Positions 1 to 64,000 are shown, counted from the first letter of the stretch. The stretch: DNA of 64,000 nt from Allosphingosinicella sp. (GCA_035502235.1 DATJUQ010000027.1:5555-69554), one strand, 5' to 3'. A program made the numbers and translations. The notes: generated by a model from the sequence alone, not told the origin.

Positions 1-696
1 GAGCAGCTCGGCCTTGGCGAGGCTGCCGTCGGCGGCGAGCTTCCAGGCGATGGCCTGCGCCCCGACCACGCCGAGATTCCAGATGGCGCCGCCCGGCTCG
101 GCGCGGGGATGCGCCTGGAACGGCATGTAGCGCAGATCGTCGCGGAAGGTCCGGAAACCGCGCGTCGCCAGACTGTCCGGATCCATGCGCAGCGGCGAGC
201 CGCCCTCCCACAAAGCCAGCAATTCGCCGCCGGCCATCATCACCGCGGTGTTGGCCGAATTGACGTCGTCCGCATTTTCGAGCCGGGCGCCGGGGCCGGG
301 ACGGGTGCCGAAGCCGGGCTGGACCATGGCGCCGAGCCGGCTTTCCAGCCGGCGCTTGGGCGTGTCGGCGAAGCGCGCGGTCAGGCGTGCCGCGCCGCCC
401 TCCACCGCGAATTTGCGCATCAGCCCGTCGCCGTCGAACCAGTGGCCGGCGGCGCTTGCGCCGCGCCGGAACTTGGCCGGGCCGTTGCGGTAGAGCCGCC
501 CCGCAAAGCCCGCCGGGGCGCGGCCGTGCACGAGCGTCATGACCTCTTCGGGCACGTTCGCCTCGACATCGCGGACGCCCAGCGCCCAGGCGGGCGGCGC
601 GGCGCCGGCCAGCGCCCGGTCCGGCGTGATGACCGCAGCCCCGGCGGTGGCGAGTCCCGCGGCGAGGAAATGGCGGCGATCGAGCAGCATCGTCAT
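1..696 (-). CDS. Carotenoid oxygenase (RPE65/CCD/LSD) family protein, N-terminal part, truncated by the window edge; Tat signal
   Basis: Manual translation (not in ORF track): MTMLLDRRHFLAAGLATAGAA...GRLYRNGPAKF...HWFDGDGLM...NSANT...LLALWEGG...AHPR. The YRNGP, HWFDGDG and AHP motifs are typical of the family. Confidence 0.85.
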   Translation of the reverse strand, partial: MTMLLDRRHFLAAGLATAGAAVITPDRALAGAAPPAWALGVRDVEANVPEEVMTLVHGRAPAGFAGRLYRNGPAKFRRGASAAGHWFDGDGLMRKFAVEGGAARLTARFADTPKRRLESRLGAMVQPGFGTRPGPGARLENADDVNSANTAVMMAGGELLALWEGGSPLRMDPDSLATRGFRTFRDDLRYMPFQAHPRAEPGGAIWNLGVVGAQAIAWKLAADGSLAKAELL

Positions 697-707
697 GGCC
701 CCGGCTC

Positions 708-1163
708 CTATTGGACGGTGATGGCGTGGCGGCTGGCGCCGGCGGCCAGATCGAAGGCCGCATCGGCCCAGCGCGCCGGGCCCATCGAACCGTGCGCATT
801 GTTGGAGAAGGCGAAGGGCTCGATCGGGATGCCGAAGGGGTTGCTGTTCAGCCTCTGGTCGCCGTTCACGTCGTGGAAGACCTTCGCGCCGTAGCGGCCC
901 GGCGGCAGGCCGGCGAAGACGGCTTCGGCCGAGGCACCGCTGACCGGGACCATGGCCGTGCGCACCGGGCGGTTGCCGGTCCAGCCCGCCTCGCTGTCGA
1001 ACAGGGCGATCATGATCGCGCCCGTCGGGCGCTCGATGCCGCTGAACGCGAGCGTGAGCTGGGCGCCGTCCGGCGCGGCGGCGGGGGGCGCCGGCTGGGC
1101 GGCGACGGGCGCGGCCGTGCCCAGCAGGAGCAAGGCGGCGAGGACGGGCTTCAACTTGAGCAT
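708..1163 (-). CDS. DUF2141 family secreted protein
   Basis: Signal peptide plus YGAKVFHDVNGDQRL...GIPIEPFAFSNNA motif; stop lies 11 nt before the oxygenase start. Confidence 0.85.
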   Translation of the reverse strand: MLKLKPVLAALLLLGTAAPVAAQPAPPAAAPDGAQLTLAFSGIERPTGAIMIALFDSEAGWTGNRPVRTAMVPVSGASAEAVFAGLPPGRYGAKVFHDVNGDQRLNSNPFGIPIEPFAFSNNAHGSMGPARWADAAFDLAAGASRHAITVQ

Positions 1164-1272
1164 GGCTATTCGCTCCGGACTGATGTTTGCTGGCGGCGAG
1201 ACTTGCCGGTGGGCCGGGGATTGCGGGGCGAGGGGCCGTCCGCAAGCGGCGATGCGCGAGGGAGGGTGCGGA

Positions 1273-2070
1273 ATGCGTGAAGCGACGGACGGCGCCGTTC
1301 ACGCTTCGCGAATGGCGGGCCGCAAGCCGAACCATGCCCGCGGCTTCCTCGTCGCCACCGTCGCCGCCCCGGTGATGGCGGTGCTCGCGCCGCTCGGCAC
1401 GGCCGCGATCGGCATCGTCCCGCGCTTCTTCTACTGGCTCGTCCTGTTCGAGGCGGGCGCGCTGCTGGGCGTCGGCGCCACCGTGGCGGTGAGCCGCTGG
1501 GGCCGGCTCGGCGACCGGCCATGGCTCGAGGGCGCGCTCGTCGCGCTGCTCATCGCGCTGCCGCTGACCTTCGTGGTCGCCGTGGCGCGCAGCCTGGTGT
1601 TCGGCCTTCCCGCGCCCGGCCTGCGCGCCTCGGCGATCATGTTCGGCCTCGTCCTGATGATCTGCGCGATCCTGACCGCGATTACCTATGCGGTGGATCG
1701 GGGGGCGATGCCCGTCCCGGCGGACAAGCCGGACGAGGCGGCCGTCGCGCGGGCGCGCTTCGCCGAGCGCCTGCCCTTGCCGCTCCGCGGCCAGGCGCTC
1801 GTGGCGCTGGAGGCGGAGGACCATTATCTGCGCGTGCATCTGGACGGCGGCCAGTCGGCCCTGATCCTGATGCGCCTGTCCGACGCGATCGCCGAACTCG
1901 CCGCGACGCCGGGCGCGCGCACCCATCGCAGCTGGTGGGTGGCCAAGGCCGCCGTCACCCGCGTCGCCAAGGCGGACGGTCGCGCAACGCTCACCCTTGC
2001 GGGCGGGATCGAAGCGCCGGTCAGCCGGTCCTACTACAAGAGCTTGAACGACGCCGGTTGGTTGGTCTGA
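1273..2070 (+). CDS. Membrane-anchored LytTR-domain transcriptional regulator
   Basis: About four hydrophobic segments, then LEAEDHYLRVH...LMRLSDAI...RTHRSWWVA...PVSRSY (LytTR). Start chosen at ATG 1273 after GGAGGG. Confidence 0.85.
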   Translation: MREATDGAVHASRMAGRKPNHARGFLVATVAAPVMAVLAPLGTAAIGIVPRFFYWLVLFEAGALLGVGATVAVSRWGRLGDRPWLEGALVALLIALPLTFVVAVARSLVFGLPAPGLRASAIMFGLVLMICAILTAITYAVDRGAMPVPADKPDEAAVARARFAERLPLPLRGQALVALEAEDHYLRVHLDGGQSALILMRLSDAIAELAATPGARTHRSWWVAKAAVTRVAKADGRATLTLAGGIEAPVSRSYYKSLNDAGWLV

Positions 2071-2133
2071 AGGATTGCCGGCTTCGTCTCGCGCCGCTTC
2101 ATCCGCGCGGCCATAAGGGGGAATGACAAGGCC

Positions 2134-2964
2134 ATGACACTCACGCCCGCCCAGCTCGACGCCTATTTCGCCCGGATCGGGATCGCGCCGCCCGCGCGGG
2201 CCGATCTCGAGGGACTGGCGGCGATCCACCGCGCCCATGCGCTCGCCTTCACCTGGGAGGCGGCGGACGCCTTCCTGCTCCGGCCCGGCGCCGGCGACGT
2301 CGATCCGCGGCGCGCCTTCGCGCGGATGGTCGAGGGGCGCCGCGGCGGCTGGTGCTACGAGATGAACGGCCTGCTCGGCGCGGCCCTGGCCGGCTTCGGC
2401 TTCCGCGTCACCCGGCTCTGCGGCGGCGTGCGCCGCGCGGAGATGGGAGAGATGGCGGTCGGCAATCATCTCAGCCTGCGCGTCGACCTCGCGGACGGGC
2501 CATGGCTGGTCGAATCCGGCCTTGGCGACGCCCTGCCGCGGCCGATCCCCCTGGCCGTCGGCGCGCATGAGGGCGGCTTCCTGGCCTGCGCGATCGAGAC
2601 TGCGGACGGGGACTGGCTGCGCTACGTCAATCATCGCTGGGGCCAGGCCTCCAGCTTCGATTTCCGCGCCGACTATAGCGACGAGGCGCGGCTCGCCGGG
2701 ATGGAGGCGTTCTTGCGCACCCAGCCGGGGTCGCCCTTCACCGGCGCGCTCGCGGTCATGCGCCACTTCCCCGACCGGATCGAAAGCCTCGCCAACCGGA
2801 CGCGGCGCACGGTGACCGCGGTCGGGGTCGAGACGCGGGAGATTACGGACGCGGCGGACTTCGCGGAGACGCTCGGCGGGCTGTTCGCGCTCGATCTGCC
2901 CGACGTGCCGGTGCTCTGGGCGAAGACCGGCGAAGCCGCCGCGCGGGGGAAGCAGGCGGCCTGA
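2134..2964 (+). CDS. Arylamine N-acetyltransferase family protein
   Basis: RRGGWCYEMNGLL (catalytic Cys) and NHLSLRV (His) motifs. Confidence 0.85.
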   Translation: MTLTPAQLDAYFARIGIAPPARADLEGLAAIHRAHALAFTWEAADAFLLRPGAGDVDPRRAFARMVEGRRGGWCYEMNGLLGAALAGFGFRVTRLCGGVRRAEMGEMAVGNHLSLRVDLADGPWLVESGLGDALPRPIPLAVGAHEGGFLACAIETADGDWLRYVNHRWGQASSFDFRADYSDEARLAGMEAFLRTQPGSPFTGALAVMRHFPDRIESLANRTRRTVTAVGVETREITDAADFAETLGGLFALDLPDVPVLWAKTGEAAARGKQAA

Positions 2965-3039
2965 CCCCGGCGGCGACCGGCCCCGCTTTCGCCGCATTCT
3001 GCCGCCAGTCTCCGCTGTTGGGGCAGAGTGGAGCGTGGC

Positions 3040-3402
3040 ATGGCATTGTCCCTGATCCTGGCCTTGCAGAGTGTCGCCGCCCCGGCGCCGGCATCCCCGC
3101 CGTTCCCCTCCGGCCAGCCCGCTTTCGCCGCGATCGATTTCGATCTGGCGCGCCATCGCCCGGCGACGGGGGGCGGCTGCGAGACGGGCGGCGCCGGCGA
3201 GGTGCTGGTCTGCGGCCGGCGCGGCGGCCGCGGCGAATATCCGCTGGACTATTGGGCCCGGATCTTCCCGCCTCCGGGCCCGATCCGCGCGGAGATGAAC
3301 CTGGGCGGCAACGTGCAGGGGCGGATCCACGCGGAGGCGATGCCGTTGGACCGGGGCGCGGTCAGCAACCGCTTCATGCTCGGCATTCGCTGGCCGTTCT
3401 AG
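3040..3402 (+). CDS. Hypothetical exported protein (C-x6-EVLVCGRR motif)
   Basis: Hydrophobic N-terminus, host-like codon usage, C-terminal aromatic residue. Confidence 0.6.
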   Translation: MALSLILALQSVAAPAPASPPFPSGQPAFAAIDFDLARHRPATGGGCETGGAGEVLVCGRRGGRGEYPLDYWARIFPPPGPIRAEMNLGGNVQGRIHAEAMPLDRGAVSNRFMLGIRWPF

Positions 3403-3478
3403 CGCTCCGACCCGGCCCCTTCCCTTCGTGGCCCGGCCCGCTAGCGTGGCGCGACGCCCAGTCCGGAAGGCCCGCTTC

Positions 3479-3817
3479 ATGTCTGTGATCCTGCTGCTGA
3501 CCGTCTCCAACGTCTTCATGACGATCGCCTGGTATTGGCATCTGAAGGGCGAGGCGATGTCGAAGCCCCTGCTCGCCGTGATCCTGATCAGCTGGGCGAT
3601 CGCGCTCGTCGAATATTGCTTCGCCGTGCCCGCCAACCGGATCGGGGCGCTGGGCGGCTGGTCGCCGGGCCAGCTGAAGATCGCGCAGGAGGCGATCGCG
3701 CTGACCGTGTTCGGCCTGTTCATGGTCTTCTGGCTCGGCGAGGCTCTGAGCTGGCGCCATGTCGCGGCCTTCGCCTGCATCATGGCGGCGGTCGCCTTTC
3801 TGTTCGTGGGAAAGTGA
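3479..3817 (+). CDS. DMT-superfamily membrane protein (DUF486-like)
   Basis: SNVFMTIAWYWHLK...SWAIALVEYCFAVPANRIG...QLKIAQE motif. Confidence 0.85.
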   Translation: MSVILLLTVSNVFMTIAWYWHLKGEAMSKPLLAVILISWAIALVEYCFAVPANRIGALGGWSPGQLKIAQEAIALTVFGLFMVFWLGEALSWRHVAAFACIMAAVAFLFVGK

Positions 3818-3858
3818 AGGCGTTGCGCGCGCCCGGGGCGGCGGGCTAGCGTGCGGCC

Positions 3859-4350
3859 ATGAACCGCTTTCCTCCCCTCCTCGCCGCCGCCGCTCTCCTG
3901 GTGGCCGCGCCCGCCGCCGCCCAGCCGGCCGTCACGACCGCGCCGATCGATGCGGCCCAGGCGGCGCTCGGTCGGCGGCTGGCGGAGGCGGGGGAGCTGA
4001 ACGCCCTGCTCGGCGCGGTCGGTACGGCCGAGGTGGCGCAGATCGCCGCGAGCACGCCGGACCTCAGCGACGCCGAGCGGACCCGGCTGCGCGAGGTGGG
4101 GATGGCGACGCTTCAGGCCGGCCGGGCGCGGATCACGGCCGCGTTGGGCGACGCTTATGCCCGCCATTTCAGCCGGGACCAGCTGACCGAGATCCTCGCC
4201 TTCGTCGAAAGCACGACGGGGCGCGCTTATGCGGGGGCCCTGTTGCAGGTGCTCCCGCAGGTGGTGGGCGCGATCCAGGGCGTGGACCTCGGCCGCGACA
4301 TCCGCGCCGCCTTCTGCCGGGAGACCGGCAAATTGTGCGCGCCGCGCTGA
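3859..4350 (+). CDS. Exported protein, DUF2059-like
   Basis: Signal peptide; YARHFSRDQLTEILAFVESTTGR motif. Confidence 0.65.
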   Translation: MNRFPPLLAAAALLVAAPAAAQPAVTTAPIDAAQAALGRRLAEAGELNALLGAVGTAEVAQIAASTPDLSDAERTRLREVGMATLQAGRARITAALGDAYARHFSRDQLTEILAFVESTTGRAYAGALLQVLPQVVGAIQGVDLGRDIRAAFCRETGKLCAPR

Positions 4351-4366
4351 GCCGGGGCCGCGCCGC

Positions 4367-4879
4367 TCAGACATCGCCAGCGAACATGTCGTCCAGCCAG
4401 GCCCGAAGCGCCGCGTCGCCGCGCGGGGAGGCGAGGAAGCGGGACCAGGCGGCGGCCTCGTGCGCGACCACGCCGAGCTCCCAGACGCAGAAGGTGGGGC
4501 GCGGCGGGGCGGCGCCGAGGGCTTGCGGCGTGCCCGGATAGGCCGGATCGAAGGGCGCGAAGGCCGGCATGTCGCCATGCCGATACCAGACCGCCTCCCA
4601 CGCCTCGTTGGCGCCGCGCCAGACGGTCGGCAGCAGGAAATGGAAATCGGCGCCGCAGCGGTGGAGCAGGCAGAAGCCGAGATCGTCCGCGAAGGCGAAG
4701 GCCGGATCGCCGGCCAGCACCGCGCGGGCGAGCGCGTCGACCGAGTCGGGGACGGGCTCGCCGGCCCGCTCGACATGATAATATTTGAGGCGCGCGCCGG
4801 GCGTCTCGACGAGGCCGCGGGGAACGGCCCGCTTGGCATAATGGGTGTAGCCGGCGGGGACGTGGGCGAGAGCGGTCAT
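4367..4879 (-). CDS. Conserved hypothetical protein
   Basis: The 3' part of the 707-aa ORF, from ATG 4879 with an upstream GGAGG: LGFCLLHRCG...WRGANE...TFCVWELGVVAHE..AW. Confidence 0.7.
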   Translation of the reverse strand: MTALAHVPAGYTHYAKRAVPRGLVETPGARLKYYHVERAGEPVPDSVDALARAVLAGDPAFAFADDLGFCLLHRCGADFHFLLPTVWRGANEAWEAVWYRHGDMPAFAPFDPAYPGTPQALGAAPPRPTFCVWELGVVAHEAAAWSRFLASPRGDAALRAWLDDMFAGDV

Positions 4880-5086
4880 GAGCGGGCCTCCAAGGGGATG
4901 TTCCGCATCTGTTCTAGCGAAGCCGCGGCGCTTTCGGAAGCGCCGTCGCGATCCCGCCTGCCCGCGCCGGCGGCCCAAGGGCAAGTGGTCCGGGCGGTCG
5001 CCCATCGGGGATGAGCGACAATCCCAATAGAATATAGTAAATATCTTCGACTCGAAGACGAGTCGAGACGGGGAGGAGAGGTCGTA

Positions 5087-5443
5087 ATGGCGGACAATTC
5101 CGAAGTAGATGCCGGTTCGTCCACAGCATCCGGAGCGATAGACCGCTTCCGCGACTGGACAGCCATCGCCGATTTTCAGCCGATCGTCAGCGAGACGCCG
5201 CTGCGGGTCGCCGGGGAATATTTCCTCAACCGGCGCTGGGGGAGCGTCAGCCTCGCGGTCAAGGTGCCGCAGGGCTTCAATCCCAGCATCCTGCTGCTCG
5301 ATCTGGTCGAGGGACCGGGCAATGGCGGCGACTGGGTGGCCGTCGAGGGCCGCTTCGCGGCGGCGCGAGGCCAATATGGCAGCGTCACCGTGATCGACCC
5401 GGACGGGGAGTCGGTCTCGATCCCGGTCGAGGAGGTCGAGTGA
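5087..5443 (+). CDS. Hypothetical protein (PQGFNPSILLLDL motif), paralogue of the next gene
   Basis: Strong RBS (GGAGGAGAGG) and AT-rich upstream region; aligns by eye with 5480..5998. Confidence 0.7.
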   Translation: MADNSEVDAGSSTASGAIDRFRDWTAIADFQPIVSETPLRVAGEYFLNRRWGSVSLAVKVPQGFNPSILLLDLVEGPGNGGDWVAVEGRFAAARGQYGSVTVIDPDGESVSIPVEEVE

Positions 5444-5479
5444 CCCGCGCCGCACGCTGATAGGACAGGAGAGACGATC

Positions 5480-5998
5480 ATGAGGCTTCCTTATCTTGCC
5501 GGCGCGGCCGCCATCGGCCTGTGCCTCGCCGCCTGCGGCAATCCCGCCGGCAACGGCCCGGCGGACGCCGATGCGGCGAACGGGACCAATAGCGCCACCG
5601 CCGCCGCCAATGCCGGCGCGGAGACGGCGAACGGCGCGGCGGACAACGGCACGGCGGGCACGGGCAGCCTGTGCGCCTTCGACAATGGCGGCAGCCGGGC
5701 CTGGGAGGCCTGGGTCGACGCCATGCCCGGCACCGGCCCGCGGCCGGCCCTGATCGTGACGGCCCAGGTCCGGACCCAGCGCGGCTATGCCGGCGAGCTG
5801 CGCCGCGCGGCGACCGTGGCGGGCGCGCCGCCGACCCAGCATTTCGACCTGGAGCTGGTCGAGGCGCCGCGCGCGCCCGGCGGCTGGCAGGCGGTCCGGG
5901 CGGAGATCCGGCCGTCCGAACGCGCCTATGCCGCGGTGGTCATCGACTGCGGCGGCCACGAATTGCAGCGCATCGCGCCGGTCCGGGTCACGGAATAG
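5480..5998 (+). CDS. Hypothetical lipoprotein, paralogue of the preceding gene
   Basis: Lipobox LAAC, Ala/Asn-rich linker, then W-x-A-W-x-D-x-M-P domain; RBS AGGAGAG. Confidence 0.75.
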   Translation: MRLPYLAGAAAIGLCLAACGNPAGNGPADADAANGTNSATAAANAGAETANGAADNGTAGTGSLCAFDNGGSRAWEAWVDAMPGTGPRPALIVTAQVRTQRGYAGELRRAATVAGAPPTQHFDLELVEAPRAPGGWQAVRAEIRPSERAYAAVVIDCGGHELQRIAPVRVTE

Positions 5999-6020
5999 CC
6001 AAAGGCGCCGCCGCCGCGCC

Positions 6021-6419
6021 TTAATCCTCCGTGCGCCCCGTCCCCTCGCGGTCGCGGGCGTAGTGACGGGCGAGGGGGAAAGGCGGGAGCCAGGGTTCGC
6101 GGCGGATCGTCCAATTCTCGTAGGTTGGAGTGAAGCGGCCGGGGGCGTCGAGGGCGCCGAGGTGGAGCTCGATCTCGCCGGCCTCGGGAAAGCTTGCGAA
6201 GACGGAGGCGCCGCAGGTCGGGCAGAAATGGCGGCCCTTCCAGGCGCGGGTCTCGCCGTCGATCGCCACCGCCGCCTCGGGGAAGATGGCGGCGGCGAAG
6301 AACAGGGCGCCGTGATGCTTGCGGCAATCGAGGCAGTGGCAGAGGCCGACCCGCCAGGGCGCGCCCGTGGCGGTGATCCGGACTTCGCCGCAGAGGCAGC
6401 CGCCGGTGACCTGGTCCAT
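6021..6419 (-). CDS. GFA (glutathione-dependent formaldehyde-activating, CENP-V) family protein
   Basis: GGCLCGEV...CHCLDCRK...RHFCPTCG Zn motifs. Confidence 0.9.
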   Translation of the reverse strand: MDQVTGGCLCGEVRITATGAPWRVGLCHCLDCRKHHGALFFAAAIFPEAAVAIDGETRAWKGRHFCPTCGASVFASFPEAGEIELHLGALDAPGRFTPTYENWTIRREPWLPPFPLARHYARDREGTGRTED

Positions 6420-6524
6420 TTCTCTTCTCCTTCCGACCCCCGTCGCGCGAGAAGGAAAAGCGGGAGCCGGCCGATCGATCCGCCCGTCATTCCATTTCCG
6501 GGGATCAGGCTCTAGGCTTCGGCC

Positions 6525-7412
6525 ATGCACCGCACCCGCACCGCGCTCGCCGCCGCGCTCCTCGCCGCTCTGGCCGGAGGGCAGGCCATCGGCCAGGCCA
6601 CGACGCCGTCCGCCTCGCCGCCCGCCCCGGCCCCCGCCTCCCCGGCCCCGGCCTCCCCGGCGCCGGCCTCCGCGCCCGCCCCGGCGGCGCGGCCATGGCA
6701 GGTCGACTGGGGGCAATATTATTGTTCCTTGATCCGCAAGCCCGGCGAGGGCCGGCCCTTCGCGACGGCCTTCGTGGCGACGCCCGGCAATGAGAGCATG
6801 AGCATAAGGCTGGTCGGCGAGCGCGGCGCCGATCTGCCGACGGGCCTCAACAATATCGTGCTGCTGCCCGCCGGCACCACTTTCCCGGTCGAGGTCAACG
6901 TCGCCGACCGGCGCGAGACCGCGATGCGCAGCCTCTACGGGCTGCCGGCGGAATTCTGGCCGCAGCTGATGAACTCGGCGGAGCTGCTGCTGCAGAGCGG
7001 CGACCGGATCCGGGCGCGGGTGCCGCTGGACGGGATAAGGGGCGCGCGGGCCGCGCACCGCCAGTGCACCGGCGAGGTGTCGCGCGAATGGGGGATTGAC
7101 GAGGCGGCGCTCGCGGCGCTGCGCCGGCGCCCGAGGACCACCAACTTCCTCGGCCTGCGCCCCGAGGATTATCCCGCCGCGGCGCTGCGCCGCGCGACCC
7201 AGGGCCGGGTGATCGTGCGGATCGGGGTCGGCGCCGACGGCCGCGCCACCGATTGCGCGACGGTCGCCACGAGCGGCAGCCCGGAGATCGACGCCACCGC
7301 CTGCCGCGTCGCGATGAGCCGCGGCCGCTTCGAGGCCGGGCTCGACGCGGCGGGACAGCCGGTCGCGACCCGCGCCGTCTATACCGCGACCTTCTATCTG
7401 CCGGCGGAGTGA
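6525..7412 (+). CDS. Exported protein with C-terminal TonB domain
   Basis: Signal peptide, Pro-rich linker, then DYPAAALR...QGRVIVRIGVGADGRATDC...SGSPEIDATAC (TonB_C). Confidence 0.8.
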   Translation: MHRTRTALAAALLAALAGGQAIGQATTPSASPPAPAPASPAPASPAPASAPAPAARPWQVDWGQYYCSLIRKPGEGRPFATAFVATPGNESMSIRLVGERGADLPTGLNNIVLLPAGTTFPVEVNVADRRETAMRSLYGLPAEFWPQLMNSAELLLQSGDRIRARVPLDGIRGARAAHRQCTGEVSREWGIDEAALAALRRRPRTTNFLGLRPEDYPAAALRRATQGRVIVRIGVGADGRATDCATVATSGSPEIDATACRVAMSRGRFEAGLDAAGQPVATRAVYTATFYLPAE

Positions 7413-7415
7413 GCC

Positions 7416-7769
7416 ATGACGCACCGCATCTACAAGATGAGCTTCGCGAGCGTCTATCCGCTCTACATCCAGAAGGCCGAGAAGAAGGGGCGGACCAAGG
7501 ACGAGGTGGACGAGGTGCTGCGCTGGCTGACCGGGCACAGCCAGGCGAGCCTCGAGGCGGAGATCGCGGCGAAGACGAACTTCGAGGATTTCTTCGCCCG
7601 GGCGCCCCGGCTGAACCCGAACCGCATTTTGATCACCGGCATGATCTGCGGCTATCGGGTGGAGGAGATCGAGGAGCCGCTGATGCGCGAGCTGCGCTAC
7701 ATGGACAAATTGATCGACGAGCTCGCCAAGGGGCGGAAGATGGAGAAGATATTGCGCGTGCCGGGCTGA
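7416..7769 (+). CDS. DUF2200 family protein
   Basis: [20 protein letters not shown]...[14 protein letters not shown]...[14 protein letters not shown] pattern. Confidence 0.9.
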
Positions 7770-7778
7770 TCTTCTCTC

Positions 7779-7981
7779 GTCGTGATGCCGGACGCGGTTC
7801 GGCGGCCAGGTTTCCGGCGGCCGTGCGGGTGGCCGGTTGGACCCTGAAACAAGTTCAGGGTGACGGTGTAGGGGGCGGCTCTTGTGCGCCTCAGTCTTCG
7901 CACCGGCCGTCGGTCCCGGCCTTCGCCGGGGTGACTCCTTCGAAGACCGCCTGGCCGTCACGGGAGTGAATCCCGTGACGT
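7779..7981. repeat. REP cluster (family A GGACCCTGAAACAAGTTCAGGGTGACG at 7839-7865, plus a family-B-like unit at 7912-7935)
   Basis: Identical or near-identical to copies at 10367, 46062 and 56704; lies between convergent genes. Confidence 0.8.
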
Positions 7982-8095
7982 CGGTCCTGCCGCCCCGGGA
8001 CCGGGGCGCAGGTCGTCCGGCATTCACCGGCTCTTCGCGCAGCTCGCCTTCGCTCGGCTGCGCTCGGCGGCGCATGCTCGTGAAAGTCATGAACG

Positions 8096-8821
8096 TCACA
8101 TGGATTCGCCGGGGGGCTCCGCCGCGGGCGGGGTCCAGCCCGGGGGGAGGCCGACCCAGCCATAGCCCGGCGGCACCCAGAGGCCGTCGGCCGACCGGCT
8201 CCAGCCCGCGGCCAGCTTCTGCGGCGCCTCGTGGCGATTGATCGCCTCCACCTTGGTCATGATGCTCCGGACCACCTCCGGGAAGCTCCGCTCCGGCGCG
8301 CCCTTGCCGGTGCCGTAGCGCAGCTCCGCCTCGATCTCGCGCCGCAGATATTTGCGCTCGGCCGTGGCCATGCGCTTGCGGGAGAAGCCGGGCCGGGCGC
8401 CATATTTCTTGGGGTTCGAGCCCTGCAGCAGCAGGCGCAGCAGCGAATCCGAATAGAGGCGCCGGGTGTAGACCTGGCCGCCGCAGGCGAATTCGCGCTC
8501 CACGCCCTCGACCGCGCGCGTCCAGGCGCTGAGCTCGAGCGGCGTCGCGCTCATCCTGAGGGCGGCGCGGCAATGGGCGGCGAAGCGAGGGTCGCTGTCC
8601 TGGTGGCGATAGGCGGTCTTGGCGGAAATGCCGGTGGCGCGGCAGGCGTCGAGCAGGCAGCCGGTCTTGATCAGCGCCTTCAGGAAGACGCTCTTGCGCG
8701 CCTCGGTGAAGGCGTCGTGGCGCTGGCGGCGGGGGTTGGGATCGGCGGGAGCCGCGGGGACGTCGGCATCCCAGGGGAGAGGCGCGGCCTCCGCCTGCGC
8801 GGGGTGGAAGATTCGGGTCAT
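8096..8821 (-). CDS. Hypothetical HTH protein resembling a phage terminase small subunit
   Basis: RHDAFTEARKSVFLKAL..TG....AC...GIS..TAYR...DPRFA and RAVEGVE...YSDSLL.LLL...NPKKYG motifs. Confidence 0.6.
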   Translation of the reverse strand: MTRIFHPAQAEAAPLPWDADVPAAPADPNPRRQRHDAFTEARKSVFLKALIKTGCLLDACRATGISAKTAYRHQDSDPRFAAHCRAALRMSATPLELSAWTRAVEGVEREFACGGQVYTRRLYSDSLLRLLLQGSNPKKYGARPGFSRKRMATAERKYLRREIEAELRYGTGKGAPERSFPEVVRSIMTKVEAINRHEAPQKLAAGWSRSADGLWVPPGYGWVGLPPGWTPPAAEPPGESM

Positions 8822-8945
8822 CGGGAGCTCCTTCAGGTGAAAAAGGAGCCGGCTATTTATACCCTGACGGGGGCTGTAGGAAAATATTATCTTCCTGGTT
8901 TGTTCCGGTTTGTCCCTGCGCCGCGCCAGCGGCCCGTCATCTTCT

Positions 8946-9034
8946 CTTCGCGGTCTTCTTTTCCTTCGCGTTCTTCGCGTGAAACCAAAGCTGCATATTT
9001 CACGCGAAGGACGCGAAGAAGAAAGGGCGCGAAG
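8946..9034. repeat. REP-like inverted repeat (CTTCGCG..CTTCGCGTGAAA family F); second copy at 10128-10223
   Basis: Arms cttcgcgttcttcgcgtgaaa (8964-8984) and tttcacgcgaaggacgcgaag (8998-9018). Confidence 0.75.
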
Positions 9035-9126
9035 CTCGCTAAGGGGTCTGCGCTGTCCGCGTTTTTTCGTCTGGGTCAGGATGTGGCGGAGGAAAGGGTC
9101 GCGCTGGAGGTACGTTTCGTACTATA

Positions 9127-9984
9127 ATGGCGGTCATGAATGACCGCATCCTGGCGCGTGTCGCGCTTTTGCTCCTTTCGTTCGCCGCGCTCGTCGCGGG
9201 CGCGGGCGCCGCCGCCGCGAGCCCGGGCAGGCTGGCCGCCGTGCCGCGCGCCGCGCCGGCGCCCGCCGCGCGGCCGGCGCCGGGGCTGTCGCGGCTGCCA
9301 AGCGGGGCGATCGCCTATCTGCCCGCGCGCGCCGATCGCGCCCGGCCGCTGCCCCTGCTCGTGCTCCTGCCCGGGACGAACGGCACGGCGGCGGAGATGA
9401 TCCGGGCGCTGCGGCCCGCCGCGGACCGGCACGGCGTGCTGCTGCTCGCCTTGCGGTCGCGCGGCGAGAATTGGGATGCGGTCGACGCTTTCTTCGACGC
9501 CTATGAGGCGGGGACGGCGGCGGGGCGGGCGCTGTGGCCCGTGCCGCGCTTCGGCGCGGACGTCGGGCGGATCGACGCCGCGCTGGCCGATCTGTTCGCG
9601 CGCGTGCCGGTCGATCCGGCGCGGATCGGCCTGCTCGGCTTCTCGCACGGCGCCAGCTACGCGCTGTCGCTCGGCGCCGCCAACCGGCGCCTCTTCTCGA
9701 CGATCGTCGCTTTGTCGCCCGGCATCCTGGTGCTGCCCGAGGGGAGCGGGAGCGGGGGCGGCGGCGGCGGCGGGGGCGGCCAGGTTGTCTACCTGTCCCA
9801 CGGCCTGCGCGACCGAATCCTGCCCTATCGCCGCACCCGCGAAGCCTTCCTGCCGCGGCTGCTCGCTTTGGGCTTCCGCGTCACTTTCCGGCCCTTCGAC
9901 GGCGACCATGTCCTGCCCGACGCGGTGGCGGAGGAGGCGGTGCGGCTGTTTGTCGCGGGTGGGGCGCGGTTAGGATTGGGGTGA
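9127..9984 (+). CDS. Exported alpha/beta hydrolase (phospholipase/carboxylesterase-like)
   Basis: Signal peptide; GFSHGA nucleophile elbow; HG..D.ILP and FDGDH. Confidence 0.8.
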   Translation: MAVMNDRILARVALLLLSFAALVAGAGAAAASPGRLAAVPRAAPAPAARPAPGLSRLPSGAIAYLPARADRARPLPLLVLLPGTNGTAAEMIRALRPAADRHGVLLLALRSRGENWDAVDAFFDAYEAGTAAGRALWPVPRFGADVGRIDAALADLFARVPVDPARIGLLGFSHGASYALSLGAANRRLFSTIVALSPGILVLPEGSGSGGGGGGGGGQVVYLSHGLRDRILPYRRTREAFLPRLLALGFRVTFRPFDGDHVLPDAVAEEAVRLFVAGGARLGLG

Positions 9985-10014
9985 TCGCGGAGGGCGAAGG
10001 CAATTTGCCTTGCC

Positions 10015-10465
10015 GGTCATGCCGGACGTGTTTCAGCATCCAGGCCCGACGCGGCCCTGCTGGGAGCGGCTCCACCCTGCGGTCGCCGGTGTCAGGCACG
10101 TAGCTGGCACGTAACTGACACCATGGGCTTCGCGCCCTTATGTTCTTCTTCGCGCCTTCGCGTGAAACAGGCTGCCTTTTATTTCGCGCGAAGGCGCGAA
10201 GGAAGGGAAGGAAGCTCGCGAAGAGGAGCGGAGGGTCGCCGGAGGGTCGTCGGTGTCAGGCACGTAATTGACACCGCCGATGCGTCATGCCGAACGTGTT
10301 TCAGCATTCAGGCCCGACGCGGCCTTGTATGGACGGATCGCGATGGACTGGGAGCGGCTCCACCCTGGACCCTGAAACAAGTTCAGGGTGACGGATCAGG
10401 ATGGGCGCGGGCGCATTTATCAGGGTCGCCGGTGTCAGGCACGTAGCTGGCACGTAACTGACACC
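10015..10465. repeat. Mosaic of REP-like units, including a perfect 42-bp direct repeat (10081-10122 = 10424-10465)
   Basis: ggtcgccggtgtcaggcacgtagctggcacgtaactgacacc occurs twice, with a shorter variant at 10245-10275; family F at 10128-10223 and family A at 10367-10393. Confidence 0.8.
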
Positions 10466-10512
10466 GCTGGCTTCGCGTTCATTTAAATATGATCGACAGA
10501 TTTTGGCAGTGG

Positions 10513-11103
10513 CTATTTGTCCAAGAGTATTTGGAAACGTTGAAGTAGGCGAGACAGACTAGGCGCATTCGCCGCAGCACCTTCGATGCTCCATTTATCC
10601 CAAATATAAGCCTCCAATATCGAATTGTACTCAGGGCCCACCGAGGCGCCAGAGCCGCCTCTCGGAACCAGTCCATCCCGTATTTTTCTATGACGCGTTT
10701 GATTAGCCAGAAGGATCATGGCTTCCTTCGGATGAGCCAAGCTCTCAGGATCAAGTGGTATTTTGGTCAAACTCACACCCAGAAATTGAGCGAGATTAGT
10801 CCGGTCTGCTATTATCCAGCTTTCCACCTCTCGCACAACAATACGGAGTAGTAGATTTGGATATTCGTCTCGCTCCGGTAGGATCTTCTCCAGCAAGGCT
10901 GGCGCGCAGGGTGCGGCATCCAAATCTCTGAAAACCAACCAGGGTGAATAAGTAGAAGCAGCAGCAAATCCCCGAAGCCCGCTATCGACGCGGCCACATC
11001 CATTCCGATTGTGAGAGGCCGCGACCTCGCACCCAAAATGCGCGACGATTTTCTCAGCAACAGCGAGGTGGAGAAGATCCTCTCCTGCTATGGAGAAGTA
11101 CAT
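10513..11103 (-). CDS. TOPRIM-fold protein, DUF4276-like (putative nuclease)
   Basis: N-terminal GED, central RDLD (DxD), VREVESWIIAD; lower GC; ATG directly follows the ATPase TAA. Confidence 0.7.
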   Translation of the reverse strand: MYFSIAGEDLLHLAVAEKIVAHFGCEVAASHNRNGCGRVDSGLRGFAAASTYSPWLVFRDLDAAPCAPALLEKILPERDEYPNLLLRIVVREVESWIIADRTNLAQFLGVSLTKIPLDPESLAHPKEAMILLANQTRHRKIRDGLVPRGGSGASVGPEYNSILEAYIWDKWSIEGAAANAPSLSRLLQRFQILLDK

Positions 11104-12276
11104 TTAATCTACTACGGCCTCAAAGAGAGATAGCTGTCGAGAGTTGGACGGTCGGACCAAGGGGAACACTGCATCCGCGACAGTGATTCCACCCTGCAAG
11201 AGGAGGCGAACCTGCTGATTGTTAATTGCTGTCTGAACTTTGGTGCCCTCATGGGCGCTAGCTAGGAGGTGCACCTCATCTAACGCAACCCCTTGATCCG
11301 ACAGTAGGGCCTCGGAGTGTGTGGTCACAAGTATCTGACGGCCGCTGCGCCTTGCTGCACGGCTAAACACTGACGGCAGGTGCTGGACGACAGCAGGATG
11401 CAAAGAAAGTTCGGGCTCCTCGAGCAGTAGTGACCCGCCACTTTCCATGAGGGCCCAGAGTAGACCCATCAATCTAAGTGTACCGTCGCTAAACTGAGCT
11501 TCAGTTTGCCAAGCTCCTGTGGCTCGCCAGTGCTCATAGCGACCCTTAAGATGCCAAAATCCCTTAGTATCCTGCTCCAGTGTCAGCTCACTGAGCTGCG
11601 GAACGGCAAATTTTATACTATCGGCTATGCGCCTCAGGCGGGAATCGCGGGTTCTCTTTTGCGTATTGGCTACCAACTCCAAGAAGTCGCCGCCATAAGG
11701 ATCTTCGAGTCTGCCGAAGGAGCGATCGGGTTCGCGAACAATTTGCGGCACGATATGTCTATAATTAATGGAGGCAAAGAAGCTTGCTAAGGGCCTGAAT
11801 TCTTTATTCGCTGAAATCTGTTCTATGTGGGTTTGGCTCAGAAGTGCCTCATCTGCGATGTCGTTTTCGTTTGGCCGGCTCAGGACTATTTGTTCATTGC
11901 GCCAAATACTTTCCTCAAGTATTTTGGGGTTTCGATTATTGTCTTGACCAAATGCAATCCGGTATCGCCAGGCGTTAGGACGATCATCGGACCCAATAGA
12001 AACATCAATGACAACGTCTGTTCGTTTCCGGGTAAAAAGGCTCCTGATCGCCGAGACACCTCCCCTAGCTTCGATGGCCTCGCGAAATCCACCGCCGGTG
12101 CGAGCGACGTCTCTAAGGAAACGGAAAACATCCAGCAAATTCGACTTGCCGGCGGCATTCGCGCCAACGAAAAAGGCGCGTCTTTGGAGGGTTATTTCAA
12201 ACTCCCCAAAGTTCTTCCAACGCTCTGCATGTAAGCGCGTAAAGAAGAGGTCAGATTCTTCTATATTATCTGTCAC
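11104..12276 (-). CDS. ABC/AAA_21-type ATPase
   Basis: Walker A GANAAGKSN, signature FSDGT, Walker B LLLEEPE, H-loop VTTHS; lower GC; GTG start overlaps the nrdB TGA. Confidence 0.9.
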   Translation of the reverse strand: MTDNIEESDLFFTRLHAERWKNFGEFEITLQRRAFFVGANAAGKSNLLDVFRFLRDVARTGGGFREAIEARGGVSAIRSLFTRKRTDVVIDVSIGSDDRPNAWRYRIAFGQDNNRNPKILEESIWRNEQIVLSRPNENDIADEALLSQTHIEQISANKEFRPLASFFASINYRHIVPQIVREPDRSFGRLEDPYGGDFLELVANTQKRTRDSRLRRIADSIKFAVPQLSELTLEQDTKGFWHLKGRYEHWRATGAWQTEAQFSDGTLRLMGLLWALMESGGSLLLEEPELSLHPAVVQHLPSVFSRAARRSGRQILVTTHSEALLSDQGVALDEVHLLASAHEGTKVQTAINNQQVRLLLQGGITVADAVFPLVRPSNSRQLSLFEAVVD

Positions 12277-13328
12277 TCCGCCGCCACCCCAGCCCTAGTG
12301 AACATATCGTCCCCGCCCTCCGCGCTCTCCGGCGCGTCGTTCGCCGCCTTCGCGCTCTGGCGCCGGTCGAAATTGTCCCAGACTTCGCCCCAATTCCCCC
12401 TTGTCGCCGCCTTCGAATATTCCGTGGCGCGGGTCTCGAAGAAATTGGCGTGCTCGACGCCGTTCAGCAAAGGCGCCAGCCAGGGCAAGGGATGCTCGTC
12501 GATCATGTAGATGGGCTGGAAGCCGAGCTGGCCGAGGCGCCAGTCGGCGATGTAGCGGATGTATTTCTTGATCTCCTTGGGCGTCATGCCGGGGACCGGG
12601 CCCTGCTCGAAGGCGAGGTCGATGAAGGCGTCCTCGAGGCGGACGGTGCGCTGGCAGACGTCGAGGATCTCGTCGCGGACGTTCTTGGTGAGGCAGTCGC
12701 GCTCCTTCACGAAGGCGTGGAACAGGCGGGTGATGCCCTCGCAATGCAGGCTCTCGTCGCGGACCGACCAGCTGACGATCTGGCCCATGCCCTTCATCTT
12801 GTTGAAGCGCGGGAAGTTCATCAGCATGGCGAAGCTGGCGAAGAGCTGCAGCCCCTCGGTGAAGCCGCCGAACATGGCGAGCGTCTTGGCGATGTCCTCG
12901 TCCGTGTCGACCCCGAAGGTCGCGAGATAATCGTGCTTGTCCTTCATCTCCTTATATTGAAGGAACATGCCATATTCGCTCTCCGGCATGCCGATCGTGT
13001 CGAGCAGGTGGCTGTAGGCGGCGATGTGCACCGTCTCCATGTTGGAGAAGGCGGCGAGCATCATCTTGATCTCGGTCGGCTTGAAGATGCGGCCATATTT
13101 TTCGTGGTAGCAATCCTGCACCTCGACGTCCGCCTGGGTGAAGAAGCGGAAGATCTGGGTGAGCAGGTTGCGCTCGTGATCGGTGAGCTTCTGCGCCCAG
13201 TCGCGGCAATCCTCGCCGAGGGGAACCTCCTCCGGCATCCAGTGGATCTGCTGCTGGCGCTTCCAGAAATCGAACGCCCAGGGATATTCGAACGGCTTGT
13301 ACTGCTTGCGGGCTTCGAGAAGGGGCAT
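12273..13328 (-). CDS. nrdB: Ribonucleotide-diphosphate reductase class Ia beta subunit
   Basis: YKPFEYPWA, FFTQADVEV, METVHIAAY, RDESLH and NFFETRATEY motifs. Confidence 0.97.
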   Translation of the reverse strand: MPLLEARKQYKPFEYPWAFDFWKRQQQIHWMPEEVPLGEDCRDWAQKLTDHERNLLTQIFRFFTQADVEVQDCYHEKYGRIFKPTEIKMMLAAFSNMETVHIAAYSHLLDTIGMPESEYGMFLQYKEMKDKHDYLATFGVDTDEDIAKTLAMFGGFTEGLQLFASFAMLMNFPRFNKMKGMGQIVSWSVRDESLHCEGITRLFHAFVKERDCLTKNVRDEILDVCQRTVRLEDAFIDLAFEQGPVPGMTPKEIKKYIRYIADWRLGQLGFQPIYMIDEHPLPWLAPLLNGVEHANFFETRATEYSKAATRGNWGEVWDNFDRRQSAKAANDAPESAEGGDDMFTRAGVAAE

Positions 13329-13347
13329 GTGACTTACTCCGTTCGAT

Positions 13348-13908
13348 CTATCTGGGGGTGGCGAGGCCGGCGGCAAGGAGGGCCGCGCCGGCAAGGGTGA
13401 GCAAAAGGGTGACGATCACCTGCGTCCCGCGCGAGCGGACGACGAAGGGCGTGGGCTGGAGCAGGCTGCGCAGCTCCTCGAAATAGGCGTCCTTGCCGCG
13501 GGCGAGCCGGTCTTCCAGCCGCAGGCGGTGGCGCCGCTCGCGCCGGCTCTCGCGCGGCGCGCCGGACGCACGCGCGCGCAGCAGCAGCATGACGAGCGGG
13601 GCGATGAGGCCCATGGCCAGGAAGAAGCCGCCGACCGCGATTAGGAAGACGCGGCCGGGGCTCGACGGCACCGGGCTGGTCAGCTGCAGCAGGGCGAGGA
13701 GGAGGAAGGCGGCCCCGCCGGCATAGCTCCACCAGGGGGAGGGCGCGGCCGGCGGCGCCGGGTCCATGCCGTGCTGGGCGCGCGCCGCGATCAGCCAGGC
13801 CGGCTCGGGCGCGGGCCGGCCCTGCGGCAGGAGCAGGGTCACGCCGACCGCGGCGTAGAAAAAGGCCTGGGCGAGCGTGCCCCAGGCGAAACCGCCGGGG
13901 CCGGTCAT
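13348..13908 (-). CDS. Hypothetical membrane protein
   Basis: Four hydrophobic segments; ATGA overlap with the upstream gene; RBS for nrdB follows. Confidence 0.65.
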   Translation of the reverse strand: MTGPGGFAWGTLAQAFFYAAVGVTLLLPQGRPAPEPAWLIAARAQHGMDPAPPAAPSPWWSYAGGAAFLLLALLQLTSPVPSSPGRVFLIAVGGFFLAMGLIAPLVMLLLRARASGAPRESRRERRHRLRLEDRLARGKDAYFEELRSLLQPTPFVVRSRGTQVIVTLLLTLAGAALLAAGLATPR

Positions 13909-14159
13909 GCCCGGCCGCCGTTCAGCGCCTCGATGCCGGCGATCGCGCCGCCGAGGAGGAGCAGGGCGCCGAGGATGCGGACGCCCCAGAGCGCGCCGCG
14001 GCCGGAGAGGAGGCGGATCTGGAAGGGGACGGTGCCGCCCGCGCCGATGTGGCGCTGCTGCCAGGCCATGCCGCGCAGGAGGAAGGCGAGGAGCGCCCGG
14101 GCGAAGAGCAGGCAAACCAGGCCGAACAGCAGCATCAGGGCGAGGGGGAGCCAGCTCAT
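13905..14159 (-). CDS. Small hypothetical membrane protein (84 aa)
   Basis: Two TM segments; ATGA overlaps at both ends. Confidence 0.65.
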   Translation of the reverse strand: MSWLPLALMLLFGLVCLLFARALLAFLLRGMAWQQRHIGAGGTVPFQIRLLSGRGALWGVRILGALLLLGGAIAGIEALNGGRA

Positions 14160-14605
14160 GCTCCCTCGTCCCGGATCACGCGGCCCTCGACCACGCCGCT
14201 CCGGGCGCCGTCGCCGGCGCGGGGCGGGCGGGCGCTGCGGTAGACGATGCGGGTGCGGCGGGCGCCGACGCCGAACACGACCACGCCGAGGAAATAGCCG
14301 AAATCGTACCAGCCGCCATTGTTGGGCACGGCATAGACCGCGACCTCGGGCACGAAGAGCGAGACCGCCCAGGCGAAGGGGAAGACGAAGCCGTCCCACA
14401 GGCCGCGCAGGAAGCCCGGCGCGCCGGCCACGACCGCGCCCGCCGCCGTCTGCCGCGCGCAGGCGGTAAGGACGAGGAGCAGACCAAGAACCACCACCGT
14501 TCGCCTTGAGTCCGTCGAACGGCTTTCCGTCCCGCCCAGGCGGAAGAAGGGGAGGGCTTCGACAGGCTCAGCCCGAACGGACTTTGGGTTTCTGCCCATG
14601 TTCAT
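14156..14605 (-). CDS. Membrane lipoprotein with an in-frame REP insertion in its N-terminus
   Basis: TGATG-coupled start; lipobox LTAC; GFLRGLWDG...VYAVPNNGGWYDFGY motif. Confidence 0.75.
   Translation of the reverse strand: MNMGRNPKSVRAEPVEALPFFRLGGTESRSTDSRRTVVVLGLLLVLTACARQTAAGAVVAGAPGFLRGLWDGFVFPFAWAVSLFVPEVAVYAVPNNGGWYDFGYFLGVVVFGVGARRTRIVYRSARPPRAGDGARSGVVEGRVIRDEGA
14497..14580. repeat. REP doublet, family C (84 bp), inside a CDS
   Basis: ccgttcgccttgagtccgtcgaa...ttcgacaggctcagcccgaacgg; homologous to 19319-19399 and 31346-31428. Confidence 0.85.
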
Positions 14606-14781
14606 CAGTCCAGATAGCCGAGGCCGATGGCGCCGAAGATGCCGGCGGCGAGCAAAGAGAGCGCGGCGGCCTGGCGCTGCTGGCCGAAGCCGCGCTGGCC
14701 GCGGGTGCGCACGAACAGGGCGATCGCGATGATCAGGAAGACGATGCCGATGACGAACTTGGCCGTGCTGACGATCTGCAT
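14605..14781 (-). CDS. Small membrane protein (58 aa), missed by the ORF track
   Basis: MQIVSTAKFVIGIVFLIIAIALFVRTRGQRGFGQQRQAAALSLLAAGIFGAIGLGYLD; RBS GAGGGA; high-GC3 codons; two TM segments. Confidence 0.7.
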   Translation of the reverse strand: MQIVSTAKFVIGIVFLIIAIALFVRTRGQRGFGQQRQAAALSLLAAGIFGAIGLGYLD

Positions 14782-14870
14782 CGCGTGTTCCCTCAGGCGT
14801 TCATGCCCTCATCCTCCCACGCCTGCGGCGCGGGCCTTTTCCCTCTCCCCGAACGGGAGAGGGCTCATGC

Positions 14871-16778
14871 TCACTGGCAGGCCAGGCACTCGTCATAATC
14901 CGTCGACTGCAGCTCGATCTCGCGCAGGTCCGGCGTGTTGTCCGCCTCGACGCCGCCGGCGAAGCCCGCGCGCTGCACGGACTTGGAGCGGAGATAATAG
15001 AGGCTTTTGATGCCCAGCTCCCAGGCCCGGTAGTGGAGCATCAGCAGATCCCATTTGTCCACGTCGGCCGGGATGAACAGGTTCAGGCTGGTGGCCTGGT
15101 CGATATAGGGCGTGCGGTCCGCGGCCAGCTCGATCAGCCAGCGCTGGTCGATCTCGAAGCTGGTCTTGAAGACGTCCTTCTCCTCCTGGGTCAGGAAATC
15201 GAGATGCTGGACCGAGCCGCCCCGCTCCAGGATCGTCGACCAGATGCCCTCGCTGTTCTTCGACTTCTCGATCAGCATCTTCTCCAGATGCGGGTTGCGG
15301 ATCGACCAGCTGCCCGAGAGCGTCTTGTGGGTGTAGATATTGGCCGGGATCGGCTCGATGCAGGCCGAGGTGCCGCCGGCGATGATCGAGATGCTCGCGG
15401 TCGGCGCGATCGCCATCTTGCAGCTGAACCGCTCCATCACGCCCATGTCGGCGGCGTCGGGACAGGGGCCGCGCTCGTTGGCGAGCATCAGCGACGCCTC
15501 GTCCACCTGCGCGCGGATATGCTTGAAGATGCGCATGTTCCACGATTTGGCCATGGCGCCCTCGAAGGGGAGGCCGCGGGCCTGCAGGAAGGAGTGGAAG
15601 CCCATCACGCCGAGGCCGACGCTGCGCTCGCGCTCGGCCGAATAGCGGGCGCGGTCCATCTCCTCGGGCGCGCGCTCGATATAGTCGGAGAGGACGTTGT
15701 CGAGGAAACGCATCACGTCCTCGATGAACATCTTCTCGCCGTTCCACTCGTCCCAGGTCTCGAGGTTGAGCGAGGAGAGGCAGCAGACCGCGGTCCGCTC
15801 GGCGCCGAGATGGTCCGTCCCGGTCGGCAAGGTGATCTCCGAGCAGAGGTTGGAGGTCGAGACCTTGAGGCCGAGATCGCGGTGGTGCTTGGGCATCGAC
15901 CGGTTCACCTGGTCGATGAAGATGATGTAGGGCTCGCCGGTCGCGAGGCGGGTCTCGACCAGCTTCTGGAAGAGGGAGCGGGCGTCGACCGTGCCGCGCT
16001 CGGAGCCGTCCTTCGGGCTCTGCAGCTGCCAGTCGCGGCCGTCGCGCACCGCCTCCATGAACGCGTCGGTGACGAGCACGCCATGGTGGAGGTTCAGCGC
16101 CTTGCGGTTGAAATCGCCCGACGGCTTGCGGATCTCCAGGAACTCCTCGATCTCCGGGTGGGAGATGTCGAGATAGCAGGCGGCCGAGCCGCGGCGCAGC
16201 GAGCCCTGGCTGATCGCGAGGGTCAGCGAATCCATCACCCGGACGAAGGGAATGATGCCCGAGGTCTTGCCGTTGAGGCCGACCGCCTCGCCGATGCCGC
16301 GGACATTGCCCCAATAGGTGCCGATGCCGCCGCCGCGCGCGGCGAGCCAGACATTCTCGTTCCAGGTGCCGACGATCCCTTCCAGGCTGTCGTTCACGCT
16401 GTTCAGGTAGCAGGAAATGGGCAGGCCCCGGCCGGTGCCGCCGTTGGAGAGAACGGGCGTCGCCGGCATGAACCAGAGCTTCGAGATATAGTCGTAGAGC
16501 CGCTGGGCGTGCGCGGCATCGTCGGCATAGGCCGAGGCGACGCGGACGAAGAGGTCCTGGAAATTCTCGCCGGGCAGCAGGTAGCGGTCCTGCAGCGTGT
16601 CCTTGCCGAAATCGGTCAGCAGGGCATCGCGCGAATGGTCGACCTCGACCGGGTAGACGATCGGCTTCACCGACTTCGAATCGGTGTCCGCCGCCTTGGC
16701 CGGCTTCTTCTTCGGCGCTTCGGTCACGCTCGTGCTCACGTCGGCCTGGCTCACCTCGCTGCTGCCGGACAGGTCCAT
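14871..16778 (-). CDS. nrdA: Ribonucleotide-diphosphate reductase class Ia alpha subunit
   Basis: TPVLSNGG, LPISCYL, SNLCSEI, MAIAPTASIS, LYYLRS and C-terminal CLACQ. Confidence 0.97.
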   Translation of the reverse strand: MDLSGSSEVSQADVSTSVTEAPKKKPAKAADTDSKSVKPIVYPVEVDHSRDALLTDFGKDTLQDRYLLPGENFQDLFVRVASAYADDAAHAQRLYDYISKLWFMPATPVLSNGGTGRGLPISCYLNSVNDSLEGIVGTWNENVWLAARGGGIGTYWGNVRGIGEAVGLNGKTSGIIPFVRVMDSLTLAISQGSLRRGSAACYLDISHPEIEEFLEIRKPSGDFNRKALNLHHGVLVTDAFMEAVRDGRDWQLQSPKDGSERGTVDARSLFQKLVETRLATGEPYIIFIDQVNRSMPKHHRDLGLKVSTSNLCSEITLPTGTDHLGAERTAVCCLSSLNLETWDEWNGEKMFIEDVMRFLDNVLSDYIERAPEEMDRARYSAERERSVGLGVMGFHSFLQARGLPFEGAMAKSWNMRIFKHIRAQVDEASLMLANERGPCPDAADMGVMERFSCKMAIAPTASISIIAGGTSACIEPIPANIYTHKTLSGSWSIRNPHLEKMLIEKSKNSEGIWSTILERGGSVQHLDFLTQEEKDVFKTSFEIDQRWLIELAADRTPYIDQATSLNLFIPADVDKWDLLMLHYRAWELGIKSLYYLRSKSVQRAGFAGGVEADNTPDLREIELQSTDYDECLACQ

Positions 16779-16931
16779 CACTCTACCCCTTGTTCCTATA
16801 ACGTTCCAGTGGGACTTGGGTCCCATCTAAGCGATTCTTCAGGGGCGTGGGCGGCTCATTTCGTCTTGTCCCCGATATCCACAGGACAGACGGCGGCCCG
16901 CTCGGCGACAGCTGTCACCGATTGGGCGCTC

Positions 16932-16979
16932 CTACAACCACTAGCGGCTCCCCCTGCGAAGCGCCACCATCCATTGTGC
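16932..16979. promoter_or_regulatory. Possible tandem NrdR boxes upstream of nrdA
   Basis: Two degenerate 16-mers (16932-16947 and 16964-16979) 32 bp apart resemble acaCwAtATaTwGtg, each with several mismatches. Confidence 0.3.
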
Positions 16980-17148
16980 CTCAAATCGAGTCCCACGCAA
17001 TAGCGTAAATATGCCGTAAGGACTCGCTTCGTCGCATTATATGGGTGCGACGAACCGAATCTTCGAGGGGTGGAGAGGGGTAAAAGCGGGCGTCGCGACA
17101 GAGGGCCGCGAGAGTGCCTGGCGGCGGATCCGGCGGCGGCCGATCGGG

Positions 17149-17583
17149 TCAGGCGTCGGGCGCGCGCGAAGGCTCGCCGAGAGCGAAACGCCGGCTCGCC
17201 TCGGCAATGAAGGCCGAGCGCGTCAGATTGCGGTCGCCGGCGGCGCGATCGACCAGATTCAGCACATTCTCGTCCATGGTGATGTTCACGCGCAGGGTGC
17301 GCCCGCCGGGCAGGATGGCCGGAATGAGCGTGGCGAAGGTCGCCGTCTCGCGGTCCTCGGCGAAATCGGGATCGTCGATGACCTCCTCGGGCGGGCGGGC
17401 CGGCGGCACCGGGAGACCCGCGTCCACCAAGGCGGCGATATGGTCGGCAAGCACGCGGCGCGCCACGGCGAGGGATTCGTCGAGCGTCGCTTCCCCCGCG
17501 TCCGCCGTGAAGCCGTCGATATCGGGGATGGTGAAGCCGTAGCCGCCCTCGTCGTTCGGAAAGCCAAAAGCAAGATAGTACAT
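17149..17583 (-). CDS. hicB: HicB family antitoxin
   Basis: GYGFTIPDIDG N-terminal RNase-H-like fold and C-terminal RHH (RVNITMDE...RSAFIAEA). Confidence 0.9.
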   Translation of the reverse strand: MYYLAFGFPNDEGGYGFTIPDIDGFTADAGEATLDESLAVARRVLADHIAALVDAGLPVPPARPPEEVIDDPDFAEDRETATFATLIPAILPGGRTLRVNITMDENVLNLVDRAAGDRNLTRSAFIAEASRRFALGEPSRAPDA

Positions 17584-17621
17584 CGTCCGTCATTCCTTCC
17601 CGTCTGTCGGGCCGCCGGGCG

Positions 17622-17807
17622 CTACCGCCACCCCGCCGCTTTCTCGATCGCCAGCCTGAGCCCCCTGGGCAGATCCTTTCTCGGGTGCGGCACCGTGATC
17701 AGGTGCGGGACGCCCTCCTTCTTGAAGGTGACATGGCTGCCGGCCCGCGAGACCTCCGCCCAGCCTTCCCTCCGCAAGCGCCGAATGATGGCGTGGCTCT
17801 CGCCCAT
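17622..17807 (-). CDS. hicA: HicA family toxin (mRNA interferase)
   Basis: LRREGW...GSHVTF...ITVPHPRKDLPRG...IEKAAG. Confidence 0.92.
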   Translation of the reverse strand: MGESHAIIRRLRREGWAEVSRAGSHVTFKKEGVPHLITVPHPRKDLPRGLRLAIEKAAGWR

Positions 17808-17819
17808 CCCTCACCCTCC

Positions 17820-17881
17820 GTGCGCATATATGTACACATCTTGGAGACCATGGTCCAGCATCGTGTGTATTTTAATACGCA
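17820..17881. promoter_or_regulatory. Two imperfect palindromes upstream of hicA (candidate HicB operators)
   Basis: gtgcgcatatatgtacac (17820-17837) and tgtgtattttaatacgca (17864-17881), AT-rich islands in GC-rich DNA. Confidence 0.5.
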
Positions 17882-17959
17882 CCATCCACATGCTGGATAG
17901 CGGCGCGGGAAACTGCTGTAAGACGGTCCGCCTGTCCGACCCGTCACAAAGGAATTGTC

Positions 17960-18610
17960 ATGAGCAAGCTCCGCGTCGCCTGCTTCACCGTGTCGCTGGA
18001 CGGCTATGGCGCCGGGCCGGACCAGAGCCTGGAGACGCCGCTCGGCGTCGGCGGGGAATCCCTCCACGGCTGGATGGTCGGGACCCGCATCTTCAAGGCG
18101 ATGACCGGCCAGGAGGGCGGCGCCACCGGCGTCGACGACGATTTCACCGCGCGGGGCTTCGCCAATGTCGGCGCCTGGATCCTCGGGCGCAACATGTTCG
18201 GGCCGGTGCGCGGCCCGTGGCCGGACGAGAACTGGCGCGGCTGGTGGGGCGAGACGCCGCCCTATCGCTGCCCGGTCTTCGTGCTGACCCATCATGCGCG
18301 CGCCCCGCTGGAAATGGAGGGCGGGACTTTGTTCCACTTCGTCACCGGCGGGATCGGGGAGGCGCTCGACCGGGCCCGGGCGGCCGCGGCCGGCAAGGAC
18401 ATCCGGGTCGGCGGGGGCGTCTCGACGATCCGGCAGTATCTCGAGGCCGGGCTGCTCGACGAGCTCCACCTCGCCGTCTCGCCGGTCCTGCTCGGAAGCG
18501 GCGAGGCGCTGTTCGCGGGGCTGGACCTGCCGGCGCTGGGTTACGGGGTGCGGGAGACGGTGGCCACGGCGGCCGCCAACCATGTCATGCTGGCGCGGGT
18601 GGGGGCGTAG
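17960..18610 (+). CDS. Dihydrofolate reductase / RibD C-terminal domain family protein
   Basis: VSLDGY, ILGRNMF, PVFVLTH, VGGG...IRQYL..GLLDELHL...P.LLGSG. Confidence 0.88.
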   Translation: MSKLRVACFTVSLDGYGAGPDQSLETPLGVGGESLHGWMVGTRIFKAMTGQEGGATGVDDDFTARGFANVGAWILGRNMFGPVRGPWPDENWRGWWGETPPYRCPVFVLTHHARAPLEMEGGTLFHFVTGGIGEALDRARAAAAGKDIRVGGGVSTIRQYLEAGLLDELHLAVSPVLLGSGEALFAGLDLPALGYGVRETVATAAANHVMLARVGA

Positions 18611-18650
18611 GACGGCGCGTTTGGCCGCGCCTGGGGGTCGCTCTCTGTTA

Positions 18651-18765
18651 GTCATCCCGGCGAAGGCCGGGACCCATGAACATTGTTGCTCCCTGTTGAG
18701 CGAAAACGCCGTCGCCACATTCTCACAGGGCCGTGTTCATGGGTCCCGGCCTTCGCCGGGATGAC
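18651..18765. repeat. REPIN-like doublet, family B (GTCATCCCGGCGAAGGCCGGGACCCATGAAC inverted pair)
   Basis: 31-bp arms at 18651-18681 and 18735-18765; other copies at 19435-19549 and 61760-61876. Confidence 0.9.
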
Positions 18766-18974
18766 TATTTTGGTTTGATCCTTTCCCTCTTCCCTTCCCC
18801 CTTTCTCCTTCTATTCTTCCCAGTTGTTTTCTTCTTCTCTCTCTCTATTTTTCCCTACTTCTCTTTCGCGCGTGCCACCTCCTCTTCGTGTGCGATTCCC
18901 CCCCCCCGCTTCCAACGCGACCTTTCCAGAATTATCGTTTTCGATGAATATATCATCGTGCTATACGGTTTTCG

Positions 18975-19289
18975 ATGGCCGCCCATGTCTACATCCTCGC
19001 GAGCAAGCGCAACGGGACGCTCTATGTCGGCTGCACGACGGACCTGCCGAAGCGCATCTTCGAGCATCGCAACGGCCTGATCCCGGGCTTCACCAAGCGC
19101 TACGGCGTGAAGCGGCTCGTCCATGTCGAGACCTATCACGACGTCAGCGACGCGATCGTCCGGGAGCGGCGGCTGAAGGACTGGCACCGGGCGTGGAAGA
19201 TCCGGCTGATCGAGCGGGACAATCCCTGCTGGGACGATCTCGCGGTGAGCCTGCTGGGTTTCGAACCGCTGGTTGCGGTCGCGCGATAG
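18975..19289 (+). CDS. Small GIY-YIG nuclease family protein
   Basis: HVYILASKRNGTLYVGCTTDLPKRIFEH...AIVRERRLKDWHRAWKIRLIE..NP.W.DL. Confidence 0.92.
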   Translation: MAAHVYILASKRNGTLYVGCTTDLPKRIFEHRNGLIPGFTKRYGVKRLVHVETYHDVSDAIVRERRLKDWHRAWKIRLIERDNPCWDDLAVSLLGFEPLVAVAR

Positions 19290-19318
19290 AGTGTGATCCG
19301 GTTGGGTTGGGCCACACA

Positions 19319-19399
19319 CCGTTCGCCCTGAGCCTGTCGATGGGCGTTCCTTCTTGTAGCCGAAAGAAAAGAGAGGGCTTCGACACGCTCAGCCCGAAC
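19319..19399. repeat. REP doublet, family C
   Basis: ccgttcgccctgagcctgtcga...ttcgacacgctcagcccgaac. Confidence 0.85.
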
Positions 19400-19434
19400 A
19401 TTTGGGAGATTCTAACCCGGTGAATCCCAAGCTA

Positions 19435-19549
19435 GTCATCCCGGCGGAGGCCGGGACCTATGAACGCGGTTCTGTCAGGGTGTGGCGACGGTGTCTTCGC
19501 TCTACGGGATATAGCGGTGTTCATGGGTCCCGGCCTTCGCCGGGATGAC
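19435..19549. repeat. REPIN-like doublet, family B
   Basis: Same arms and same 115-bp length as 18651-18765. Confidence 0.9.
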
Positions 19550-19719
19550 TATTTTATTGTGCCGTCAATTCATTGCTTGCTTCCTCTTCCCGCTTTTCTT
19601 CCCGCCGAAGCCTTCGCTTTGGCGTGAAGGGACGGATTGCCGCGCCCAATTGGTGCGGGGCGCGATTGACTCTTGGGCGGGGCGGGCGAACACTCGCGGC
19701 TTCACGCGAGGAGTCGCTT

Positions 19720-19947
19720 ATGGCCGCTTATGCCGTCGAGCTCATGACCCGTTATGACGGACTGGTCATCGCCACCTTCCCGGACCTGCCGGGACTCTCC
19801 GCGCTCGGCCGCGACGACGAGGAGGCGATCGGCGAGGCGCGGCGGGCGCTGGACGAACATGCGCGCTCCGGCGAGGCCCTCCCCGCGCCCGCGGCCCGCG
19901 GCGCGACGATGATCGAGGCGCCGCTGCTGATCGTCCCGGCGGTCTAG
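19720..19947 (+). CDS. Short HicB-like protein (N-terminal domain only)
   Basis: GLVIATFPDLPG...GRDDEEAIGEARRAL......LPAP; RBS GAGGAG. Confidence 0.7.
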   Translation: MAAYAVELMTRYDGLVIATFPDLPGLSALGRDDEEAIGEARRALDEHARSGEALPAPAARGATMIEAPLLIVPAV

Positions 19948-20049
19948 CCCCGCGGCCGGCGCGCCCCAAAAGGCGCAGTCCTCCCGAATAAGCACGGGCC
20001 GCCCCTCGCGGGCGTTGAATTGTGCATGGGGGAGGTTCATGGGGGCGCC

Positions 20050-20481
20050 ATGCTTTCTCAACGAACGCGGTATACAATCAGGGCGCTGCTGCACCTCGCC
20101 GACCGCTATGGGGAAGGCCCGGTGCAGCTCAGCGAGATCGCGCAGGCGCAGAACCTGCCCGGCAAGTTCCTGACCGTGATCCTCTCCCAGATGCGCCGCG
20201 CCGGCCTGGTCGAGACGATGCGCGGCCGCGAGGGCGGCTATTGGCTGGCCCGGCCGCCGGCCGCGATCACCTATGGCGAGATCGTGCGGCTGACCCGCGG
20301 CTCGCTGGGCCTGCTGCCCTGCGCCAGCCGGCTCGCCTACGAGCAGTGCAAGAATTGCATCAGCGAGGACCAGTGCCGCCTGCACCGGGCGATGCTGATG
20401 GTCCGCGACGAGACCGCGCGCATCCTCGACGGACTCAGCCTCGCGGACAAGGTCGAGGTCGAAGAGCAAGTCGAGGCATGA
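20050..20481 (+). CDS. Rrf2 family transcriptional regulator
   Basis: YTIRALLHLA...L.VILSQM...GLVE..RG..GGY.LA; four Cys (PCAS...CKNC...C). Confidence 0.92.
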   Translation: MLSQRTRYTIRALLHLADRYGEGPVQLSEIAQAQNLPGKFLTVILSQMRRAGLVETMRGREGGYWLARPPAAITYGEIVRLTRGSLGLLPCASRLAYEQCKNCISEDQCRLHRAMLMVRDETARILDGLSLADKVEVEEQVEA

Positions 20482-21770
20482 CGGGCAAAAGGGTCGCGGT
20501 CATCGGCGCGGGGGCGTCGGGGACCTTGCAGGCGCTTCACCTGCGGCGCGCGGGCGCCCGCGTCACCCTGATCGAGCGCGGCCCCCGGCCCGGGCGCGGC
20601 GTCGCCTACGGCACCCGGCAGGCCGAGCATCTGCTGAACGTGCCCGCGCGGCGGATGGGGGCCTATGCCGACAGGCCCGACCATTTCGCCCGCTGGTGGG
20701 CCGACCGCACCGACTTCGCCGCCACCGAGGAGGATTATGCGCCGCGCATGGTCTATGGCGATTATCTGACCGAATTGCTGCGCGACGCCGACGTGCCGGT
20801 GGCGCGGGGCGAGGCGGTGGACATCGCCGACGGGGCGGTGGTGCTGGCCGACGGCGCCCGGCTGGCGGCGGACCATGTGGTGCTGGCGCCGGGCAATTTC
20901 CCGCCGGCGACGCCGCGCGGCCTCGACGTCGCGGCGCTCGGCGAAAAGTGGATCGACGATCCCTGGGCGGGCGGGCTGGCGGGGCTGGGGAAGGACGACA
21001 CGCTCTTCCTGCTCGGCACCGGGCTGACCGCGGTCGACGTGGCGCTGACCCTGGAGGCGAGCGGCTTCAAGGGGCGGATCGTGGCGCTATCGCGGCGCGG
21101 CCTGCTGCCCCGCGTCCATGGCCTGCGCGAACCGATGGTCGCCGCGCGCGCGGACCTGGTGCCGGCCTGCCTGCCGATGCTCCGGCGGGTGCGGGCGCGG
21201 ACCCAGGAGGTGGGCTGGCGCAGCGCGGTGCAGGAATTGCGCACGGTCACGCAATGGCTCTGGGAGCAGGCGAGCGAGGCCGAGCGGCGCCGCTTCCTGC
21301 GCCATTTGCGGCCCTGGTGGGACGTGCACCGGCACAAACTCGCGCCGGCGATCGGGGCGACGATCGAGGCGATGCGGCTCGACGGGCGGCTGATCGTGGC
21401 GAGCGGGCGGCTGCTGTCGGCGATTCCGGCCGCCGGCGGCGCGGAGATCGCGTTCCGGCCGCGCGGGGGCGACGGCGTCGAGCGGCTGTGCGCGGCGCGG
21501 CTGGTCAATTGCACCGGGCCGGAAAGCGACATCGCCCGCGCCGGCGAGCCTTTGCTGGACGCGCTGCTGGCGTCGGGCGCGATCCGGCAGGACGCGCTGC
21601 GGGTGGGCGTGGACGTGGACCTGGAGTGCCGCGCGATCGGCGCGGACGGGGCGGCGAGCGAGACCCTGTCGGTGATCGGGCCGGTGACGCGCGGCACCTT
21701 CTGGGAGAGCGTGGCGGTGCCCGACATCAGGGTGCAGGCGGCGGCGGTGGCGGCGCGGCTCTGCGGGTGA
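20478..21770 (+). CDS. FAD/NAD(P)-binding oxidoreductase (YdhS-like)
   Basis: VAVIGAGASG, GRGVAYGT...HLLNVPA..M, GTGLTAVD, VNCTGP, GTFWESVAVP; ATGA overlap with rrf2. Confidence 0.85.
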   Translation: MTGKRVAVIGAGASGTLQALHLRRAGARVTLIERGPRPGRGVAYGTRQAEHLLNVPARRMGAYADRPDHFARWWADRTDFAATEEDYAPRMVYGDYLTELLRDADVPVARGEAVDIADGAVVLADGARLAADHVVLAPGNFPPATPRGLDVAALGEKWIDDPWAGGLAGLGKDDTLFLLGTGLTAVDVALTLEASGFKGRIVALSRRGLLPRVHGLREPMVAARADLVPACLPMLRRVRARTQEVGWRSAVQELRTVTQWLWEQASEAERRRFLRHLRPWWDVHRHKLAPAIGATIEAMRLDGRLIVASGRLLSAIPAAGGAEIAFRPRGGDGVERLCAARLVNCTGPESDIARAGEPLLDALLASGAIRQDALRVGVDVDLECRAIGADGAASETLSVIGPVTRGTFWESVAVPDIRVQAAAVAARLCG

Positions 21771-21812
21771 AAGGGGACACATACTTTTTCGCGAAAAAGT
21801 ACGTGTCCCCTT
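21771..21812. terminator. Near-perfect 42-bp palindrome between convergent genes (bidirectional terminator or REP)
   Basis: aaggggacacatactttttcg / cgaaaaagtacgtgtcccctt, one mismatch, followed by a T-run. Confidence 0.7.
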
Positions 21813-21814
21813 TT

Positions 21815-23155
21815 TCAGATCACGATCCGGAACAGGGCGCCGCCGCCCTCGCGGTCGCCGACGCTGATCGCGCCGCGGTGGGCGAGGACGACCTGGCGGG
21901 CGAGGCTGAGGCCGACGCCGGTCCCTTCCTGCTTGGTGGTGAAGAAGGGGAGGAAGATGTCCTGCTTCAGCCCCTCGGGCACGCCGGGGCCGTTGTCGGC
22001 GACCTCGATCTGGGCGCGGCCGGAGCGGGTGCGGGTGAAGCTCAGCCAGACATGCGGGTCGCCGGCATGGGCCTTGGCCGCCTGGCCGGCATTGCGGATC
22101 AGGTTGATCAGCACCTGGCTCATCAGGTCGGGATCGGCGTCGAGATTGGGGACGCCGTCGACCGACAGAGTGAAGCCGATCCCGTCCATCCGGTCGCTGG
22201 CGCGGAACAGGCTTTCCAGCTCCCGGCCCCAGGCGGCGATGTCGATCGGGCGGCGGCGGACCTCGGGCGCGCGGCTGATCTGGCGGTAGCTCTCGACGAA
22301 GTGCATCACCCCGTCGGCGCGGCGGGAGAGCGTCTCCACCGCCATGCGGGCGTCGGCGAGATCGGCGTTCGCGCCCTGGTCGACGCCGCGCATCAGATCG
22401 ACCGCGGTATGGGCGAGGCTGGTGACCGGGGTCATCGAGTTCATGATCTCGTGGGTGAGCACGCGGATCAGGTCCGACTGGGCGGCGATCTCGACCGCGT
22501 TCAGCTCGCCCTGGATCGGCTGGACGGCGACGACCCGGACCAAGCCGCCGAGCCGGTGCACGATCGCGGCGCTGACCAGCATGGTCTGCGGCACGCCGTC
22601 GGAGAGCAAGGGCACGAGCCGGGGCCGGTTCACCGCGCCGCCCTCCAGCGCCGAGGCGAAGGCCTCGCCATATTCGCGGAAATCCTCGACCCGGACGCCC
22701 TTGTGGCGGACGAGGAGGCGGCGCGCGGCCTTGTTGGCGAGCTCGACCTTGCCGTTGTCGACGGTGAGCAGGGCGGTCGGGGCGTCGTCGAGCACCGCCT
22801 CGTAGAAGCGGTTGGCGTCGATCAGTTTGTGGCGCTCGTCGCGCAGCTTCTTCACCGCCTCGTCGAGCACCGCGCTGAGATCGCCGAAGCCCGAGCCCTG
22901 GCCGCGGTTGGAGAAGCCTTGCGAGAAATCGCCGAAGCGGACCGCGTCGATGAAGCGGGCGAGCTCGAGATTGGTGCGCTGGATGTAGCGCCAGAGCATG
23001 AAGGCGCCGCCGAGGACGAGCAGGCCGGCGGCGATCCGCGCCGCGCCCAGATCCGCGCGGCCGAGCGCGGCGACGAACAGGAAGACCAGGCCGAGGAGCA
23101 AGGCGAAGCGCCAGGCGAGGCCGAGCACGAAGCGGTTGTGGAAGTGGAGGCTCAT
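21815..23155 (-). CDS. Sensor histidine kinase (2 TM, PAS-like, HisKA/HATPase)
   Basis: HEIMNSMTP H-box, NLIRNA N-box, DNGPG, FFTTK, GTGVGLSL. Confidence 0.93.
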   Translation of the reverse strand: MSLHFHNRFVLGLAWRFALLLGLVFLFVAALGRADLGAARIAAGLLVLGGAFMLWRYIQRTNLELARFIDAVRFGDFSQGFSNRGQGSGFGDLSAVLDEAVKKLRDERHKLIDANRFYEAVLDDAPTALLTVDNGKVELANKAARRLLVRHKGVRVEDFREYGEAFASALEGGAVNRPRLVPLLSDGVPQTMLVSAAIVHRLGGLVRVVAVQPIQGELNAVEIAAQSDLIRVLTHEIMNSMTPVTSLAHTAVDLMRGVDQGANADLADARMAVETLSRRADGVMHFVESYRQISRAPEVRRRPIDIAAWGRELESLFRASDRMDGIGFTLSVDGVPNLDADPDLMSQVLINLIRNAGQAAKAHAGDPHVWLSFTRTRSGRAQIEVADNGPGVPEGLKQDIFLPFFTTKQEGTGVGLSLARQVVLAHRGAISVGDREGGGALFRIVI

Positions 23156-23163
23156 GCTTCAAT

Positions 23164-23288
23164 TCCTCCCCGGCACGGGGAGGGGGACCATGCGCAGCAT
23201 GGTGGAGGGGGCCCGGGGACCACCGCAAGCGCTGGGCCCCCTCCACCACGCGCTACGCGCGCGGTCCCCCTCCCCGTGCCGGGGAGGA
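23164..23288. repeat. REP doublet, family D (CCTCCCC...GGGGAGGGGGACC...GGTGGAGGGG)
   Basis: Homologous copies at 38251, 41448 and 50860. Confidence 0.85.
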
Positions 23289-23293
23289 GCTTG

Positions 23294-24715
<1,422 letters not shown>

Positions 24716-24732
24716 TCTCCCGCCCCGGAAAG

Positions 24733-24781
24733 TGTCCGATACCGGACAATGGCGGCGGACACCAGAGTCCGCGCGCGGACA
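24733..24781. promoter_or_regulatory. Candidate enhancer (UAS): tandem TGTCCG-N4-CGGACA palindromes
   Basis: tgtccg-atac-cggaca (24733-24748) and agtccg-cgcg-cggaca (24766-24781), 33 bp apart. Confidence 0.65.
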
Positions 24782-24867
24782 GATTTGCCCGGTTTCGGCC
24801 GCCCGGGCCGGCGCCCGCTCCGCGCTGAATGACCAGAAAATGGCGGATTTGCGCCGTTTTCCGCGGC

Positions 24868-24883
24868 TGGCACGGCTCCTGCT
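24868..24883 (+). promoter_or_regulatory. Sigma54 -24/-12 promoter
   Basis: TGGCACGGCTCCTGCT, GG-N10-GC spacing. Confidence 0.75.
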
Positions 24884-24926
24884 GAGCGGAGGGCAACAGG
24901 GATGCTTTCAAAAGGGAGTTAGGGAA

Positions 24927-25019
24927 ATGACCGTCAGCAAGTTCGAGACCTTCGCCTTCATGGCGGGCTTCATCGCCACCGGTTTCCTCACGCTCGTGGC
25001 GCTGCCGCTTGCCGCGTGA
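24927..25019 (+). CDS. Small hydrophobic protein (30 aa)
   Basis: MTVSKFETFAFMAGFIATGFLTLVALPLAA; RBS AGGGAG/AGGGAA; C/G-ending codons. Confidence 0.6.
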   Translation: MTVSKFETFAFMAGFIATGFLTLVALPLAA

Positions 25020-25119
25020 GGGGTGCCTGCGCGGCGGCGGATGGTCCCGGCCAGTATTGGCCCGGTTGCGTAACGGACTGACCGCCGCCGCCAGCCTTCA
25101 GCCTGTTTCGGGGGATTAG

Positions 25120-26424
25120 ATGAGCGTGGTGCGGATGAAAGAGCCACAGGGCGCGGTGAGCGGCGGCGGCATGGACCGGACGGTCGCGTCCCGCAGGCTC
25201 GGCACCAAGATGAAGCTCATCCTCGGCGGCGGCGGCATCCTGCTCCTCGCCCTCCTCTACTGGTTCCTCGCCCCGGCCGGGAACAGCCAGACGATCGACG
25301 CCAACAAGGTCACCATCGCCAGCGTGACCCAGGGCCGGTTCGACGATTTCCTGCCGCTCCGCGCGCAGGTCCAGCCCTCCCAGACCGTCTATCTCGATGC
25401 CGTCGAGGGCGGCCGGGTCGAGCGCGTGCTGGTCGAGGACGGCGCCATGGTGACGCAGGGCCAGCTGCTCGCCGAGCTCTCCAATTCCGATCTCCAGCTC
25501 AACGTGCTCGCCCGCCAGACCGAGGTGACGCAGCAGATCAACTCGATGCGCAGCCAGGAGCTGGCGCTGAACCAGACGCGCCTCGCCAACGAGCGCGCGC
25601 GGATCGAGGCCGATCTCGCGACCCAGACGGCGCGGCGCCAATATGAGCTGCAGCAGCCGCTCGCCGAGCGCGGCTTCGTCTCCGGCCGGACCTTTGCCGA
25701 CAGCCGCGACACCTATGAGGCGAATCGCCGCCGCTCCGACGTGCTCCGCCGCCAGCAGGGCGAGGACGAGCGCCTCCAGTCCGGCCAGCTCGCCCAGCTG
25801 CGCGCCTCCTCCGCTTCCCTGAACCAGAGCCTCGACATCGCCCGGCGCAGCCTCGACTCGCTGAACCTGCGCGCGCCCGTGTCCGGCCAGCTCACCAGCT
25901 TCGACATCCAGATCGGCCAGTCGCTGCAGCGCGGCGTCCGGCTCGGCCAGATCGACAGCGCCGGCCGCAACAAATTGCGCGCCCAGGTCGACGAATATTA
26001 TCTGAGCCGGGTCAATGAGGGCCTCACCGCCAATGCCGAGGTGAACGGCCGCACCTACCGGATGCGCGTCGCCAAAATCTATCCGCAGGTCCGCAACGGC
26101 ACCTTCGAAATCGACCTGCAGTTCGTCGGCGGGGAGCCGCAGGAGCTGCAGCGCGGCCAGACCGTGCAGCTGCGCATGACGCTCGGCGCGCCGTCGCCGG
26201 CCCGGCTCGTGCCGAACGGCGCCTTCTACAACGACACGGGCGGCAACTGGATCTTCGTGGTGGCCGCGGACGGCCGCTCGGCGGTGCGCCGCCAGGTCCG
26301 GCTCGGCCGCCGCAACGCCGATTTCGTCGAGGTGCTCGACGGGCTGCAGCCCGGGGAGCGCGTGATCACCTCCCCCTATACCGGCTTCGCCGAGCGCGAC
26401 CGGCTCACCCTCTCCGGCCAATGA
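25120..26424 (+). CDS. Periplasmic adaptor / membrane fusion protein (HlyD/MacA-like)
   Basis: N-terminal TM; EGGRVERVLVEDG lipoyl motif; LRAPVSGQL; C-terminal VEVLDGL.PGERVI. Confidence 0.92.
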   Translation: MSVVRMKEPQGAVSGGGMDRTVASRRLGTKMKLILGGGGILLLALLYWFLAPAGNSQTIDANKVTIASVTQGRFDDFLPLRAQVQPSQTVYLDAVEGGRVERVLVEDGAMVTQGQLLAELSNSDLQLNVLARQTEVTQQINSMRSQELALNQTRLANERARIEADLATQTARRQYELQQPLAERGFVSGRTFADSRDTYEANRRRSDVLRRQQGEDERLQSGQLAQLRASSASLNQSLDIARRSLDSLNLRAPVSGQLTSFDIQIGQSLQRGVRLGQIDSAGRNKLRAQVDEYYLSRVNEGLTANAEVNGRTYRMRVAKIYPQVRNGTFEIDLQFVGGEPQELQRGQTVQLRMTLGAPSPARLVPNGAFYNDTGGNWIFVVAADGRSAVRRQVRLGRRNADFVEVLDGLQPGERVITSPYTGFAERDRLTLSGQ

Positions 26425-26449
26425 CGTGGGCAAAAGAAAGGAAGATCCA

Positions 26450-27130
26450 ATGTTGAGCATGCGTGAAGTTGCGCGGGTCTACCGCACCGACACGGTCGAG
26501 ACGACCGCGCTGGACGGCATCTTCCTGGACGTGGCCGACGGCGAGTTCGTCGCGATCATGGGTCCGTCGGGCTGCGGCAAATCCACCTTGCTCAACGTGA
26601 TCGGCATGCTCGACAGCCCGTCGAGCGGTTCGTACATGTTCGACGGCACCGAGGTCGCGAACCTCTCCGAGTCGAAGCTCGCCGACTTCCGCAAGCGGAA
26701 CATCGGCTTCATCTTCCAGTCCTTCAATCTCGTCGACGAACTCAGCGTCCGCGAGAATATCGAGCTTGCGCTGCTCTACCATAACGTCCCCACGGGGGAG
26801 CGGCGCACCCGGGTCGACGCGGTGATGGACAAGGTGGGCATCGCCCACCGCGCCAAGCACCGCCCGTCGCAGCTGTCCGGCGGACAGCAGCAGCGGGTCG
26901 CCGTCGCCCGGGCCCTTGTCGCAGCCCCCAAGCTGATCCTCGCCGACGAGCCCACGGGCAATCTCGACACGGCGCATGGCGAGGAGGTGATGAAGATGCT
27001 CCAGGCGCTCAACGCCGAGGGCTCGACCATCGTCATGGTCACCCACTCGCCAGCCCATGCCGATTATGCCGGCCGCGTCGTCAACATGCTGGACGGCCGC
27101 ATCCTGGTCGAGCACCGGCGGGCGGCGTGA
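26450..27130 (+). CDS. ABC transporter ATP-binding protein (MacB/LolD-like)
   Basis: [33 protein letters not shown]. Confidence 0.95.
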
Positions 27131-27606
27131 TCCGGGGCGCGCTCCTGCTCGCGGCGCTCGCCGCCTGCGCCTCCGCCCCGGCGGCGGCGCAGCCGCGCGC
27201 GGGCACGACCGTGCTCATGTCCGAGCATCCGGGCGAGCGCGCCTTCCAGGAGCGCTACGGCTTCGCCGACGCGGTGATCGCCGGCGACAATATCTACCTG
27301 TCCGGCGTCGTCGTCGGCCAGAATCCGGGCGAGACGCTGGAGGCGGCCTATGAGCGCACCTACCGGCGGATCGCCGCCATCCTGGCCCGCGCAGGCGCGA
27401 GCTGGGACAATGTGGTCGACCTGACCTCCTATCATACGGACATCACCGCCCAGCTCGACGCGATGGCGGCCGTCCACCGGCGCCATGTCAACGCGCCCTT
27501 CCCCGCCTGGACCGCGATCGACGTCGATCGCCTCGTCCCGGACGGGGGCATTACCGAGATCAAGATCACCGCCTGGCGCCGCAACGCGCCCGCGGCGGCC
27601 AATTAA
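27127..27606 (+). CDS. RidA/YjgF family protein with signal peptide
   Basis: GFADAVIAGDNIYLSGVV...GASWDNVV...FPAWTAIDV..L....ITEIK; N-terminal Sec signal; GTGA overlap. Confidence 0.82.
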   Translation: MIRGALLLAALAACASAPAAAQPRAGTTVLMSEHPGERAFQERYGFADAVIAGDNIYLSGVVVGQNPGETLEAAYERTYRRIAAILARAGASWDNVVDLTSYHTDITAQLDAMAAVHRRHVNAPFPAWTAIDVDRLVPDGGITEIKITAWRRNAPAAAN

Positions 27607-27620
27607 GAGGGAGAGGGCAG

Positions 27621-30134
27621 ATGTGGCGTAACTATATGACCGTCGGCATCCGGGCGCTGACCAAGAACCGGACCTATGCCTTCATCAACATCGCCGGCCT
27701 CGCCATCGGCCTCGCCGCCTGCCTGATGCTGCTCCTCTACGTGCGCTACGAGACCGATTACGACAATTGGATCCCGCACGCCGAGGACACCTACCAGTTC
27801 CAGACCTATTATCGCGACCCGCAGACGGACGAGCGCAACGACCTGCAAATGTCCTCCTACGTCTCCGGCGAGCGGCTGAAGGCCGATTTCCGGGGCGAGA
27901 TCGAGGCCAGCGTCTACGTCCAGGCCAGCAGCGCCACCGTGACCCGCAACGGCGAGGCGCTGCAGGTCGACAATGTCGGCTATGTGAACGGGCCCTTCTT
28001 CGACACGATCGCGCTGCCGCTCGCCGCCGGCGACCCGCGCAGCGCGCTCGCCAATCCCGGCTCGATGGTGCTCACCGAGACCGAGGCCAACCGGCTGTTC
28101 GGCCGCACCGACGTGATCGGCCAGCAGGTGACCATCGTCGTGCGCGGCCGGCCGGTGGACCATCGCGTCACCGGCGTGCTGCGCGACCTGCCGCGCAATT
28201 CGCACATGCGCTTCTCGATGCTCGTCCGGGTCGATCCGACCGCCTGGTATGCCGAGATGCAGCAGTTCATGACCGCCTGGGGCTGGCAGGGCGGGTGGAA
28301 TTACGTCCGCCTGCGTCCCGGCACCGATCCGGCGACGATCAACAGCCGCCTGCCGGCCTGGGAAGAGCGCAACATCCCCGACCAGAATTTCGGCGGCCAG
28401 GTCACCAATCCTGGCGACTTCAGCGACTATGCGCTGGTCAACGTCCGCGACGTCCACCTGGGCCGCGCCCAGTCCGGCAGCTGGACGCCGGGCAACGACA
28501 CCAGCACGATCTGGACCTTCACGATCATCGCCTTCCTGATCCTGGGCATGGCCTGCGTGAACTTCACCAACCTCGCCACCGCCCGCGCCAGCCAGCGCGC
28601 CAGGGAGGTGGCCCTGCGCAAGGTGCTCGGCGCGAGCCGGCGCCAGCTGGTCACCCAGTTCCTCGCCGAATCCGTGCTGATCGCCTGCATCGCCATGCTG
28701 CTCGCCCTCGCCATGGTGGAGCTGCTGCTGCCGGCCTTTTCGGGCTTCCTCGAGGCCGACCTGAACATGACCTATTTCGGCAGCGGCGGCATGCTGCTTC
28801 CGATCCTGGGCCTGACCCTGCTGGTCGGCGCGGCGGGCGGCCTCTATCCGGCTTTCTACCTCTCCCGCTTCCAGCCGGCGCAGATCCTGAAGGCGAACAA
28901 GTCGTCCAGCGAGGCGTCCGGCTCCGGCCTGCTGCGCAACGTCCTGGTCGTCGCCCAGTTCGCCGTGTCGATCGGGCTGATCATCTGCACGGCCGTGGTC
29001 TGGGCGCAGACCAGCTACGCCCGCAGCGCCGATCCCGGCTACAGCCGCGACGGCCTGCTGCAGATCGAGGGGATCAGCCGGCGCCAGGTGATCCCGCTCC
29101 AGGCCGCGATGCAGCGCGAGATCGCGCGCCTGCCCGGCGTGGCCGGCGTCGGCCGCACCACGATCGGCGTCGCCACCCAGAACAGCACCAATACCGGCAT
29201 CGTCATCCCCGGCCAGGAGCTGCCCGTCGGCATCGGCATCTATTCGGTCGACCACGATTTCTTCCGGACGATGAACATCCGGCTGGTCGCGGGCCGCAGC
29301 TTCGATCGCAACCGGCCGATGGACGACGCCACCTTGCCGGTGCTCGACGATCCCGCGGCGACCCGGGCGCAGATCGCGCGCGGCGGCGTCAACATCGTGA
29401 TCAACGAGCTCGCCGCCCGGCGCCTCGGCTTCGCCAACCCGGCCGACGCGGTCGGGCGCAGCTTCCGCGCGGCTTTGGCCGAGGAGGAGTTCGGCCTGGT
29501 CCCGGTCCACATCATCGGCGTCGTCCAGGATTCGCGCTTCCGCTCGATCCGCGAGCCGATCGAGCCGATCATGTTCCGGGTCAGCGAGACCGACCCCTCC
29601 TACATGCTCGTCCGCATCGCGCCCGATGCCGATCCCGCCGCCGTGCGCGGCGCCGTCGAGGCGGTGTGGAAGCGGATGGTCTCCGACGCGCCCTTCGCCG
29701 CCGATTTCAGCGAGGACATCATCCTCGAACTGTACAAGGCGGAGGCGTCGCGGGCGAAGGTGTTCGCGGGCTTCGCGATGCTCGCGATCGTCATCGCCTG
29801 CCTGGGCCTGTTCGGCCTCGCCGCCTTCACCGCCGAGCGGCGGACGAAGGAGATCGGCATCCGCAAGGTGCTGGGCGCCAGAATCCGCGACATCGTGGGG
29901 CTGCTCGCCTGGCAATTCTCCAAGCCGGTGATCATCGCCATGCCCTTCGCCTGGGCCGCCGCCTGGTGGGCGATGAAGAGCTGGCTCGACACGTTCGACA
30001 CGCGCATCGACCTGGGGCCCGTGCCCTTCGTCGCCGCCGGGTTGCTCGCCCTCGCCATCGCGATCGGGACCATTGCCAGCCACGCCTTCAAGGTGGCGCG
30101 GGCCAATCCGATCCTCGCCCTGCGCTACGAATAG
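27621..30134 (+). CDS. ABC transporter permease (duplicated MacB_PCD/FtsX)
   Basis: INIAGLAIG, ACVNFTNLATARA..RAREVALRKVLGA, RRTKEIGIRKVLGA, NPILALRYE. Confidence 0.95.
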   Translation: MWRNYMTVGIRALTKNRTYAFINIAGLAIGLAACLMLLLYVRYETDYDNWIPHAEDTYQFQTYYRDPQTDERNDLQMSSYVSGERLKADFRGEIEASVYVQASSATVTRNGEALQVDNVGYVNGPFFDTIALPLAAGDPRSALANPGSMVLTETEANRLFGRTDVIGQQVTIVVRGRPVDHRVTGVLRDLPRNSHMRFSMLVRVDPTAWYAEMQQFMTAWGWQGGWNYVRLRPGTDPATINSRLPAWEERNIPDQNFGGQVTNPGDFSDYALVNVRDVHLGRAQSGSWTPGNDTSTIWTFTIIAFLILGMACVNFTNLATARASQRAREVALRKVLGASRRQLVTQFLAESVLIACIAMLLALAMVELLLPAFSGFLEADLNMTYFGSGGMLLPILGLTLLVGAAGGLYPAFYLSRFQPAQILKANKSSSEASGSGLLRNVLVVAQFAVSIGLIICTAVVWAQTSYARSADPGYSRDGLLQIEGISRRQVIPLQAAMQREIARLPGVAGVGRTTIGVATQNSTNTGIVIPGQELPVGIGIYSVDHDFFRTMNIRLVAGRSFDRNRPMDDATLPVLDDPAATRAQIARGGVNIVINELAARRLGFANPADAVGRSFRAALAEEEFGLVPVHIIGVVQDSRFRSIREPIEPIMFRVSETDPSYMLVRIAPDADPAAVRGAVEAVWKRMVSDAPFAADFSEDIILELYKAEASRAKVFAGFAMLAIVIACLGLFGLAAFTAERRTKEIGIRKVLGARIRDIVGLLAWQFSKPVIIAMPFAWAAAWWAMKSWLDTFDTRIDLGPVPFVAAGLLALAIAIGTIASHAFKVARANPILALRYE

Positions 30135-30250
30135 AGAAACGAAACAAGGACCCCCGGCATGGCCTTCGTCGAAGCCTCCCGTCTCTTGGTGGAAAAATCC
30201 GCCCGCGGGAGCCGCGACCGGGCCATGCCGGGCCACCGGGGAAAGCCAGC

Positions 30251-30484
30251 ATGAACACGACCCTCATCATCGCCGCGACCGCGCTCGCCATCACCGCCAC
30301 GATCTGCCTGGCCGCCATGCGGGCCTGGCGCGGTTGGCTCGACTATAAGAGGCTGGAGCTGGCCGCCCGCGCGGGCGGCGAGGCCGCCGGGGCGAGCGAG
30401 GAGGTCGGCGTGCGCATCGAGCTCGCCGCCGTGCGCGAGCGGCTGAAGAAGCTCGAGGCGATCGCCAGCGGCGTGGAGCTGTAG
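30251..30484 (+). CDS. Small single-TM coiled-coil protein, PspB-like
   Basis: N-terminal TM, then ELAAVRERLKKLEAIA, which resembles the PspB MRERIQALESIL tail. Confidence 0.55.
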   Translation: MNTTLIIAATALAITATICLAAMRAWRGWLDYKRLELAARAGGEAAGASEEVGVRIELAAVRERLKKLEAIASGVEL

Positions 30485-30524
30485 ACGCTCTTTCCTCGGC
30501 GCGCCGCTCGGCTATGCTGGCGCG

Positions 30525-30950
30525 ATGAGCGACAAGACAGACGAGCTGGGCCTGGCCTCGCGGCTGATCATCGGCGGGATCGCCGGCTTCGTCGCGACCC
30601 TGGCGATGACCTCCGCCTTGCGCCGCCGGCACGGCAAGGCCGCGCCCGAGGTGGACGCCGGCGCCGCGCCACGCCCACCCGCGTCCACCCCCGAGTTGAA
30701 ACTCGCCATGCATTTCGTCATCGGCGCGGGCTGCGGGGCGATGCTGGCCGCGGCCGATCCGCGCCTGGGCCGGGTCAACGGCGCGCTTGCCGGGGGCGGG
30801 CTCTGGCTCGCCTCGTCGATGGGCTGGCTGCCCGCCTTCGGGCCCGCGCGGCCGGGGATCGGCCAGCTCGGCGCGCATCTCGCCTGGGGCTGGTCGGCCG
30901 CCAAGGGGATGCGCGAACTCGCCAAGGCGCGGACCGCCTTGGCCGGATAA
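30525..30950 (+). CDS. Hypothetical membrane protein
   Basis: GGIAGFVATLAMT...HFVIGAG...HLAWG pattern. Confidence 0.65.
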   Translation: MSDKTDELGLASRLIIGGIAGFVATLAMTSALRRRHGKAAPEVDAGAAPRPPASTPELKLAMHFVIGAGCGAMLAAADPRLGRVNGALAGGGLWLASSMGWLPAFGPARPGIGQLGAHLAWGWSAAKGMRELAKARTALAG

Positions 30951-31023
30951 GCGACGGGCCGCGGAGCAAAGCGCGCGCTTGGGATTTCCTGGGGGACAGG
31001 GGTTCGGAGCGAGGAGTGGGTGC

Positions 31024-31296
31024 GTGGCGAGACTGATTGTGATGCGCAAGGGCGGGGGCGGCAAGGTCGCCGTCAATCCCGATTTGGTCAGCCATGTCCG
31101 CTCCGCCAGCGCCGCTTACACCGACATCTTCTTCGAGGGTCAGCAGGTCGCGGTGGAGGGCTCGTTCGAGGAGGTCGTCGCCCGCCTGACCGTGCCCGAG
31201 CGCTGGCCGGGCGAGCCGGCGGCGCGGCGGGACGCGCAGGGCGAGGCGCGCCACGATCCGGACGGCGGCTTCATCTTCGGCCGGGTTGAGCGGTAG
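31024..31296 (+). CDS. Small hypothetical protein, FlbD/SwrD-like
   Basis: GTG after GAGGAG; VAVNPDLVSHV...TDIFF...VAVEGSFEEVVARL. Confidence 0.5.
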   Translation: MARLIVMRKGGGGKVAVNPDLVSHVRSASAAYTDIFFEGQQVAVEGSFEEVVARLTVPERWPGEPAARRDAQGEARHDPDGGFIFGRVER

Positions 31297-31345
31297 GGGG
31301 CGTCGCCGGCGGCCAGAATAGGCTCCATTCGGGTTGATCCGGGCT

Positions 31346-31428
31346 CCGTTCGCCCTGAGCCTGTCGAAGGGCCTTCTTTCTCGTACACGAAAGGAAGGAT
31401 GGGGCTTCGACAAGCTCAGCCCGAACGG
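31346..31428. repeat. REP doublet, family C
   Basis: ccgttcgccctgagcctgtcgaaggg...cttcgacaagctcagcccgaacgg. Confidence 0.85.
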
Positions 31429-31691
31429 GTGGGAGATTCAACCGAGTGACGTCAACTCCGCGCGACGTCGACGCGGCGCGGCTCCCCCGGATCGGGGTGT
31501 CATGGCCGGCCTGACCTTCGCTGGGACGCCTCCCGGCACTCTGCGTCGCGGAGGTGTGGAGACTCTGCCACACCCGCCCGGAAACTGAACGCCCTTTCAA
31601 CTTGAACATTGACTCAGGTTTCGGGTGGGGCGAAGAGCCGCCCGTAACCGCAGAACCCCGAACAGGGGCGCGCGCGGGCTTGGGAGGGATT

Positions 31692-32534
31692 TTGCAGAGC
31701 TTCACCGCATCGGACGGCGCCAGCATCGCCTATCGCGATTCCGGTCGCGGCACGCCCATCGTGCTGCTGCACGGGCTGATGGCGCATGCGGGCTTCTTCG
31801 CGGGGCAGGCCGCTTTGGCCGCGGAATTCCGGATCGTCGCGATCGACCTGCGCGGCCATGGCGCCTCCGTCTCCGGGGCGGCCGACGCGCCGACCGTCGA
31901 GCGGATGGCGGCGGACGTCGCCGAGCTGGCCGCCGCGCTCGACCTCGAGGGCGCGATCGGGGTCGGCTGGTCGCTCGGCGCCACCATCCTCTGGCACGTC
32001 CTCGCCGGCCCCGCCGCCGGCCGCTTCGCCGGCGCGGTCGTGGTCGACATGACCGCCCGGGTGAAGAATGACGCCGAATGGGATCTCGGCCTCTCGCCCG
32101 AGGCCTGCGAGGCGCGCAGCCTCGCCATCCAGGACGATTTCGAGACCTTCGCGCTCACCGCCGGCCAGGCGATCTTCGCGCAGCCGGTGGCGCCGGCGCA
32201 TCGCAAGCTCGCCGACTGGGCCAGCCTCGAATTCGCCCGCAACGACGCCGGCGCCATCGCATCGGTCTGGGCGAGCCTGGTCCGCCAGGACGTGCGCGCC
32301 TTGCTGGAGCGGATCCAGCACCCGACCCTGATCGTCCATGGCGGCCGGAGCGAGCTCTATGGGGACGACACGGCCGACCATCTGGTCGCGGCCTTGCCCC
32401 ATGCCCGCGCCGTCCGCTTCGCCGATTCCGGCCACGCCCCGCATCTCGAGGAGCCGGACCTGTTCAACGCCACCCTGAAGGATTTCGCGGACCGGCTGTC
32501 CCTGGCCCGCACCCACCAGAATTCGAATTCGTGA
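31692..32534 (+). CDS. Alpha/beta hydrolase (non-heme haloperoxidase/esterase-like)
   Basis: TTG start after GGGAGGG; LLHG, DLRGHG, GWSLGA, SGHAPHLEEP. Confidence 0.88.
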   Translation: MQSFTASDGASIAYRDSGRGTPIVLLHGLMAHAGFFAGQAALAAEFRIVAIDLRGHGASVSGAADAPTVERMAADVAELAAALDLEGAIGVGWSLGATILWHVLAGPAAGRFAGAVVVDMTARVKNDAEWDLGLSPEACEARSLAIQDDFETFALTAGQAIFAQPVAPAHRKLADWASLEFARNDAGAIASVWASLVRQDVRALLERIQHPTLIVHGGRSELYGDDTADHLVAALPHARAVRFADSGHAPHLEEPDLFNATLKDFADRLSLARTHQNSNS

Positions 32535-32545
32535 GGAGACACGTC

Positions 32546-34837
32546 ATGAAGACCAACATGCTGAAACTTGGCACCGCGTTCGTCGCGCTGACCGCCTTTG
32601 CCGGCCCCGCTTTCGCCCAGGACGCGCCGGCCCCGGCGACCGACATCGTCGACCAGAGCCAGCAGGATCTGGGCGCGGCCGACCAGGAGGTGACCGTCAC
32701 CGCCCGCCGCACCGAGGAGAATCTGCAGAACGTGCCGGCCTCGGTCAGCGCCTTCTCCGAGCGCAGCCTCGAGCGCATCCAGGCGACCGACCCGACCGGC
32801 CTGCAGGGCGCGGTGCCCAACCTCAACATCGTCCAGGGCCGCGGCTCCTCCAACGCCACCAACATCTACATTCGCGGCATCGGCCAGCCGGACGCGCTGC
32901 AGACCTTCGACCCGGCGGTCGGCGTCTATGTCGACGGCGTCTATTACAGCCGCATCCGCGGCACCCAGTTCGACCTGCTCGACCTGCAGCGCGTCGAGGT
33001 GCTGCGCGGTCCGCAGGGCACGCTCTACGGCAAGAACACGATCGGCGGCGCGCTCAGCTTCGTCACCCGCCGGCCCGGCGACGAGCTGCGCGCCAACCTG
33101 ACCGCGACCTACGGTTCCTACGACCAGATGGAGCTGCGCGGCGCCATTTCCGGCCCGATCACCGAGGGCCTCGCCATCGGCATCGCCGCCTTGCACGCCG
33201 AGCGCGACGGCTATGTCCAGGACGCGGTGCTCGACCGCGAATATAACAACCGCAACACCGAGGCCGTGCGCGGCGCGATCGCGATCACGCCCTCCGACCG
33301 GTTCCGCATCGACATCACCGCCGATTATTCCGAGGACGACGCGGCGCTGACCGTCGGCCAGCCGCTCAACTCGCTCACCTACCTGATCGGCGGCGGCACC
33401 GCGCTGGTGCTGCCGACCAACCCGACCACCTACGATTATACCGGCCGGACCACGCCGAGCCTGCCCAATTCGACGCAGCTGCGTCACTGGGGCACCTCGG
33501 CGAACGTCGCCTTCGACGTGACGCCGGAGCTGACCCTGCGCTCGATCACCGCCTATCGCGAGCTCGACACGGACGATTATGTCGACATCGACGCGACCCA
33601 GCTCGAGATCGGCGACGTCTTCGTCGGCGTCGACCAGAACCAGCTCAGCCAGGAATTCCAGCTCGCCTATACGGGCGAGCGGCTGACCGCCGTCGCCGGC
33701 CTCTATTATCTGCGCGAGCACATCATCTCGCACCAGGAGGCCTATGCCGACGACCTGGTCGGGCCGCTGCTCGGCAACCCGACCTTCCTGCGCACGATCG
33801 ACGACGACCTCGTCACCAAGAGCTACGCCGCTTATGCGAATCTCAGCTTCGCGGTGACCCCGGAGCTGCGCATCTCGGTCGGCGGCCGCTATACGAGCGA
33901 GGAGAAGGACTATTTCCGCACCACCTCGACCTTCTCGACCAGCCCGCTGCTGACCAGCGTCGCGCCCTTCCAGTTCATCGCCAACGACACCTGGAATGAT
34001 TTCTCGCCGATGGCGACGATCGACTATCAGTTCGCCCCGAACGCGATGGTCTATGCGCGCTTCGCCACCGGCTTCAAATCGGGCGGCTTCAACGGCCGCG
34101 CCAATTCGCCGACCGAGCGCACCCAATATGAGCCGGAAGAGGTGAACAGCTACGAGATCGGCGTGCGCTCGACGATCGCCGGCCAGCTGCGCCTCAACGT
34201 CACCGCCTTCTACAACGACTATAAGAACTTCCAGGCGCGCGTCTCCGGCACCGGCCTCGATCCGGTCACCAACCTGCCCGCGCCGGTGCTGTCGGTGATC
34301 AATGCCGGCGCGCTCGACATCAAGGGCATCGAGGTGGAGGCGGCCTGGACGCCGCTGCCCGGCCTGCTGTTCGACACGCAGATCGGCTATCTCCACGCCG
34401 AATATGACGAGTTCCTCGACGCCCGCTTCCCGGGCGGCAGCCGCGCCTTCCAGCGGCCGGCCTTCGCGCCGCGCTGGACCTGGCGGATCGGCGGCCAATA
34501 TGAGGCCAATATGGGCGAGACCGGCTTCCTGACCTTCGGGGGCCAGCTGCGCTACCGCTCGCTGACCGCGCTCGCCGTCGACAACACCTATATCAACGGC
34601 CTGGTCGGCACGACCGCACCGGTCGAGGGGCTGTTCCAGGACGGCTATGCGCTGGTCGACGCGCGCATGGTCTACGAGACCGCCGACCGCCGCTGGAATA
34701 TCGGCCTCTACGCCAACAACATCTTCGACAAGGCGTACAAGACGGACGGCCAGGACTTCTCCTCGATCGGCAGCATCCGCACCGTCTATTACGGCGCCCC
34801 GCGGACGCTGATGGTCCGCGCCGGCGTGCGCTTCTGA
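32546..34837 (+). CDS. TonB-dependent receptor
   Basis: Signal peptide, VTVTARR plug, EVLRGPQGTLYGKN, terminal VRF. Confidence 0.95.
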   Translation: MKTNMLKLGTAFVALTAFAGPAFAQDAPAPATDIVDQSQQDLGAADQEVTVTARRTEENLQNVPASVSAFSERSLERIQATDPTGLQGAVPNLNIVQGRGSSNATNIYIRGIGQPDALQTFDPAVGVYVDGVYYSRIRGTQFDLLDLQRVEVLRGPQGTLYGKNTIGGALSFVTRRPGDELRANLTATYGSYDQMELRGAISGPITEGLAIGIAALHAERDGYVQDAVLDREYNNRNTEAVRGAIAITPSDRFRIDITADYSEDDAALTVGQPLNSLTYLIGGGTALVLPTNPTTYDYTGRTTPSLPNSTQLRHWGTSANVAFDVTPELTLRSITAYRELDTDDYVDIDATQLEIGDVFVGVDQNQLSQEFQLAYTGERLTAVAGLYYLREHIISHQEAYADDLVGPLLGNPTFLRTIDDDLVTKSYAAYANLSFAVTPELRISVGGRYTSEEKDYFRTTSTFSTSPLLTSVAPFQFIANDTWNDFSPMATIDYQFAPNAMVYARFATGFKSGGFNGRANSPTERTQYEPEEVNSYEIGVRSTIAGQLRLNVTAFYNDYKNFQARVSGTGLDPVTNLPAPVLSVINAGALDIKGIEVEAAWTPLPGLLFDTQIGYLHAEYDEFLDARFPGGSRAFQRPAFAPRWTWRIGGQYEANMGETGFLTFGGQLRYRSLTALAVDNTYINGLVGTTAPVEGLFQDGYALVDARMVYETADRRWNIGLYANNIFDKAYKTDGQDFSSIGSIRTVYYGAPRTLMVRAGVRF

Positions 34838-34845
34838 GGACTGAA

Positions 34846-34951
34846 CCCTCCCCCTCGAGGGGGAGGGCAGGGTGAGGGTGTTCGGCGTTCGGGATCGTCC
34901 TCGGCCGCCGCGCCCCCTCACCCCATCCCTCTCCCCGCCGGGGAGAGGGGG
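34846..34951. repeat. REP doublet, family E (CCCTCCCCCTCGAGGGGGAGGG / CCCTCTCCCC..GGGGAGAGGG)
   Basis: Two hairpins; a related single hairpin lies at about 14840-14863. Confidence 0.7.
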
Positions 34952-34988
34952 ATTGCGGCCGGATGGCCGATCTGATTTCAGCGGGACC

Positions 34989-36281
34989 ATGAGCATGACG
35001 GACAGCGGCGCCCAGGGATCGAAGGTCGGCACGCGGGTCCTGCTCGTCCTGCTGCTCGCCTATATCTTCAACTTCGTCGACCGGCAGATCATCGGCATCC
35101 TCGCCGTGCCGATCAAGGCGGAGTTCGGGGTCGACGACCGGACGCTCTCCCTGCTCGGCGTCGTCTTCGGGCTGTTCTACGCGACCGTCGCCATCCCCAT
35201 CGCCTGGCTGGCCGACCGCCGGTCGCGGGTGACCATCATCGCCGGCGCGATCGGGCTGTGGAGCCTGTTCACCGCCGCCTGCGGCCTCGCCCAGAATTTT
35301 TTCCAGCTCGTGCTGGCGCGGATGGGCGTCGCGTTCGGCGAGGCGGGCGGGATCGCGCCTTCCTACGCGCTGATCGCGGACTTCTTCCCCAAGTCGCGGC
35401 GGGCGCGGGCCATGGCCTTCTTCTCGCTGGGCATCCCGATCGGCTCGGCGCTCGGCATCTTCTTCGGCGGCTGGCTTGCCGCGACGCTCGACTGGCGCGC
35501 GGCCTTCCTGATCGTCGGCCTCGCCGGCCTGCCCGTCGCTTTGCTGGTCCGGTTCGCCATTCCCGAGCCGGTCCGGGGCGGGCTGGACGCGCCGGCCGCC
35601 GCGCCCGCGGACGCCGCCGCGCCGCCTCCATCGGCACCGTCCTTCCGCGAGGCCGCCGGCGCCTTCATGCGCAAGCCGAGCTTCTGGCTGCTCTCCTTCG
35701 GCGCCGCCTCGGGCTCGATCCTCGGCTACGGCCTCGGCTTCTGGCTGCCCAGCCTGTTCACCCGCAGCTTCGGCCTCGCGCCCGCGGACGTGGGCTGGTT
35801 CTACGGCTCGATCGCCCTGGTCGGCGGCGTCTCCGGCACCTGGCTCGGGGGTTGGCTCGGCGACAGGCTCGGCGCGGCGCGGCCGGGCGCCTATGCGCTG
35901 ATCCCCGCAATCTGCTTCCTGATCACCGCGCCCGCCTTCGCGCTCGGCCTGTTCGCGCCGAACCTGTGGGTGGCGTGGCTGCTCTTCACCATCGGCCAGA
36001 TGACCGCTCTGGCCTGGCTGGGCCCGGTCATCTCCGCGGTCCAGCATATCGTCGCCCCGTCGATGCGCGCGACCACCTCGGCCAGCTTCCTGTTCGTCAA
36101 CAATCTGATCGGCATTGCCTTCGGCATCTACGTGCTCGGCTGGATGTCGGACGGGCTCCGGGCGGTCTACGGCGCGGAGAGCCTCAAATATTCGATCCTC
36201 TACGGCCTCGGCTTCTATCTGCTCAGCGCCGGCTTCTACTTCGTCGCCTCGCGCCGGCTGGCGAAGGACTGGGTGGGCTGA
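34989..36281 (+). CDS. MFS transporter (spinster-like)
   Basis: FNFVDRQII, LADRRSR, RMGVAFGEAG...IADFFP..RRA.AM; 12 TM. Confidence 0.92.
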   Translation: MSMTDSGAQGSKVGTRVLLVLLLAYIFNFVDRQIIGILAVPIKAEFGVDDRTLSLLGVVFGLFYATVAIPIAWLADRRSRVTIIAGAIGLWSLFTAACGLAQNFFQLVLARMGVAFGEAGGIAPSYALIADFFPKSRRARAMAFFSLGIPIGSALGIFFGGWLAATLDWRAAFLIVGLAGLPVALLVRFAIPEPVRGGLDAPAAAPADAAAPPPSAPSFREAAGAFMRKPSFWLLSFGAASGSILGYGLGFWLPSLFTRSFGLAPADVGWFYGSIALVGGVSGTWLGGWLGDRLGAARPGAYALIPAICFLITAPAFALGLFAPNLWVAWLLFTIGQMTALAWLGPVISAVQHIVAPSMRATTSASFLFVNNLIGIAFGIYVLGWMSDGLRAVYGAESLKYSILYGLGFYLLSAGFYFVASRRLAKDWVG

Positions 36282-36311
36282 CCGGCACGGATCGGCTATG
36301 GTCGATCCGCG

Positions 36312-36704
36312 ATGACCTCATTGCTCCTCCTGGCGTTCGCGCTGGCGGGCGCGCAACCGCCGCCCGCGCCGGTGACGGCACCCGAGCCGCCGCGCCAGCT
36401 GTTCCTGCTCCTGTTCCGCCCGGGCCCCGCCTGGCGCGCGGGCGTGCCGATGGCGCAGCAGGATCTGCGCGACCATGCCGCTTATCATGCCCGCCTGGTC
36501 CGGGAGGGCCGGAGCGTGGCCGGCGGCGGCTATGTCGGCATCGAGGGCGGGATGGCGATCGTCCGCGCCGCGGACCGAGCCGAGGCCGAAGCGATGCTCG
36601 CCGCCGACCCCGCCATCCGCAACGGGGTCTTCGCCGCGGACCTCCGCCAATGGACCCCGCGCTTCCACAGCGACGCGCCTCTGGTGGAGCGACCGCGCCC
36701 CTAG
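36312..36704 (+). CDS. YciI/YCII-related protein with signal peptide
   Basis: HAAYHARL...GG...GGMAIVRA.DRAEA......DP.IRNGVF. Confidence 0.75.
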   Translation: MTSLLLLAFALAGAQPPPAPVTAPEPPRQLFLLLFRPGPAWRAGVPMAQQDLRDHAAYHARLVREGRSVAGGGYVGIEGGMAIVRAADRAEAEAMLAADPAIRNGVFAADLRQWTPRFHSDAPLVERPRP

Positions 36705-37519
36705 GTCGCGAAGCTCGGATCGAGCCGGTAGGCCTTCCGCAGCAAAGCCGGCCAGGCGAGGAAGTTGGCGCCCATCTTGAGGCTCGCCTTGCCCTGCTGG
36801 GCGGCGATCTCGGGGGCGCCCTGGGGCGGGTTGTTGAGATTGCCGGCGCCGGCGGTCAGCGCCATCACCTGCGCCTCGCAGGCGCGTTCCAGGAAATAGA
36901 GCTTCAGGAAGGCTTCGCCGACCGTCTCGCCGACGGTGAGCGTGCCGTGGTTGCGGAAGATCATCGCGCTCTTGTCGCCCAGATCGTGGACGATCCGCTC
37001 GCGCTCGGAGAGGTCGACGGCGACGCCCTCATAATCGTGATAGGCGATCTCGTCGCGGACCAGCATCGCGGTCTGGGTCAAAGGGAGCAGCCCCTCGGCA
37101 TGGGCGGAGACGGCCTGGCCGGCAGGGGTGTGGAGATGCATCACCGCATGGGCGTCCTCGCGCGCCATATGGAGGGCGCTGTGGATGGTGAAGCCCGCGG
37201 CATTGGTCATGAACGGGGTCGGCTCGACCGGCTGGCCGCTGGTGTCGACCTTGACCAGGCTGGAGGCGGTCACCTCCTCGAACATCAGCTGATAGGGATT
37301 GAGCAGGAAATGATGCTCCGGCCCCGGCACGCGGGCGGAGAGATGGGTGAAGATGAGATCGTCCCAGCCATAATGCGCGACCAGCCGGTAGGCGGCGGCG
37401 AGGTCGACGCGGATCTTCCACTCCTCGGCGCTGACCTTGTCCTGCATCGGCGGGATTTCGACATTGGCCAAGGCATGCGCCTCCACCATGCTCTTCGCGA
37501 GATTGTCGACGCGTCCCAT
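36701..37519 (-). CDS. Class II aldolase/adducin family protein
   Basis: THLSARVPG...LLNPY, GFTIHSALH, HLH, FRNHG. Confidence 0.92.
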   Translation of the reverse strand: MGRVDNLAKSMVEAHALANVEIPPMQDKVSAEEWKIRVDLAAAYRLVAHYGWDDLIFTHLSARVPGPEHHFLLNPYQLMFEEVTASSLVKVDTSGQPVEPTPFMTNAAGFTIHSALHMAREDAHAVMHLHTPAGQAVSAHAEGLLPLTQTAMLVRDEIAYHDYEGVAVDLSERERIVHDLGDKSAMIFRNHGTLTVGETVGEAFLKLYFLERACEAQVMALTAGAGNLNNPPQGAPEIAAQQGKASLKMGANFLAWPALLRKAYRLDPSFAT

Positions 37520-37551
37520 CCTTACCTCTCCCGGCCTTCGTGGGACCTGTC

Positions 37552-38196
37552 TTAGCCCTTTGTTTCGGCGGGCGCGACCCTGTCCGGATGGGCGGCGGCG
37601 AAGGGCTCCAGCGCCGTCGCGGCGGCGTCGGCGCGGACCAGGGTCGGCCAGGCGTCGAGCGGCACGTCGAAGCGGCGGGCATTATACATTTGCGGGACGA
37701 GGCAGATGTCCGCCAGGGTCGGCGTGTCGCCGTAGAGGAAGCGGCCGGCCCTGGGCGCGGCGAGCGCCTCCAGCGCGTCGAAGCCCTCCGTGATCCAGTG
37801 CCGGTACCAGGCGTCGCGGCCGGCCTGGTCCACGCCCATGGCGGCGAGCTGCTTCAGCACGCGCAGATTGTTGAGCGGATGGATGTCCGCGGCGATGGCG
37901 AGCGCGAGCGCGAACACCTCGGAGCGGCCGGCCGGACTGGCCGGGATCAAGGGCGGCACCGGGAAGGAGGAATCCAGCCAGGCGACGATCGCGAGGCTCT
38001 GGGTGAAGCGCTTGCCGTCCGCGTCCAGCATGGGGACGAAGCCCTGCGGGTTCACCGCCCTATAGGCGTCCTGCCGCTGCTCGCCCTCGAGCAGGTTCAC
38101 GGCGACGCGCTCATAAGCGAGGCCCTTGAGATTGAGGGCGATGCGGACGCGGTAGCTCGCCGAGCTGCGCCAGTAATCGTAGAGTTTCAGCTGCAT
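37552..38196 (-). CDS. maiA: Maleylacetoacetate isomerase (GST zeta)
   Basis: YWRSSASYRVRIALNLKG, NPQG.VP, DIHPLNNLRVL, TLADICLVPQ. Confidence 0.92.
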   Translation of the reverse strand: MQLKLYDYWRSSASYRVRIALNLKGLAYERVAVNLLEGEQRQDAYRAVNPQGFVPMLDADGKRFTQSLAIVAWLDSSFPVPPLIPASPAGRSEVFALALAIAADIHPLNNLRVLKQLAAMGVDQAGRDAWYRHWITEGFDALEALAAPRAGRFLYGDTPTLADICLVPQMYNARRFDVPLDAWPTLVRADAAATALEPFAAAHPDRVAPAETKG

Positions 38197-38250
38197 CGGG
38201 CCGGAGCATAAGGCCCCGGCCCGCGCCTGCAAATAGCGGCCGTGACCCAA

Positions 38251-38373
38251 TCCTCCCCCATCGGGGGAGGGGGACCGCACGAAGTGCGGTGGAGGGGCGC
38301 GGCGGTTTACCGCCGCGTTCGCGGCGGCCCCTCCACCAGGCTCCGCCTGGTTCCCCTCCCCTGAAGGGGAGGA
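38251..38373. repeat. REP doublet, family D
   Basis: Homologous to 23164-23288. Confidence 0.8.
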
Positions 38374-38382
38374 TCGTTACGC

Positions 38383-38829
38383 TCAGTGTCGGGCGAAGAC
38401 CGAGCGGCGGCCGGCCCGGGTGAACAGGATGGTGTTGTAGGGCTCGCGGTGAGTGCCATGCTCCATGCCCGGCGAGCCCATCGGCATGCCGGGGACGGCG
38501 ATGCCGGCGGCGGCGGGCCGCTCGCGCAGGAGCCGGCGGATGTCGGCGGCCGGGACATGGCCCTCCACCGCATAGCCGCCCACCGAGGCGGTGTGGCAGG
38601 AGCGCAGGTCGTCCGGTACGCCGAGCCGGCGGGCGGTGGGCGTCACGTCCGGCACGTCGGCGACGGTCACGCGGAAGCCGTTCTGGCGCAGATGTGTGAC
38701 CCAATGGCCGCAGCAGCCGCAGGTGGAGGTCTTCACGACGTGGATGGCGGGCCCGGCCTGCGCCGCCGCCTTGCCGGCGACGAAGAGCAAGGGGAGGCCG
38801 GCGAGCAGGGTGCGTCGGTTCATGGTCAT
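38383..38829 (-). CDS. DUF411 (CopG-like) periplasmic metal-binding protein
   Basis: Tat-like RRTLL; TCGCCGHW, SCHTA..GGY.VEGHVP, AVPGMP.GSPGME. Confidence 0.9.
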   Translation of the reverse strand: MTMNRRTLLAGLPLLFVAGKAAAQAGPAIHVVKTSTCGCCGHWVTHLRQNGFRVTVADVPDVTPTARRLGVPDDLRSCHTASVGGYAVEGHVPAADIRRLLRERPAAAGIAVPGMPMGSPGMEHGTHREPYNTILFTRAGRRSVFARH

Positions 38830-38840
38830 GGTCTTGCTCC

Positions 38841-40157
38841 TCAATCGATCTTCAGGCGGATGAAGGCCATCGCCCCGCGCGGATCGCCAGCATAAGCGGC
38901 TTCGAGCGCGGCGGGGACGAAATTCTGCGTGAGCTGCGCGCCGAGGCCGAGGCGCACATGGGGCGCGACGCGGACGTCGCGGATCGCGCCGAGCGAGACC
39001 TTGCCGACATCGTGGCGCGGGCCGTGATGGCCGGCGGCCGGATCGAGCTCATTGTTCTGCGCATATTCGGCGCGGCCGTAGAGGGTCCACAGGCCGAGCC
39101 CGAGCCCGGCTTCGGCGACCAAAGCCTCGGCGCCGTCGCGATTGCCCCAGGCGAGCGTCGTGGAGACCCAGCTCTCCGGCCCCAGCCGCCGCGTCCAGAG
39201 CGCGCTGGCCGACCAGCGGCGGCTGTTCTCGTGCGGCTCGAGCTGCTCGGGCGAGACGAGATGCGCCCAGCTTGCCTGCAGCGACAGCTCCGAATTCGGG
39301 TTCCAGCTGAGGCGGAGCGCGGTGGAATCGAGCGGCCCGGTCTCGATGTTCCAGCGCCTTTGGTCCGGCTCGCGGCCGTTGAAGCGGGAGGCTTCGAGCT
39401 TGACGTCGCCCAGGATCAGGCCGGCGGTGACCACGCCGAAGGTGATGTGCGTCGAATCCAGCCAGTGATGGCTGATCGGCGCCTCGGGCGAATCCGCGAT
39501 CGCCATGCGGTGCATGAAGGCGGGCGGGCCGAAGGCGGGCTCGCCGGGCAGGCCGGCATAGACGAAGGCGCTGGCCTTGGGCCCGAGCGGCAGCGCATAG
39601 CTGGCCGACAGCTCCATGAAGACATCGTGCGGATGCTGGCGGTCGACGAGCGGGGCGATGCCGTCGGCGGATTCGCCCGCGGCGAGGTGGAGCGGATAGC
39701 CGCGCCGGCCCATCAGCGGATCGGGGCTCAGCATCGCGCGGACTTGCAGCGTGCCCGGCCCGGCCTCGCGCCGCGCCATGCCCATGACCATGCCGGCGGC
39801 GAAGAGCTTGTCGCCGCCGCGCGGCCCCTCCTGCCAGTCATAGACGAGGTTGAGGCTGGCATGGCCCATCAGCATCCAGTCCCCGGCGGTCAGGTGGACG
39901 CCGTTGTGGCTGGAGACATCGGGCTGCCAGGCGGTGCCCGAGGCCTCGCGCCGGGCGGGATAGGGGCCGAGCGCGCCGGTCATGGCGTGCGGTTCGGCGG
40001 CGGGGGCGCCGGCGGGCGGGGCATGGCCCTGATGCCCGCCATGGTCCTGGCTTTCGGCCTGATGGGCGCCGTGCGCGCCATGATCGCCATGCTGGGCGAT
40101 GGCGGGCGCGGCGGCGAGCAGCGCGCCGAAGGCGGCCGCCGTCCTGAGGGATTTCAT
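38841..40157 (-). CDS. His-rich outer-membrane beta-barrel-like protein (copper-associated)
   Basis: Signal peptide, His-rich N-terminus, SGTAWQP, LVDRQHPHDVFMEL, HHWLDSTHITFG; terminal alternating beta strand. Confidence 0.7.
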   Translation of the reverse strand: MKSLRTAAAFGALLAAAPAIAQHGDHGAHGAHQAESQDHGGHQGHAPPAGAPAAEPHAMTGALGPYPARREASGTAWQPDVSSHNGVHLTAGDWMLMGHASLNLVYDWQEGPRGGDKLFAAGMVMGMARREAGPGTLQVRAMLSPDPLMGRRGYPLHLAAGESADGIAPLVDRQHPHDVFMELSASYALPLGPKASAFVYAGLPGEPAFGPPAFMHRMAIADSPEAPISHHWLDSTHITFGVVTAGLILGDVKLEASRFNGREPDQRRWNIETGPLDSTALRLSWNPNSELSLQASWAHLVSPEQLEPHENSRRWSASALWTRRLGPESWVSTTLAWGNRDGAEALVAEAGLGLGLWTLYGRAEYAQNNELDPAAGHHGPRHDVGKVSLGAIRDVRVAPHVRLGLGAQLTQNFVPAALEAAYAGDPRGAMAFIRLKID

Positions 40158-40198
40158 CGAGAGACTCCTGGAATGCGAACGTATGTGCGGTCGGATTC

Positions 40199-40528
40199 TC
40201 AGGCGTGTCGGGGCGGGGGCGTCGCGGCGTCCGGGCGGATGCCGGTCAGGCTGGCGGGCAGCGGCGCGGCGGGACGGGGGGTGGCGCGCGGCGCGGGCGC
40301 GACCGAGGGCGCCGGGGCGGGCGCCATGGCGGCGCAGGCGATCATGCAGTCGATCGCCGTGCCGCTCTTGTCCTCGGCCGGCGCGGGCTGATGATGGCCG
40401 CCATGGTGCGACGCCGCGGCCGCCGGCACGTCCGCGCAATGCGCCGCCATCGCCTCGGCCATGCCGATCCGGCCCATGGGCGCGAGCAGCATGACGGCAA
40501 GCAGCAGCAGGCGGAGAGCGGCGCGCAT
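40199..40528 (-). CDS. His/Cys-containing small protein, DUF2946-like (possible leader peptide)
   Basis: Signal-like N-terminus, HHGGHH, CMIAC, Pro-rich tail ending TPPPRHA. Confidence 0.65.
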   Translation of the reverse strand: MRAALRLLLLAVMLLAPMGRIGMAEAMAAHCADVPAAAASHHGGHHQPAPAEDKSGTAIDCMIACAAMAPAPAPSVAPAPRATPRPAAPLPASLTGIRPDAATPPPRHA

Positions 40529-40571
40529 GATCAGTGCGCCATAGAGGGGCGGCGCGGCGGGCGCAAAGCCT

Positions 40572-40847
40572 TCATCGCGCGCTCCGCTGCAGCAGCTGGA
40601 TGAGCTCGCTCGCCTTCTGCCGCTGGTCGTCCGCGTCGCCGCCGCTGATCGCCGCCTCGATGCAATGGCCGAGATGGTCGTTCAGCATCTCGGTCTCGAC
40701 CTTCGCCAGCGCGGCGCGGACCGCCTGGAGCTGGGTGAGGACGTCGATGCAGTAGCGATCCTCCTCGATCATGCGCGCGACGCCGCGCACCTGGCCCTCG
40801 ATCCGGCTGAGGCGATTCGCCAAGGCGGCCTTGTTGTCGCGTTGCAT
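40572..40847 (-). CDS. csoR: CsoR/RcnR family copper-sensing repressor
   Basis: RLSRIEGQVRGV..MIEEDRYCIDVL...HLGHC (Cys-His-Cys fingerprint). Confidence 0.88.
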   Translation of the reverse strand: MQRDNKAALANRLSRIEGQVRGVARMIEEDRYCIDVLTQLQAVRAALAKVETEMLNDHLGHCIEAAISGGDADDQRQKASELIQLLQRSAR

Positions 40848-40860
40848 GGCGCCTTGCCTA

Positions 40861-40903
40861 ATACCCATTGGGGGTATATGTCAATCATACCCACAGGGGG
40901 TAT
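40861..40903. promoter_or_regulatory. Two CsoR-type operators in the divergent promoter
   Basis: ATACCCattGGGGGTAT (40861-40877) and ATACCCacaGGGGGTAT (40887-40903), matching the known ATACCC-n-GGGGGTAT CsoR pattern. Confidence 0.8.
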
Positions 40904-40928
40904 CCGAATCGCCGCGAAAAGGATTCAC

Positions 40929-41441
40929 ATGTCGTCCGCCGCCGAGCATCCGCACGATCATTGCGCGCAGCATGACGCCGCCGACGCCCATGCCCATCAC
41001 GGCCATGGCGCGCCGGGCGCGGGGCCGTGGCGCCTGGCCGCGCAGGCGACCCTGCACTGCCTGACCGGCTGCGTGATCGGCGAGGCCGCGGGCCTGATGA
41101 TCGGCGTCAGCCTGGGCCTGGCGGCATGGCAGACGATCCTGCTCGCCACCGCGCTCGCTTATGCGAGCGGGATCACGCTCGGCCTGCTGCCGGTGATGAA
41201 GAGCCGCCGGGTGGGCGCGCTCGCCGCGCTCAGGATTATCTGGATCGGCGAGGTGCTCTCGATCGGGGTGATGGAGATCGCGATGAACGCGGCCGATTAT
41301 CATATGGGCGGGATGGCCGCGCCCTCGATCTTCAGCTGGATGTTCTGGCAGGGCTTCCTGGTCGCGGTCCCGGCCGGCTTCCTCGCCGCCTGGCCGGTCA
41401 ATTACTGGCTGCTGAAGCGCAATCTGAAGAACTGCCATTGA
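40929..41441 (+). CDS. DUF4396 family membrane protein with His-rich N-terminus
   Basis: ATLHCLTGCVIGE...GEVLSIGVMEIAMN...AWPVNYWLL. Confidence 0.88.
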   Translation: MSSAAEHPHDHCAQHDAADAHAHHGHGAPGAGPWRLAAQATLHCLTGCVIGEAAGLMIGVSLGLAAWQTILLATALAYASGITLGLLPVMKSRRVGALAALRIIWIGEVLSIGVMEIAMNAADYHMGGMAAPSIFSWMFWQGFLVAVPAGFLAAWPVNYWLLKRNLKNCH

Positions 41442-41447
41442 GGGAAA

Positions 41448-41594
41448 TCCTCCCCTGCTTTTGCAGGGGAGGGGGACCATGCGCAGCATGGGGGAGGGGC
41501 GGCGCGACAGCGCCGTGCTCCGGAACCATTCGCTTCGCTCATGCCCCTCCACCGCACTGCGTGCGGTCCCCCTCCCCTCGAAAGCGAGGGGAGG
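41448..41594. repeat. REP doublet, family D
   Basis: Near-identical architecture to 50860-51013. Confidence 0.8.
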
Positions 41595-41601
41595 AATTGG
41601 T

Positions 41602-42960
41602 TTACGGCCCCACGTCTGCCGGGGTCTCGCCGCCCGCCGCGCGCGGGGCAGGGCGGGCGCGGGCGGGGAGGCCGAGCGCGGCGGCGACCCGGTCGTCGCG
41701 CTGGTAGACGTCGCGCACGACCCTGACCTGGCCGTTCTCGACGAAGGCGGTGTGGTAGAGCAGGCGCACCGGGATCTCGCGCTGCAGCGGGATCCAGCGC
41801 TGCACGTAACGCCGCGCCGCCGGCTGCTCGACGGTCTCGCCCTCGGCATTGGTCCGCCGCACCGTCGGCGCGCGCTGGGCCCGCTGCCATTGCTGCAGCA
41901 CGCCCTCGTCGCGGGCGATCAGCTCGGCGAATTCCAGCGCATTGTGGACGCGCACGCAGCCATGGCTGGCATGGCGCTCGTCGCGCAGGAAGAGCGATTT
42001 GGACGGCGTGTCGTGCAGGTAGATGGCGTGGCCGTTGCGCATGTCGAACTTGACCAGGCCGAGCGCATTGCCGGGCCCCGAGGGCTGGACGCGGCGGCCG
42101 TTGCGGATGGTGAAGCCGCGCCGCGCCATATAGCCGGCGCTCATCCCGATCGAACGCGGCACCGTCCAGGTCGGGTTGGCGACGAGCTGGAACATGGGCG
42201 AGGAGAGGCTGGGCGTCGCCCGCTGGCCGGCCGAGCCGACCACGACGCGGCGGGTGTCGCGGACGGCGTTGTCGCGCCAGTAGACGAGCGTCGTGGCCGC
42301 GGTGTTGACGTCGATCCGCGTGGCGGGCGCGGCCCGCTCCAGCCAGCGCCGCCGCTCCAGATTGACGGCGAGCACGCGCATGCGGTTGCTCTGCTCGGCG
42401 GTGGCCCGGCCCTGCGCGGCGTCGACCTGGCGCTTGGCGTCGAGATAAGCGGCGGAGAGCGCGCGATAATCGGCATCCTGCGGGGCGAGGCCGGCGATCC
42501 AGCCGCGCACGTCGCCATTGCCGGCCAGCACCCGCTCGAGCCCGGCGGCGAGATCGGGATTGGGGCGTGGGATTTCATAGATCCGCTCCAGCCGGGCCGG
42601 ATCGGTCTTGCCGCGCGCCAGCGCCTCGGCATAGGCGATGGCGGCGAGGCTCAGGGCCGCCTCGCGCGCCGCGCCTTCCCGGGCGCGGGCGAGCGGCGCG
42701 CGATACTCGTCCGCCTTGAGGCCATGTTTGTCGGCCTCGCCGAGCACGGCGTTGAGCGAGGCCTCGGCCTCCCGCGTCCAGGCCGGGCGCCATTGCCGCG
42801 CCTCGTAGAAACGGCGGACCCGGGGATCGTCGACCGCCCCTTGCAGGGCGCTCGCCTCGACCTGGGGCGCCTGTGGGCCCGGCGGCGGGGCCGGCTCCGC
42901 GCTGCACGCGGCAAGGACAAGGAACGCGGCACTCGCAAGCAGTCCTAAGCGCACAATCAC
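41602..42960 (-). CDS. L,D-transpeptidase (YcbB/YkuD family) lipoprotein
   Basis: Lipobox LAAC; VNLERRRW, PGNALGLVKF, IYLHDTP, SHGCVRV. Confidence 0.92.
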   Translation of the reverse strand: MIVRLGLLASAAFLVLAACSAEPAPPPGPQAPQVEASALQGAVDDPRVRRFYEARQWRPAWTREAEASLNAVLGEADKHGLKADEYRAPLARAREGAAREAALSLAAIAYAEALARGKTDPARLERIYEIPRPNPDLAAGLERVLAGNGDVRGWIAGLAPQDADYRALSAAYLDAKRQVDAAQGRATAEQSNRMRVLAVNLERRRWLERAAPATRIDVNTAATTLVYWRDNAVRDTRRVVVGSAGQRATPSLSSPMFQLVANPTWTVPRSIGMSAGYMARRGFTIRNGRRVQPSGPGNALGLVKFDMRNGHAIYLHDTPSKSLFLRDERHASHGCVRVHNALEFAELIARDEGVLQQWQRAQRAPTVRRTNAEGETVEQPAARRYVQRWIPLQREIPVRLLYHTAFVENGQVRVVRDVYQRDDRVAAALGLPARARPAPRAAGGETPADVGP

Positions 42961-43032
42961 TCCATCCGCAGTTTCGGGAGAGAAGGCAGAAACCCCAATA
43001 TGGTGAGGATACCGTTATCCCCACCCAACCCC

Positions 43033-43047
43033 TTAATGCTTGTTTAG
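43033..43047 (+). promoter_or_regulatory. Possible CtrA box upstream of the PilZ gene
   Basis: TTAA-tgcttgt-TTAG (one mismatch to TTAA-N7-TTAA). Confidence 0.4.
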
Positions 43048-43091
43048 CCAATCCGGGCTCATAACAAAGGGGAGAAGTGCAGGAGTTTCCC

Positions 43092-43457
43092 GTGAGCAGG
43101 GCACAATTGGCGATCCTACCCGTCGTCGAGGGGCGTCAGGCCGAGCGCCGGATCGTCAATCTGGCGGCGCGCCTGCGCGAGCCGGGCGCGAGGATCGTCG
43201 AGGCGGAAGTGCTGAACCTCTCCACCGACGGCTTCATGGCGGAGACCGATCTCCCGCTCGAGCCCGGCGCGAACGTCTGGCTGAAGCTGCCGGGCCTGGA
43301 GCCGCAGAACAGCCGCTGCGCCTGGGCGGAAGAGGGCAAAGCGGGTTTCCAGTTCGCGACGCCGCTCCACCCCTCGACCGTCGAGATGCTCGCCGAGGCC
43401 AATCGCAAGCCGCCGGTGAAGGGCCATTTCGGCGTCGCCGGGCAGCAACGGCGCTGA
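43092..43457 (+). CDS. PilZ domain protein
   Basis: GRQAERR (RxxxR), NLSTDGF (D/NxSxxG), AGFQFATPLH; GTG after AGGAG. Confidence 0.88.
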   Translation: MSRAQLAILPVVEGRQAERRIVNLAARLREPGARIVEAEVLNLSTDGFMAETDLPLEPGANVWLKLPGLEPQNSRCAWAEEGKAGFQFATPLHPSTVEMLAEANRKPPVKGHFGVAGQQRR

Positions 43458-43539
43458 CCGCTCCGGGGCGGCCACGGACGCTGGCGCCCTCCCTCGTTTC
43501 TGACTAAGCTTCCCGCGCACGCAGCGAGAAGGGATAGTC

Positions 43540-44115
43540 ATGCGGGTTGGCCGGCGCATCGTCGCTCTGTTCGGAATCCTCCCGCTCGCCGCCTGCGCGG
43601 TGGTCGGTCCGGTGGTCGATGCCGGCATGGACGATGCGCCCTACCAGGCCTGCATCCGCTTCGCCGAGGCGCCGGCACCGGCCGAACCGCCGGCGCCCGC
43701 CCAATGCGTCAGCGTGCAGGTGCGCCCGGCCGGCGGCCAGTGGCAGCCCTTCACCGGCACGCTCTCGGCCGGCGACACCCTGCTCGCGCTCCCCTCGGCG
43801 GCGCCGCAATGCAATCACGGCAATTACACCCATTTCGTGCTCGAGGGGGCGAGCGAGTCCGGCGCGATGCGGGTGGCGGTGCCCGATGCGTTCGGCCGCG
43901 GCGACCGGGGCCGCGCCTTCGCCTGGACCGCGCCCCGCGGGCGCTGGACGGCGGACAATATCGGGACGAGCATCCACACCCCCGCCGGCGCCCGGGTCTC
44001 GCTGACCGAAGGCCAGGTCCGGCTCAGCAGCGCCTGTTTCAAGAGCTATACCGGCTACCGCATCCCGCGCGCCCACGGCGCGGCGGGCGAGGGCGAGGCG
44101 CACGACGCCCATTGA
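43540..44115 (+). CDS. Hypothetical lipoprotein
   Basis: Lipobox LAAC; four further Cys; host-like codons. Confidence 0.6.
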   Translation: MRVGRRIVALFGILPLAACAVVGPVVDAGMDDAPYQACIRFAEAPAPAEPPAPAQCVSVQVRPAGGQWQPFTGTLSAGDTLLALPSAAPQCNHGNYTHFVLEGASESGAMRVAVPDAFGRGDRGRAFAWTAPRGRWTADNIGTSIHTPAGARVSLTEGQVRLSSACFKSYTGYRIPRAHGAAGEGEAHDAH

Positions 44116-44276
44116 GGCGGGCGACGCGTCCAACCTCGATTGGACGACGCCATCGGAACCAAGCCACTATTGTTTATGAAGCATCCCGAGGCGCGATCGG
44201 TTCGCGGCGGTCCAGCCCCGCCGCCGAGCGTGGAGCGGGACGTGGCGCGGGGTCGAATCGTCGCGTGACGGGGAAA

Positions 44277-44363
44277 TGGTGCCCAGAAGAGGACTCGAAC
44301 CTCCACGCCCTTGCGAGCGCCAGCACCTGAAGCTGGTGCGTCTACCAATTCCGCCATCTGGGC
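44277..44363 (-). tRNA. tRNA-Leu(CAG)
   Basis: GCCCAGATGGCGGAATTGGTAGACGC...CCAGC-TTCAGGT-GCTGG, long variable arm, GTTCGAGTC, CCA end. Confidence 0.97.
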
Positions 44364-44439
44364 ACGGGGTAGGCCGCGCGCCCTAGGGGAGCGGGCGCGC
44401 TTTTGTCAACGCGGGGACTCGGATTGTCTTGCCTGGAAA

Positions 44440-44515
44440 TGGTGCCGCTTAACGGACTCGAACCGTTGACCCCATCATTACGAATGATGTGCTCTACCAG
44501 CTGAGCTAAAGCGGC
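44440..44515 (-). tRNA. tRNA-Thr(CGT)
   Basis: GCCGCTTTAGCTCAGCTGGTAGAGC-CATCA-TTCGTAA-TGATG...GTTCGAGTC...GCGGCACCA. Confidence 0.97.
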
Positions 44516-44606
44516 GCTCAAGGAGGAGGGCGCGCGTCTATCAGCGCGCCGCGTGGATGACAAGACCGCGCCACGGCGATTCCCCGGCCCATATCGCTAA
44601 TCCGTC

Positions 44607-44622
44607 TTAACCATATCTCAAC
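44607..44622 (+). promoter_or_regulatory. Possible CtrA box upstream of the PAS-like gene
   Basis: TTAA-ccatatc-TCAAC, which contains the TTAACCAT half-site. Confidence 0.4.
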
Positions 44623-44675
44623 CCGACCGGTGCAGTTTCGTGGCTGAAACGGCGCGCTGCCAGGGACGTTGATCT

Positions 44676-45971
44676 ATGGACATCTCCAGGGGGTTTGAGG
44701 ACGAGACGGCAATCACCGCCGCGCCCGAAGAGGAACCCGTGATGGAGCGGCCGCCCGAGATCGGCGTCGACGAGCGCCGCATGCATGTGCGCGCCTATAA
44801 TTACTGGGTCTCGCTGCTCGACGGCCGGCCCTATCCTTCGATCCAGGACGTCGATCCGCAGACGCTCGGCGATTTCGGGCCGCACAGCGTGCTGCTCGAC
44901 TTCTCGCGCAATCCCGAGGATCCCCAGATCGCCTTTCTCGGCCGCGCGCTGCGCGTCGAATGCGCGCTCGACCATACGATCAAGCAGATCAGCGAGGTGC
45001 CGGGCCGCTCTTTGCTGTCGCGGCTGACCGACCATTATCTGCAGATCATCGCCAATCGCGCGCCGATCGGCTTCGAGGCCGAGTTCGTCGGCATGCGCGG
45101 CCACAGCACGCTCTATCGCGGCATCCTGATGCCCCTCTCGTCGGACGGCGAGGCGATCGATTTCATCTACGGCGTGATCAACTGGAAGGAAGTGGCGGAG
45201 GAGGAGGTCGCGGCGGTCATCGAGGACGAGGCGCTGCGCGCCATCGCCGCCGCGCCGGAGCCCGTGCTCGTCCATGCCGGCGACGGCCCGGCTTGGGCGG
45301 ACGGGCCGAACAGCGATTTCGTCGAGGCCTCGCTCAGCGGCGATCTTTCGGCGCCGCCGGACAATTCGACGCTCAGCCTCTGGCCCGACGACGGCCTCGC
45401 CGACCGGCTCTCGGTCGCCCGCGACAGCGCCGACGAGGCCGCCGCCTGCGAGGCGCGGGGCCGAAGCGCCCTCTATCGCGCGCTCGGCTACGCCTATGAT
45501 TTCGCGCTCGCCGCCGAGCAGGCGCCCGACGATTATGCCGAGCTGCTCGAGGATGCGGGCCTGAAGGCGCAGGCGCGCGCGCCGATGACGCCGATCGTGA
45601 AGCTCGTCTTCGGCACCCATTACGACAAGAGCCGGCTCACCGAATTCGCCGCGGCCCTCGCCTGGGCGAAGCGCGAGCGGGTCAGCGCCGGCACGCTCGC
45701 CGCCTTGCTCGAGGCGTATGAGGGCGGCCTCAAGGGCGTGGTCGCCGCCGAGCGCGCGCACCGCCGCCCGGCCGCCAAGCCGGACCGCTGGGCCGAGGTC
45801 CGCGCCCAGCTCCACGCCGCGCCGCCGCTCGCCCGGGTCGAGATCGCGGTGCAGGGCGAGGACGAGTTCGTCTTGCTCGTCGCCCGCCGCGAGGGCGAGG
45901 GCCTCGCCATCGTCGCGCCGGTCGCCGACCGCGCTCTGGTCGACCAGGCGATCCGCAAGAGCGCCGCCTGA
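44676..45971 (+). CDS. Conserved hypothetical protein with N-terminal PAS-like domain
   Basis: ERRMHVRAYNYW.SLL.GR..P...SVLLDF...IIANRAPIGFEAEF...YRGIL.PLS.DG..IDFIYGVINWKE. Confidence 0.75.
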   Translation: MDISRGFEDETAITAAPEEEPVMERPPEIGVDERRMHVRAYNYWVSLLDGRPYPSIQDVDPQTLGDFGPHSVLLDFSRNPEDPQIAFLGRALRVECALDHTIKQISEVPGRSLLSRLTDHYLQIIANRAPIGFEAEFVGMRGHSTLYRGILMPLSSDGEAIDFIYGVINWKEVAEEEVAAVIEDEALRAIAAAPEPVLVHAGDGPAWADGPNSDFVEASLSGDLSAPPDNSTLSLWPDDGLADRLSVARDSADEAAACEARGRSALYRALGYAYDFALAAEQAPDDYAELLEDAGLKAQARAPMTPIVKLVFGTHYDKSRLTEFAAALAWAKRERVSAGTLAALLEAYEGGLKGVVAAERAHRRPAAKPDRWAEVRAQLHAAPPLARVEIAVQGEDEFVLLVARREGEGLAIVAPVADRALVDQAIRKSAA

Positions 45972-45982
45972 CGCCGTTTCCG

Positions 45983-46088
45983 GTCGCCCTGAACCTGTTT
46001 CAGGATCCAGAGTGATGCCGTCGCCCGCGCCTGTCGTCATCCTCGGTGCCGCTGCCGGCCTGGACCTTGAAACAAGTTCAGGGTGACG
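45983..46088. repeat. REPIN-like doublet, family A
   Basis: gtcgccctgaacctgtttcaggatcc ... ggaccttgaaacaagttcagggtgacg. Confidence 0.85.
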
Positions 46089-46196
46089 GCGGATGAGCAT
46101 CACTCCCGCGGGGTTGAAGGTGACTCCGGGGCGGCGCTATAGGCCGCGCAAGGCGGGTTCGACCCGCCGCCTGAGAAGCTCCGGGAGCGGATTTGT

Positions 46197-49100
46197 ATGA
46201 AAGCTGAGGGTGCGGCACCTGCCGCTGACCAGCGCCTGTTGGACATCCTTGCCACCCTGCTGCGCGAAGGCGCGCTCCCCGGCGAGCTCGACGATTTCAG
46301 CGCGGAGGAGACGCGCGAGGCCGCGGCCTTCATCGCCGCCTGCGCCGGCAAGCGCCAGCCGGGCAAGGCGCTGGTCCGGCTCGAATCGACCGGCACCGGG
46401 CTCGGCCAGCGGCGGATGCGGATCGGCATCGTCAACGACGACATGCCGTTCCTCGTCGACAGCGTCGGCCAGGCGATCGCCGCGCGCGGCCTGATCATCC
46501 ACCGGATGCTCCATCCCGTGGTCTGCGCGACCCGCGACGACGGCGGCTGCCTCACCGACGTCGAGCCGCTCTGCGAGGACCGCAGCCGCCGGGAATCGAT
46601 CATCTACCTCGAGGTGGACCGCGCCGATTCGAAGGGCCGGCAGGAATTGCAGCAGGAGCTGCAGCGGGTGCTGGACGATGTCCGCGCGGCGGTGACCGAC
46701 TGGCGGGCGATGCAGGCGAACATGCACGCCCAGGCCGACCTGGTCCGCGATCCGGAAGGCCGCGCCTTGCTGCACTGGCTCGCCGACGGGGCGATGACCC
46801 TGCTCGGCTATGAGGTGGAGCGGCCGGGCGAAGTGCCCTCCAACGGGCTCGGCATCATGGGCAAGCCCGGCCAGCCGACCGACGAGGGCGGCTGCGAGGG
46901 CGCGATCCGCTATTTCGAGGAAGGCGGGCAGGAGCCGCTCATCGCCAAGGCCGATCTGCGCTCGCCCGTGCACCGGCGGGTGCCGCTCGACCTGATCGTC
47001 GTGCCCCTGCGCGAGCGCGGCAAGATCACCGGCATCGGCGTCCATGCCGGCCTGTGGACCAGCCAGGCGCTGACCGTGCCGATCGAGGAGGTGCCGGTGC
47101 TTCGGCGCCAGCTCGCCGACCTGGAGAAGGAGTTCGGCTTCGATCCCTCCGGCCATAGCGGCAAGGCGCTGCGCCACGCTTTGGCCTCGCTGCCGCGCGA
47201 CCTGATGGTCAACCTCCGCGCCGAGGAGGTGAAGCAGCTCGTCGCCACCGCCATCTCGCTGGCCGACCGGCCGCGGCCGACGCTCCTGCTCGTCCGCTCG
47301 ATCCTCAAGGGCCATATGTTCGCCTTCGTCTGGCTGCCGCGCGACGAGCTGACCACGCGCCGCCGCGTCGGCATCGGCGAGATGATCGAGCAGGCCTCGG
47401 CGGGCCAGATCACCAGCTGGTCGGTGGATCTGGGCGACGGCGACCTGGCCTTGGTCCGCTACACGCTGAACGTCGACGCCAAGCGGCCGACCCCCGACGT
47501 CAAGGCGCTGGACGCCAAGCTCGACGCCATGGTGCGCGGCTGGGCGCCGAGCGTCGAGGAGGCGCTCGGCGAGATTGTCGGCGCGACCCGCGCCACGCGG
47601 CTTTCGCTCACCTATCTGCACGAACTGCCCGAAGGCTATCGCATCCGCACCGCCGCCGAGGATGCGGCGCGCGACGTGGTCTGCCTGTCGGGGCTCGAGG
47701 ACCAGGGCCGGCGCGACGTGCGCCTGTTCCGCCGCGAGAGCGACGGCGAGGACCGGCTGCATCTGAAGACCTACCGGCTGGGCGGGATCATCCCGCTCTC
47801 CGAGGCGGTGCCGGTGTTCGAGAATTTCGGCTTCCGCGTGCTCGACGAGGTGCCGACGCCGGTCGGGCGCGGCGGCAGCATCGGCTATGTCCACGATTTC
47901 GAGCTGCAGATGGCGAGCGGCGACGCCGCCTCCGTGCTGAAGCGCGGGCCGATCGTCGAGCGGGCGATCGCCGACGTGCTCGAGGGCAAGGGCGAGAACG
48001 ATCCGTTCAACCAGCTGATCGTCGCCGCCGGCCTGGAGCCGCGCGAGGCGGTGCTGTTCCGCGCCTGGTTCCGCTATCTGCGCCAGACCGGCCTGTCCTA
48101 TTCGCAGGTCACCGTGGTCGACGCGCTGCGCCGGGCGCCCGAAGTGGCGCGCGGCCTGATCGCCCTGTTCGACGCGATGCACGATCCCGCGACCAAAAGC
48201 GACCGGGAGGAGGCGGTCGCCGCCGCCCAGAAGAAGATCGACAAGGGCCTGGCCAATGTCGCGGCGATCGACGAGGACCGCATCCTGCGCCTGATCCGCG
48301 GCGTGATCGCGGCCACGTTGCGGACCAACGCCTTCGCCCCGTCCGGCGAGGAGGCGCTCGCCTTCAAGCTGGACAGCGCCGCCGTGCCCGGCCTGCCGGC
48401 GCCGCTGCCCTGGCGCGAGATCTGGGTCTATTCGCCGCGGCTCGAGGGCATCCACCTGCGCGGCGGCCCGATCGCCCGCGGCGGCCTCAGATGGTCCGAC
48501 CGGCGCGACGATTTCCGCACCGAGATCCTCGGCCTGATGAAGGCGCAGCTGGTCAAGAACGCCGTGATCGTGCCGACCGGCGCCAAGGGCGGCTTCTATC
48601 CCAAGCAGCTGCCGCCGGCCTCCAACCGCGACGCCTGGTTCGCCGAAGGCACGGAAAGCTACCGGACCTTCATCCGCGCTTTGCTCTCGGTCACCGACAA
48701 TATCGTCGGCCAGAAGGTCGTCCATCCGGAGGGGATCACGATCCGCGACGGCGACGATCCCTATTTCGTCGTCGCCGCCGACAAGGGCACGGCGACCTTC
48801 TCCGACGTCGCCAATGCGATCGCCATCGAGCGCAAATTCTGGCTCGGCGACGCCTTCGCGTCCGGCGGCTCCAACGGCTACGACCACAAGGCGATGGGGA
48901 TCACCGCCAAGGGCGCCTGGGTCTCCGTGCAGCGCCACTTCCGCGAGCTGGGCGTGGACGTGCAGAAGGAGCCGATCCGCGTCGCCGGCGTCGGCGACAT
49001 GTCGGGCGACGTCTTCGGCAACGGCATGCTGCTCTCCAAGGCGATCAAATTGGTCGCCGCCTTCGACCATCGCCACATCTTCCTCGATCCCGATCCGGAT

Positions 49101-50852
49101 CCGGCGGCGAGCTGGAAGGAGCGCAAGCGCATGTTCCAGCTGCCGCGCTCCTCCTGGGCCGATTACGACACGAAACTGATCTCCAAGGGCGGCGGCGTCT
49201 TCCCGCGCAGCCAGAAGTCGATCCCGCTGTCCGCCGAGGTGCGGGCGTTGCTCGGCATCGACGCGGCGGAGATCGAGCCGGCGGCCCTGATCCGCGCCAT
49301 CCTGCTGAGCGAGGCGGACCTGCTCTGGTTCGGCGGCATCGGCACCTATGTGAAGGCGCGGGGCGAGAGCCAGCAGGAGGTGGGCGATCCCTCCAACGAC
49401 GCGATCCGGGTCAATGCGGCGGAGCTGCGCGTGAAGGCGATCGGCGAGGGCGCCAATCTCGGCATCACCCAGGCCGCGCGCATCGAGTTCAGCGCGGGCG
49501 GCGGCCGGATCAACACCGACTTCATCGACAACAGCGCCGGCGTCGACTGCTCGGACAATGAGGTCAACATCAAGATCCCGCTCAACCGGGAGATGCTGGA
49601 GGGCCGGCTCGAACTGGAGGCGCGCAACGCCCTTCTCGCCGAGATGACCGACGAGGTCGGCGCGCTCGTGCTCGAGGACAATCGCCTGCAGACGCTGGCG
49701 CTCTCCATCGCCGAGCGGGGCGGCGCCTCCGCGCTGCCGCAGCTCGTCCGCGTGATCGAGATCCTCGAGGAAAGCGGCAAGCTCAACCGCGCGGTCGAGG
49801 GGCTCGATTCCAACGAGGACCTGCTCCGCCGCGCCCAGCAGAATCTCGGCCTGACCCGCCCCGAGCTCGCGGTCCTCCTTTCCACCTCGAAGATGCGGCT
49901 GCAGGCGGCGATCGAGGGGTCGAAATGGACCGACGATCCGACCCTGGTCCCCGAGCTGATGGCCGCTTTCCCCAAGGAGATGCAGGAACGGCAAGGCGAG
50001 GCGATCCGCGCCCACCGGCTGAAGAAGGAGATCATCGCGACCAAGGTCGCCAACCGCTTCGTCAACCGGCTCGGCATCATCGCCCCCTTCTCGCTGACCG
50101 AGGAGGAGGGCGCCGCCTTCGCCCAGGCCGCGGCCGCCTTCCTCGCCGCCGAGCGCCTGTTCCACATGGACGCGCTCTGGCACGAGCTCGACACGGCCGA
50201 CATGCCCGAGCAGGTCCGCCTCGCGCTGTTCGATCAGGCCTCGACCGGCCTGCAGCTGCACGTCGCGGACCTGCTCCGCTGCACCTCGCCGGACCTCAAT
50301 CCGGGCGAGCTGGTCGATCTGCTCAGCCCGGGCCTCGCCAAGCTCGAGGCGATGGTCGACGATCTGCTGCGCCCGGAAGGCCGCGCCGAGGCGGGCAGCC
50401 TGCGCGCCGGGCTGGACGCGATGGGCGCGCCGGCCGGGATCGCCCGCAAGATCGTTCGGCTGGTGGAGCTGAACGGCGCGGTCGGGCTCGCCATGCTCGG
50501 CCAGAAGCAGAAGACCGACGAGATCCAGCTGACCCGCGCCTACACCAAGCTGGGCGAGGCGCTCGGCCTCGACTGGGCGCAGCATGCCGCCAACAATTTC
50601 CAGGCGCGCGACCAGTGGGAGCGGCTGCTCACCGCCGGCCTCGCCCGGGATTTCGAGCAGCTGCGGCTGGAGTTCCTGGAGCGGCGCAAGTCGGACGATC
50701 CCAAGGCCACGGTCGACAAATGGGTCGCCGAGCAGGGCCCGCGCATCGAGCAGTTCCGCCGCACGGTGGAGCGGGCGCGGACGGCGAGCGTCACCACGGC
50801 GCCGATGCTCGCCCAGATCGCGACCCAGGCCAGGGTGCTGCTGGGGCGGTAG
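46197..50852 (+). CDS. gdhB: NAD-specific glutamate dehydrogenase (large form)
   Basis: 1551 aa; GGLRWSDRRDDFRTEILGLMKAQ.VKN.VIVP.GAKGGF, YFVVAADKGTATFSD, GDMSGDVFGNGML, NTDFIDNSAGVDCSD.EVNIKI. Confidence 0.95.
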   Translation: MKAEGAAPAADQRLLDILATLLREGALPGELDDFSAEETREAAAFIAACAGKRQPGKALVRLESTGTGLGQRRMRIGIVNDDMPFLVDSVGQAIAARGLIIHRMLHPVVCATRDDGGCLTDVEPLCEDRSRRESIIYLEVDRADSKGRQELQQELQRVLDDVRAAVTDWRAMQANMHAQADLVRDPEGRALLHWLADGAMTLLGYEVERPGEVPSNGLGIMGKPGQPTDEGGCEGAIRYFEEGGQEPLIAKADLRSPVHRRVPLDLIVVPLRERGKITGIGVHAGLWTSQALTVPIEEVPVLRRQLADLEKEFGFDPSGHSGKALRHALASLPRDLMVNLRAEEVKQLVATAISLADRPRPTLLLVRSILKGHMFAFVWLPRDELTTRRRVGIGEMIEQASAGQITSWSVDLGDGDLALVRYTLNVDAKRPTPDVKALDAKLDAMVRGWAPSVEEALGEIVGATRATRLSLTYLHELPEGYRIRTAAEDAARDVVCLSGLEDQGRRDVRLFRRESDGEDRLHLKTYRLGGIIPLSEAVPVFENFGFRVLDEVPTPVGRGGSIGYVHDFELQMASGDAASVLKRGPIVERAIADVLEGKGENDPFNQLIVAAGLEPREAVLFRAWFRYLRQTGLSYSQVTVVDALRRAPEVARGLIALFDAMHDPATKSDREEAVAAAQKKIDKGLANVAAIDEDRILRLIRGVIAATLRTNAFAPSGEEALAFKLDSAAVPGLPAPLPWREIWVYSPRLEGIHLRGGPIARGGLRWSDRRDDFRTEILGLMKAQLVKNAVIVPTGAKGGFYPKQLPPASNRDAWFAEGTESYRTFIRALLSVTDNIVGQKVVHPEGITIRDGDDPYFVVAADKGTATFSDVANAIAIERKFWLGDAFASGGSNGYDHKAMGITAKGAWVSVQRHFRELGVDVQKEPIRVAGVGDMSGDVFGNGMLLSKAIKLVAAFDHRHIFLDPDPDPAASWKERKRMFQLPRSSWADYDTKLISKGGGVFPRSQKSIPLSAEVRALLGIDAAEIEPAALIRAILLSEADLLWFGGIGTYVKARGESQQEVGDPSNDAIRVNAAELRVKAIGEGANLGITQAARIEFSAGGGRINTDFIDNSAGVDCSDNEVNIKIPLNREMLEGRLELEARNALLAEMTDEVGALVLEDNRLQTLALSIAERGGASALPQLVRVIEILEESGKLNRAVEGLDSNEDLLRRAQQNLGLTRPELAVLLSTSKMRLQAAIEGSKWTDDPTLVPELMAAFPKEMQERQGEAIRAHRLKKEIIATKVANRFVNRLGIIAPFSLTEEEGAAFAQAAAAFLAAERLFHMDALWHELDTADMPEQVRLALFDQASTGLQLHVADLLRCTSPDLNPGELVDLLSPGLAKLEAMVDDLLRPEGRAEAGSLRAGLDAMGAPAGIARKIVRLVELNGAVGLAMLGQKQKTDEIQLTRAYTKLGEALGLDWAQHAANNFQARDQWERLLTAGLARDFEQLRLEFLERRKSDDPKATVDKWVAEQGPRIEQFRRTVERARTASVTTAPMLAQIATQARVLLGR

Positions 50853-50859
50853 GAGCGCA

Positions 50860-51013
50860 TCCTCCCCTCGCTTTCGAGGGGAGGGGGACCATGCGAAGCA
50901 TGGTGGAGGGGCGGCGCGATGGCGCCGTTTCGTCGCCCGGGTCCGGCTCGCCTTGCTCGCGCCCCTCCACCGCTCTGCGAGCGGTCCCCCTTCCCTGCAA
51001 AGGCAGGGGAGGA
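50860..51013. repeat. REP doublet, family D
   Basis: Lies between the convergent gdhB and VOC genes. Confidence 0.8.
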
Positions 51014-51020
51014 CTTTGGG

Positions 51021-51407
51021 CTAAGGCGGCCCGTCGCCGTAGGGGGTCGTGATGATCTCCAGCAGATGCCCGTCCGGGTCCTCGAAATAGAGGCCGCGGC
51101 CGCCATAATGGGTGTTGATCGCGCCGGGCATGGAGCGGGCGGGATCCGCCCAATGGGGGACGAAGCCGTCCCGGATCCGCGCCCAGGCCGCGTCGAAGAC
51201 CGCATCGTCGACGAGGAAGGCATAATGTTGCGGCGCGATCCTGCCGTCCTTCTGGTAGAAATCGACCGAGACCCTGTTCGCCAGGTCGACGACGAGGAAG
51301 TGGAGGAAGGTCCGCGCCGGCGGCAGGCCCAGGATGCCGGTCAGGAAGGCCGCGGACCGCGCCTTGTCGGAACACCAGATGATCGTGTGATTGAGCTCGA
51401 CCGTCAT
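51021..51407 (-). CDS. VOC/glyoxalase family protein
   Basis: LNHTII...QHYAFLV..AVFD...GGRGLYFEDPDGHLLEIIT. Confidence 0.9.
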   Translation of the reverse strand: MTVELNHTIIWCSDKARSAAFLTGILGLPPARTFLHFLVVDLANRVSVDFYQKDGRIAPQHYAFLVDDAVFDAAWARIRDGFVPHWADPARSMPGAINTHYGGRGLYFEDPDGHLLEIITTPYGDGPP

Positions 51408-51625
51408 CGCGCCCGCGCCCGTTCGAACAGCCAGACCCGGATCGTGCTGGCGAGATTGGCGGGCGAACGCGCCGTCACCCGCTCCGCGTCCAGCCGCGCC
51501 ACCAGCGCGTTCAGCGGCAATTCCTCTTCCTCCGCCGCGCGCCGCAGCGCGTCCCAGAAGACCGGCTCCAGGCTGATCGAGGTCGCATGCCCCGCGATCA
51601 TGATCGAGCGCTTCACCGGTCCCAT
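51404..51625 (-). CDS. Ribbon-helix-helix (RHH_4) protein
   Basis: KRSIMIAGHATSISLEPVFW..L...NLASTIRVWL. Confidence 0.88.
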   Translation of the reverse strand: MGPVKRSIMIAGHATSISLEPVFWDALRRAAEEEELPLNALVARLDAERVTARSPANLASTIRVWLFERARAR

Positions 51626-51690
51626 AATCGCTCGGGATACACGATTTTTTCGGGGTGGAGGAGCGCGGCCGCGCTTTCTAGACAGGACGC

Positions 51691-52440
51691 ATGTCGGACC
51701 TGTCCCGGACGCTGACCGAAAAGGAGAAGGAGACGCTCCGCCTGATGGGGCGCGGCCATGACGCCAAGTCGCTGGCGCGCCATCTCGGCCTTTCGGTCCA
51801 CACCGTCAACGAGCGGCTCCGCGCGGCGCGGCGGAAACTCTCGGCGTCGAGCAGCCGCGAGGCGGCGCGGCGGCTGCTCGACAGCGAAGGCGCGGGCCCC
51901 GATTTTCTGGGGGACAGACTTTTGGGGGAAGCGGCGGCGGCGTCGTCACCGGCAAATGGCGGAGAGGCGGCCGACAGGAGGCGGGCATTCCGTTCGCCAT
52001 GGCTCGCCGCAGGAGTCGTCATGTCACTGATCGTTGCACTCGCCGCGCTCGCCCTCCAGCCGCAGCCCGCGTCGACGCCCGCCCAGGGCGCGGCCGCCAC
52101 GACCCCCGCCCAGGCCGAGGCCGTGCGCACGGCGCGCGACTGGCTGGCGAGCGTCGATGCCGGCCGCTGGGAGGAAAGCTGGCGCGCCACGGGCGACTCG
52201 TTCCGCGCGCTCAACACGGTCCAGGCCTGGACGGAGGCGTCCCGGCAGGGCCGGGTCCCGCTCGGGGCGATGGTCGCGCGGGCGGACCTGTCGCAAGAAT
52301 CGGTGCCGGCGCCGCCCGCCGGCCTCGAAATGGTGAAGTTCCGCACCCGCTTCGCGAACCGGGCCGAGGCGACGGAGACGCTCACCCTGGTCCGCGAGGG
52401 GCAGGCGTGGCGCGTGGTCGGTTACTGGATCAGCTGGTGA
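51691..52440 (+). CDS. LuxR-type HTH + TM + DUF4019-like periplasmic domain
   Basis: LTEKEKETLRL...AKS.A..LGLSVHTVNERLR.ARRKL; TM; WL..VDAGRW..SW...F.T.FANR...TETLTL..E...WRVVGY.I. Confidence 0.8.
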   Translation: MSDLSRTLTEKEKETLRLMGRGHDAKSLARHLGLSVHTVNERLRAARRKLSASSSREAARRLLDSEGAGPDFLGDRLLGEAAAASSPANGGEAADRRRAFRSPWLAAGVVMSLIVALAALALQPQPASTPAQGAAATTPAQAEAVRTARDWLASVDAGRWEESWRATGDSFRALNTVQAWTEASRQGRVPLGAMVARADLSQESVPAPPAGLEMVKFRTRFANRAEATETLTLVREGQAWRVVGYWISW

Positions 52441-52445
52441 CGGAT

Positions 52446-52577
52446 AGGGACTGGGGACTGGGGACTGGGGACTGGGGACTTGGGACTAGGGACTAGGGAC
52501 TAGGGACTAGGGACTAGGGACTAGGGACTAGGTATTGGCGCGGTCTTGCCAGTCCCCAGTCCCCAGTCCCCAGTCCC
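52446..52577. repeat. Heptamer tandem array (D)GGGACT x12 followed by an inverted AGTCCCC x4 array
   Basis: Counted directly: units at 52446-52529; reverse units at 52551-52577. Confidence 0.95.
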
Positions 52578-52583
52578 GACGCC

Positions 52584-53306
52584 TCAATACATATGCTGGC
52601 CGCCGTTGATCGACAGCGTGCTCCCGGTGATGAACCCGCCCTCCTCGGCGCAGAGGAAGGTGACCCCGCGCGCGATCTCGCTGGCCTGGCCGAGGCGGCC
52701 GACCGGGATCTTGGCGACGATCTTCTCGAGCACGTCCGGCGGCACGGCGGCGACCATGTCCGTGTCGATATAGCCCGGCGCGATCGCGTTGACGGTGATG
52801 CCGGCGCGGGCGCCTTCCTGGGCGAGCGCCTTGGTGAAGCCGTGAATGCCGGACTTGGCGGCGGCATAGTTCACCTGGCCGTATTGGCCGGCCTGGCCGT
52901 TGATCGAGCCGATATTGACGATGCGGCCATATTTGCGGGCGTTCATCCCGTCCCAGACCGCCTTGGCCATGTTGAAGCAGCCGCCCAGGTTGATGTCGAT
53001 CACATCCTCCCAGGCCTGGCGGTTCATCCGCTTCATCGTGCCGTCGCGGGTGACGCCGGCATTGTTGACGAGGATGGCGACCTCGCCGAGTTCGCTCTCG
53101 ATCTGCGCGACGCCGGCCAGGCAGGCGTCGAGATCGGCGACGTCCCATTTGTAGGATTTGATGCCGGTGCGGTCCGTGAACTCGCGCGCCCGTTCCTCAT
53201 TGCCGGCATAATTGGCGGCGACGGTGACGCCCTTTTCCTGGAGCGCGATGCTGATCGCCTCGCCAATGCCGCGTGAGCCGCCGGTAACGATTGCCACCCG
53301 TGCCAT
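52584..53306 (-). CDS. phbB: Acetoacetyl-CoA reductase
   Basis: TGGSRGIG, NNAGVTRD, SINGQAGQYGQVNYAAAKSGIHGFTK, INGGQHMY. Confidence 0.93.
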   Translation of the reverse strand: MARVAIVTGGSRGIGEAISIALQEKGVTVAANYAGNEERAREFTDRTGIKSYKWDVADLDACLAGVAQIESELGEVAILVNNAGVTRDGTMKRMNRQAWEDVIDINLGGCFNMAKAVWDGMNARKYGRIVNIGSINGQAGQYGQVNYAAAKSGIHGFTKALAQEGARAGITVNAIAPGYIDTDMVAAVPPDVLEKIVAKIPVGRLGQASEIARGVTFLCAEEGGFITGSTLSINGGQHMY

Positions 53307-53343
53307 GTGATTCCTCTCCTTTATGCTTTGCTGTGGAGAGGCC

Positions 53344-54351
53344 TTATTCGGCGGGCCGCCAACCTTCAAGTTCGCGGGCCAGCAGAATCCGCAGCATGTT
53401 CATGCCTTCGGCGGATTCGTTGAGGCAGGGCAGATAGGCGAAGTGGGTGCCGCCGGCGGCGAGGAAGGTCTCCCTGCCCCGGATGGCCAGCTCCTCCAGC
53501 GTCTCCAGGCAGTCGGCGGAGAAGCCGGGCGCGACGATGGCGAGCTTGCGGATGCCCTCGCCCGGCAGGGCCTTCAGCATCGTGTCGGTGGCCGGCTCCA
53601 GCCATTTGGCGCGGCCGAAGCGGGACTGGAAGGCGACCTTCAGCTCCCGGCCCAGCGCGTCGGAGAGCAGGCGCGCGGTCTTGCGGCAATGGCAATGATA
53701 GGGATCGCCCAGCGCCAGCGTCCGCTGCGGCATGCCGTGGAAGGAGGCGAGGAGCGCGTCGGGTTCGAAGTCGAGCGCGGCGAGGCTCGTCCGGAGCGAG
53801 GCCGCGAGCGCACCGATATAGGCCGGATCGTCATGATAAGGCGGCAAGGTGCGCACCGCGGGGAGCCAGCGCCGGTGGCGCAGATGGCGGAACACCTCGT
53901 CCACCGCGGTCGCCGTCGTCGCCGCGCAATATTGCGGGTAGAGCGGCGCCACCAGGATGCGCTCGCAGCCCCGCGCCTGCAGCGCGTCGAGCCGCTCGGC
54001 GATGGCCGGCCGGCCGTAGCGCATCGCATGATCGACGATCACGTCGGGCCCGAACGCGCCTTGCAGCGCCTCCGCCTGGCGCCGCGTATGGACGGCCAGC
54101 GGCGAGCCCTCCGCCGTCCAGACCTGCCGGTAGGCATGGGCGGATTTCTTCGGCCGCGTGTTGAGGATGATGCCCCTGAGGATCGGCTGCCAGACCAGTT
54201 GCGGGATCTCGACGACGCGCGGATCGGAGAGGAATTCGCGCAGATAGAGCTTCACCGCGCCGGGCTCGGGCGCGTTCGGCGTGCCGAGGTTGATCAGCAG
54301 CACGCCGATCTTGGGCGCCGGAATTTCGGGATGGTCGGGGGGAAGAATCAT
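53344..54351 (-). CDS. hemH: Ferrochelatase
   Basis: GVLLINLGTP, AMRYG.P, PLYPQY, SFHGMP, FQSRFG...WLEP, GF.ADCLETLEE. Confidence 0.95.
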   Translation of the reverse strand: MILPPDHPEIPAPKIGVLLINLGTPNAPEPGAVKLYLREFLSDPRVVEIPQLVWQPILRGIILNTRPKKSAHAYRQVWTAEGSPLAVHTRRQAEALQGAFGPDVIVDHAMRYGRPAIAERLDALQARGCERILVAPLYPQYCAATTATAVDEVFRHLRHRRWLPAVRTLPPYHDDPAYIGALAASLRTSLAALDFEPDALLASFHGMPQRTLALGDPYHCHCRKTARLLSDALGRELKVAFQSRFGRAKWLEPATDTMLKALPGEGIRKLAIVAPGFSADCLETLEELAIRGRETFLAAGGTHFAYLPCLNESAEGMNMLRILLARELEGWRPAE

Positions 54352-56612
54352 GCCTGCGTCGCGGGTCCGGTGCCGATGGTGATGGGAAGGCTCCGTACCC
54401 GCTGGCCGGTCAGCGAGAAATAGGCGTTGGCGATGGCCGGCGCGGCGGGCGGCACGCCGAGCTCGGTGATCCCGCCCGGCGCCTCGTCGCTGTCGATCAG
54501 CTCGACGCTGACCTCCGGCGCGTCGCGCAGGATCGGCAGGCCGTAGGCGCCGAGCGTGCGGAGCGTCGGCAGGCCGTTCTCGAAATCGAGCGGCCGGCCG
54601 GTCGCGGCGGCGACACCATGGACGATGCCACCCTCGATCTGCTGCTTGACCAGCTCCGGATTGACCACCCGGCCGCAATCCACCGCCGCCACCGCGCGGA
54701 TGACGCGCAGCCGCTGGTCGCCCGACACCTCCACCTCGACGAGGCAGGCGATGTGGGAGCCGAAGGCGCTGTGGCAGGCCAGGCCCATGCCGCTGCCCCG
54801 CGCGCCGCCGTCCCAGCCGCCGATCGCGGCCGCGGTCGACAGGCATTGGGCGAGGCGCGGATTGTTCTGCAGCAGGAAGGTCCGGAAGGCGAGCGGCTCG
54901 AGCCCCGCGGCGATGGCCAGCTCGTCGACGAAACATTCGGTGAAATAGCAGGTGTAGCTGTGCGCCTCGCCGCGCCAGAGGCCGGTCTCGACGCCGAGCT
55001 CCGCCTCGACATGGTCGACCGCGATATTGGGAATTCCGTAGGGCGGCCGCGCCCCGGCGACGGCGGCGAAGGCGGGGCGGGCCATGCCGCCGGCGGCGCC
55101 GATCCGGGCGGCGACCTCCACGGCGGTGGCGGGCGCCGCGATGCGCGCCTGCCAGGCCTCCAGCCGGCCCTGCTTCATCCAGCCGGTCATCCTCGCGCGG
55201 GCGGCGGGGCGGCAGGAGTCGCGCAGGATCTCCTGCGTGCGGGACCAGGTCAGCTGGACGGGCCGGCTCATCTCCTTGGCGAGCCGCGCCGCCTGCTCGA
55301 TCGCCATCACCTCCAGCTTGCGGCCATAGCCGCCGCCGGCGAAGGTCGGGTAGAGCGTGACCCGGTCTTCGGCCATGCCGGCGCCGCGCGCCGCGGCGGC
55401 GCGGGCGAGGCCGGGCGCCTGGGTCGGCGCATAGACCTCCAGCACGTCGCCGAGGATGCGGGCGGTCGCGGTCAGCGGCTCCAGCGCCGCGGCGGGGGCG
55501 AGGCCGACCTCATAGGTCTGCGTGACCGGGCTGGCGCCGGGGAAGGGCCCGGCGACGTCGCCCGCCTCGATCACCCGCGCGCCGCCCGCGCCGTCGATCG
55601 CGGCGACCAGGGCCGCGCTGACGCTCTGCCGGCTGAGCGACCGCAAATGAAAGCGCGGCCGCAGCGTGAAGAGCGCCTTGTTGGCCGCCCACCAATTGGT
55701 GCCGACCGCCGCGACCCAGTCCGGATCCTCGACGATGCGCAGCAGGCCGGAAATCCCGCGCGCGGCAGCGCGGTCGATCCCCGCCAGCCGGCTGCCCCAG
55801 GGGCCGCTCAGCAGCGAGGCATGGACCATGTCGGGAAAGCGCACGTCTGCGGCGAAGAGCGCGCTGCCGTCCAGCTTGGCGGGGGCGTCGAGCCGGGGCA
55901 GGGCCTCGCCGATCAGGCGATTGTCCTCATTGTCGCGCAGCGGTACCGGGTCCGGCGGCGTGTGGCCGACGGCGCTCTCGGCCAGCTCCGCGAAGGGAAT
56001 GCGGTCGTTGCCGCGCCAGACGAAGCCCGCGCGCGCCTCCAGCGCCTCCCAGTCCGCGCCCCAACGCTCGGCCGCGGCCATGCTGAGCATGATCCGCGCC
56101 GCCGCGCCGGCCTCGCGCAGCGGCGTCTCGAAGGCGCGCACCGAGCTGGAGCCGGCGGTCAGCATCAGCGCGCTGCGGGTGGCGTAGCGGCGGGAGAGCC
56201 AGCGCCCCGCGCCCTGCAGGCCGGACGGCCAGCCGCTGTCGTCCGACGCCTGCTCGGCGAGGAGGCTGTTGGCGTAGAGCGGCGAGAGCGGCGCCGGCTC
56301 GACCGCCACGGTGCGCCAGTCCGCGCCCAGCTCGTCGGCGAGGATCTGCGGAAGCGCGGTCCAGCTGCCCTGCCCGAGCTCGGCCTGCGGCACGGCGACG
56401 ACGACCCGCCCGTCGCGGCCGATCTTCAGGAAGGCATTGTAGACCGTCTCGCCCTCGCGCGCGGCGAGATTGGGCTCATAGGAGCGCGGCCAGAACTTCC
56501 AGGCGAGGAGCAGGCCGATGCCGACCCCGCCGCCGATCAGCAATTGCCGGCGGCTGAGGCCCCGCTTGATCCCGTCCCGCGCCATCGGGAGGGTGATAGA
56601 GGGGGAGGCCAT
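54348..56612 (-). CDS. Molybdopterin-binding subunit, xanthine dehydrogenase family (isoquinoline 1-oxidoreductase beta-like)
   Basis: SRRQLL signal; ELGQG, GGGYGRK, GLWRG, VDCG.VVNP..V..QIEGG, GITELGVPP.APAIANA. Start could also be 56585. Confidence 0.88.
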   Translation of the reverse strand: MASPSITLPMARDGIKRGLSRRQLLIGGGVGIGLLLAWKFWPRSYEPNLAAREGETVYNAFLKIGRDGRVVVAVPQAELGQGSWTALPQILADELGADWRTVAVEPAPLSPLYANSLLAEQASDDSGWPSGLQGAGRWLSRRYATRSALMLTAGSSSVRAFETPLREAGAAARIMLSMAAAERWGADWEALEARAGFVWRGNDRIPFAELAESAVGHTPPDPVPLRDNEDNRLIGEALPRLDAPAKLDGSALFAADVRFPDMVHASLLSGPWGSRLAGIDRAAARGISGLLRIVEDPDWVAAVGTNWWAANKALFTLRPRFHLRSLSRQSVSAALVAAIDGAGGARVIEAGDVAGPFPGASPVTQTYEVGLAPAAALEPLTATARILGDVLEVYAPTQAPGLARAAAARGAGMAEDRVTLYPTFAGGGYGRKLEVMAIEQAARLAKEMSRPVQLTWSRTQEILRDSCRPAARARMTGWMKQGRLEAWQARIAAPATAVEVAARIGAAGGMARPAFAAVAGARPPYGIPNIAVDHVEAELGVETGLWRGEAHSYTCYFTECFVDELAIAAGLEPLAFRTFLLQNNPRLAQCLSTAAAIGGWDGGARGSGMGLACHSAFGSHIACLVEVEVSGDQRLRVIRAVAAVDCGRVVNPELVKQQIEGGIVHGVAAATGRPLDFENGLPTLRTLGAYGLPILRDAPEVSVELIDSDEAPGGITELGVPPAAPAIANAYFSLTGQRVRSLPITIGTGPATQA

Positions 56613-56615
56613 CTG

Positions 56616-56730
56616 CGTCACCCTGAACTTGGTTCAGGGTCCAGAGGAATGCAGCGCTTCTGTGTTGGTGGTCGAGCCTCGAGCGGTCGTGCGGCGCGAC
56701 CTTGGACCCTGAAACAAGTTCAGGGTGACG
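56616..56730. repeat. REPIN-like doublet, family A
   Basis: cgtcaccctgaacttggttcagggtcc ... ggaccctgaaacaagttcagggtgacg. Confidence 0.9.
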
Positions 56731-56786
56731 GCCTGCTCCTCGCCCCGACACTTGATTCCTCGCGCCATCTTCGGCACGGACGCCCC

Positions 56787-57065
56787 ATGGCTGCCAGGAT
56801 CTACCAGCGCGCGAAGAACGCCATGCAATCGGGCCGGGCCCGGGCGGGCGAGTGGATTCTCGAATTCGAATCCGCCCGCGCCCGGCGCCCCGATCCGCTG
56901 ACCGGCTGGGCCGGCGGCGCGGAGACGCAGGAGCAGGTGAAGCTCACCTTCCCCACGCTGGAGGCGGCCCAGGCCTATGCGGCGAAGAACAATATCGACG
57001 CGCACGTCGTCCCGCCCGAAACGGCGACCCTCAAGCTCCAGGCCTACGCCGACAATTTCCGCTAG
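56787..57065 (+). CDS. ETC complex I subunit homologue (NDUFS4/18-kDa-like)
   Basis: ARIYQRAKNAMQSGRA...W.LEFE...PDPLTGW...T.EQV.L.F...E.A..YA...AYADNF. Confidence 0.88.
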   Translation: MAARIYQRAKNAMQSGRARAGEWILEFESARARRPDPLTGWAGGAETQEQVKLTFPTLEAAQAYAAKNNIDAHVVPPETATLKLQAYADNFR

Positions 57066-57175
57066 GCGCGAGCGAACGCTCAACGTCGTCGCGCTTCATC
57101 CAGGGCTCCGGCCTTCGCCGGAGCGCAGCGGAGTGTCACATTCGTACTCCGGCAAAGGCCGGAGCGTTGGCCGAG

Positions 57176-57706
57176 CTAGCCCAGCAAATCCCCCGCCAGC
57201 AACAGCAGCAACCTGACGTCGATCGCGCAGCCCTCGGCGCGCTTCGCCGCGACGAATTCGGCGATCCCGTCCAGCTTCACCCGGTGGACCAGGATGTCCT
57301 CGCCCTCCACGCCGCCGCCCTCGCTCACCTTCTCCAGCCCCTCGGCGCGGAGCAGGGTGAAGCCTTCGGTGACCATGCCGGGCGAGCTGTAATAAAAGCC
57401 GAGGTCGGTCATCCGCGCGGGGCGGTAGCCGGTCTCTTCCTCCAGCTCGCGGGCGGCCGCGCTCTCCGCTGCCTCGCTTTCGGTCTCGTCGCCGATCAGG
57501 CCGGCGGGCAGTTCGAGGCAGCGCCGGCCCAGCGGCACCCGATATTGCTCGACGAGCAGGACGTGGCCGTCGTCCACGGCGAGGATCACCGCGGCGCTGA
57601 TGTTGCGGGCGCGGGAGACATATTCCCAGCGGCCGCGTGTCTTCGCGACGACGAAGCGGCCTTCCCAGACCACCTCCTCCGGCGCGTCGTGATCGGGCGC
57701 GCTCAC
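57176..57706 (-). CDS. NUDIX hydrolase (ADP-sugar pyrophosphatase-like)
   Basis: EQYRVP...ELPAGLIG...AARELEEETGY Nudix box. Confidence 0.92.
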   Translation of the reverse strand: MSAPDHDAPEEVVWEGRFVVAKTRGRWEYVSRARNISAAVILAVDDGHVLLVEQYRVPLGRRCLELPAGLIGDETESEAAESAAARELEEETGYRPARMTDLGFYYSSPGMVTEGFTLLRAEGLEKVSEGGGVEGEDILVHRVKLDGIAEFVAAKRAEGCAIDVRLLLLLAGDLLG

Positions 57707-58374
57707 AGCAGGATCACCCGGTCGGGCAGCTCGTCGGGATTGTCGTGGCTGGCCGGCAGGATGCGGTGCAGGACCGCGCCGACCTGCTCCACCGCGCGGG
57801 TCAGGCCCTCGCCCGGCCGGCCTTCCTTCATGGCGCCGACCAGGGCCGCCATCGCCTCGCCCCAGACGTCCGGCTCGACCTGCTCGGCGATCGCGCGGTC
57901 GGCGACGATCTCGGCGCGATGCTCCTCCAGCGAGAGGTAGATGAGCACGCCGGTGCGCCCGCGCGTCTTCAGCTCGCAGGTCGCGCGGAACAGTTCCACC
58001 GCGCGGCGATGGACGCGCCGGCTCTTGGTCTTGCCCGGCACCAGCGCGAGGCGCAGCGGCCGCCAGGTCAGCAGCAGCCGGACGAACAGGAAGGCCGCGG
58101 CCATCTTGGCGAACAGATAGAGCATGATCAGCCCGCGCGAGGGCGCGGCGTTCCAGCCGAGGACCAGGCCCATGGCCCAGTCCACCCAGCCCTGCGGCAC
58201 CACCGCCCACCAGACCGGCACGAACAGCATGAGCAGGATCGCATAATGGAGCGCCGCGTCATGATAGGCGTCGGAGCGCCGGGCCACGATCGTCACGATC
58301 TCGCCGTCGCTCTCCCGCTCGGCCTTGGCCACCGCCGCGCTGACCCGCTGGAAATCCTCGTCGCCGAACCGCAT
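57703..58374 (-). CDS. TPM domain protein
   Basis: V.AAV..AE..SDGEIV...T.GRTGVLIY.SL.E.RAEIVAD. Confidence 0.85.
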   Translation of the reverse strand: MRFGDEDFQRVSAAVAKAERESDGEIVTIVARRSDAYHDAALHYAILLMLFVPVWWAVVPQGWVDWAMGLVLGWNAAPSRGLIMLYLFAKMAAAFLFVRLLLTWRPLRLALVPGKTKSRRVHRRAVELFRATCELKTRGRTGVLIYLSLEEHRAEIVADRAIAEQVEPDVWGEAMAALVGAMKEGRPGEGLTRAVEQVGAVLHRILPASHDNPDELPDRVILL

Positions 58375-59336
58375 CACCACCCCCCCGAGGCGCCGCCGCC
58401 GCCGCCCGAGCCGCCGCCGCCGGAAAAGCCGCCGCCACCGCCGCCGCCCCAGGAGGAGCCGCCGCCTTTGCCGCCGCCGCCCCAGGACGAGCCGCCGCCC
58501 CAGGAGCCGCCGCCTCCCCAGCCGCCCCAGCCGTCGTCCCAATCGTCCCAGCCGCGCTTGCGGCGGCCGTGGCGGGCGCCGGGGCCCCAGATCACGACCG
58601 GGCCGCCCCAGGGGCCCTTGCGGCCGCGATAGCGCTGGCCGCGCAGCCCGCTGCCGACCAGGCCGAAGACGATGAACAGGGTGACGCCGATCCAGAAGAT
58701 GAGGGCGAAGGGGGCGCCGCCGTCGCCGCCGCCATCGCCTTCGCCGCTGCTTTGGCGCTCGTCCTGGCGCCGGTTCTCCGCCTGCTGGGCCTGGACCGCG
58801 GCCTGCTCCACCGCTTCGGGCGGGGCCTGCAGTTGGGCGATCAGCGCCTCCGTGCCGGCCCGGATCCCGCCGGGATAATCGTCGGCGCGGAAGCGCGGCT
58901 GCATCTGCTCGCGGATGATCCGGCCGGCGAGCGCGTCGGTGACGATCCCCTCCATCTGATAGCCGGTCTCGATCCTGATCTTCCGCTCCGCCCGGGCGAC
59001 GAGCAGCAGCACGCCATTGTCGGCGCCGCGCTGGCCGAGCCGCCAGTGGCGCAGCAGCCCGTTCGCATATTCCTCGAGCGGCGTGCCGCCCAGGTCCGGC
59101 ACGGTGGCGACGACGAGCTGGCGCGAGCTGGCGCGCTGCAGCGCCTCCAACCGCGCGCCCAGCGCCGCCTCGTCCGCGGGCGGGAGCATGTCGGCATTGT
59201 CCACCACCCGGCCGGTCAGCGCCGGATAGGCCGGGCCGCCCGTCGTCGCCTCGCTACCGCCGCAGGCCGCGAGCAGGAGCAGCAGGCAGAGCGCCAGGAA
59301 GGAGAGCGCCGCGCGCGGCGCCCGCGCCGCGATCAT
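58374..59336 (-). CDS. TPM domain (YgcG-like) protein with Gly-rich tail
   Basis: RVVDNADML...QLVVATVP...W.LGQ...DNGVLLLVA..ERKIRIE.GY.MEG; GFSGGGGSGGGGGASGGW. Confidence 0.9.
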   Translation of the reverse strand: MIAARAPRAALSFLALCLLLLLAACGGSEATTGGPAYPALTGRVVDNADMLPPADEAALGARLEALQRASSRQLVVATVPDLGGTPLEEYANGLLRHWRLGQRGADNGVLLLVARAERKIRIETGYQMEGIVTDALAGRIIREQMQPRFRADDYPGGIRAGTEALIAQLQAPPEAVEQAAVQAQQAENRRQDERQSSGEGDGGGDGGAPFALIFWIGVTLFIVFGLVGSGLRGQRYRGRKGPWGGPVVIWGPGARHGRRKRGWDDWDDGWGGWGGGGSWGGGSSWGGGGKGGGSSWGGGGGGGFSGGGGSGGGGGASGGW

Positions 59337-59938
59337 CGGCTGTAATTACCGAAATCCATGTTCGGCGCCCGTTCCGCGCCCTCGCTCGCCTCGAAGGGCT
59401 GGATCGGCTGCGACCCGTAGATGACGCGCGCGCCGATGATCGAAGGGAAGGTGCGGATGCGGGTATTATAGGCCTGCACCGCCTGGTTATAGTCGCGCCG
59501 GGCGACCGCGACCCGGTTCTCCGCGCCCTCGATCTGGCTGAGCACGGTCTGCACGAGATCGGTGTTGCGCTGACTCGGCGTCGCCTCGTTGGTGACGGTG
59601 ACGCGCACGCCGCTGACCAGCGAGGAAAGCTGCCCCTGCGCCTCGGCGAACTGCCGCATCGCATTGGCGTCGCGCAGCTGGTCCGGGCCGATCTGGGTCT
59701 GGGCGGTGCGCGCCCGCGCCTCGGCGACGCCGATCTGCAGGGCGAGCTCCTGCTGGCCGTTGGCGCGGACCGCGCTTGCCAGGTTGGGCAGCAGGTCCAG
59801 CCGGCGCTGATACTGGTTCTCGACCTCGGCCCATTTCGCCTTGGCCTCCTCCTCCGCGCGCGGGATGGAGTTGATGCCGCAGGCGGACAGGAAGATCGTG
59901 AACACGGCCAGGACGGCGAGAACGCCAGTGCGCTTCAT
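59333..59938 (-). CDS. lemA: LemA family protein
   Basis: WAEVENQYQRR.DL.PNL...Q.EG.ENR..VARRDYN..V..YN...R.FP. Confidence 0.9.
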   Translation of the reverse strand: MKRTGVLAVLAVFTIFLSACGINSIPRAEEEAKAKWAEVENQYQRRLDLLPNLASAVRANGQQELALQIGVAEARARTAQTQIGPDQLRDANAMRQFAEAQGQLSSLVSGVRVTVTNEATPSQRNTDLVQTVLSQIEGAENRVAVARRDYNQAVQAYNTRIRTFPSIIGARVIYGSQPIQPFEASEGAERAPNMDFGNYSR

Positions 59939-60013
59939 GGTGCACCCCTCCCTTCAAATCGGGCGTGAACGGACGTAAGCATTCCAAATCGCGTCCGCAA
60001 CGGGGAGGATGTC

Positions 60014-60445
60014 ATGTTGAGAGAGTTCCGGGATTTCATCGCGCGGGGCAATGTCCTCGACCTCGCCGTGGCCGTGATCATCGGCGCCGCCTTCGCGACC
60101 ATCACCACCTCGCTGACCGAGGACATCATCATGCCGGGCATCGCCGCGATCTTCGGCGGGCTCGATTTCTCCTCCCACTTCGTGATCCTCGGCGAGATCC
60201 CCGCCGATTATCGCGGCTCGCTCACCGATTATGCGGCGCTCAAGGCCGGCGGCGTCGCCGTGCTCGGCTGGGGCCAGTTCCTGACGGTGGTGATCAACTT
60301 CATCATCCTCGCCTTCATCATCTTCCTGATCGTGCGCTCGGCGAACAGGCTGAAGCGCAAGCAGGAGGAGGCCGCCCCCGCGCCGGATCCGGCCGAGATC
60401 GTGCTGCTGCGCGAGATCCGCGACGAGCTGAAGAAGAAGGGCTGA
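60014..60445 (+). CDS. mscL: Large-conductance mechanosensitive channel
   Basis: EFRDFIARGNVLDLAVAVIIGAAF...INFIILAF.IF...LLREIRDEL. Confidence 0.96.
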   Translation: MLREFRDFIARGNVLDLAVAVIIGAAFATITTSLTEDIIMPGIAAIFGGLDFSSHFVILGEIPADYRGSLTDYAALKAGGVAVLGWGQFLTVVINFIILAFIIFLIVRSANRLKRKQEEAAPAPDPAEIVLLREIRDELKKKG

Positions 60446-60450
60446 CGCTC

Positions 60451-60933
60451 ATGCTCGTCCTCCTCGCGGCGGCGGCGGCCCTGGCGCCGGGGCCGCTGCC
60501 GGAGGACAGCCACTGGGCCCGGTTCAGCCGGATGCCGGCGCTCGGCCGGCCGGGGATCATCGTGCGCGTCGGCATCGTCGCGGACCGCGGGGACGACAGT
60601 CGCGACTATTGGTTCGAGCGGCGGCTGGTGATCCGGAGCCGGCGCCAGCCACCGGCCTGGGCCGACACGCGCCGCTGCCCCGGCGCGCGGACGCAGCTGG
60701 CGCGGCTGACGCGATTGCAGCCGCATTACGTCCCGCTCGGCGGCGAGGATGTGATGGACATCGTCGCCGACGGCAGCGTCTACAGCCTGGAAGCGCCGGT
60801 CGACGGCGGCAACGGCAATATGCGGATCGAAACCAGCTCGCGCGGGCCGATCAGGGCCTGGGTGGATGCGATGCTGGCCGCGCTCGAGCCCTGCTGGACC
60901 GCGGCGCGGCCCGTGCCGGCGCGGGTGCGCTGA
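60451..60933 (+). CDS. Hypothetical exported protein
   Basis: Short signal peptide; C...C pair; ADGSVYSL motif. Confidence 0.55.
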   Translation: MLVLLAAAAALAPGPLPEDSHWARFSRMPALGRPGIIVRVGIVADRGDDSRDYWFERRLVIRSRRQPPAWADTRRCPGARTQLARLTRLQPHYVPLGGEDVMDIVADGSVYSLEAPVDGGNGNMRIETSSRGPIRAWVDAMLAALEPCWTAARPVPARVR

Positions 60934-60943
60934 ACGCCGTCAC

Positions 60944-60971
60944 TTCACATTAAGTCCCTGATCCCTATATA
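60944..60971 (+). promoter_or_regulatory. Probable sigma70 promoter of ssrA
   Basis: TTCACA-N16-TATATA just before the acceptor piece. Confidence 0.45.
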
Positions 60972-61345
60972 GGGCCTGCCGGTTTCGGCCGGCTATGGCG
61001 ATAAATCGTGTCGTGCAATAGACACAGCGGACCCGGGGGCAGTACCCGGCGGCTCCACCACTTGACCCGGTCGGTCAGCCCGCATGAAGCGTGCCGACCG
61101 AGCGGCTCAGCTAGAGGGGCCGAACCAGGATCGACGTGTGTTGAAAAGCGGCGCCTTCGCCCGGAATGGGACCACCGCGACGGCCCATCACACAAGTGCC
61201 AACGACAACGAGGCGCTCGCGATTGCCGCGTAACGAGGTCCTCACGGACTAAGTTATATTGGACAAAAGCGCGGTTCGGGCCGCACCGGGCAACAGAAGC
61301 GGATTCCAGCGGTACGGGGAGCACCGGGCAACAGAAGCTCCCCAC
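60972..61345 (+). ncRNA. ssrA: Two-piece (circularly permuted) tmRNA; tag ANDNEALAIAA
   Basis: Acceptor piece ends ...GGCGGCTCCACCA at 61060; coding piece starts GGGGCCGAA at 61116; tag ORF 61198-61233. Outer ends are approximate. Confidence 0.93.
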
Positions 61346-61432
61346 TTCTCTTCTGCATCTGGGCCAGGGTTCCGCGCCGGCGCGCGCGGGCCGGACGTTG
61401 CCGCCCGGTGGGCACGGGTGTAACGCCGGGCC

Positions 61433-61714
61433 ATGACCCGCGCCCTGCTCCTCGCCTTGCTCGCCGTCCCCGCGCTCGCCGCCTGCGGCCAGGCCGAGGA
61501 GGAATCCACCGCCAACAAGGCCGCCCGCCTCGAGCGGGAGATTGGCGAGCGCGCCGCCGCCTTCAACAGCCAGGTCGAGAACGAGCTCGCCCAGACCGAG
61601 CAAAGGCTCGAGCGCGAGGCCGGCGAGGCGCTGAACAGCCTGAACGCGGTCGCGGGCAATGCCGCGGCCGAGGAGGCCCCGGCGGCGGCGGGCGCGGCGA
61701 ACAAGCAGCGCTAG
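61433..61714 (+). CDS. Small helical lipoprotein
   Basis: Lipobox LAAC; coiled-coil Ala/Glu-rich body. Confidence 0.7.
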   Translation: MTRALLLALLAVPALAACGQAEEESTANKAARLEREIGERAAAFNSQVENELAQTEQRLEREAGEALNSLNAVAGNAAAEEAPAAAGAANKQR

Positions 61715-61759
61715 AGGTCGTAGTCAATTGACCAAGGCTTATTTGCGTGTGCTTTCATA

Positions 61760-61876
61760 GTCATCCCGGCGAAGGCCGGGACCCATGAACATTATCGGCC
61801 GAAAAAAGGGCGACCAGCACAACCGACTTTCCTTCAGTTTTCCGTGTGCATGGGTCCCGGCCTTCGCCGGGATGAC
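61760..61876. repeat. REPIN-like doublet, family B
   Basis: Same arms as 18651-18765 and 19435-19549. Confidence 0.9.
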
Positions 61877-61937
61877 TCCTTTTGACCGAGCCGCCCCAAG
61901 TTGACCGATCCACCCTAAGTCTCATCGAGTACGGATC

Positions 61938-62366
61938 CTAAAGGTCGTCCTCGGACAGGTCCCAGAACCAGATTTCGCCGCGTTCGAACCAGTCGAGCTG
62001 GCCACCCTTCAGCGCCATGCCGTTCCAGATGTCGATATGGTCGCCGCCGGACGGCCAGCCGTCCTTGATGAAGACGATGCCGGGCCGACCCGCATAATCG
62101 GCGCTGGTGGCGTGCTGTTTTTTGTCGACGGGGCCGACCAGAGCCGCCTGCGCCTCCAGCCATTCGGCCAGCTCCTGCGCGCGCAGGACATGGCGCGGCT
62201 GGTGGCCGAACCAGCAGGTCGCGCCGTCGAAGCCGGAAAGGTCGACGCCGGCGCCGCGCAGGGCCACGCCCATCCGGATCGCGCACTGATTCGCGAAGCT
62301 CTCGTCGCACGGCCGCACGGGCGCGGGATGATGCGCCCAGACCTGTCGCCAGTCGAGACTTGCCAT
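61938..62366 (-). CDS. Tae4-like (T6SS amidase effector family, NlpC/P60-related) peptidoglycan amidase
   Basis: ANQCAIRMGVAL (catalytic Cys), GIVFIKDGW, GDHIDIWNG (His), IWFW.L; RBS GAGGGGGAAG. Confidence 0.75.
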   Translation of the reverse strand: MASLDWRQVWAHHPAPVRPCDESFANQCAIRMGVALRGAGVDLSGFDGATCWFGHQPRHVLRAQELAEWLEAQAALVGPVDKKQHATSADYAGRPGIVFIKDGWPSGGDHIDIWNGMALKGGQLDWFERGEIWFWDLSEDDL

Positions 62367-62492
62367 CGTCTTCCCCCTCTTGGTCATGCGCCGTCCCCGC
62401 CGGACTCGGCATGGGCATTTATAGTATTCGAGTTCGACAGGGCCGCCTACGGATACTTGCGGGCAATGGCGGCCGCCGCGGTCCGTTCGCTT

Positions 62493-62526
62493 TGTCCGCC
62501 AGCGGACAGAGCGGGCAGTTTGTCCG
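62493..62526. promoter_or_regulatory. Candidate enhancer TGTCCG-N4-CGGACA (same as at 24733) plus half-site
   Basis: tgtccg-ccag-cggaca at 62493-62508; tgtccg at 62521. Confidence 0.6.
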
Positions 62527-62625
62527 GCGGTTTTTCCCAACATTTGGTCCATGCCGCCGCCTGCCCCGGGCCTGCTTCCCTCCTTATTTTCGGGATAGCA
62601 CTGAAAAGTAACGGAATTCCGATTC

Positions 62626-62641
62626 TGGCACGGCCCGTGCT
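62626..62641 (+). promoter_or_regulatory. Sigma54 -24/-12 promoter
   Basis: TGGCACGGCCCGTGCT, GG-N10-GC. Confidence 0.7.
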
Positions 62642-62695
62642 CACGAACCGGCATCAGGCGGGCCCGGTTGGTCCGCTTTGCCAAGGAGTGAGACG

Positions 62696-62983
62696 ATGCA
62701 CGCCAACGAATCCCTGATCGCCCGCGACGACACCTTCCTCGGCGTCTGCCAGGCCATTGGCGAGGATTTCGGCTTCAACCCGACCTGGCTGCGGCTCGCC
62801 TTCGCCGTGCCGGTGCTGTTCGCCCCGGTGGCCGCGCTCGCCGCCTATCTCGCGCTCGGCGTGATCGTCCTTCTCTCCCGCCTGCTCGCCCCGCGCCCGC
62901 GCCGCGCGGCCAAGGCGGCGCCGGCGGACCTGGCGCCGGCCGCGGACGGGCTGGACCAATATGCTTTGCCCATGGCCGCCTGA
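62696..62983 (+). CDS. PspC domain protein
   Basis: FLGVCQAIGEDFGFNPTWLRL...AYL motif; RBS AAGGAG. Confidence 0.88.
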   Translation: MHANESLIARDDTFLGVCQAIGEDFGFNPTWLRLAFAVPVLFAPVAALAAYLALGVIVLLSRLLAPRPRRAAKAAPADLAPAADGLDQYALPMAA

Positions 62984-63005
62984 ACGCCCTGGCCCGGCGG
63001 CACCG

Positions 63006-63824
63006 TCAGCCGCCGGGCCCGCGCAGCGCCGACCTGATCTCGAAGCCCTTGATCAGCCAATAGGCCGCGAACAGCCAGGTGCCCGCCACCTCGACGATCA
63101 GGGTCGTGTAGCCATTCTCCCCCGCCGGCCACAGCAGCGCCAGGGCGACCGCCGTGGCGGGCGTCGCCAGCATCGCCATGCCGAGCAGAAGGTAGATCCG
63201 CCCGAAGCGGCGGCGGCGTCCCTCGTCCTCGACGATGCACAGGGTGTCGCGCGCGCGGAACACGCAGACATAAGCGAGCATGACGAAGAAGGTGATCGCG
63301 CAGCCATAATGAAACCGGGCCGTCGCCGAGGCCGTGGGCAAGGCGCCCTCGGGCCATTCCATCGGAAACAGCGCGACGAGGACCGAGGCGATGCCGGCGA
63401 CGTTGAGCGCCAGATCCTCCTGCAGCGAATGGCCGCGATAGAAGAACAGGAAGGCGCCGATCGCGCACAGCATCCCCACATAGGCGTCGCGCATCGTGCC
63501 CGCGCCGGGTTCGGCCGGGCTGGCGGCCGAGAAATGATAGTAGGCGCTGAGCGAGGCCTGGACGTTGTCGAGCCCGCCGCCGAGGATCAGCACGATCGGA
63601 AGGGCAAGGCCGAGCGCGCCGATCCCGTTGCGGAGGACGACATAGGAGGTCGAGACGCTGAGCGGATCGGCGGGCCTGCCGAGAATCTGTCTCTCGGCGG
63701 AGCGGAGCGTTCTGGCGATCCCGGTTCCCGGCGCCGCCCCGCCGGCATCGTCGCCGGACTGGTCGGGCCGGCCTGGTTGCGGCAATCGCGTGCTCACGCG
63801 CTCCACCCGGGGTTGGAGGGACAT
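63006..63824 (-). CDS. Hypothetical integral membrane protein
   Basis: LRNGIGALGLALP...SLSAYYH...MRD.YVG.L.AIG.FL..Y.G...HY..A..FF; about seven TM. Confidence 0.7.
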   Translation of the reverse strand: MSLQPRVERVSTRLPQPGRPDQSGDDAGGAAPGTGIARTLRSAERQILGRPADPLSVSTSYVVLRNGIGALGLALPIVLILGGGLDNVQASLSAYYHFSAASPAEPGAGTMRDAYVGMLCAIGAFLFFYRGHSLQEDLALNVAGIASVLVALFPMEWPEGALPTASATARFHYGCAITFFVMLAYVCVFRARDTLCIVEDEGRRRRFGRIYLLLGMAMLATPATAVALALLWPAGENGYTTLIVEVAGTWLFAAYWLIKGFEIRSALRGPGG

Positions 63825-63894
63825 TATGTCCCGCCAGGATAAAGGCGCGGCGGGGCCGGATAAGCTAGACCTTGGCGCAGGTCGCGCGCGCGCC

Positions 63895-64000
63895 TCAGTC
63901 CATGCGGTAATGGCGCAGGATCGCCGCGATCGGGTCGGCGCGGTCGAGGTCGAGCGGCACGTCGACGGGGACGCCCGTGGCGCGATAGCCGCCCCGCGGC
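63895..64000 (-). CDS. 3' end of an unidentified CDS entering from the right edge
   Basis: ...GGYRATGVPVDVPLDLDRADPIAAILRHYRMD* with high-GC3 codons. Confidence 0.5.
   Translation of the reverse strand, partial: PRGGYRATGVPVDVPLDLDRADPIAAILRHYRMD

Follow-up and report, generated by a model that had tools for sequence, protein, structure and literature searches.

We find that a 104-residue open reading frame in a 64,000-nucleotide stretch of DNA from a member of the Sphingomonadales (here called the window) very probably encodes a site-specific single-stranded DNA (ssDNA) endonuclease of the Ssn family, and that the inverted repeat doublets on either side of it would be head-to-head dimers of the cognate Ssn-related motif (SRM), recognized and nicked by the enzyme. 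Ssn proteins are stand-alone GIY-YIG proteins (CDD cd10448) described by Chenal et al. (2025, Nat Commun 16:2388, PMC11893778), and the enzyme-repeat pairing reported here is a new example of that system. Placement in the family is predicted from the domain, the conserved residues, the match of the repeat to the SRM pattern, and the presence of homologues flanked by the Neisseria NTS. The window is C27:5555-69554 of a 4.47-Mb, 68.6% GC metagenome-assembled genome (MAG) in 72 contigs, recovered from a wetland sample. The locus occupies positions 18651-19549, and its features, together with the remaining family-B copies of the window, are as follows.

18651-18765, no strand: upstream family-B doublet (115 bp), formed by two head-to-head copies of a tagged hairpin repeat
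18651-18683 (plus) and 18733-18765 (minus): the two arms of the upstream doublet, on either side of a 49-nt spacer
18768-18974, plus: unique 207-bp spacer, rich in pyrimidines and low in GC, that separates the doublet from the start of the gene
18975-19289, plus: stand-alone GIY-YIG nuclease gene, putatively Ssn type (104 aa)
19321-19399 (about), no strand: family-C long hairpin, GTTCGCCCTGAGCCTGTCGATGGGC...GGGCTTCGACACGCTCAGCCCGAAC, which belongs to a separate repeat family
19435-19549, no strand: downstream family-B doublet (115 bp), inverted with respect to the upstream doublet
61760-61876, no strand: third family-B doublet, of the tight spacer subfamily
7911-7935, minus: solitary degenerate family-B arm with two mismatches

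A family-B doublet consists of two terminal inverted arms of ~33 nt, GTCATCCCGGCGAAGGCCGGGACCCATGAAC...GTTCATGGGTCCCGGCCTTCGCCGGGATGAC, around a spacer of ~49 nt. In the upstream doublet the arms are 100% complementary over 34 nt, and the two flanking doublets are themselves mutually inverted (83% complementary over 125 nt), with arms at -324 and -232 upstream of the gene and at +149 and +241 downstream. Among the 42 doublets of the genome, the spacer of the downstream doublet is the closest relative of the upstream spacer (73% identity, opposite orientation). The 25-nt core of the arm occurs seven times in the 64-kb window, versus never in 100 shuffles. Folded as ssDNA, the arm hairpin reaches -9.4 kcal/mol (z -3.4) and the whole upstream doublet -54 kcal/mol (z -11.6); the right arm of this doublet followed by TATTTT resembles a terminator, and the downstream doublet has the same end. 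Rfam, queried in evalue mode with positions 18400-19800, returned only sub-threshold look-alikes of miRNA hairpins, so the doublets represent no known RNA family. A GIY-YIG gene with a 115-bp family-B doublet on each side and a third family-B doublet at 61760 had both been described in the original prediction, and both stand as described. The family-C unit that it reported beside the gene is likewise present, although this hairpin belongs to the repeat family of another GIY-YIG paralog, as discussed below. The third doublet sits within a repeat of ~170-195 nt (best copy, 61732-61901), ~450 nt downstream of a tmRNA gene, and for the solitary arm at 7911-7935 no recognizable partner arm was found.

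The window protein matches the Pfam GIY-YIG domain (PF01541, E=7.7e-15) over residues 4-76 and carries no second domain, a single-domain architecture common to all five GIY-YIG paralogs of the genome. NCBIfam contains no model specific to it. Comparison with solved structures gave weak matches only, to UPF0213 (E=2.5e-5) and SLX1, and we know of no solved Ssn structure. The nuclease gene has a GC3 of 0.90, like host genes, and is a single-copy, compositionally ameliorated resident. Six positions do not vary in an alignment of 31 homologues (Y17, G19, R27, H31, E64, and K68), and at least 90% of the sequences have Y6. In SsnA of N. meningitidis, a protein of 94 aa, the substitutions Y6A, Y17A, and E64A each abolish cutting (PMC11893778), and the window protein has Y6, Y17, and E64 at the same numbers. 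In these residues, and as a single-domain GIY-YIG protein of the ~95-105-aa class, it is like the characterized Ssn enzymes.

The repeat points to the same assignment. Across the genome there are ~106 family-B arms, 84 of which form the 42 doublets, 93-133 bp in length. Each arm is built from a tag (AGTC), a stem (ATCCCGGC), a loop (GAAG), the returning stem GCCGGGA(C/T), and a tail (CCA). Pairwise identity is 89% for the arms versus 59% for the spacers, among which a loose group of 21 and a tight subfamily of nine near-identical doublets can be distinguished. By crude gene calls, 40 of the 42 doublets are intergenic, with 19 between convergent genes, 13 between tandem genes, 4 between divergent genes, and 4 unclassed, and convergent spacers make up 20% of all intergenic spacers in the genome; family-B repeats lie mostly downstream of genes. 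This anatomy closely follows the CGTC-tagged REP superfamily (CGTC-1 type) of Di Nocera, De Gregorio, and Rocco (BMC Genomics 2013, PMC3733652). Repeats of that superfamily have an unpaired CGTC tag (with variants TGTC and CCTC), an 8-9-bp stem starting from AT, a 4-5-nt loop, and a CCA tail. They occur mostly as head-to-head dimers, mainly in alphaproteobacteria, in intergenic positions that favor convergent or co-directional gene pairs, and they "apparently lack a dedicated transposase" (PMC3733652). Family B shares the 8-bp AT-starting stem, the 4-nt loop, the CCA tail, the dimers, and the intergenic placement, and differs in the first base of the tag, which is A here; in the related genome L006 the same arm family carries a CGTC tag. 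Judged by its sequence, the family-B arm is probably a CGTC-type tagged REP, here with an AGTC tag. The arm AGTCATCCCGGCGAAGGCCGGGACCCAT matches the published SRM pattern, HGTCWYN(0-2)YYVSBRHN(0-5)WNVSBRGN(0-2)RNCYNB (PMC11893778), and the genome holds 101 matches to this pattern versus ~44 in Markov-1 simulated genomes.

The original prediction saw doublets bounded by TA on both sides, which does not generalize: across the 42 doublets of the genome, 14 have the flanks GA..TA, 12 have TA..TA, 6 have TA..TC, and 5 have GA..TC. The invariant A of the flank is itself part of the tag, (A)GTC, and is preceded by T or G. A TA target-site duplication is ruled out, as the flanking dinucleotides vary and extend the palindrome. 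Similarity to miniature inverted-repeat elements of the MITE type, such as Correia elements and IS630-derived MITEs, is apparent in the length of ~115 bp, the terminal inverted repeats, the intergenic placement, the long hairpins, and some TA-bounded copies. However, family B in this genome has neither a consistent target-site duplication nor a full-length IS sharing its ends, and its spacers are highly divergent while its arms are conserved. Among the solitary arms, no parent IS with the ends of the doublets was recovered; these arms run into unrelated sequence or other repeats rather than a transposase gene.

That the association of gene and repeat is not peculiar to one locus is apparent within the genome itself. 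A tblastn search located five GIY-YIG paralogs, and every one of them has high-copy repeats on either side; the repeat family differs from paralog to paralog, with no cross-association.

Paralog on C27 (the window): family B
Paralog on C43: flanking repeat CGTCACCCTGAACTCGTTTCAGGGTCC
Paralog on C12: flanking repeat GTGCTCCGGCGAAGGCCGGAGCG
Paralog on C11: flanking repeat CGTCATTGCGAGCGAAGCGAAGCAATCCAG
Paralog on C1 (C1:185021-185347): family C, whose two arms form a single long hairpin around the gene

To place numbers on this layout, repeats were masked by k-mer at K=18, which covers 0.9% of the genome (a mask at K=14 took in 28% of the genome and was too loose). Under this mask, a repeat lies within 250 bp on both sides of four of the five paralogs, versus ~1% of predicted genes. 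A second measure, the flank test, takes the best local alignment between the upstream flank and the reverse complement of the downstream flank; with a cut-off score of at least 34, it is passed by all five paralogs versus 0.7-1.3% of control genes, and the window locus, with a score of 146, ranks top among the small genes scored. The existence of five gene-repeat pairs with non-overlapping families argues for pair-specific recognition. Four of the five families do not fit the published SRM pattern, so for those four the proposed specificity is an extrapolation. The C1 paralog is UPF0213-like rather than Ssn-like, with E=4e-13 to PDB 1ZG2 versus 2.5e-5 for the window protein, and 9-10 of 11 related loci with C1-type homologues are enclosed by arms of family-C type (CCGTTCG...GAGC...GTCGA...). 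As family C encloses this UPF0213-like paralog, the family-C unit beside the window gene belongs to a second system.

To explore the association beyond this genome, we compared 30 related genomes, 31 with the genome itself. Homologues are patchily distributed, with 19 of the 31 genomes carrying one to six copies, and a matching inverted pair encloses the gene at 27/27 related loci (32/32 including the paralogs of the genome itself, score of at least 34). Most often the gene is directly abutted at both ends by a CGTC- or TGTC-tagged hairpin; at some loci the flanks are complete doublets, as in the window. The closest homologue, from another species (G006), is 73% identical and shares its arm family with the window gene but not its gene neighborhood. 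A wider scan, run with an eight-sequence query against a single genome for each species, yielded at least 598 relatives, of which the best 80 were analyzed. These 80 are 53-70% identical and span many phyla, among them Acidobacteriota, Chloroflexota, Planctomycetota, Cyanobacteria, Bacteroidota, Myxococcota, the candidate phyla radiation, and others; Neisseria is absent among these best 80 of at least 598. The flank test is passed by 59 of the 77 testable distant loci, with tags of CGTC in 30 of the 59 and TGTC in 14. An SRM is found on at least one side at 51 of the 77 and on both sides at 29, close to the 71% of Ssn homologues published with a nearby Ssn-related motif and the 42% with one on both sides (PMC11893778). 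At 13 homologue loci the flanks carry the exact Neisseria NTS consensus; four of these loci are in related genomes, and the nine from other phyla encode proteins 53-62% identical to the window protein.

Nuclease and repeat also change together. Distances between proteins and between arms are correlated (Mantel Spearman r = 0.50, p = 1e-4), as they are within the main clade (r = 0.31, p = 1e-4), and protein pairs closer than ~30% distance have nearly identical arms. Such a correlation is also produced by the co-inheritance of a locus. The original prediction had turned on whether REPs are enriched around GIY-YIG homologues and whether the two partners co-vary. Enrichment is strong, at 27/27 related and 59/77 distant loci versus ~1% of controls, and the co-variation is positive at the values given above.

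How the pair would work can be outlined from the characterized enzymes. The target of SsnA is the 28-nt NTS hairpin CGTCATTCCCGCGMAVGCGGGAATCYRG, which contains dRS3; the enzyme binds the NTS only as ssDNA and on one strand only, and cuts a few nucleotides upstream (PMC11893778). Three further homologues cut their own motifs, making four characterized Ssn enzymes in all, and none of these cuts dsDNA at all (PMC11893778). By analogy, the window protein would bind the small GC-rich hairpin together with its tail once an arm becomes single-stranded, as could happen at a replication fork, during transcription, or in DNA entering the cell. Binding would be restricted to the strand reading AGTCATCC..., and hydrolysis of this strand would fall just beyond the edge of the doublet, a few nucleotides 5' of the tag, with the two arms of a doublet offering a cleavable strand on opposite strands. 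The original prediction held that the nuclease may nick or mobilize these REPs. Nicking of family-B REPs is well supported by homology to the four characterized enzymes, because REP-specific ssDNA binding and cleavage have been shown for these homologues (PMC11893778); that the REPs are mobilized, or that the cassette is a minimal mobile element, is a less secure possibility. Candidate roles would be the maintenance of repeats, selfish persistence, or control over recombination with ssDNA entering the cell, like that in Neisseria, where a role in the control of transformation has been demonstrated (PMC11893778).

The locus shares with the published Ssn loci a gene set between inverted tagged hairpins that are dispersed in tens to hundreds of intergenic copies, and Sphingomonas is listed among the motif-rich genera (PMC11893778). 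It differs from them in several respects. The tag is AGTC, not CGTC or TGTC, and the gene is flanked by complete head-to-head dimers, not single arms. It lies 209 bp from the upstream doublet, across the 207-bp pyrimidine-rich spacer, whereas most homologues abut an arm. Finally, five paralogs with five separate repeat families occur in one genome, four of them outside the SRM pattern.

The layout invites comparison with RAYTs, which are HUH/Y1 tyrosine transposases that act through a covalent intermediate and have GTAG-tagged REPs. As in REPIN-RAYT systems, the enzyme gene is single-copy and stands between inverted copies of its own palindrome, inverted doublets are dispersed through the genome, several orthogonal pairs are found per genome, and both enzymes would recognize an ssDNA hairpin. 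Unlike a RAYT, the window enzyme is an unrelated, hydrolytic GIY-YIG nuclease, and the family-B tag is of the AGTC/CGTC type rather than GTAG. The analogy to RAYTs and insertion sequences is not new, having been raised by Chenal et al. (PMC11893778), who likened the motif-gene-motif layout to an insertion sequence and to RAYT/REP pairs.

Beyond recognition and nicking, the nuclease may also propagate or maintain its own repeat family and so serve as an equivalent of a RAYT, an addition to the main reading that we consider a serious possibility, if somewhat short of an even chance. Nicks beside ssDNA hairpins would lead, through repair, template switching, or gene conversion, to the copying of doublets to intergenic sites, with the gene between arms as the "autonomous" form and the doublets as its non-autonomous derivatives. 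The same hypothesis was put forward in the 2025 study (PMC11893778), and much of the architecture agrees with it. There is one single-copy gene per repeat family with inverted flanks, as for RAYT and REPIN, and the one true RAYT of the genome has this layout with its own REP. The five pairs are orthogonal, nuclease and repeat co-vary, and arms are far better conserved than spacers (89% versus 59%), with the subfamily of nine near-identical doublets suggesting copying as a unit. Furthermore, the C1-type gene lies inside a long hairpin whose short version is the dispersed repeat, and homologues occur in five of the six related genomes that hold 30 or more family-B arms. Weighing against copying by the nuclease is its chemistry, which for GIY-YIG enzymes is hydrolytic; to our knowledge, neither a covalent intermediate nor strand-transfer activity has been described for them. 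No target-site duplication accompanies the 42 doublets, and no insertion polymorphism or pair of filled and empty sites was recovered among the relatives searched. For the cassette, RibD_C homologues exist in only four relatives, where synteny is too weak to define the site: three of the four have neither repeats nor a GIY-YIG gene nearby, and in the fourth, G006, a non-orthologous GIY-YIG gene (49% identity) lies at a distance of 2.4 kb and has arms of another family. Around the third doublet, conservation in the relatives is limited to the adjacent tmRNA gene, and no empty site was recovered. The number of arms does not cleanly follow the enzyme either, as G014 has 158 arms and G017 has 16 with no homologue found (assemblies 84% and 99% complete, respectively), whereas G006 has a 73%-identical orthologue and only 12 arms. 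Co-variation, as noted, can arise from locus co-inheritance.

A different account is that the GIY-YIG gene itself is the mobile entity, a selfish gene of homing type that inserts into or between pre-existing REPs while the repeats spread by other means; we regard this as improbable. GIY-YIG domains are those of classic homing endonucleases, and several insertion sequences target REPs. In keeping with such a history, the gene in many loci sits exactly in the spacer of a doublet, copy number is patchy among related genomes (zero to six), and the same cassette occurs in different gene contexts. Identity of 55-70% to proteins of distant phyla, against 44-73% within the genus, points to horizontal transfer. 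Yet there is one copy per specificity per genome, the GC3 of 0.90 shows long residence, and, in contrast to homing endonucleases, the characterized Ssn enzymes spare dsDNA; the gene is not set in an intron, an intein, or a free-standing homing context, and no donor and recipient allele pairs were observed. Least probable by far is that the arrangement reflects coincidence, with REPs piling up near a small unrelated gene, or an artifact in which the assembler joined pieces at repeats. REPs do cluster in intergenic regions generally, and the independent Logan contigs of the source run end at repeat arms. No contig spanning an arm junction was found in the part of the run examined, the contig with 18796-19411 being in the remaining 12%; as independent contigs break at the arms, linkage of gene and doublets across them rests on the deposited assembly. 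However, the interior of the cassette is present in the source run at a share of 1.00 (every sampled word of the index), and all five paralogs have flanks of a different family each, against a background of 1%. The pattern also recurs at 27/27 related and 59/77 distant loci in independently assembled genomes, complete ones included, and this recurrence effectively refutes both coincidence and artifact.

Identification of the pair as a probable site-specific ssDNA nuclease and its motif has practical consequences. The gene can be named as a putative Ssn-type site-specific ssDNA endonuclease, and the ~42 doublets, with roughly 100 arms, as its candidate cognate motifs. Association with a GIY-YIG enzyme fills the gap of the dedicated enzyme noted in 2013 for recognition, not demonstrably for mobilization. 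Three aspects may go beyond the published picture and are offered as leads: five non-overlapping pairs in one genome, four families outside the SRM pattern, and the UPF0213-like C1 system. The broadest generalization, which we advance only tentatively and with slightly less confidence than any role of the window nuclease in spreading its own repeats, is that two GIY-YIG clades, one Ssn-like and one UPF0213/YhbQ-like and residing inside family C, propagate or maintain families of tagged hairpins as a hydrolytic counterpart of RAYTs, with five orthogonal pairs here, four of them non-SRM. With five paralogous nucleases, each with its own repeat family, the genome is a compact natural test set. 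Cross-specificity measured on the five pairs could show by what features a ~100-aa protein reads a hairpin, a matter relevant to the proposal that Ssn enzymes be used as programmable ssDNA cutters. The same set could test whether the enzymes drive the spread of repeats, a question left by both the 2013 and the 2025 papers.

Two smaller observations concern the surroundings of the pair. The only Y1_Tnp gene of the genome (Pfam; RAYT type), at C21:~69720-70370, is flanked by another palindrome, GGGGACACGTACTTTTTCGCGAAAAAGTACGTGTCCC, and no family-B arm lies within 600 bp of it; the sole RAYT has its own REP and is ruled out as the mobilizer of family B. One copy of its GGGGACACGTACTTTTTCGCGAAAAAGTACGTGTCCC-type palindrome is found in the window, at 21774-21809. 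In the cassette of G006, the doublet lies 4 nt from the start codon and the pyrimidine-rich spacer is absent, and since that doublet abuts its gene, the 207-bp spacer of the window is a local peculiarity. This spacer (18768-18974) has no further copy in the genome. Its GC content is 0.47 versus 0.69 for the window, pyrimidines make up 86% of the plus strand over 18768-18905, and it presumably holds the promoter and 5' UTR of the nuclease gene.

A second kind of GIY-YIG gene, UPF0213/YhbQ-like, lies on another contig of the same genome (C1), and its product matches PDB 1ZG2 at E=4e-13, versus 2.5e-5 for the nuclease encoded in the window. This paralog is enclosed by one long hairpin, CCGTTCGGGCTGAGCTTGTCGAAGCCC ... 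GGGCTTCGACAGGCTCAGCCCGAACGG, of family C, a repeat family separate from family B. Family C also has copies in the window.

C1:185021-185347, minus strand, outside the window: UPF0213/YhbQ-like stand-alone GIY-YIG gene
19321-19399: family-C copy within the window
31348-31372: family-C copy within the window

The same arm type encloses homologues of the C1 paralog at 9-10 of 11 related loci. This clade and its repeat type fall outside the published definition of Ssn nucleases and their Ssn-related motif (SRM). The Neisseria version of that motif (NTS consensus CGTCATTCCCGCGMAVGCGGGAATCYRG) has seven exact matches in the whole genome, and NTS-type arms flank none of its five GIY-YIG paralogs.

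The genome also carries a palindromic REP, with about 22 strand-wise matches that, because the sequence is palindromic, probably represent about 11 sites.

21774-21809: palindromic REP, GGGACACRTACTTTTTCGCGAAAAAGTACGTGTCCC
C21:~69680-70500, on another contig: region of the RAYT-type gene with this REP around it

On C21 this REP lies on both sides of the only Y1_Tnp (RAYT-type) gene in the genome; a classical REP/RAYT system is therefore present alongside the GIY-YIG systems.

The two family-B doublets that flank the nuclease gene may also act as terminators; in each of them TATTTT comes after the right-hand arm.

18743-18771, plus strand: scored intrinsic-terminator-like, ~130 nt past the stop of the RibD_C gene
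19527-19555, plus strand: scored intrinsic-terminator-like, downstream of the nuclease gene

The spacer that separates the nuclease gene from its upstream doublet differs in composition from the genome as a whole. It occurs once genome-wide, and its sequence is absent from the closest orthologous cassette.

18768-18974: 207-bp spacer, 47% GC (genome, 69% GC), with the plus strand of 18768-18905 being 86% pyrimidine

The third family-B doublet (61760-61876) belongs to a subfamily nested in a bigger repeat of ~170-195 nt and lies ~450 nt downstream of a tmRNA gene.

60940-61307: tmRNA gene of the alphaproteobacterial type, matching Rfam RF01849 at 224.6 bits

Conservation of this neighborhood among relatives is limited to the tmRNA end, and the DNA 3' of the tmRNA is therefore variable here.

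Family B also occurs as solo arms that are perfectly palindromic. They resemble either a founder unit or a doublet whose hairpin halves have been joined by loss of all the DNA between them.

C12:18590-18614 and C23:41015-41039: "collapsed" family-B arms, TAGTCATCCCGGCGAAGGCCGGGATGACTA

Among related genomes, family-B-like arms are most numerous in G014 (158 arms), and 16 are present in G017. A GIY-YIG homologue was neither detected in G014 (84% complete, 580 contigs) nor found in G017 (99% complete), so either the repeats outlast the nuclease or the gene was missed in assembly.

Other genes surround the nuclease gene in the window.

19720-19947: 75-aa ORF, with no Pfam match
20020-20481: Rrf2-family regulator
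17149-17807, minus strand: paired genes for a HicA toxin and a HicB antitoxin, matched in Pfam at E=3.8e-14 and 3e-16

The HicA/HicB pair is immediately upstream of the RibD_C gene.

Follow-up and report, generated by a model that had tools for sequence, protein, structure and literature searches.

The window, that is, the whole 64-kb stretch of DNA that was analysed, came from a wetland metagenome, and its host is a soil or wetland sphingomonad. A two-component gene pair was located on the minus strand. The histidine kinase (21815–23155, minus strand, 446 aa), identified by Pfam PAS_8 and HATPase_c and by hydropathy, had two N-terminal hydrophobic helices (approximately residues 10–28 and 36–54), followed by cytoplasmic PAS, DHp, and HATPase domains. 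The two helices are about 7 residues apart, indicating that the kinase has no periplasmic sensor domain. This two-helix layout, with a loop of 2–12 residues, was found in 20 of the 27 partner kinases evaluated. The second gene (minus strand, 23294 to about 24709 (24715)) encoded an NtrC-family sigma-54 activator and response regulator of 471 aa with REC, Sigma54_activat (AAA+), and Fis-type HTH (HTH_8) domains in Pfam, whereas every named equivalog in NCBIfam scored under its cut-off. Homologues of the regulator at 78–100% identity were 463–480 aa long, except for one of 519 aa. Its sigma-54 contact loop at residue 233 was GAFTDA, a sequence present in exactly this form in 27 of 40 aligned bEBPs, and a TDA loop was present in 34 of the 38 exporter-linked relatives, as was the recognition helix LG-x-(S/T)R-xx-LYR(R/K)-x-EKHG. 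The conservation of this helix is weak evidence, because many Fis-type HTH domains carry the motif. The window contained only this one bEBP gene, and rpoN was absent from the 64 kb.

An exporter operon on the plus strand, divergent from the regulator, consisted of genes for a leader peptide, an adaptor, an ATPase, a RidA protein, and a duplicated FtsX permease, in this order. The leader gene (24927–25019), with the SD sequence AAGGGAG, encoded a 30-aa hydrophobic peptide, MTVSKFETFAFMAGFIATGFLTLVALPLAA, that belonged to no Pfam or NCBIfam family. The gene was recognized by its conservation: the ORF was kept in 10 sphingomonad-type loci, with 437, 156, and 454 differences at the three codon positions and 197 synonymous pairs among the differing codons. 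The HlyD-family periplasmic adaptor (membrane fusion protein; 25120–26424, 434 aa; Pfam HlyD_3 and HlyD_D23) had one N-terminal TM helix, and its best NCBIfam match was DarC, under the cut-off. The longest ORF of the ABC ATPase (26426–27130; Pfam ABC_tran) comprised 234 aa; translation probably begins near 26450, because orthologues have 226 aa. The NCBIfam models for DarD, the MacB N-terminal half, and LolD all matched the ATPase under their cut-offs. The RidA/L-PSP family protein (27127–27606; Pfam Ribonuc_L-PSP) carried an N-terminal signal and a lipobox-like LAAC; according to the gene tables, the window and the orthologous locus L005 were the only ones with a RidA-family gene inside the operon. 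The leader ORF and the RidA gene had both been missed in the earlier note. The ADOP-like permease (27621–30134, 837 aa) contained two MacB_PCD plus FtsX units by Pfam; it scored 316 bits against NCBIfam ADOP (cut-off, 622), DarB was the second match, and the nearest solved relative was MacB 5lil (E = 3.6e-8). Relatives had one to three permease copies in tandem. Comparison and folding placed a putative GC-rich hairpin (25030–25092, plus strand) in the spacer that separates the leader ORF from the adaptor gene; in four relatives the hairpin encloses CGGACA-N4/5-TGT[CT]CG-N4-CGGACA, the inner part being degenerate in the window; 2 of the 16 pairs were compensatory and the z-score was -1.34, which only weakly suggested that a hairpin forms.

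This exporter had been described as MacAB-like. It shares with MacAB-TolC, a type VII ABC tripartite efflux pump, the HlyD-family adaptor and an FtsX fold that bears the MacB periplasmic core domain. However, the ATPase here is a separate polypeptide, the permease is internally duplicated (ADOP/YbbP-like), and the scores were far under the MacB and MacA equivalog cut-offs; the pump was therefore rejected as MacB proper. Salmonella macAB is controlled by PhoP and is not known to be controlled by sigma-54. The ORF after the permease (30251–30484, plus strand), recognized by conservation, encoded a protein of 77 aa that has a single TM helix near its N-terminus and, at its C-terminus, a conserved helix, VRERLKKLEAIASGVEL. 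It was kept in L002–L004 and had 3,699 homologues, all unannotated hypothetical proteins. The earlier note had called it PspB-like, and the ORF is real, conserved, and similar to PspB in appearance; however, it had no PspB match in Pfam or NCBIfam, and hhalign against E. coli PspB gave a 17-column match with 29% probability. It was thus rejected as a member of the PspB family and assigned to an unannotated one.

The perfect palindrome TGTCCG-N4-CGGACA occurred twice in the window, against 0.01 copies expected from shuffles. Upstream activating site 1, TGTCCGATACCGGACA (24733–24748), ended 119 bp ahead of the T of TGGCAC in the predicted sigma-54 promoter of the exporter operon, TGGCACGGCTCCTGCT (24868–24883, plus strand; -24 GG and -12 GC). 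The second perfect copy, TGTCCGCCAGCGGACA (62493–62508), was 117 bp ahead of TGGCAC in the predicted pspC promoter, TGGCACGGCCCGTGCT (62626–62641, plus strand). From start to start, these distances corresponded to the 135 and 133 bp reported earlier, and the box search and orthologues agreed on both promoters. The two palindromes were identical at all 12 specified bases, and the boxes were alike at 14 of 16 positions. TGGCAC-N6-TGC matched only these two boxes in 64 kb, and the joint pattern of palindrome and box had 2 matches in the window versus 0 in shuffles; with two mismatches permitted, the palindrome showed no enrichment in the window. The exporter palindromes had been considered tandem: a second copy, upstream activating site 2 (AGTCCGCGCGCGGACA, 24766–24781), was indeed present 86 bp ahead of TGGCAC and 33 bp centre-to-centre from site 1, but it had one mismatch. 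Its counterpart was found at a gap of 86–87 bp in L001, L002, and L003. A further CGGACA half-site (24756–24761) lay between both exporter palindromes and a TGTCCG half-site (62521–62526) near the pspC palindrome, and the only two half-site clusters in the 64 kb were those at the two promoters. Comparison of promoters also revealed two conserved blocks on the plus strand. An A-tract, GGCGGA-WWT-(C/G)CGCC, and T-tract block directly 5' of the -24 element (24836–24867), kept in 6 of 6 orthologous promoters, is a candidate site for a bending protein or an intrinsic bend, and TTGGC(C/G)G-TTTT-(C/G)CCAACAT(T/C)TGG (62519–62549), between the pspC activating site and promoter and kept in 4 of 4 pspC promoters, is a candidate site for an architectural protein.

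The gene behind the second promoter (62696–62983, plus strand), 38 kb from the exporter operon, encoded a 95-aa PspC-domain membrane protein (Pfam PspC, E = 6e-10; 39.1 bits, cut-off 25), which scored 27 against the NCBIfam PspC equivalog (cut-off, 104). Neither PspA nor PspF was found in the window, and there was no second bEBP near pspC. Of the dispersed Psp components proposed earlier, only the PspC-domain protein would thus tie the exporter to Psp; PspB, PspA, and PspF were not found within the window.

The motif was also conserved in orthologous promoters at both places. In the exporter loci, synteny, half-sites, leader ORF, and sigma-54 box (TGGCA[CT]GGCTC[CA]TGC in L001–L005) were preserved, and in all orthologous loci retrieved the regulator and kinase pair was divergent from the operon. 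At pspC, the palindrome, the 117-bp gap, and the box were retained in L126, whose palindrome was identical to TGTCCGCCAGCGGACA, and in L127, where it was TGTCCGCCCGCGGACA. The pspC box was identical in L126 and L127 and had one change in L128, in which no palindrome was recognisable. L126 shares a contig with L003, the closest-relative exporter locus.

A scan for the motif plus sigma-54 box across 185,579 species genomes gave at least 120 matches versus roughly 8–16 expected by chance. Among the 122 matches listed, 69 were followed within 1.5 kb by adaptor, ABC, or FtsX exporter genes in the same orientation, whereas such genes were upstream in 4 and on the opposite strand in none. The parts of the module co-occurred across phyla: the exporter-linked matches listed spanned Alpha-, Beta-, and Gammaproteobacteria, Acidobacteriota, Gemmatimonadota, and Bacteroidota, 32 of the 69 had a bEBP in the same 8-kb tile, and they often adjoined a GAFTDA-loop regulator and a kinase with a 2–12-residue loop. 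The unconstrained spacer positions 2–3 were 86–89% A/T. The site-to-promoter gaps had a periodicity of 10.9 bp (R = 0.49, reached by 0 of 2000 null draws), although both the periodicity and the count statistics ignore shared ancestry, and the Massilia and Acidobacteriaceae matches are tight clusters. The matches also included nif promoters (nifH in L047, iscA-like in L012 and L017), and the palindrome agrees with the NifA site TGT-N10-ACA as well, so that the motif does not belong to this regulator family alone. The same signal preceded PspC operons in related genomes, a TonB-dependent receptor in one Allosphingosinicella MAG, and pcm-tolC in the genomes of three alphaproteobacterial relatives, one of which bears the label Allosphingosinicella; the TolC-family gene, a further likeness to MacAB-TolC, supported the earlier view of a tripartite-type exporter. 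Elsewhere, the first genes behind this promoter type encoded 65–75-aa proteins (Lysobacterales) or tandem 47–55-aa proteins (Rhodospirillales). A single RNA run was listed, a soil metatranscriptome, which contained 9% of the words sampled.

These sequence data made it fairly probable that the exporter operon and the distant PspC gene form one kinase-controlled, sigma-54-dependent regulon. The kinase, whose loop of few residues means that it cannot read the periplasm directly, would probably sense inside the membrane or by way of membrane protein partners and would phosphorylate the REC-AAA+-HTH activator. The activated regulator presumably binds the TGTCCG-N4-CGGACA motif, assembling on palindromes of the form TGTCCG-(R)WW(C)-CGGACA that are helically phased and lie 60–120 bp upstream of TGGCACGGC-N-C-N-TGCT sigma-54 promoters, and would remodel the closed RNA polymerase complex; both the exporter and the pspC promoters would then be sigma-54 dependent in vivo. 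Its targets would be the operon for the 30-aa peptide, adaptor, ABC ATPase, RidA-like lipoprotein, permease, and probably the 77-aa protein, and the PspC-domain gene 38 kb away. The same signal at pcm-tolC and the TonB receptor in relatives suggested that the output is a trans-envelope pump (adaptor, type VII ABC, and TolC) together with small membrane-stress proteins. Judged from gene content alone, the role is most likely one in envelope stress or detoxification, probably the clearance of a toxic compound that is membrane-active or periplasmic; the nature of the signal and of the substrate is likewise presumed. The earlier interpretation of a regulon run by one bEBP was thus supported in part, by comparative conservation, but not in its PspB, MacB, and wider Psp identities.

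The operon could instead be a circuit for peptide production and export, in which the small hydrophobic ORFs are cargo or an autoinducer that the exporter secretes, in the manner of darobactin-type DarBCD exporters, and the kinase senses in a positive feedback. Small ORFs open operons behind this promoter type in several lineages, the kinase is without a periplasmic domain, and the adaptor and ATPase matched the darobactin exporter proteins DarC and DarD best, with the DarB permease second. However, every Dar match was far under its cut-off, neither a radical SAM protein nor any other maturation enzyme was nearby, and the peptides resemble simple membrane helices that have no leader and no cleavage motif. 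The small ORF is also absent from most lineages with the same motif, promoter, and exporter, and similar peptides lie ahead of pspC and the TonB receptor, so that we considered this circuit unlikely. We gave rather little credence to a second arrangement, in which the adjacent regulator runs the exporter and another sigma-54 activator (PspF-like, NifA-like, or a paralogue) recognises a TGT-N10-ACA-type site at pspC, so that there is no single regulon. The palindrome does meet the NifA consensus, and the same pattern found nif promoters; most of the genome lies beyond the window, and PspF controls psp in other bacteria, including Zymomonas of the Sphingomonadales (PMC11186258). Against this, the two sites share their 12 specified bases, nearly equal gaps, and closely similar boxes, the pspC arrangement was kept in genomes with the orthologous regulator (L126 and L003 on the same contig), and pspC had no PspA, PspF, or second bEBP near it. 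That the palindromes are chance or generic repeats (REP-like sequences or repressor operators) without enhancer function was very improbable: genomes of 70% GC contain many short GC-rich palindromes and the two-mismatch motif was not enriched, but the excess of perfect copies, helical phasing relative to the boxes, A/T preference in the unconstrained spacer, orientation bias of 69 to 0 toward exporter genes among the matches listed, and conservation in orthologous promoters all argue otherwise.

By its logic, a single regulon of this kind would be the sigma-54 counterpart, in double-membrane bacteria, of the Firmicutes Bce and HssRS-HrtBA modules, which pair a sensor-less kinase with an FtsX-type transporter. 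These systems (Bce modules, BceRS-BceAB, review PMC11009047; HssRS-HrtBA, HssS paper PMC11237747) likewise couple a two-component system genetically to an FtsX-domain ABC transporter, its main target, have a kinase whose two membrane helices are joined by virtually no extracellular loop, and are presumed to sense and remove membrane-active compounds. Their regulators are OmpR-type, whereas the regulator here is a sigma-54 AAA+ activator with -24/-12 promoters and a remote enhancer. The permease here has 2 x (4 TM + periplasmic domain) instead of the 10 TM of BceB, and the periplasmic adaptor and the co-regulated TolC in relatives indicate that the pump, unlike Bce and HrtBA, is trans-envelope. 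The earlier note had regarded the regulon as undescribed, which is largely true, although an in-silico PSSM survey (PLoS One 2025) found predicted sigma-54 promoters enriched at COG0577/COG1136, the FtsX permease and ATPase, and termed this link a previously unrecognised regulatory axis (PMC12316311). That survey names no activator, kinase, enhancer motif, PspC, TolC, or small-peptide members, and its enriched classes are Gammaproteobacteria, Opitutia, and Bacteroidia, not Sphingomonadales, Betaproteobacteria, or Acidobacteriota (PMC12316311).

The enterobacterial PspF-PspABC system resembles the present one in its sigma-54 promoter, AAA+ activator with Fis-type HTH, and PspC-domain target. 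However, PspF, which has no receiver domain, is under the control of PspA, whereas the activator here is a kinase-controlled response regulator that scored 241.8 bits against NCBIfam PspF (cut-off, 443.55); the missing pspA and pspF, the 77-aa ORF that is not PspB, and the failed PspC equivalog model are further differences. ZraSR-ZraP and other sigma-54 envelope responses also combine a kinase and NtrC-type regulator, a divergent sigma-54 promoter, and an envelope-protective product. The kinase ZraS carries a periplasmic sensor domain, and a periplasmic chaperone is the ZraSR target; the regulator here scored 307.7 bits against the ZraR equivalog (cut-off, 760), and the enhancer motif differs.

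AcrZ and MgrB are small membrane proteins that partner a pump, AcrB, and a kinase, PhoQ, respectively, and the leader gene likewise encodes a single-helix protein of about 30 aa whose regulation is shared with a pump and a two-component system. Neither AcrZ nor MgrB is related to it in sequence. The peptides here and the PspC protein of the regulon have a C-terminal LP-x-A(A) tail in common. The PspC-domain protein has a variable, Ala/Pro-rich tail ending in ...DQYALPMAA, and a C-terminal L-P-x-A-A was present in 86 of 120 homologues. This ssrA-like LP-x-A-A tail, common to PspC orthologues and leader peptides, is a new observation.

Two perfect copies of the palindrome TGTCCG-N4-CGGACA (0.01 expected) were present in the window, one at 24733 and the other at 62493, and TGGCAC-N6-TGC matched exactly twice, at 24868 ahead of the exporter operon and at 62626 ahead of pspC, 38 kb apart. 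The gap from the end of the palindrome to the T of TGGCAC was 119 bp at the exporter promoter and 117 bp at the pspC promoter, and the joint pattern of palindrome and box was found in none of the shuffled sequences. A one-mismatch copy of the palindrome lay at 24766, with additional half-sites at 24756 and 62521; these were the sole two half-site clusters in the 64 kb, and a third was absent from the window. The predicted sigma-54 promoters were TGGCAC-N5-TTGC-like, with 10 bp separating the GG at -24 from the GC at -12. These rare motifs and their pairing confirmed what the earlier note had observed of palindromes and sigma-54 boxes. The promoters and 5' untranslated regions gave no match to any Rfam family. 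Between enhancer and promoter, conserved A/T-flanked inverted repeats were observed at 24836–24867 on the exporter side (GGCGGA-WWT-CCGCC) and at 62519–62549 on the pspC side (TTGGCSG-TTTT-SCCAAC); these blocks may be architectural-protein or bending sites.

In orthologous loci from other genomes, the sigma-54 promoters were retained. The divergent layout was kept in the five exporter-locus orthologues (L001–L005), the activators of which were 78–92% identical to that of the window, and in three loci found by the species-wide scan described below (L026, L032, and L035), and all eight kept the half-sites and a box of the form TGGCA[CT]GGCTC[CA]TGC. The palindromes shifted position between genomes in steps near one DNA turn, giving gaps of 66–68, 86–87, 99, and 117–119 bp. 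Of the three pspC orthologues, L126, which lies on the contig of the closest-relative exporter locus (L003), had an identical palindrome, gap, and box; L127 had the palindrome TGTCCGCCCGCGGACA with the same box; and L128 kept the box with no clear palindrome. The earlier note had held that its proposal would be refuted if the motif were not conserved in orthologous promoters. Since the motif is conserved in pspC and exporter orthologues, with the palindrome present in L126 and L127 and the box only in L128, the proposal withstood this check. In relatives, a conserved pair consisting of an Rrf2 regulator and an FAD-dependent oxidoreductase adjoins the kinase gene; in the corresponding region of the window (20022–21770), the two appear to be merged in one long ORF call.

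The activator (23294–24709, minus strand) consisted of an N-terminal Response_reg domain (E = 5.2e-20), an AAA+ sigma-54 interaction domain (PF00158; E = 6.6e-60, 202 bits), and, at its C-terminus, an HTH_8 domain of the Fis type (E = 1.1e-12) by Pfam, and the closest solved structures were those of NtrC4/NtrC1 and ZraR. Scored against NCBIfam models, it fell below the cut-off as PrsR (347 versus 503), NtrC (333 versus 559), PspF (242 versus 444), NtrX (301 versus 600), AtoC (322 versus 714), and ZraR (308 versus 760). The sigma-54 contact loop was GAFTDA, a variant of GAFTGA, at residue 233; GAFTDA is among the loop substitutions expected to retain activation in Desulfovibrio (PMC4641369). 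The kinase (21815–23155), encoded on the same minus strand, had PAS and HATPase domains by Pfam. Its N-terminus contained, by crude hydropathy, two hydrophobic helices only about 7 residues apart, and the kinase would therefore be without a periplasmic domain. This arrangement resembles a Bce-type module, in which a kinase without an extracytoplasmic sensor domain likewise adjoins an FtsX-domain ABC transporter, a likeness that depends on the same crude hydropathy. The Bce-type module, however, has an OmpR-type regulator and the 10-TM permease BceB and signals in a transporter-dependent way, whereas here the regulator is a bacterial enhancer-binding protein (bEBP) and the permease a duplicated 4-TM unit. 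Neither a second bEBP nor a paralogue of any part of the system was present within the 64-kb window.

Behind the sigma-54 box, the plus strand encoded a 30-aa leader ORF, an HlyD-type adaptor, an ABC ATPase, a RidA-family protein, the permease, and a 77-aa protein, in that order. The permease (837 aa) comprised two MacB_PCD plus FtsX units by Pfam and matched the MacB structure 5lil. Its best full-length NCBIfam match was ADOP (TIGR03434; residues 8–837), at 316 bits against a cut-off of 622.3. DarC and DarD, subunits of the darobactin exporter, were the best NCBIfam matches of the adaptor and the ATPase, below cut-off. The MacA equivalog scored 30 against a cut-off of 342. MacB proper did not fit either, the ATPase being a separate gene and the MacB equivalog scoring 232 of 966 with the ATPase and 25 of 966 with the permease. 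Thus, of the "MacAB-like exporter" in the earlier note, the FtsX 4-TM fold and the MacB periplasmic core were borne out, and membership in the MacA and MacB equivalogs was not, given the separate ATPase and the sub-cut-off scores. The RidA/L-PSP family protein (27127–27606, plus strand), encoded between the ATPase and permease genes, had a lipoprotein-like signal (LAAC), and its insertion into the operon was seen in the window and in L005 only. A GC-rich hairpin (25030–25092) separated the leader ORF from the adaptor gene, with equivalents in L001 (9602–9701), L002 (9607–9694), L004 (9635–9721), L005 (9608–9691), and in the fetched loci L033, L035, and L037. As a terminator or attenuator it had no U-tract, a fold z-score of -1.34, and 2 of 16 pairs covarying. 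In several relatives the hairpin enclosed more TGTCCG/CGGACA palindromes, downstream of the promoter. The element may serve as an enhancer site on the downstream side or as a structure in the RNA.

We scanned one genome from each of 185,579 species for the palindrome followed, after a gap of 60–120 nt, by TGGCAYG-N5-TGC, and obtained at least 120 matches, where our own arithmetic predicted about 10 by chance; these counts ignore shared ancestry. Among the 122 promoter matches listed, 69 were followed within 1.5 kb, in the same orientation, by a gene for an adaptor, an ABC protein, or an FtsX permease, none had an exporter gene on the opposite strand, and 4 had one upstream; 13 of the other 53 listed offered less than 1 kb of sequence to inspect. 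By record label, the exporter matches listed included Betaproteobacteria (17), Acidobacteriota (16), Gammaproteobacteria (10), Sphingomonadales (6), Gemmatimonadota (3), and Bacteroidota (2); further phyla contributed single matches. Cultivable carriers of the motif and promoter among the matches listed were Sphingosinicella sp. CPCC 101087 and LHD-64, Sphingomonas montanisoli ZX, Telluria antibiotica TW-1, Massilia spp., and Parachitinimonas caeni. A bEBP was encoded in the same 8-kb tile in 32 of the 69 listed, divergently in 20 and at the operon end in 11. The TDA form of the GAFTGA loop was found in 34 of 38 exporter-linked activators, in which the recognition helix was also conserved, and their kinases mostly had two helices with a join of 2–12 residues. 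The two central unconstrained bases of the spacer were A/T in 86–89%. Gaps peaked at about 63, 75, 85, 95, and 117 bp, and the period that fitted them best was 10.9 bp (R = 0.49, reached by 0 of 2000 uniform nulls), a statistic that likewise ignores shared ancestry. Since the palindrome fits the NifA site TGT-N10-ACA as well, some matches were nif promoters (nifH, iscA-like), and the motif is not diagnostic by itself. A reading of the window palindromes as NifA sites was rejected, as nif context was absent there and the association with exporters is independent of NifA.

The 77-aa ORF (30251–30484) was conserved, its family comprising at least 3,699 proteins, and encoded one TM segment (residues 5–23). 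None of the 120 homologues listed had a Pfam domain or a name, and neither PF06667 nor the NCBIfam PspB model matched any of four family members tested, even at E ≤ 10. In hhalign against E. coli PspB, only 17 C-terminal columns aligned at 29% probability (pairwise E = 6e-4). For this ORF, "PspB-like" in the earlier note, the likeness to PspB in architecture is real; membership in the PspB family was rejected, as no match to PspB turned up in Pfam, in NCBIfam, or in profile searches beyond this short alignment. A 31-aa ORF (30159–30254) that runs into the 77-aa gene, its stop and the start of that gene sharing ATGA, may be spurious. The pspC product (62696–62983) contained a PspC domain (PF04024; 39.1 bits, gathering score 25). 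It reached 27 bits against a cut-off of 104 for the canonical PspC equivalog (TIGR02978), and the ORFs neighbouring pspC had no Psp domains, that is, no pspA/pspB/pspF context. The "Psp-like genes" of the earlier note are thus reduced to a PspC domain at the second box, outside the canonical equivalog and context.

The leader ORF (24927–25019, plus strand; MTVSKFETFAFMAGFIATGFLTLVALPLAA), absent from the earlier reading, opened the operon downstream of the sigma-54 promoter and encoded a hydrophobic 30-aa peptide with a good Shine-Dalgarno sequence. Compared across ten sphingomonad-type loci (the window, L001–L005, L026, L032, L035, and L107), it differed at the three codon positions 437, 156, and 454 times, and 197 differing codon pairs were synonymous; the ORF behaves as coding, since second positions change least and so many pairs are synonymous. 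In related genomes, paralogous small ORFs stood first in operons of pspC and of a TonB receptor. Leader peptides ended in ALPLAA, ALPLA, LPIA, or VPIA, and among the 120 PspC homologues listed (P0121–P0240), 117 ended in AA and 86 in L-P-x-A-A after a variable linker. These tails look ssrA-like, because the tag of the tmRNA in the window (60965–61324), ANDNEALAIAA, ends in ALAIAA. Genomes with tailed PspC had no leader ORF before pspC, and those with a tail-less 61-aa PspC had one. On a reading that we consider rather improbable, and which is taken up below, this complementary distribution suggests that leader peptide and PspC act together, the LP-x-A-A tail could make the leader peptides and PspC constitutive protease substrates or PDZ ligands, and the response might be set, or reset, through regulated proteolysis of the tailed small proteins.

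Further candidate members were found in relatives. A leader peptide ending in SLPIA followed by a 61-aa PspC-domain protein occurred in Sphingomicrobium and other alphaproteobacterial MAGs, with gaps of 117–119 bp. In L053 (labelled Allosphingosinicella) and L078, the gene pair pcm-tolC (PCMT and OEP by Pfam) stood behind the motif and promoter; a homologous pcm start did so in L083, where the pcm-tolC ORFs appeared fragmented; and in L107 a leader peptide and a TonB-dependent receptor were in this position. No pcm, tolC, or TonB homologue was present in the window. The tolC link in relatives supports a putative trans-envelope pump. A conserved leader of about 125 nt separated the sigma-54 promoter from pcm-tolC (L053, 4727–4860; also L078 and L083; ...GCCGATAAAAGCCGC...GTGTATTGCAT...), and it had no Rfam match. 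Elsewhere, the motif and promoter preceded 65–75-aa proteins ending in W[HD][SG][FL]LPG[SA][FL][KR] in Lysobacterales (L093, L106, L113, and L125) and 47–55-aa proteins in Rhodospirillales, in tandem copies in L079 and singly in L085.

Exporters of the MacB/FtsX type rank with the most abundant ABC systems of soil bacteria and with the least understood, and Acidobacteria have large paralogous ADOP families; to our knowledge, almost nothing is known of their inducers, and transporter-coupled two-component logic has so far been a Firmicute speciality. The most likely reading of the present locus is a kinase-controlled sigma-54 regulon with a MacB-type exporter core conserved across phyla; in sphingomonads, again most likely, a PspC-domain protein has been drawn into it, together with TolC and small membrane peptides. 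That the activator binds the motif and that the promoters depend on sigma-54 in vivo are inferences, as are signal and substrate. A broader idea, which we consider rather improbable, is that GAFTDA activator, sensor-less kinase, TGTCCG-WW-CGGACA motif, and MacB-type pump form an ancient cross-phylum unit in which the kinase reads the pump or small membrane proteins, a sigma-54 "flux sensing" like that of Bce, and in which the sphingomonad LP-x-A-A tails tie proteolysis to the response. A regulatory code of motif, promoter, activator subfamily, and sensor-less kinase would let regulons be predicted from sequence in many phyla, connect drug or peptide export, as well as orphan PspC proteins, with sigma-54, and extend transporter-coupled two-component logic to double-membrane bacteria; the ssrA-like tail in common offers a clue to the way in which small membrane proteins come into stress signalling. 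A 2025 PSSM survey reported sigma-54 promoters enriched at FtsX-permease genes (COG0577), calling this the first such evidence, and named no activator, motif, or partners (PMC12316311). The exporter/PspC module is not described in a PSP comparative study (PMC11237479) or in an analysis of sigma-54 and the "bacterial exterior" (PMC3162934), and the term "sigma-54" does not occur in two reviews on MacB and tripartite pumps. Our literature search found no experimental description of the motif, of GAFTDA, of sigma-54 with MacB/FtsX, or of an intramembrane-sensing kinase with sigma-54.

Among the sampled words of the window, which is 70% GC, 99% were present in a wetland metagenome run and 9% in a soil metatranscriptome, the only RNA run listed. 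The names of near-identical proteins pointed to a sphingomonad like Allosphingosinicella or Sphingosinicella as the source. Next to the gene for the small subunit of ribonucleotide reductase, a low-GC stretch (10513–12276; 54% versus about 70%) encoded a two-gene candidate anti-phage system, with PADLOC matches to HEC-01B (E = 5e-59) and HEC-01A (E = 1e-153; AAA_21 ATPase). Genes for tRNA-Leu(CAG) and tRNA-Thr(CGT) were located on the minus strand at 44277–44515.
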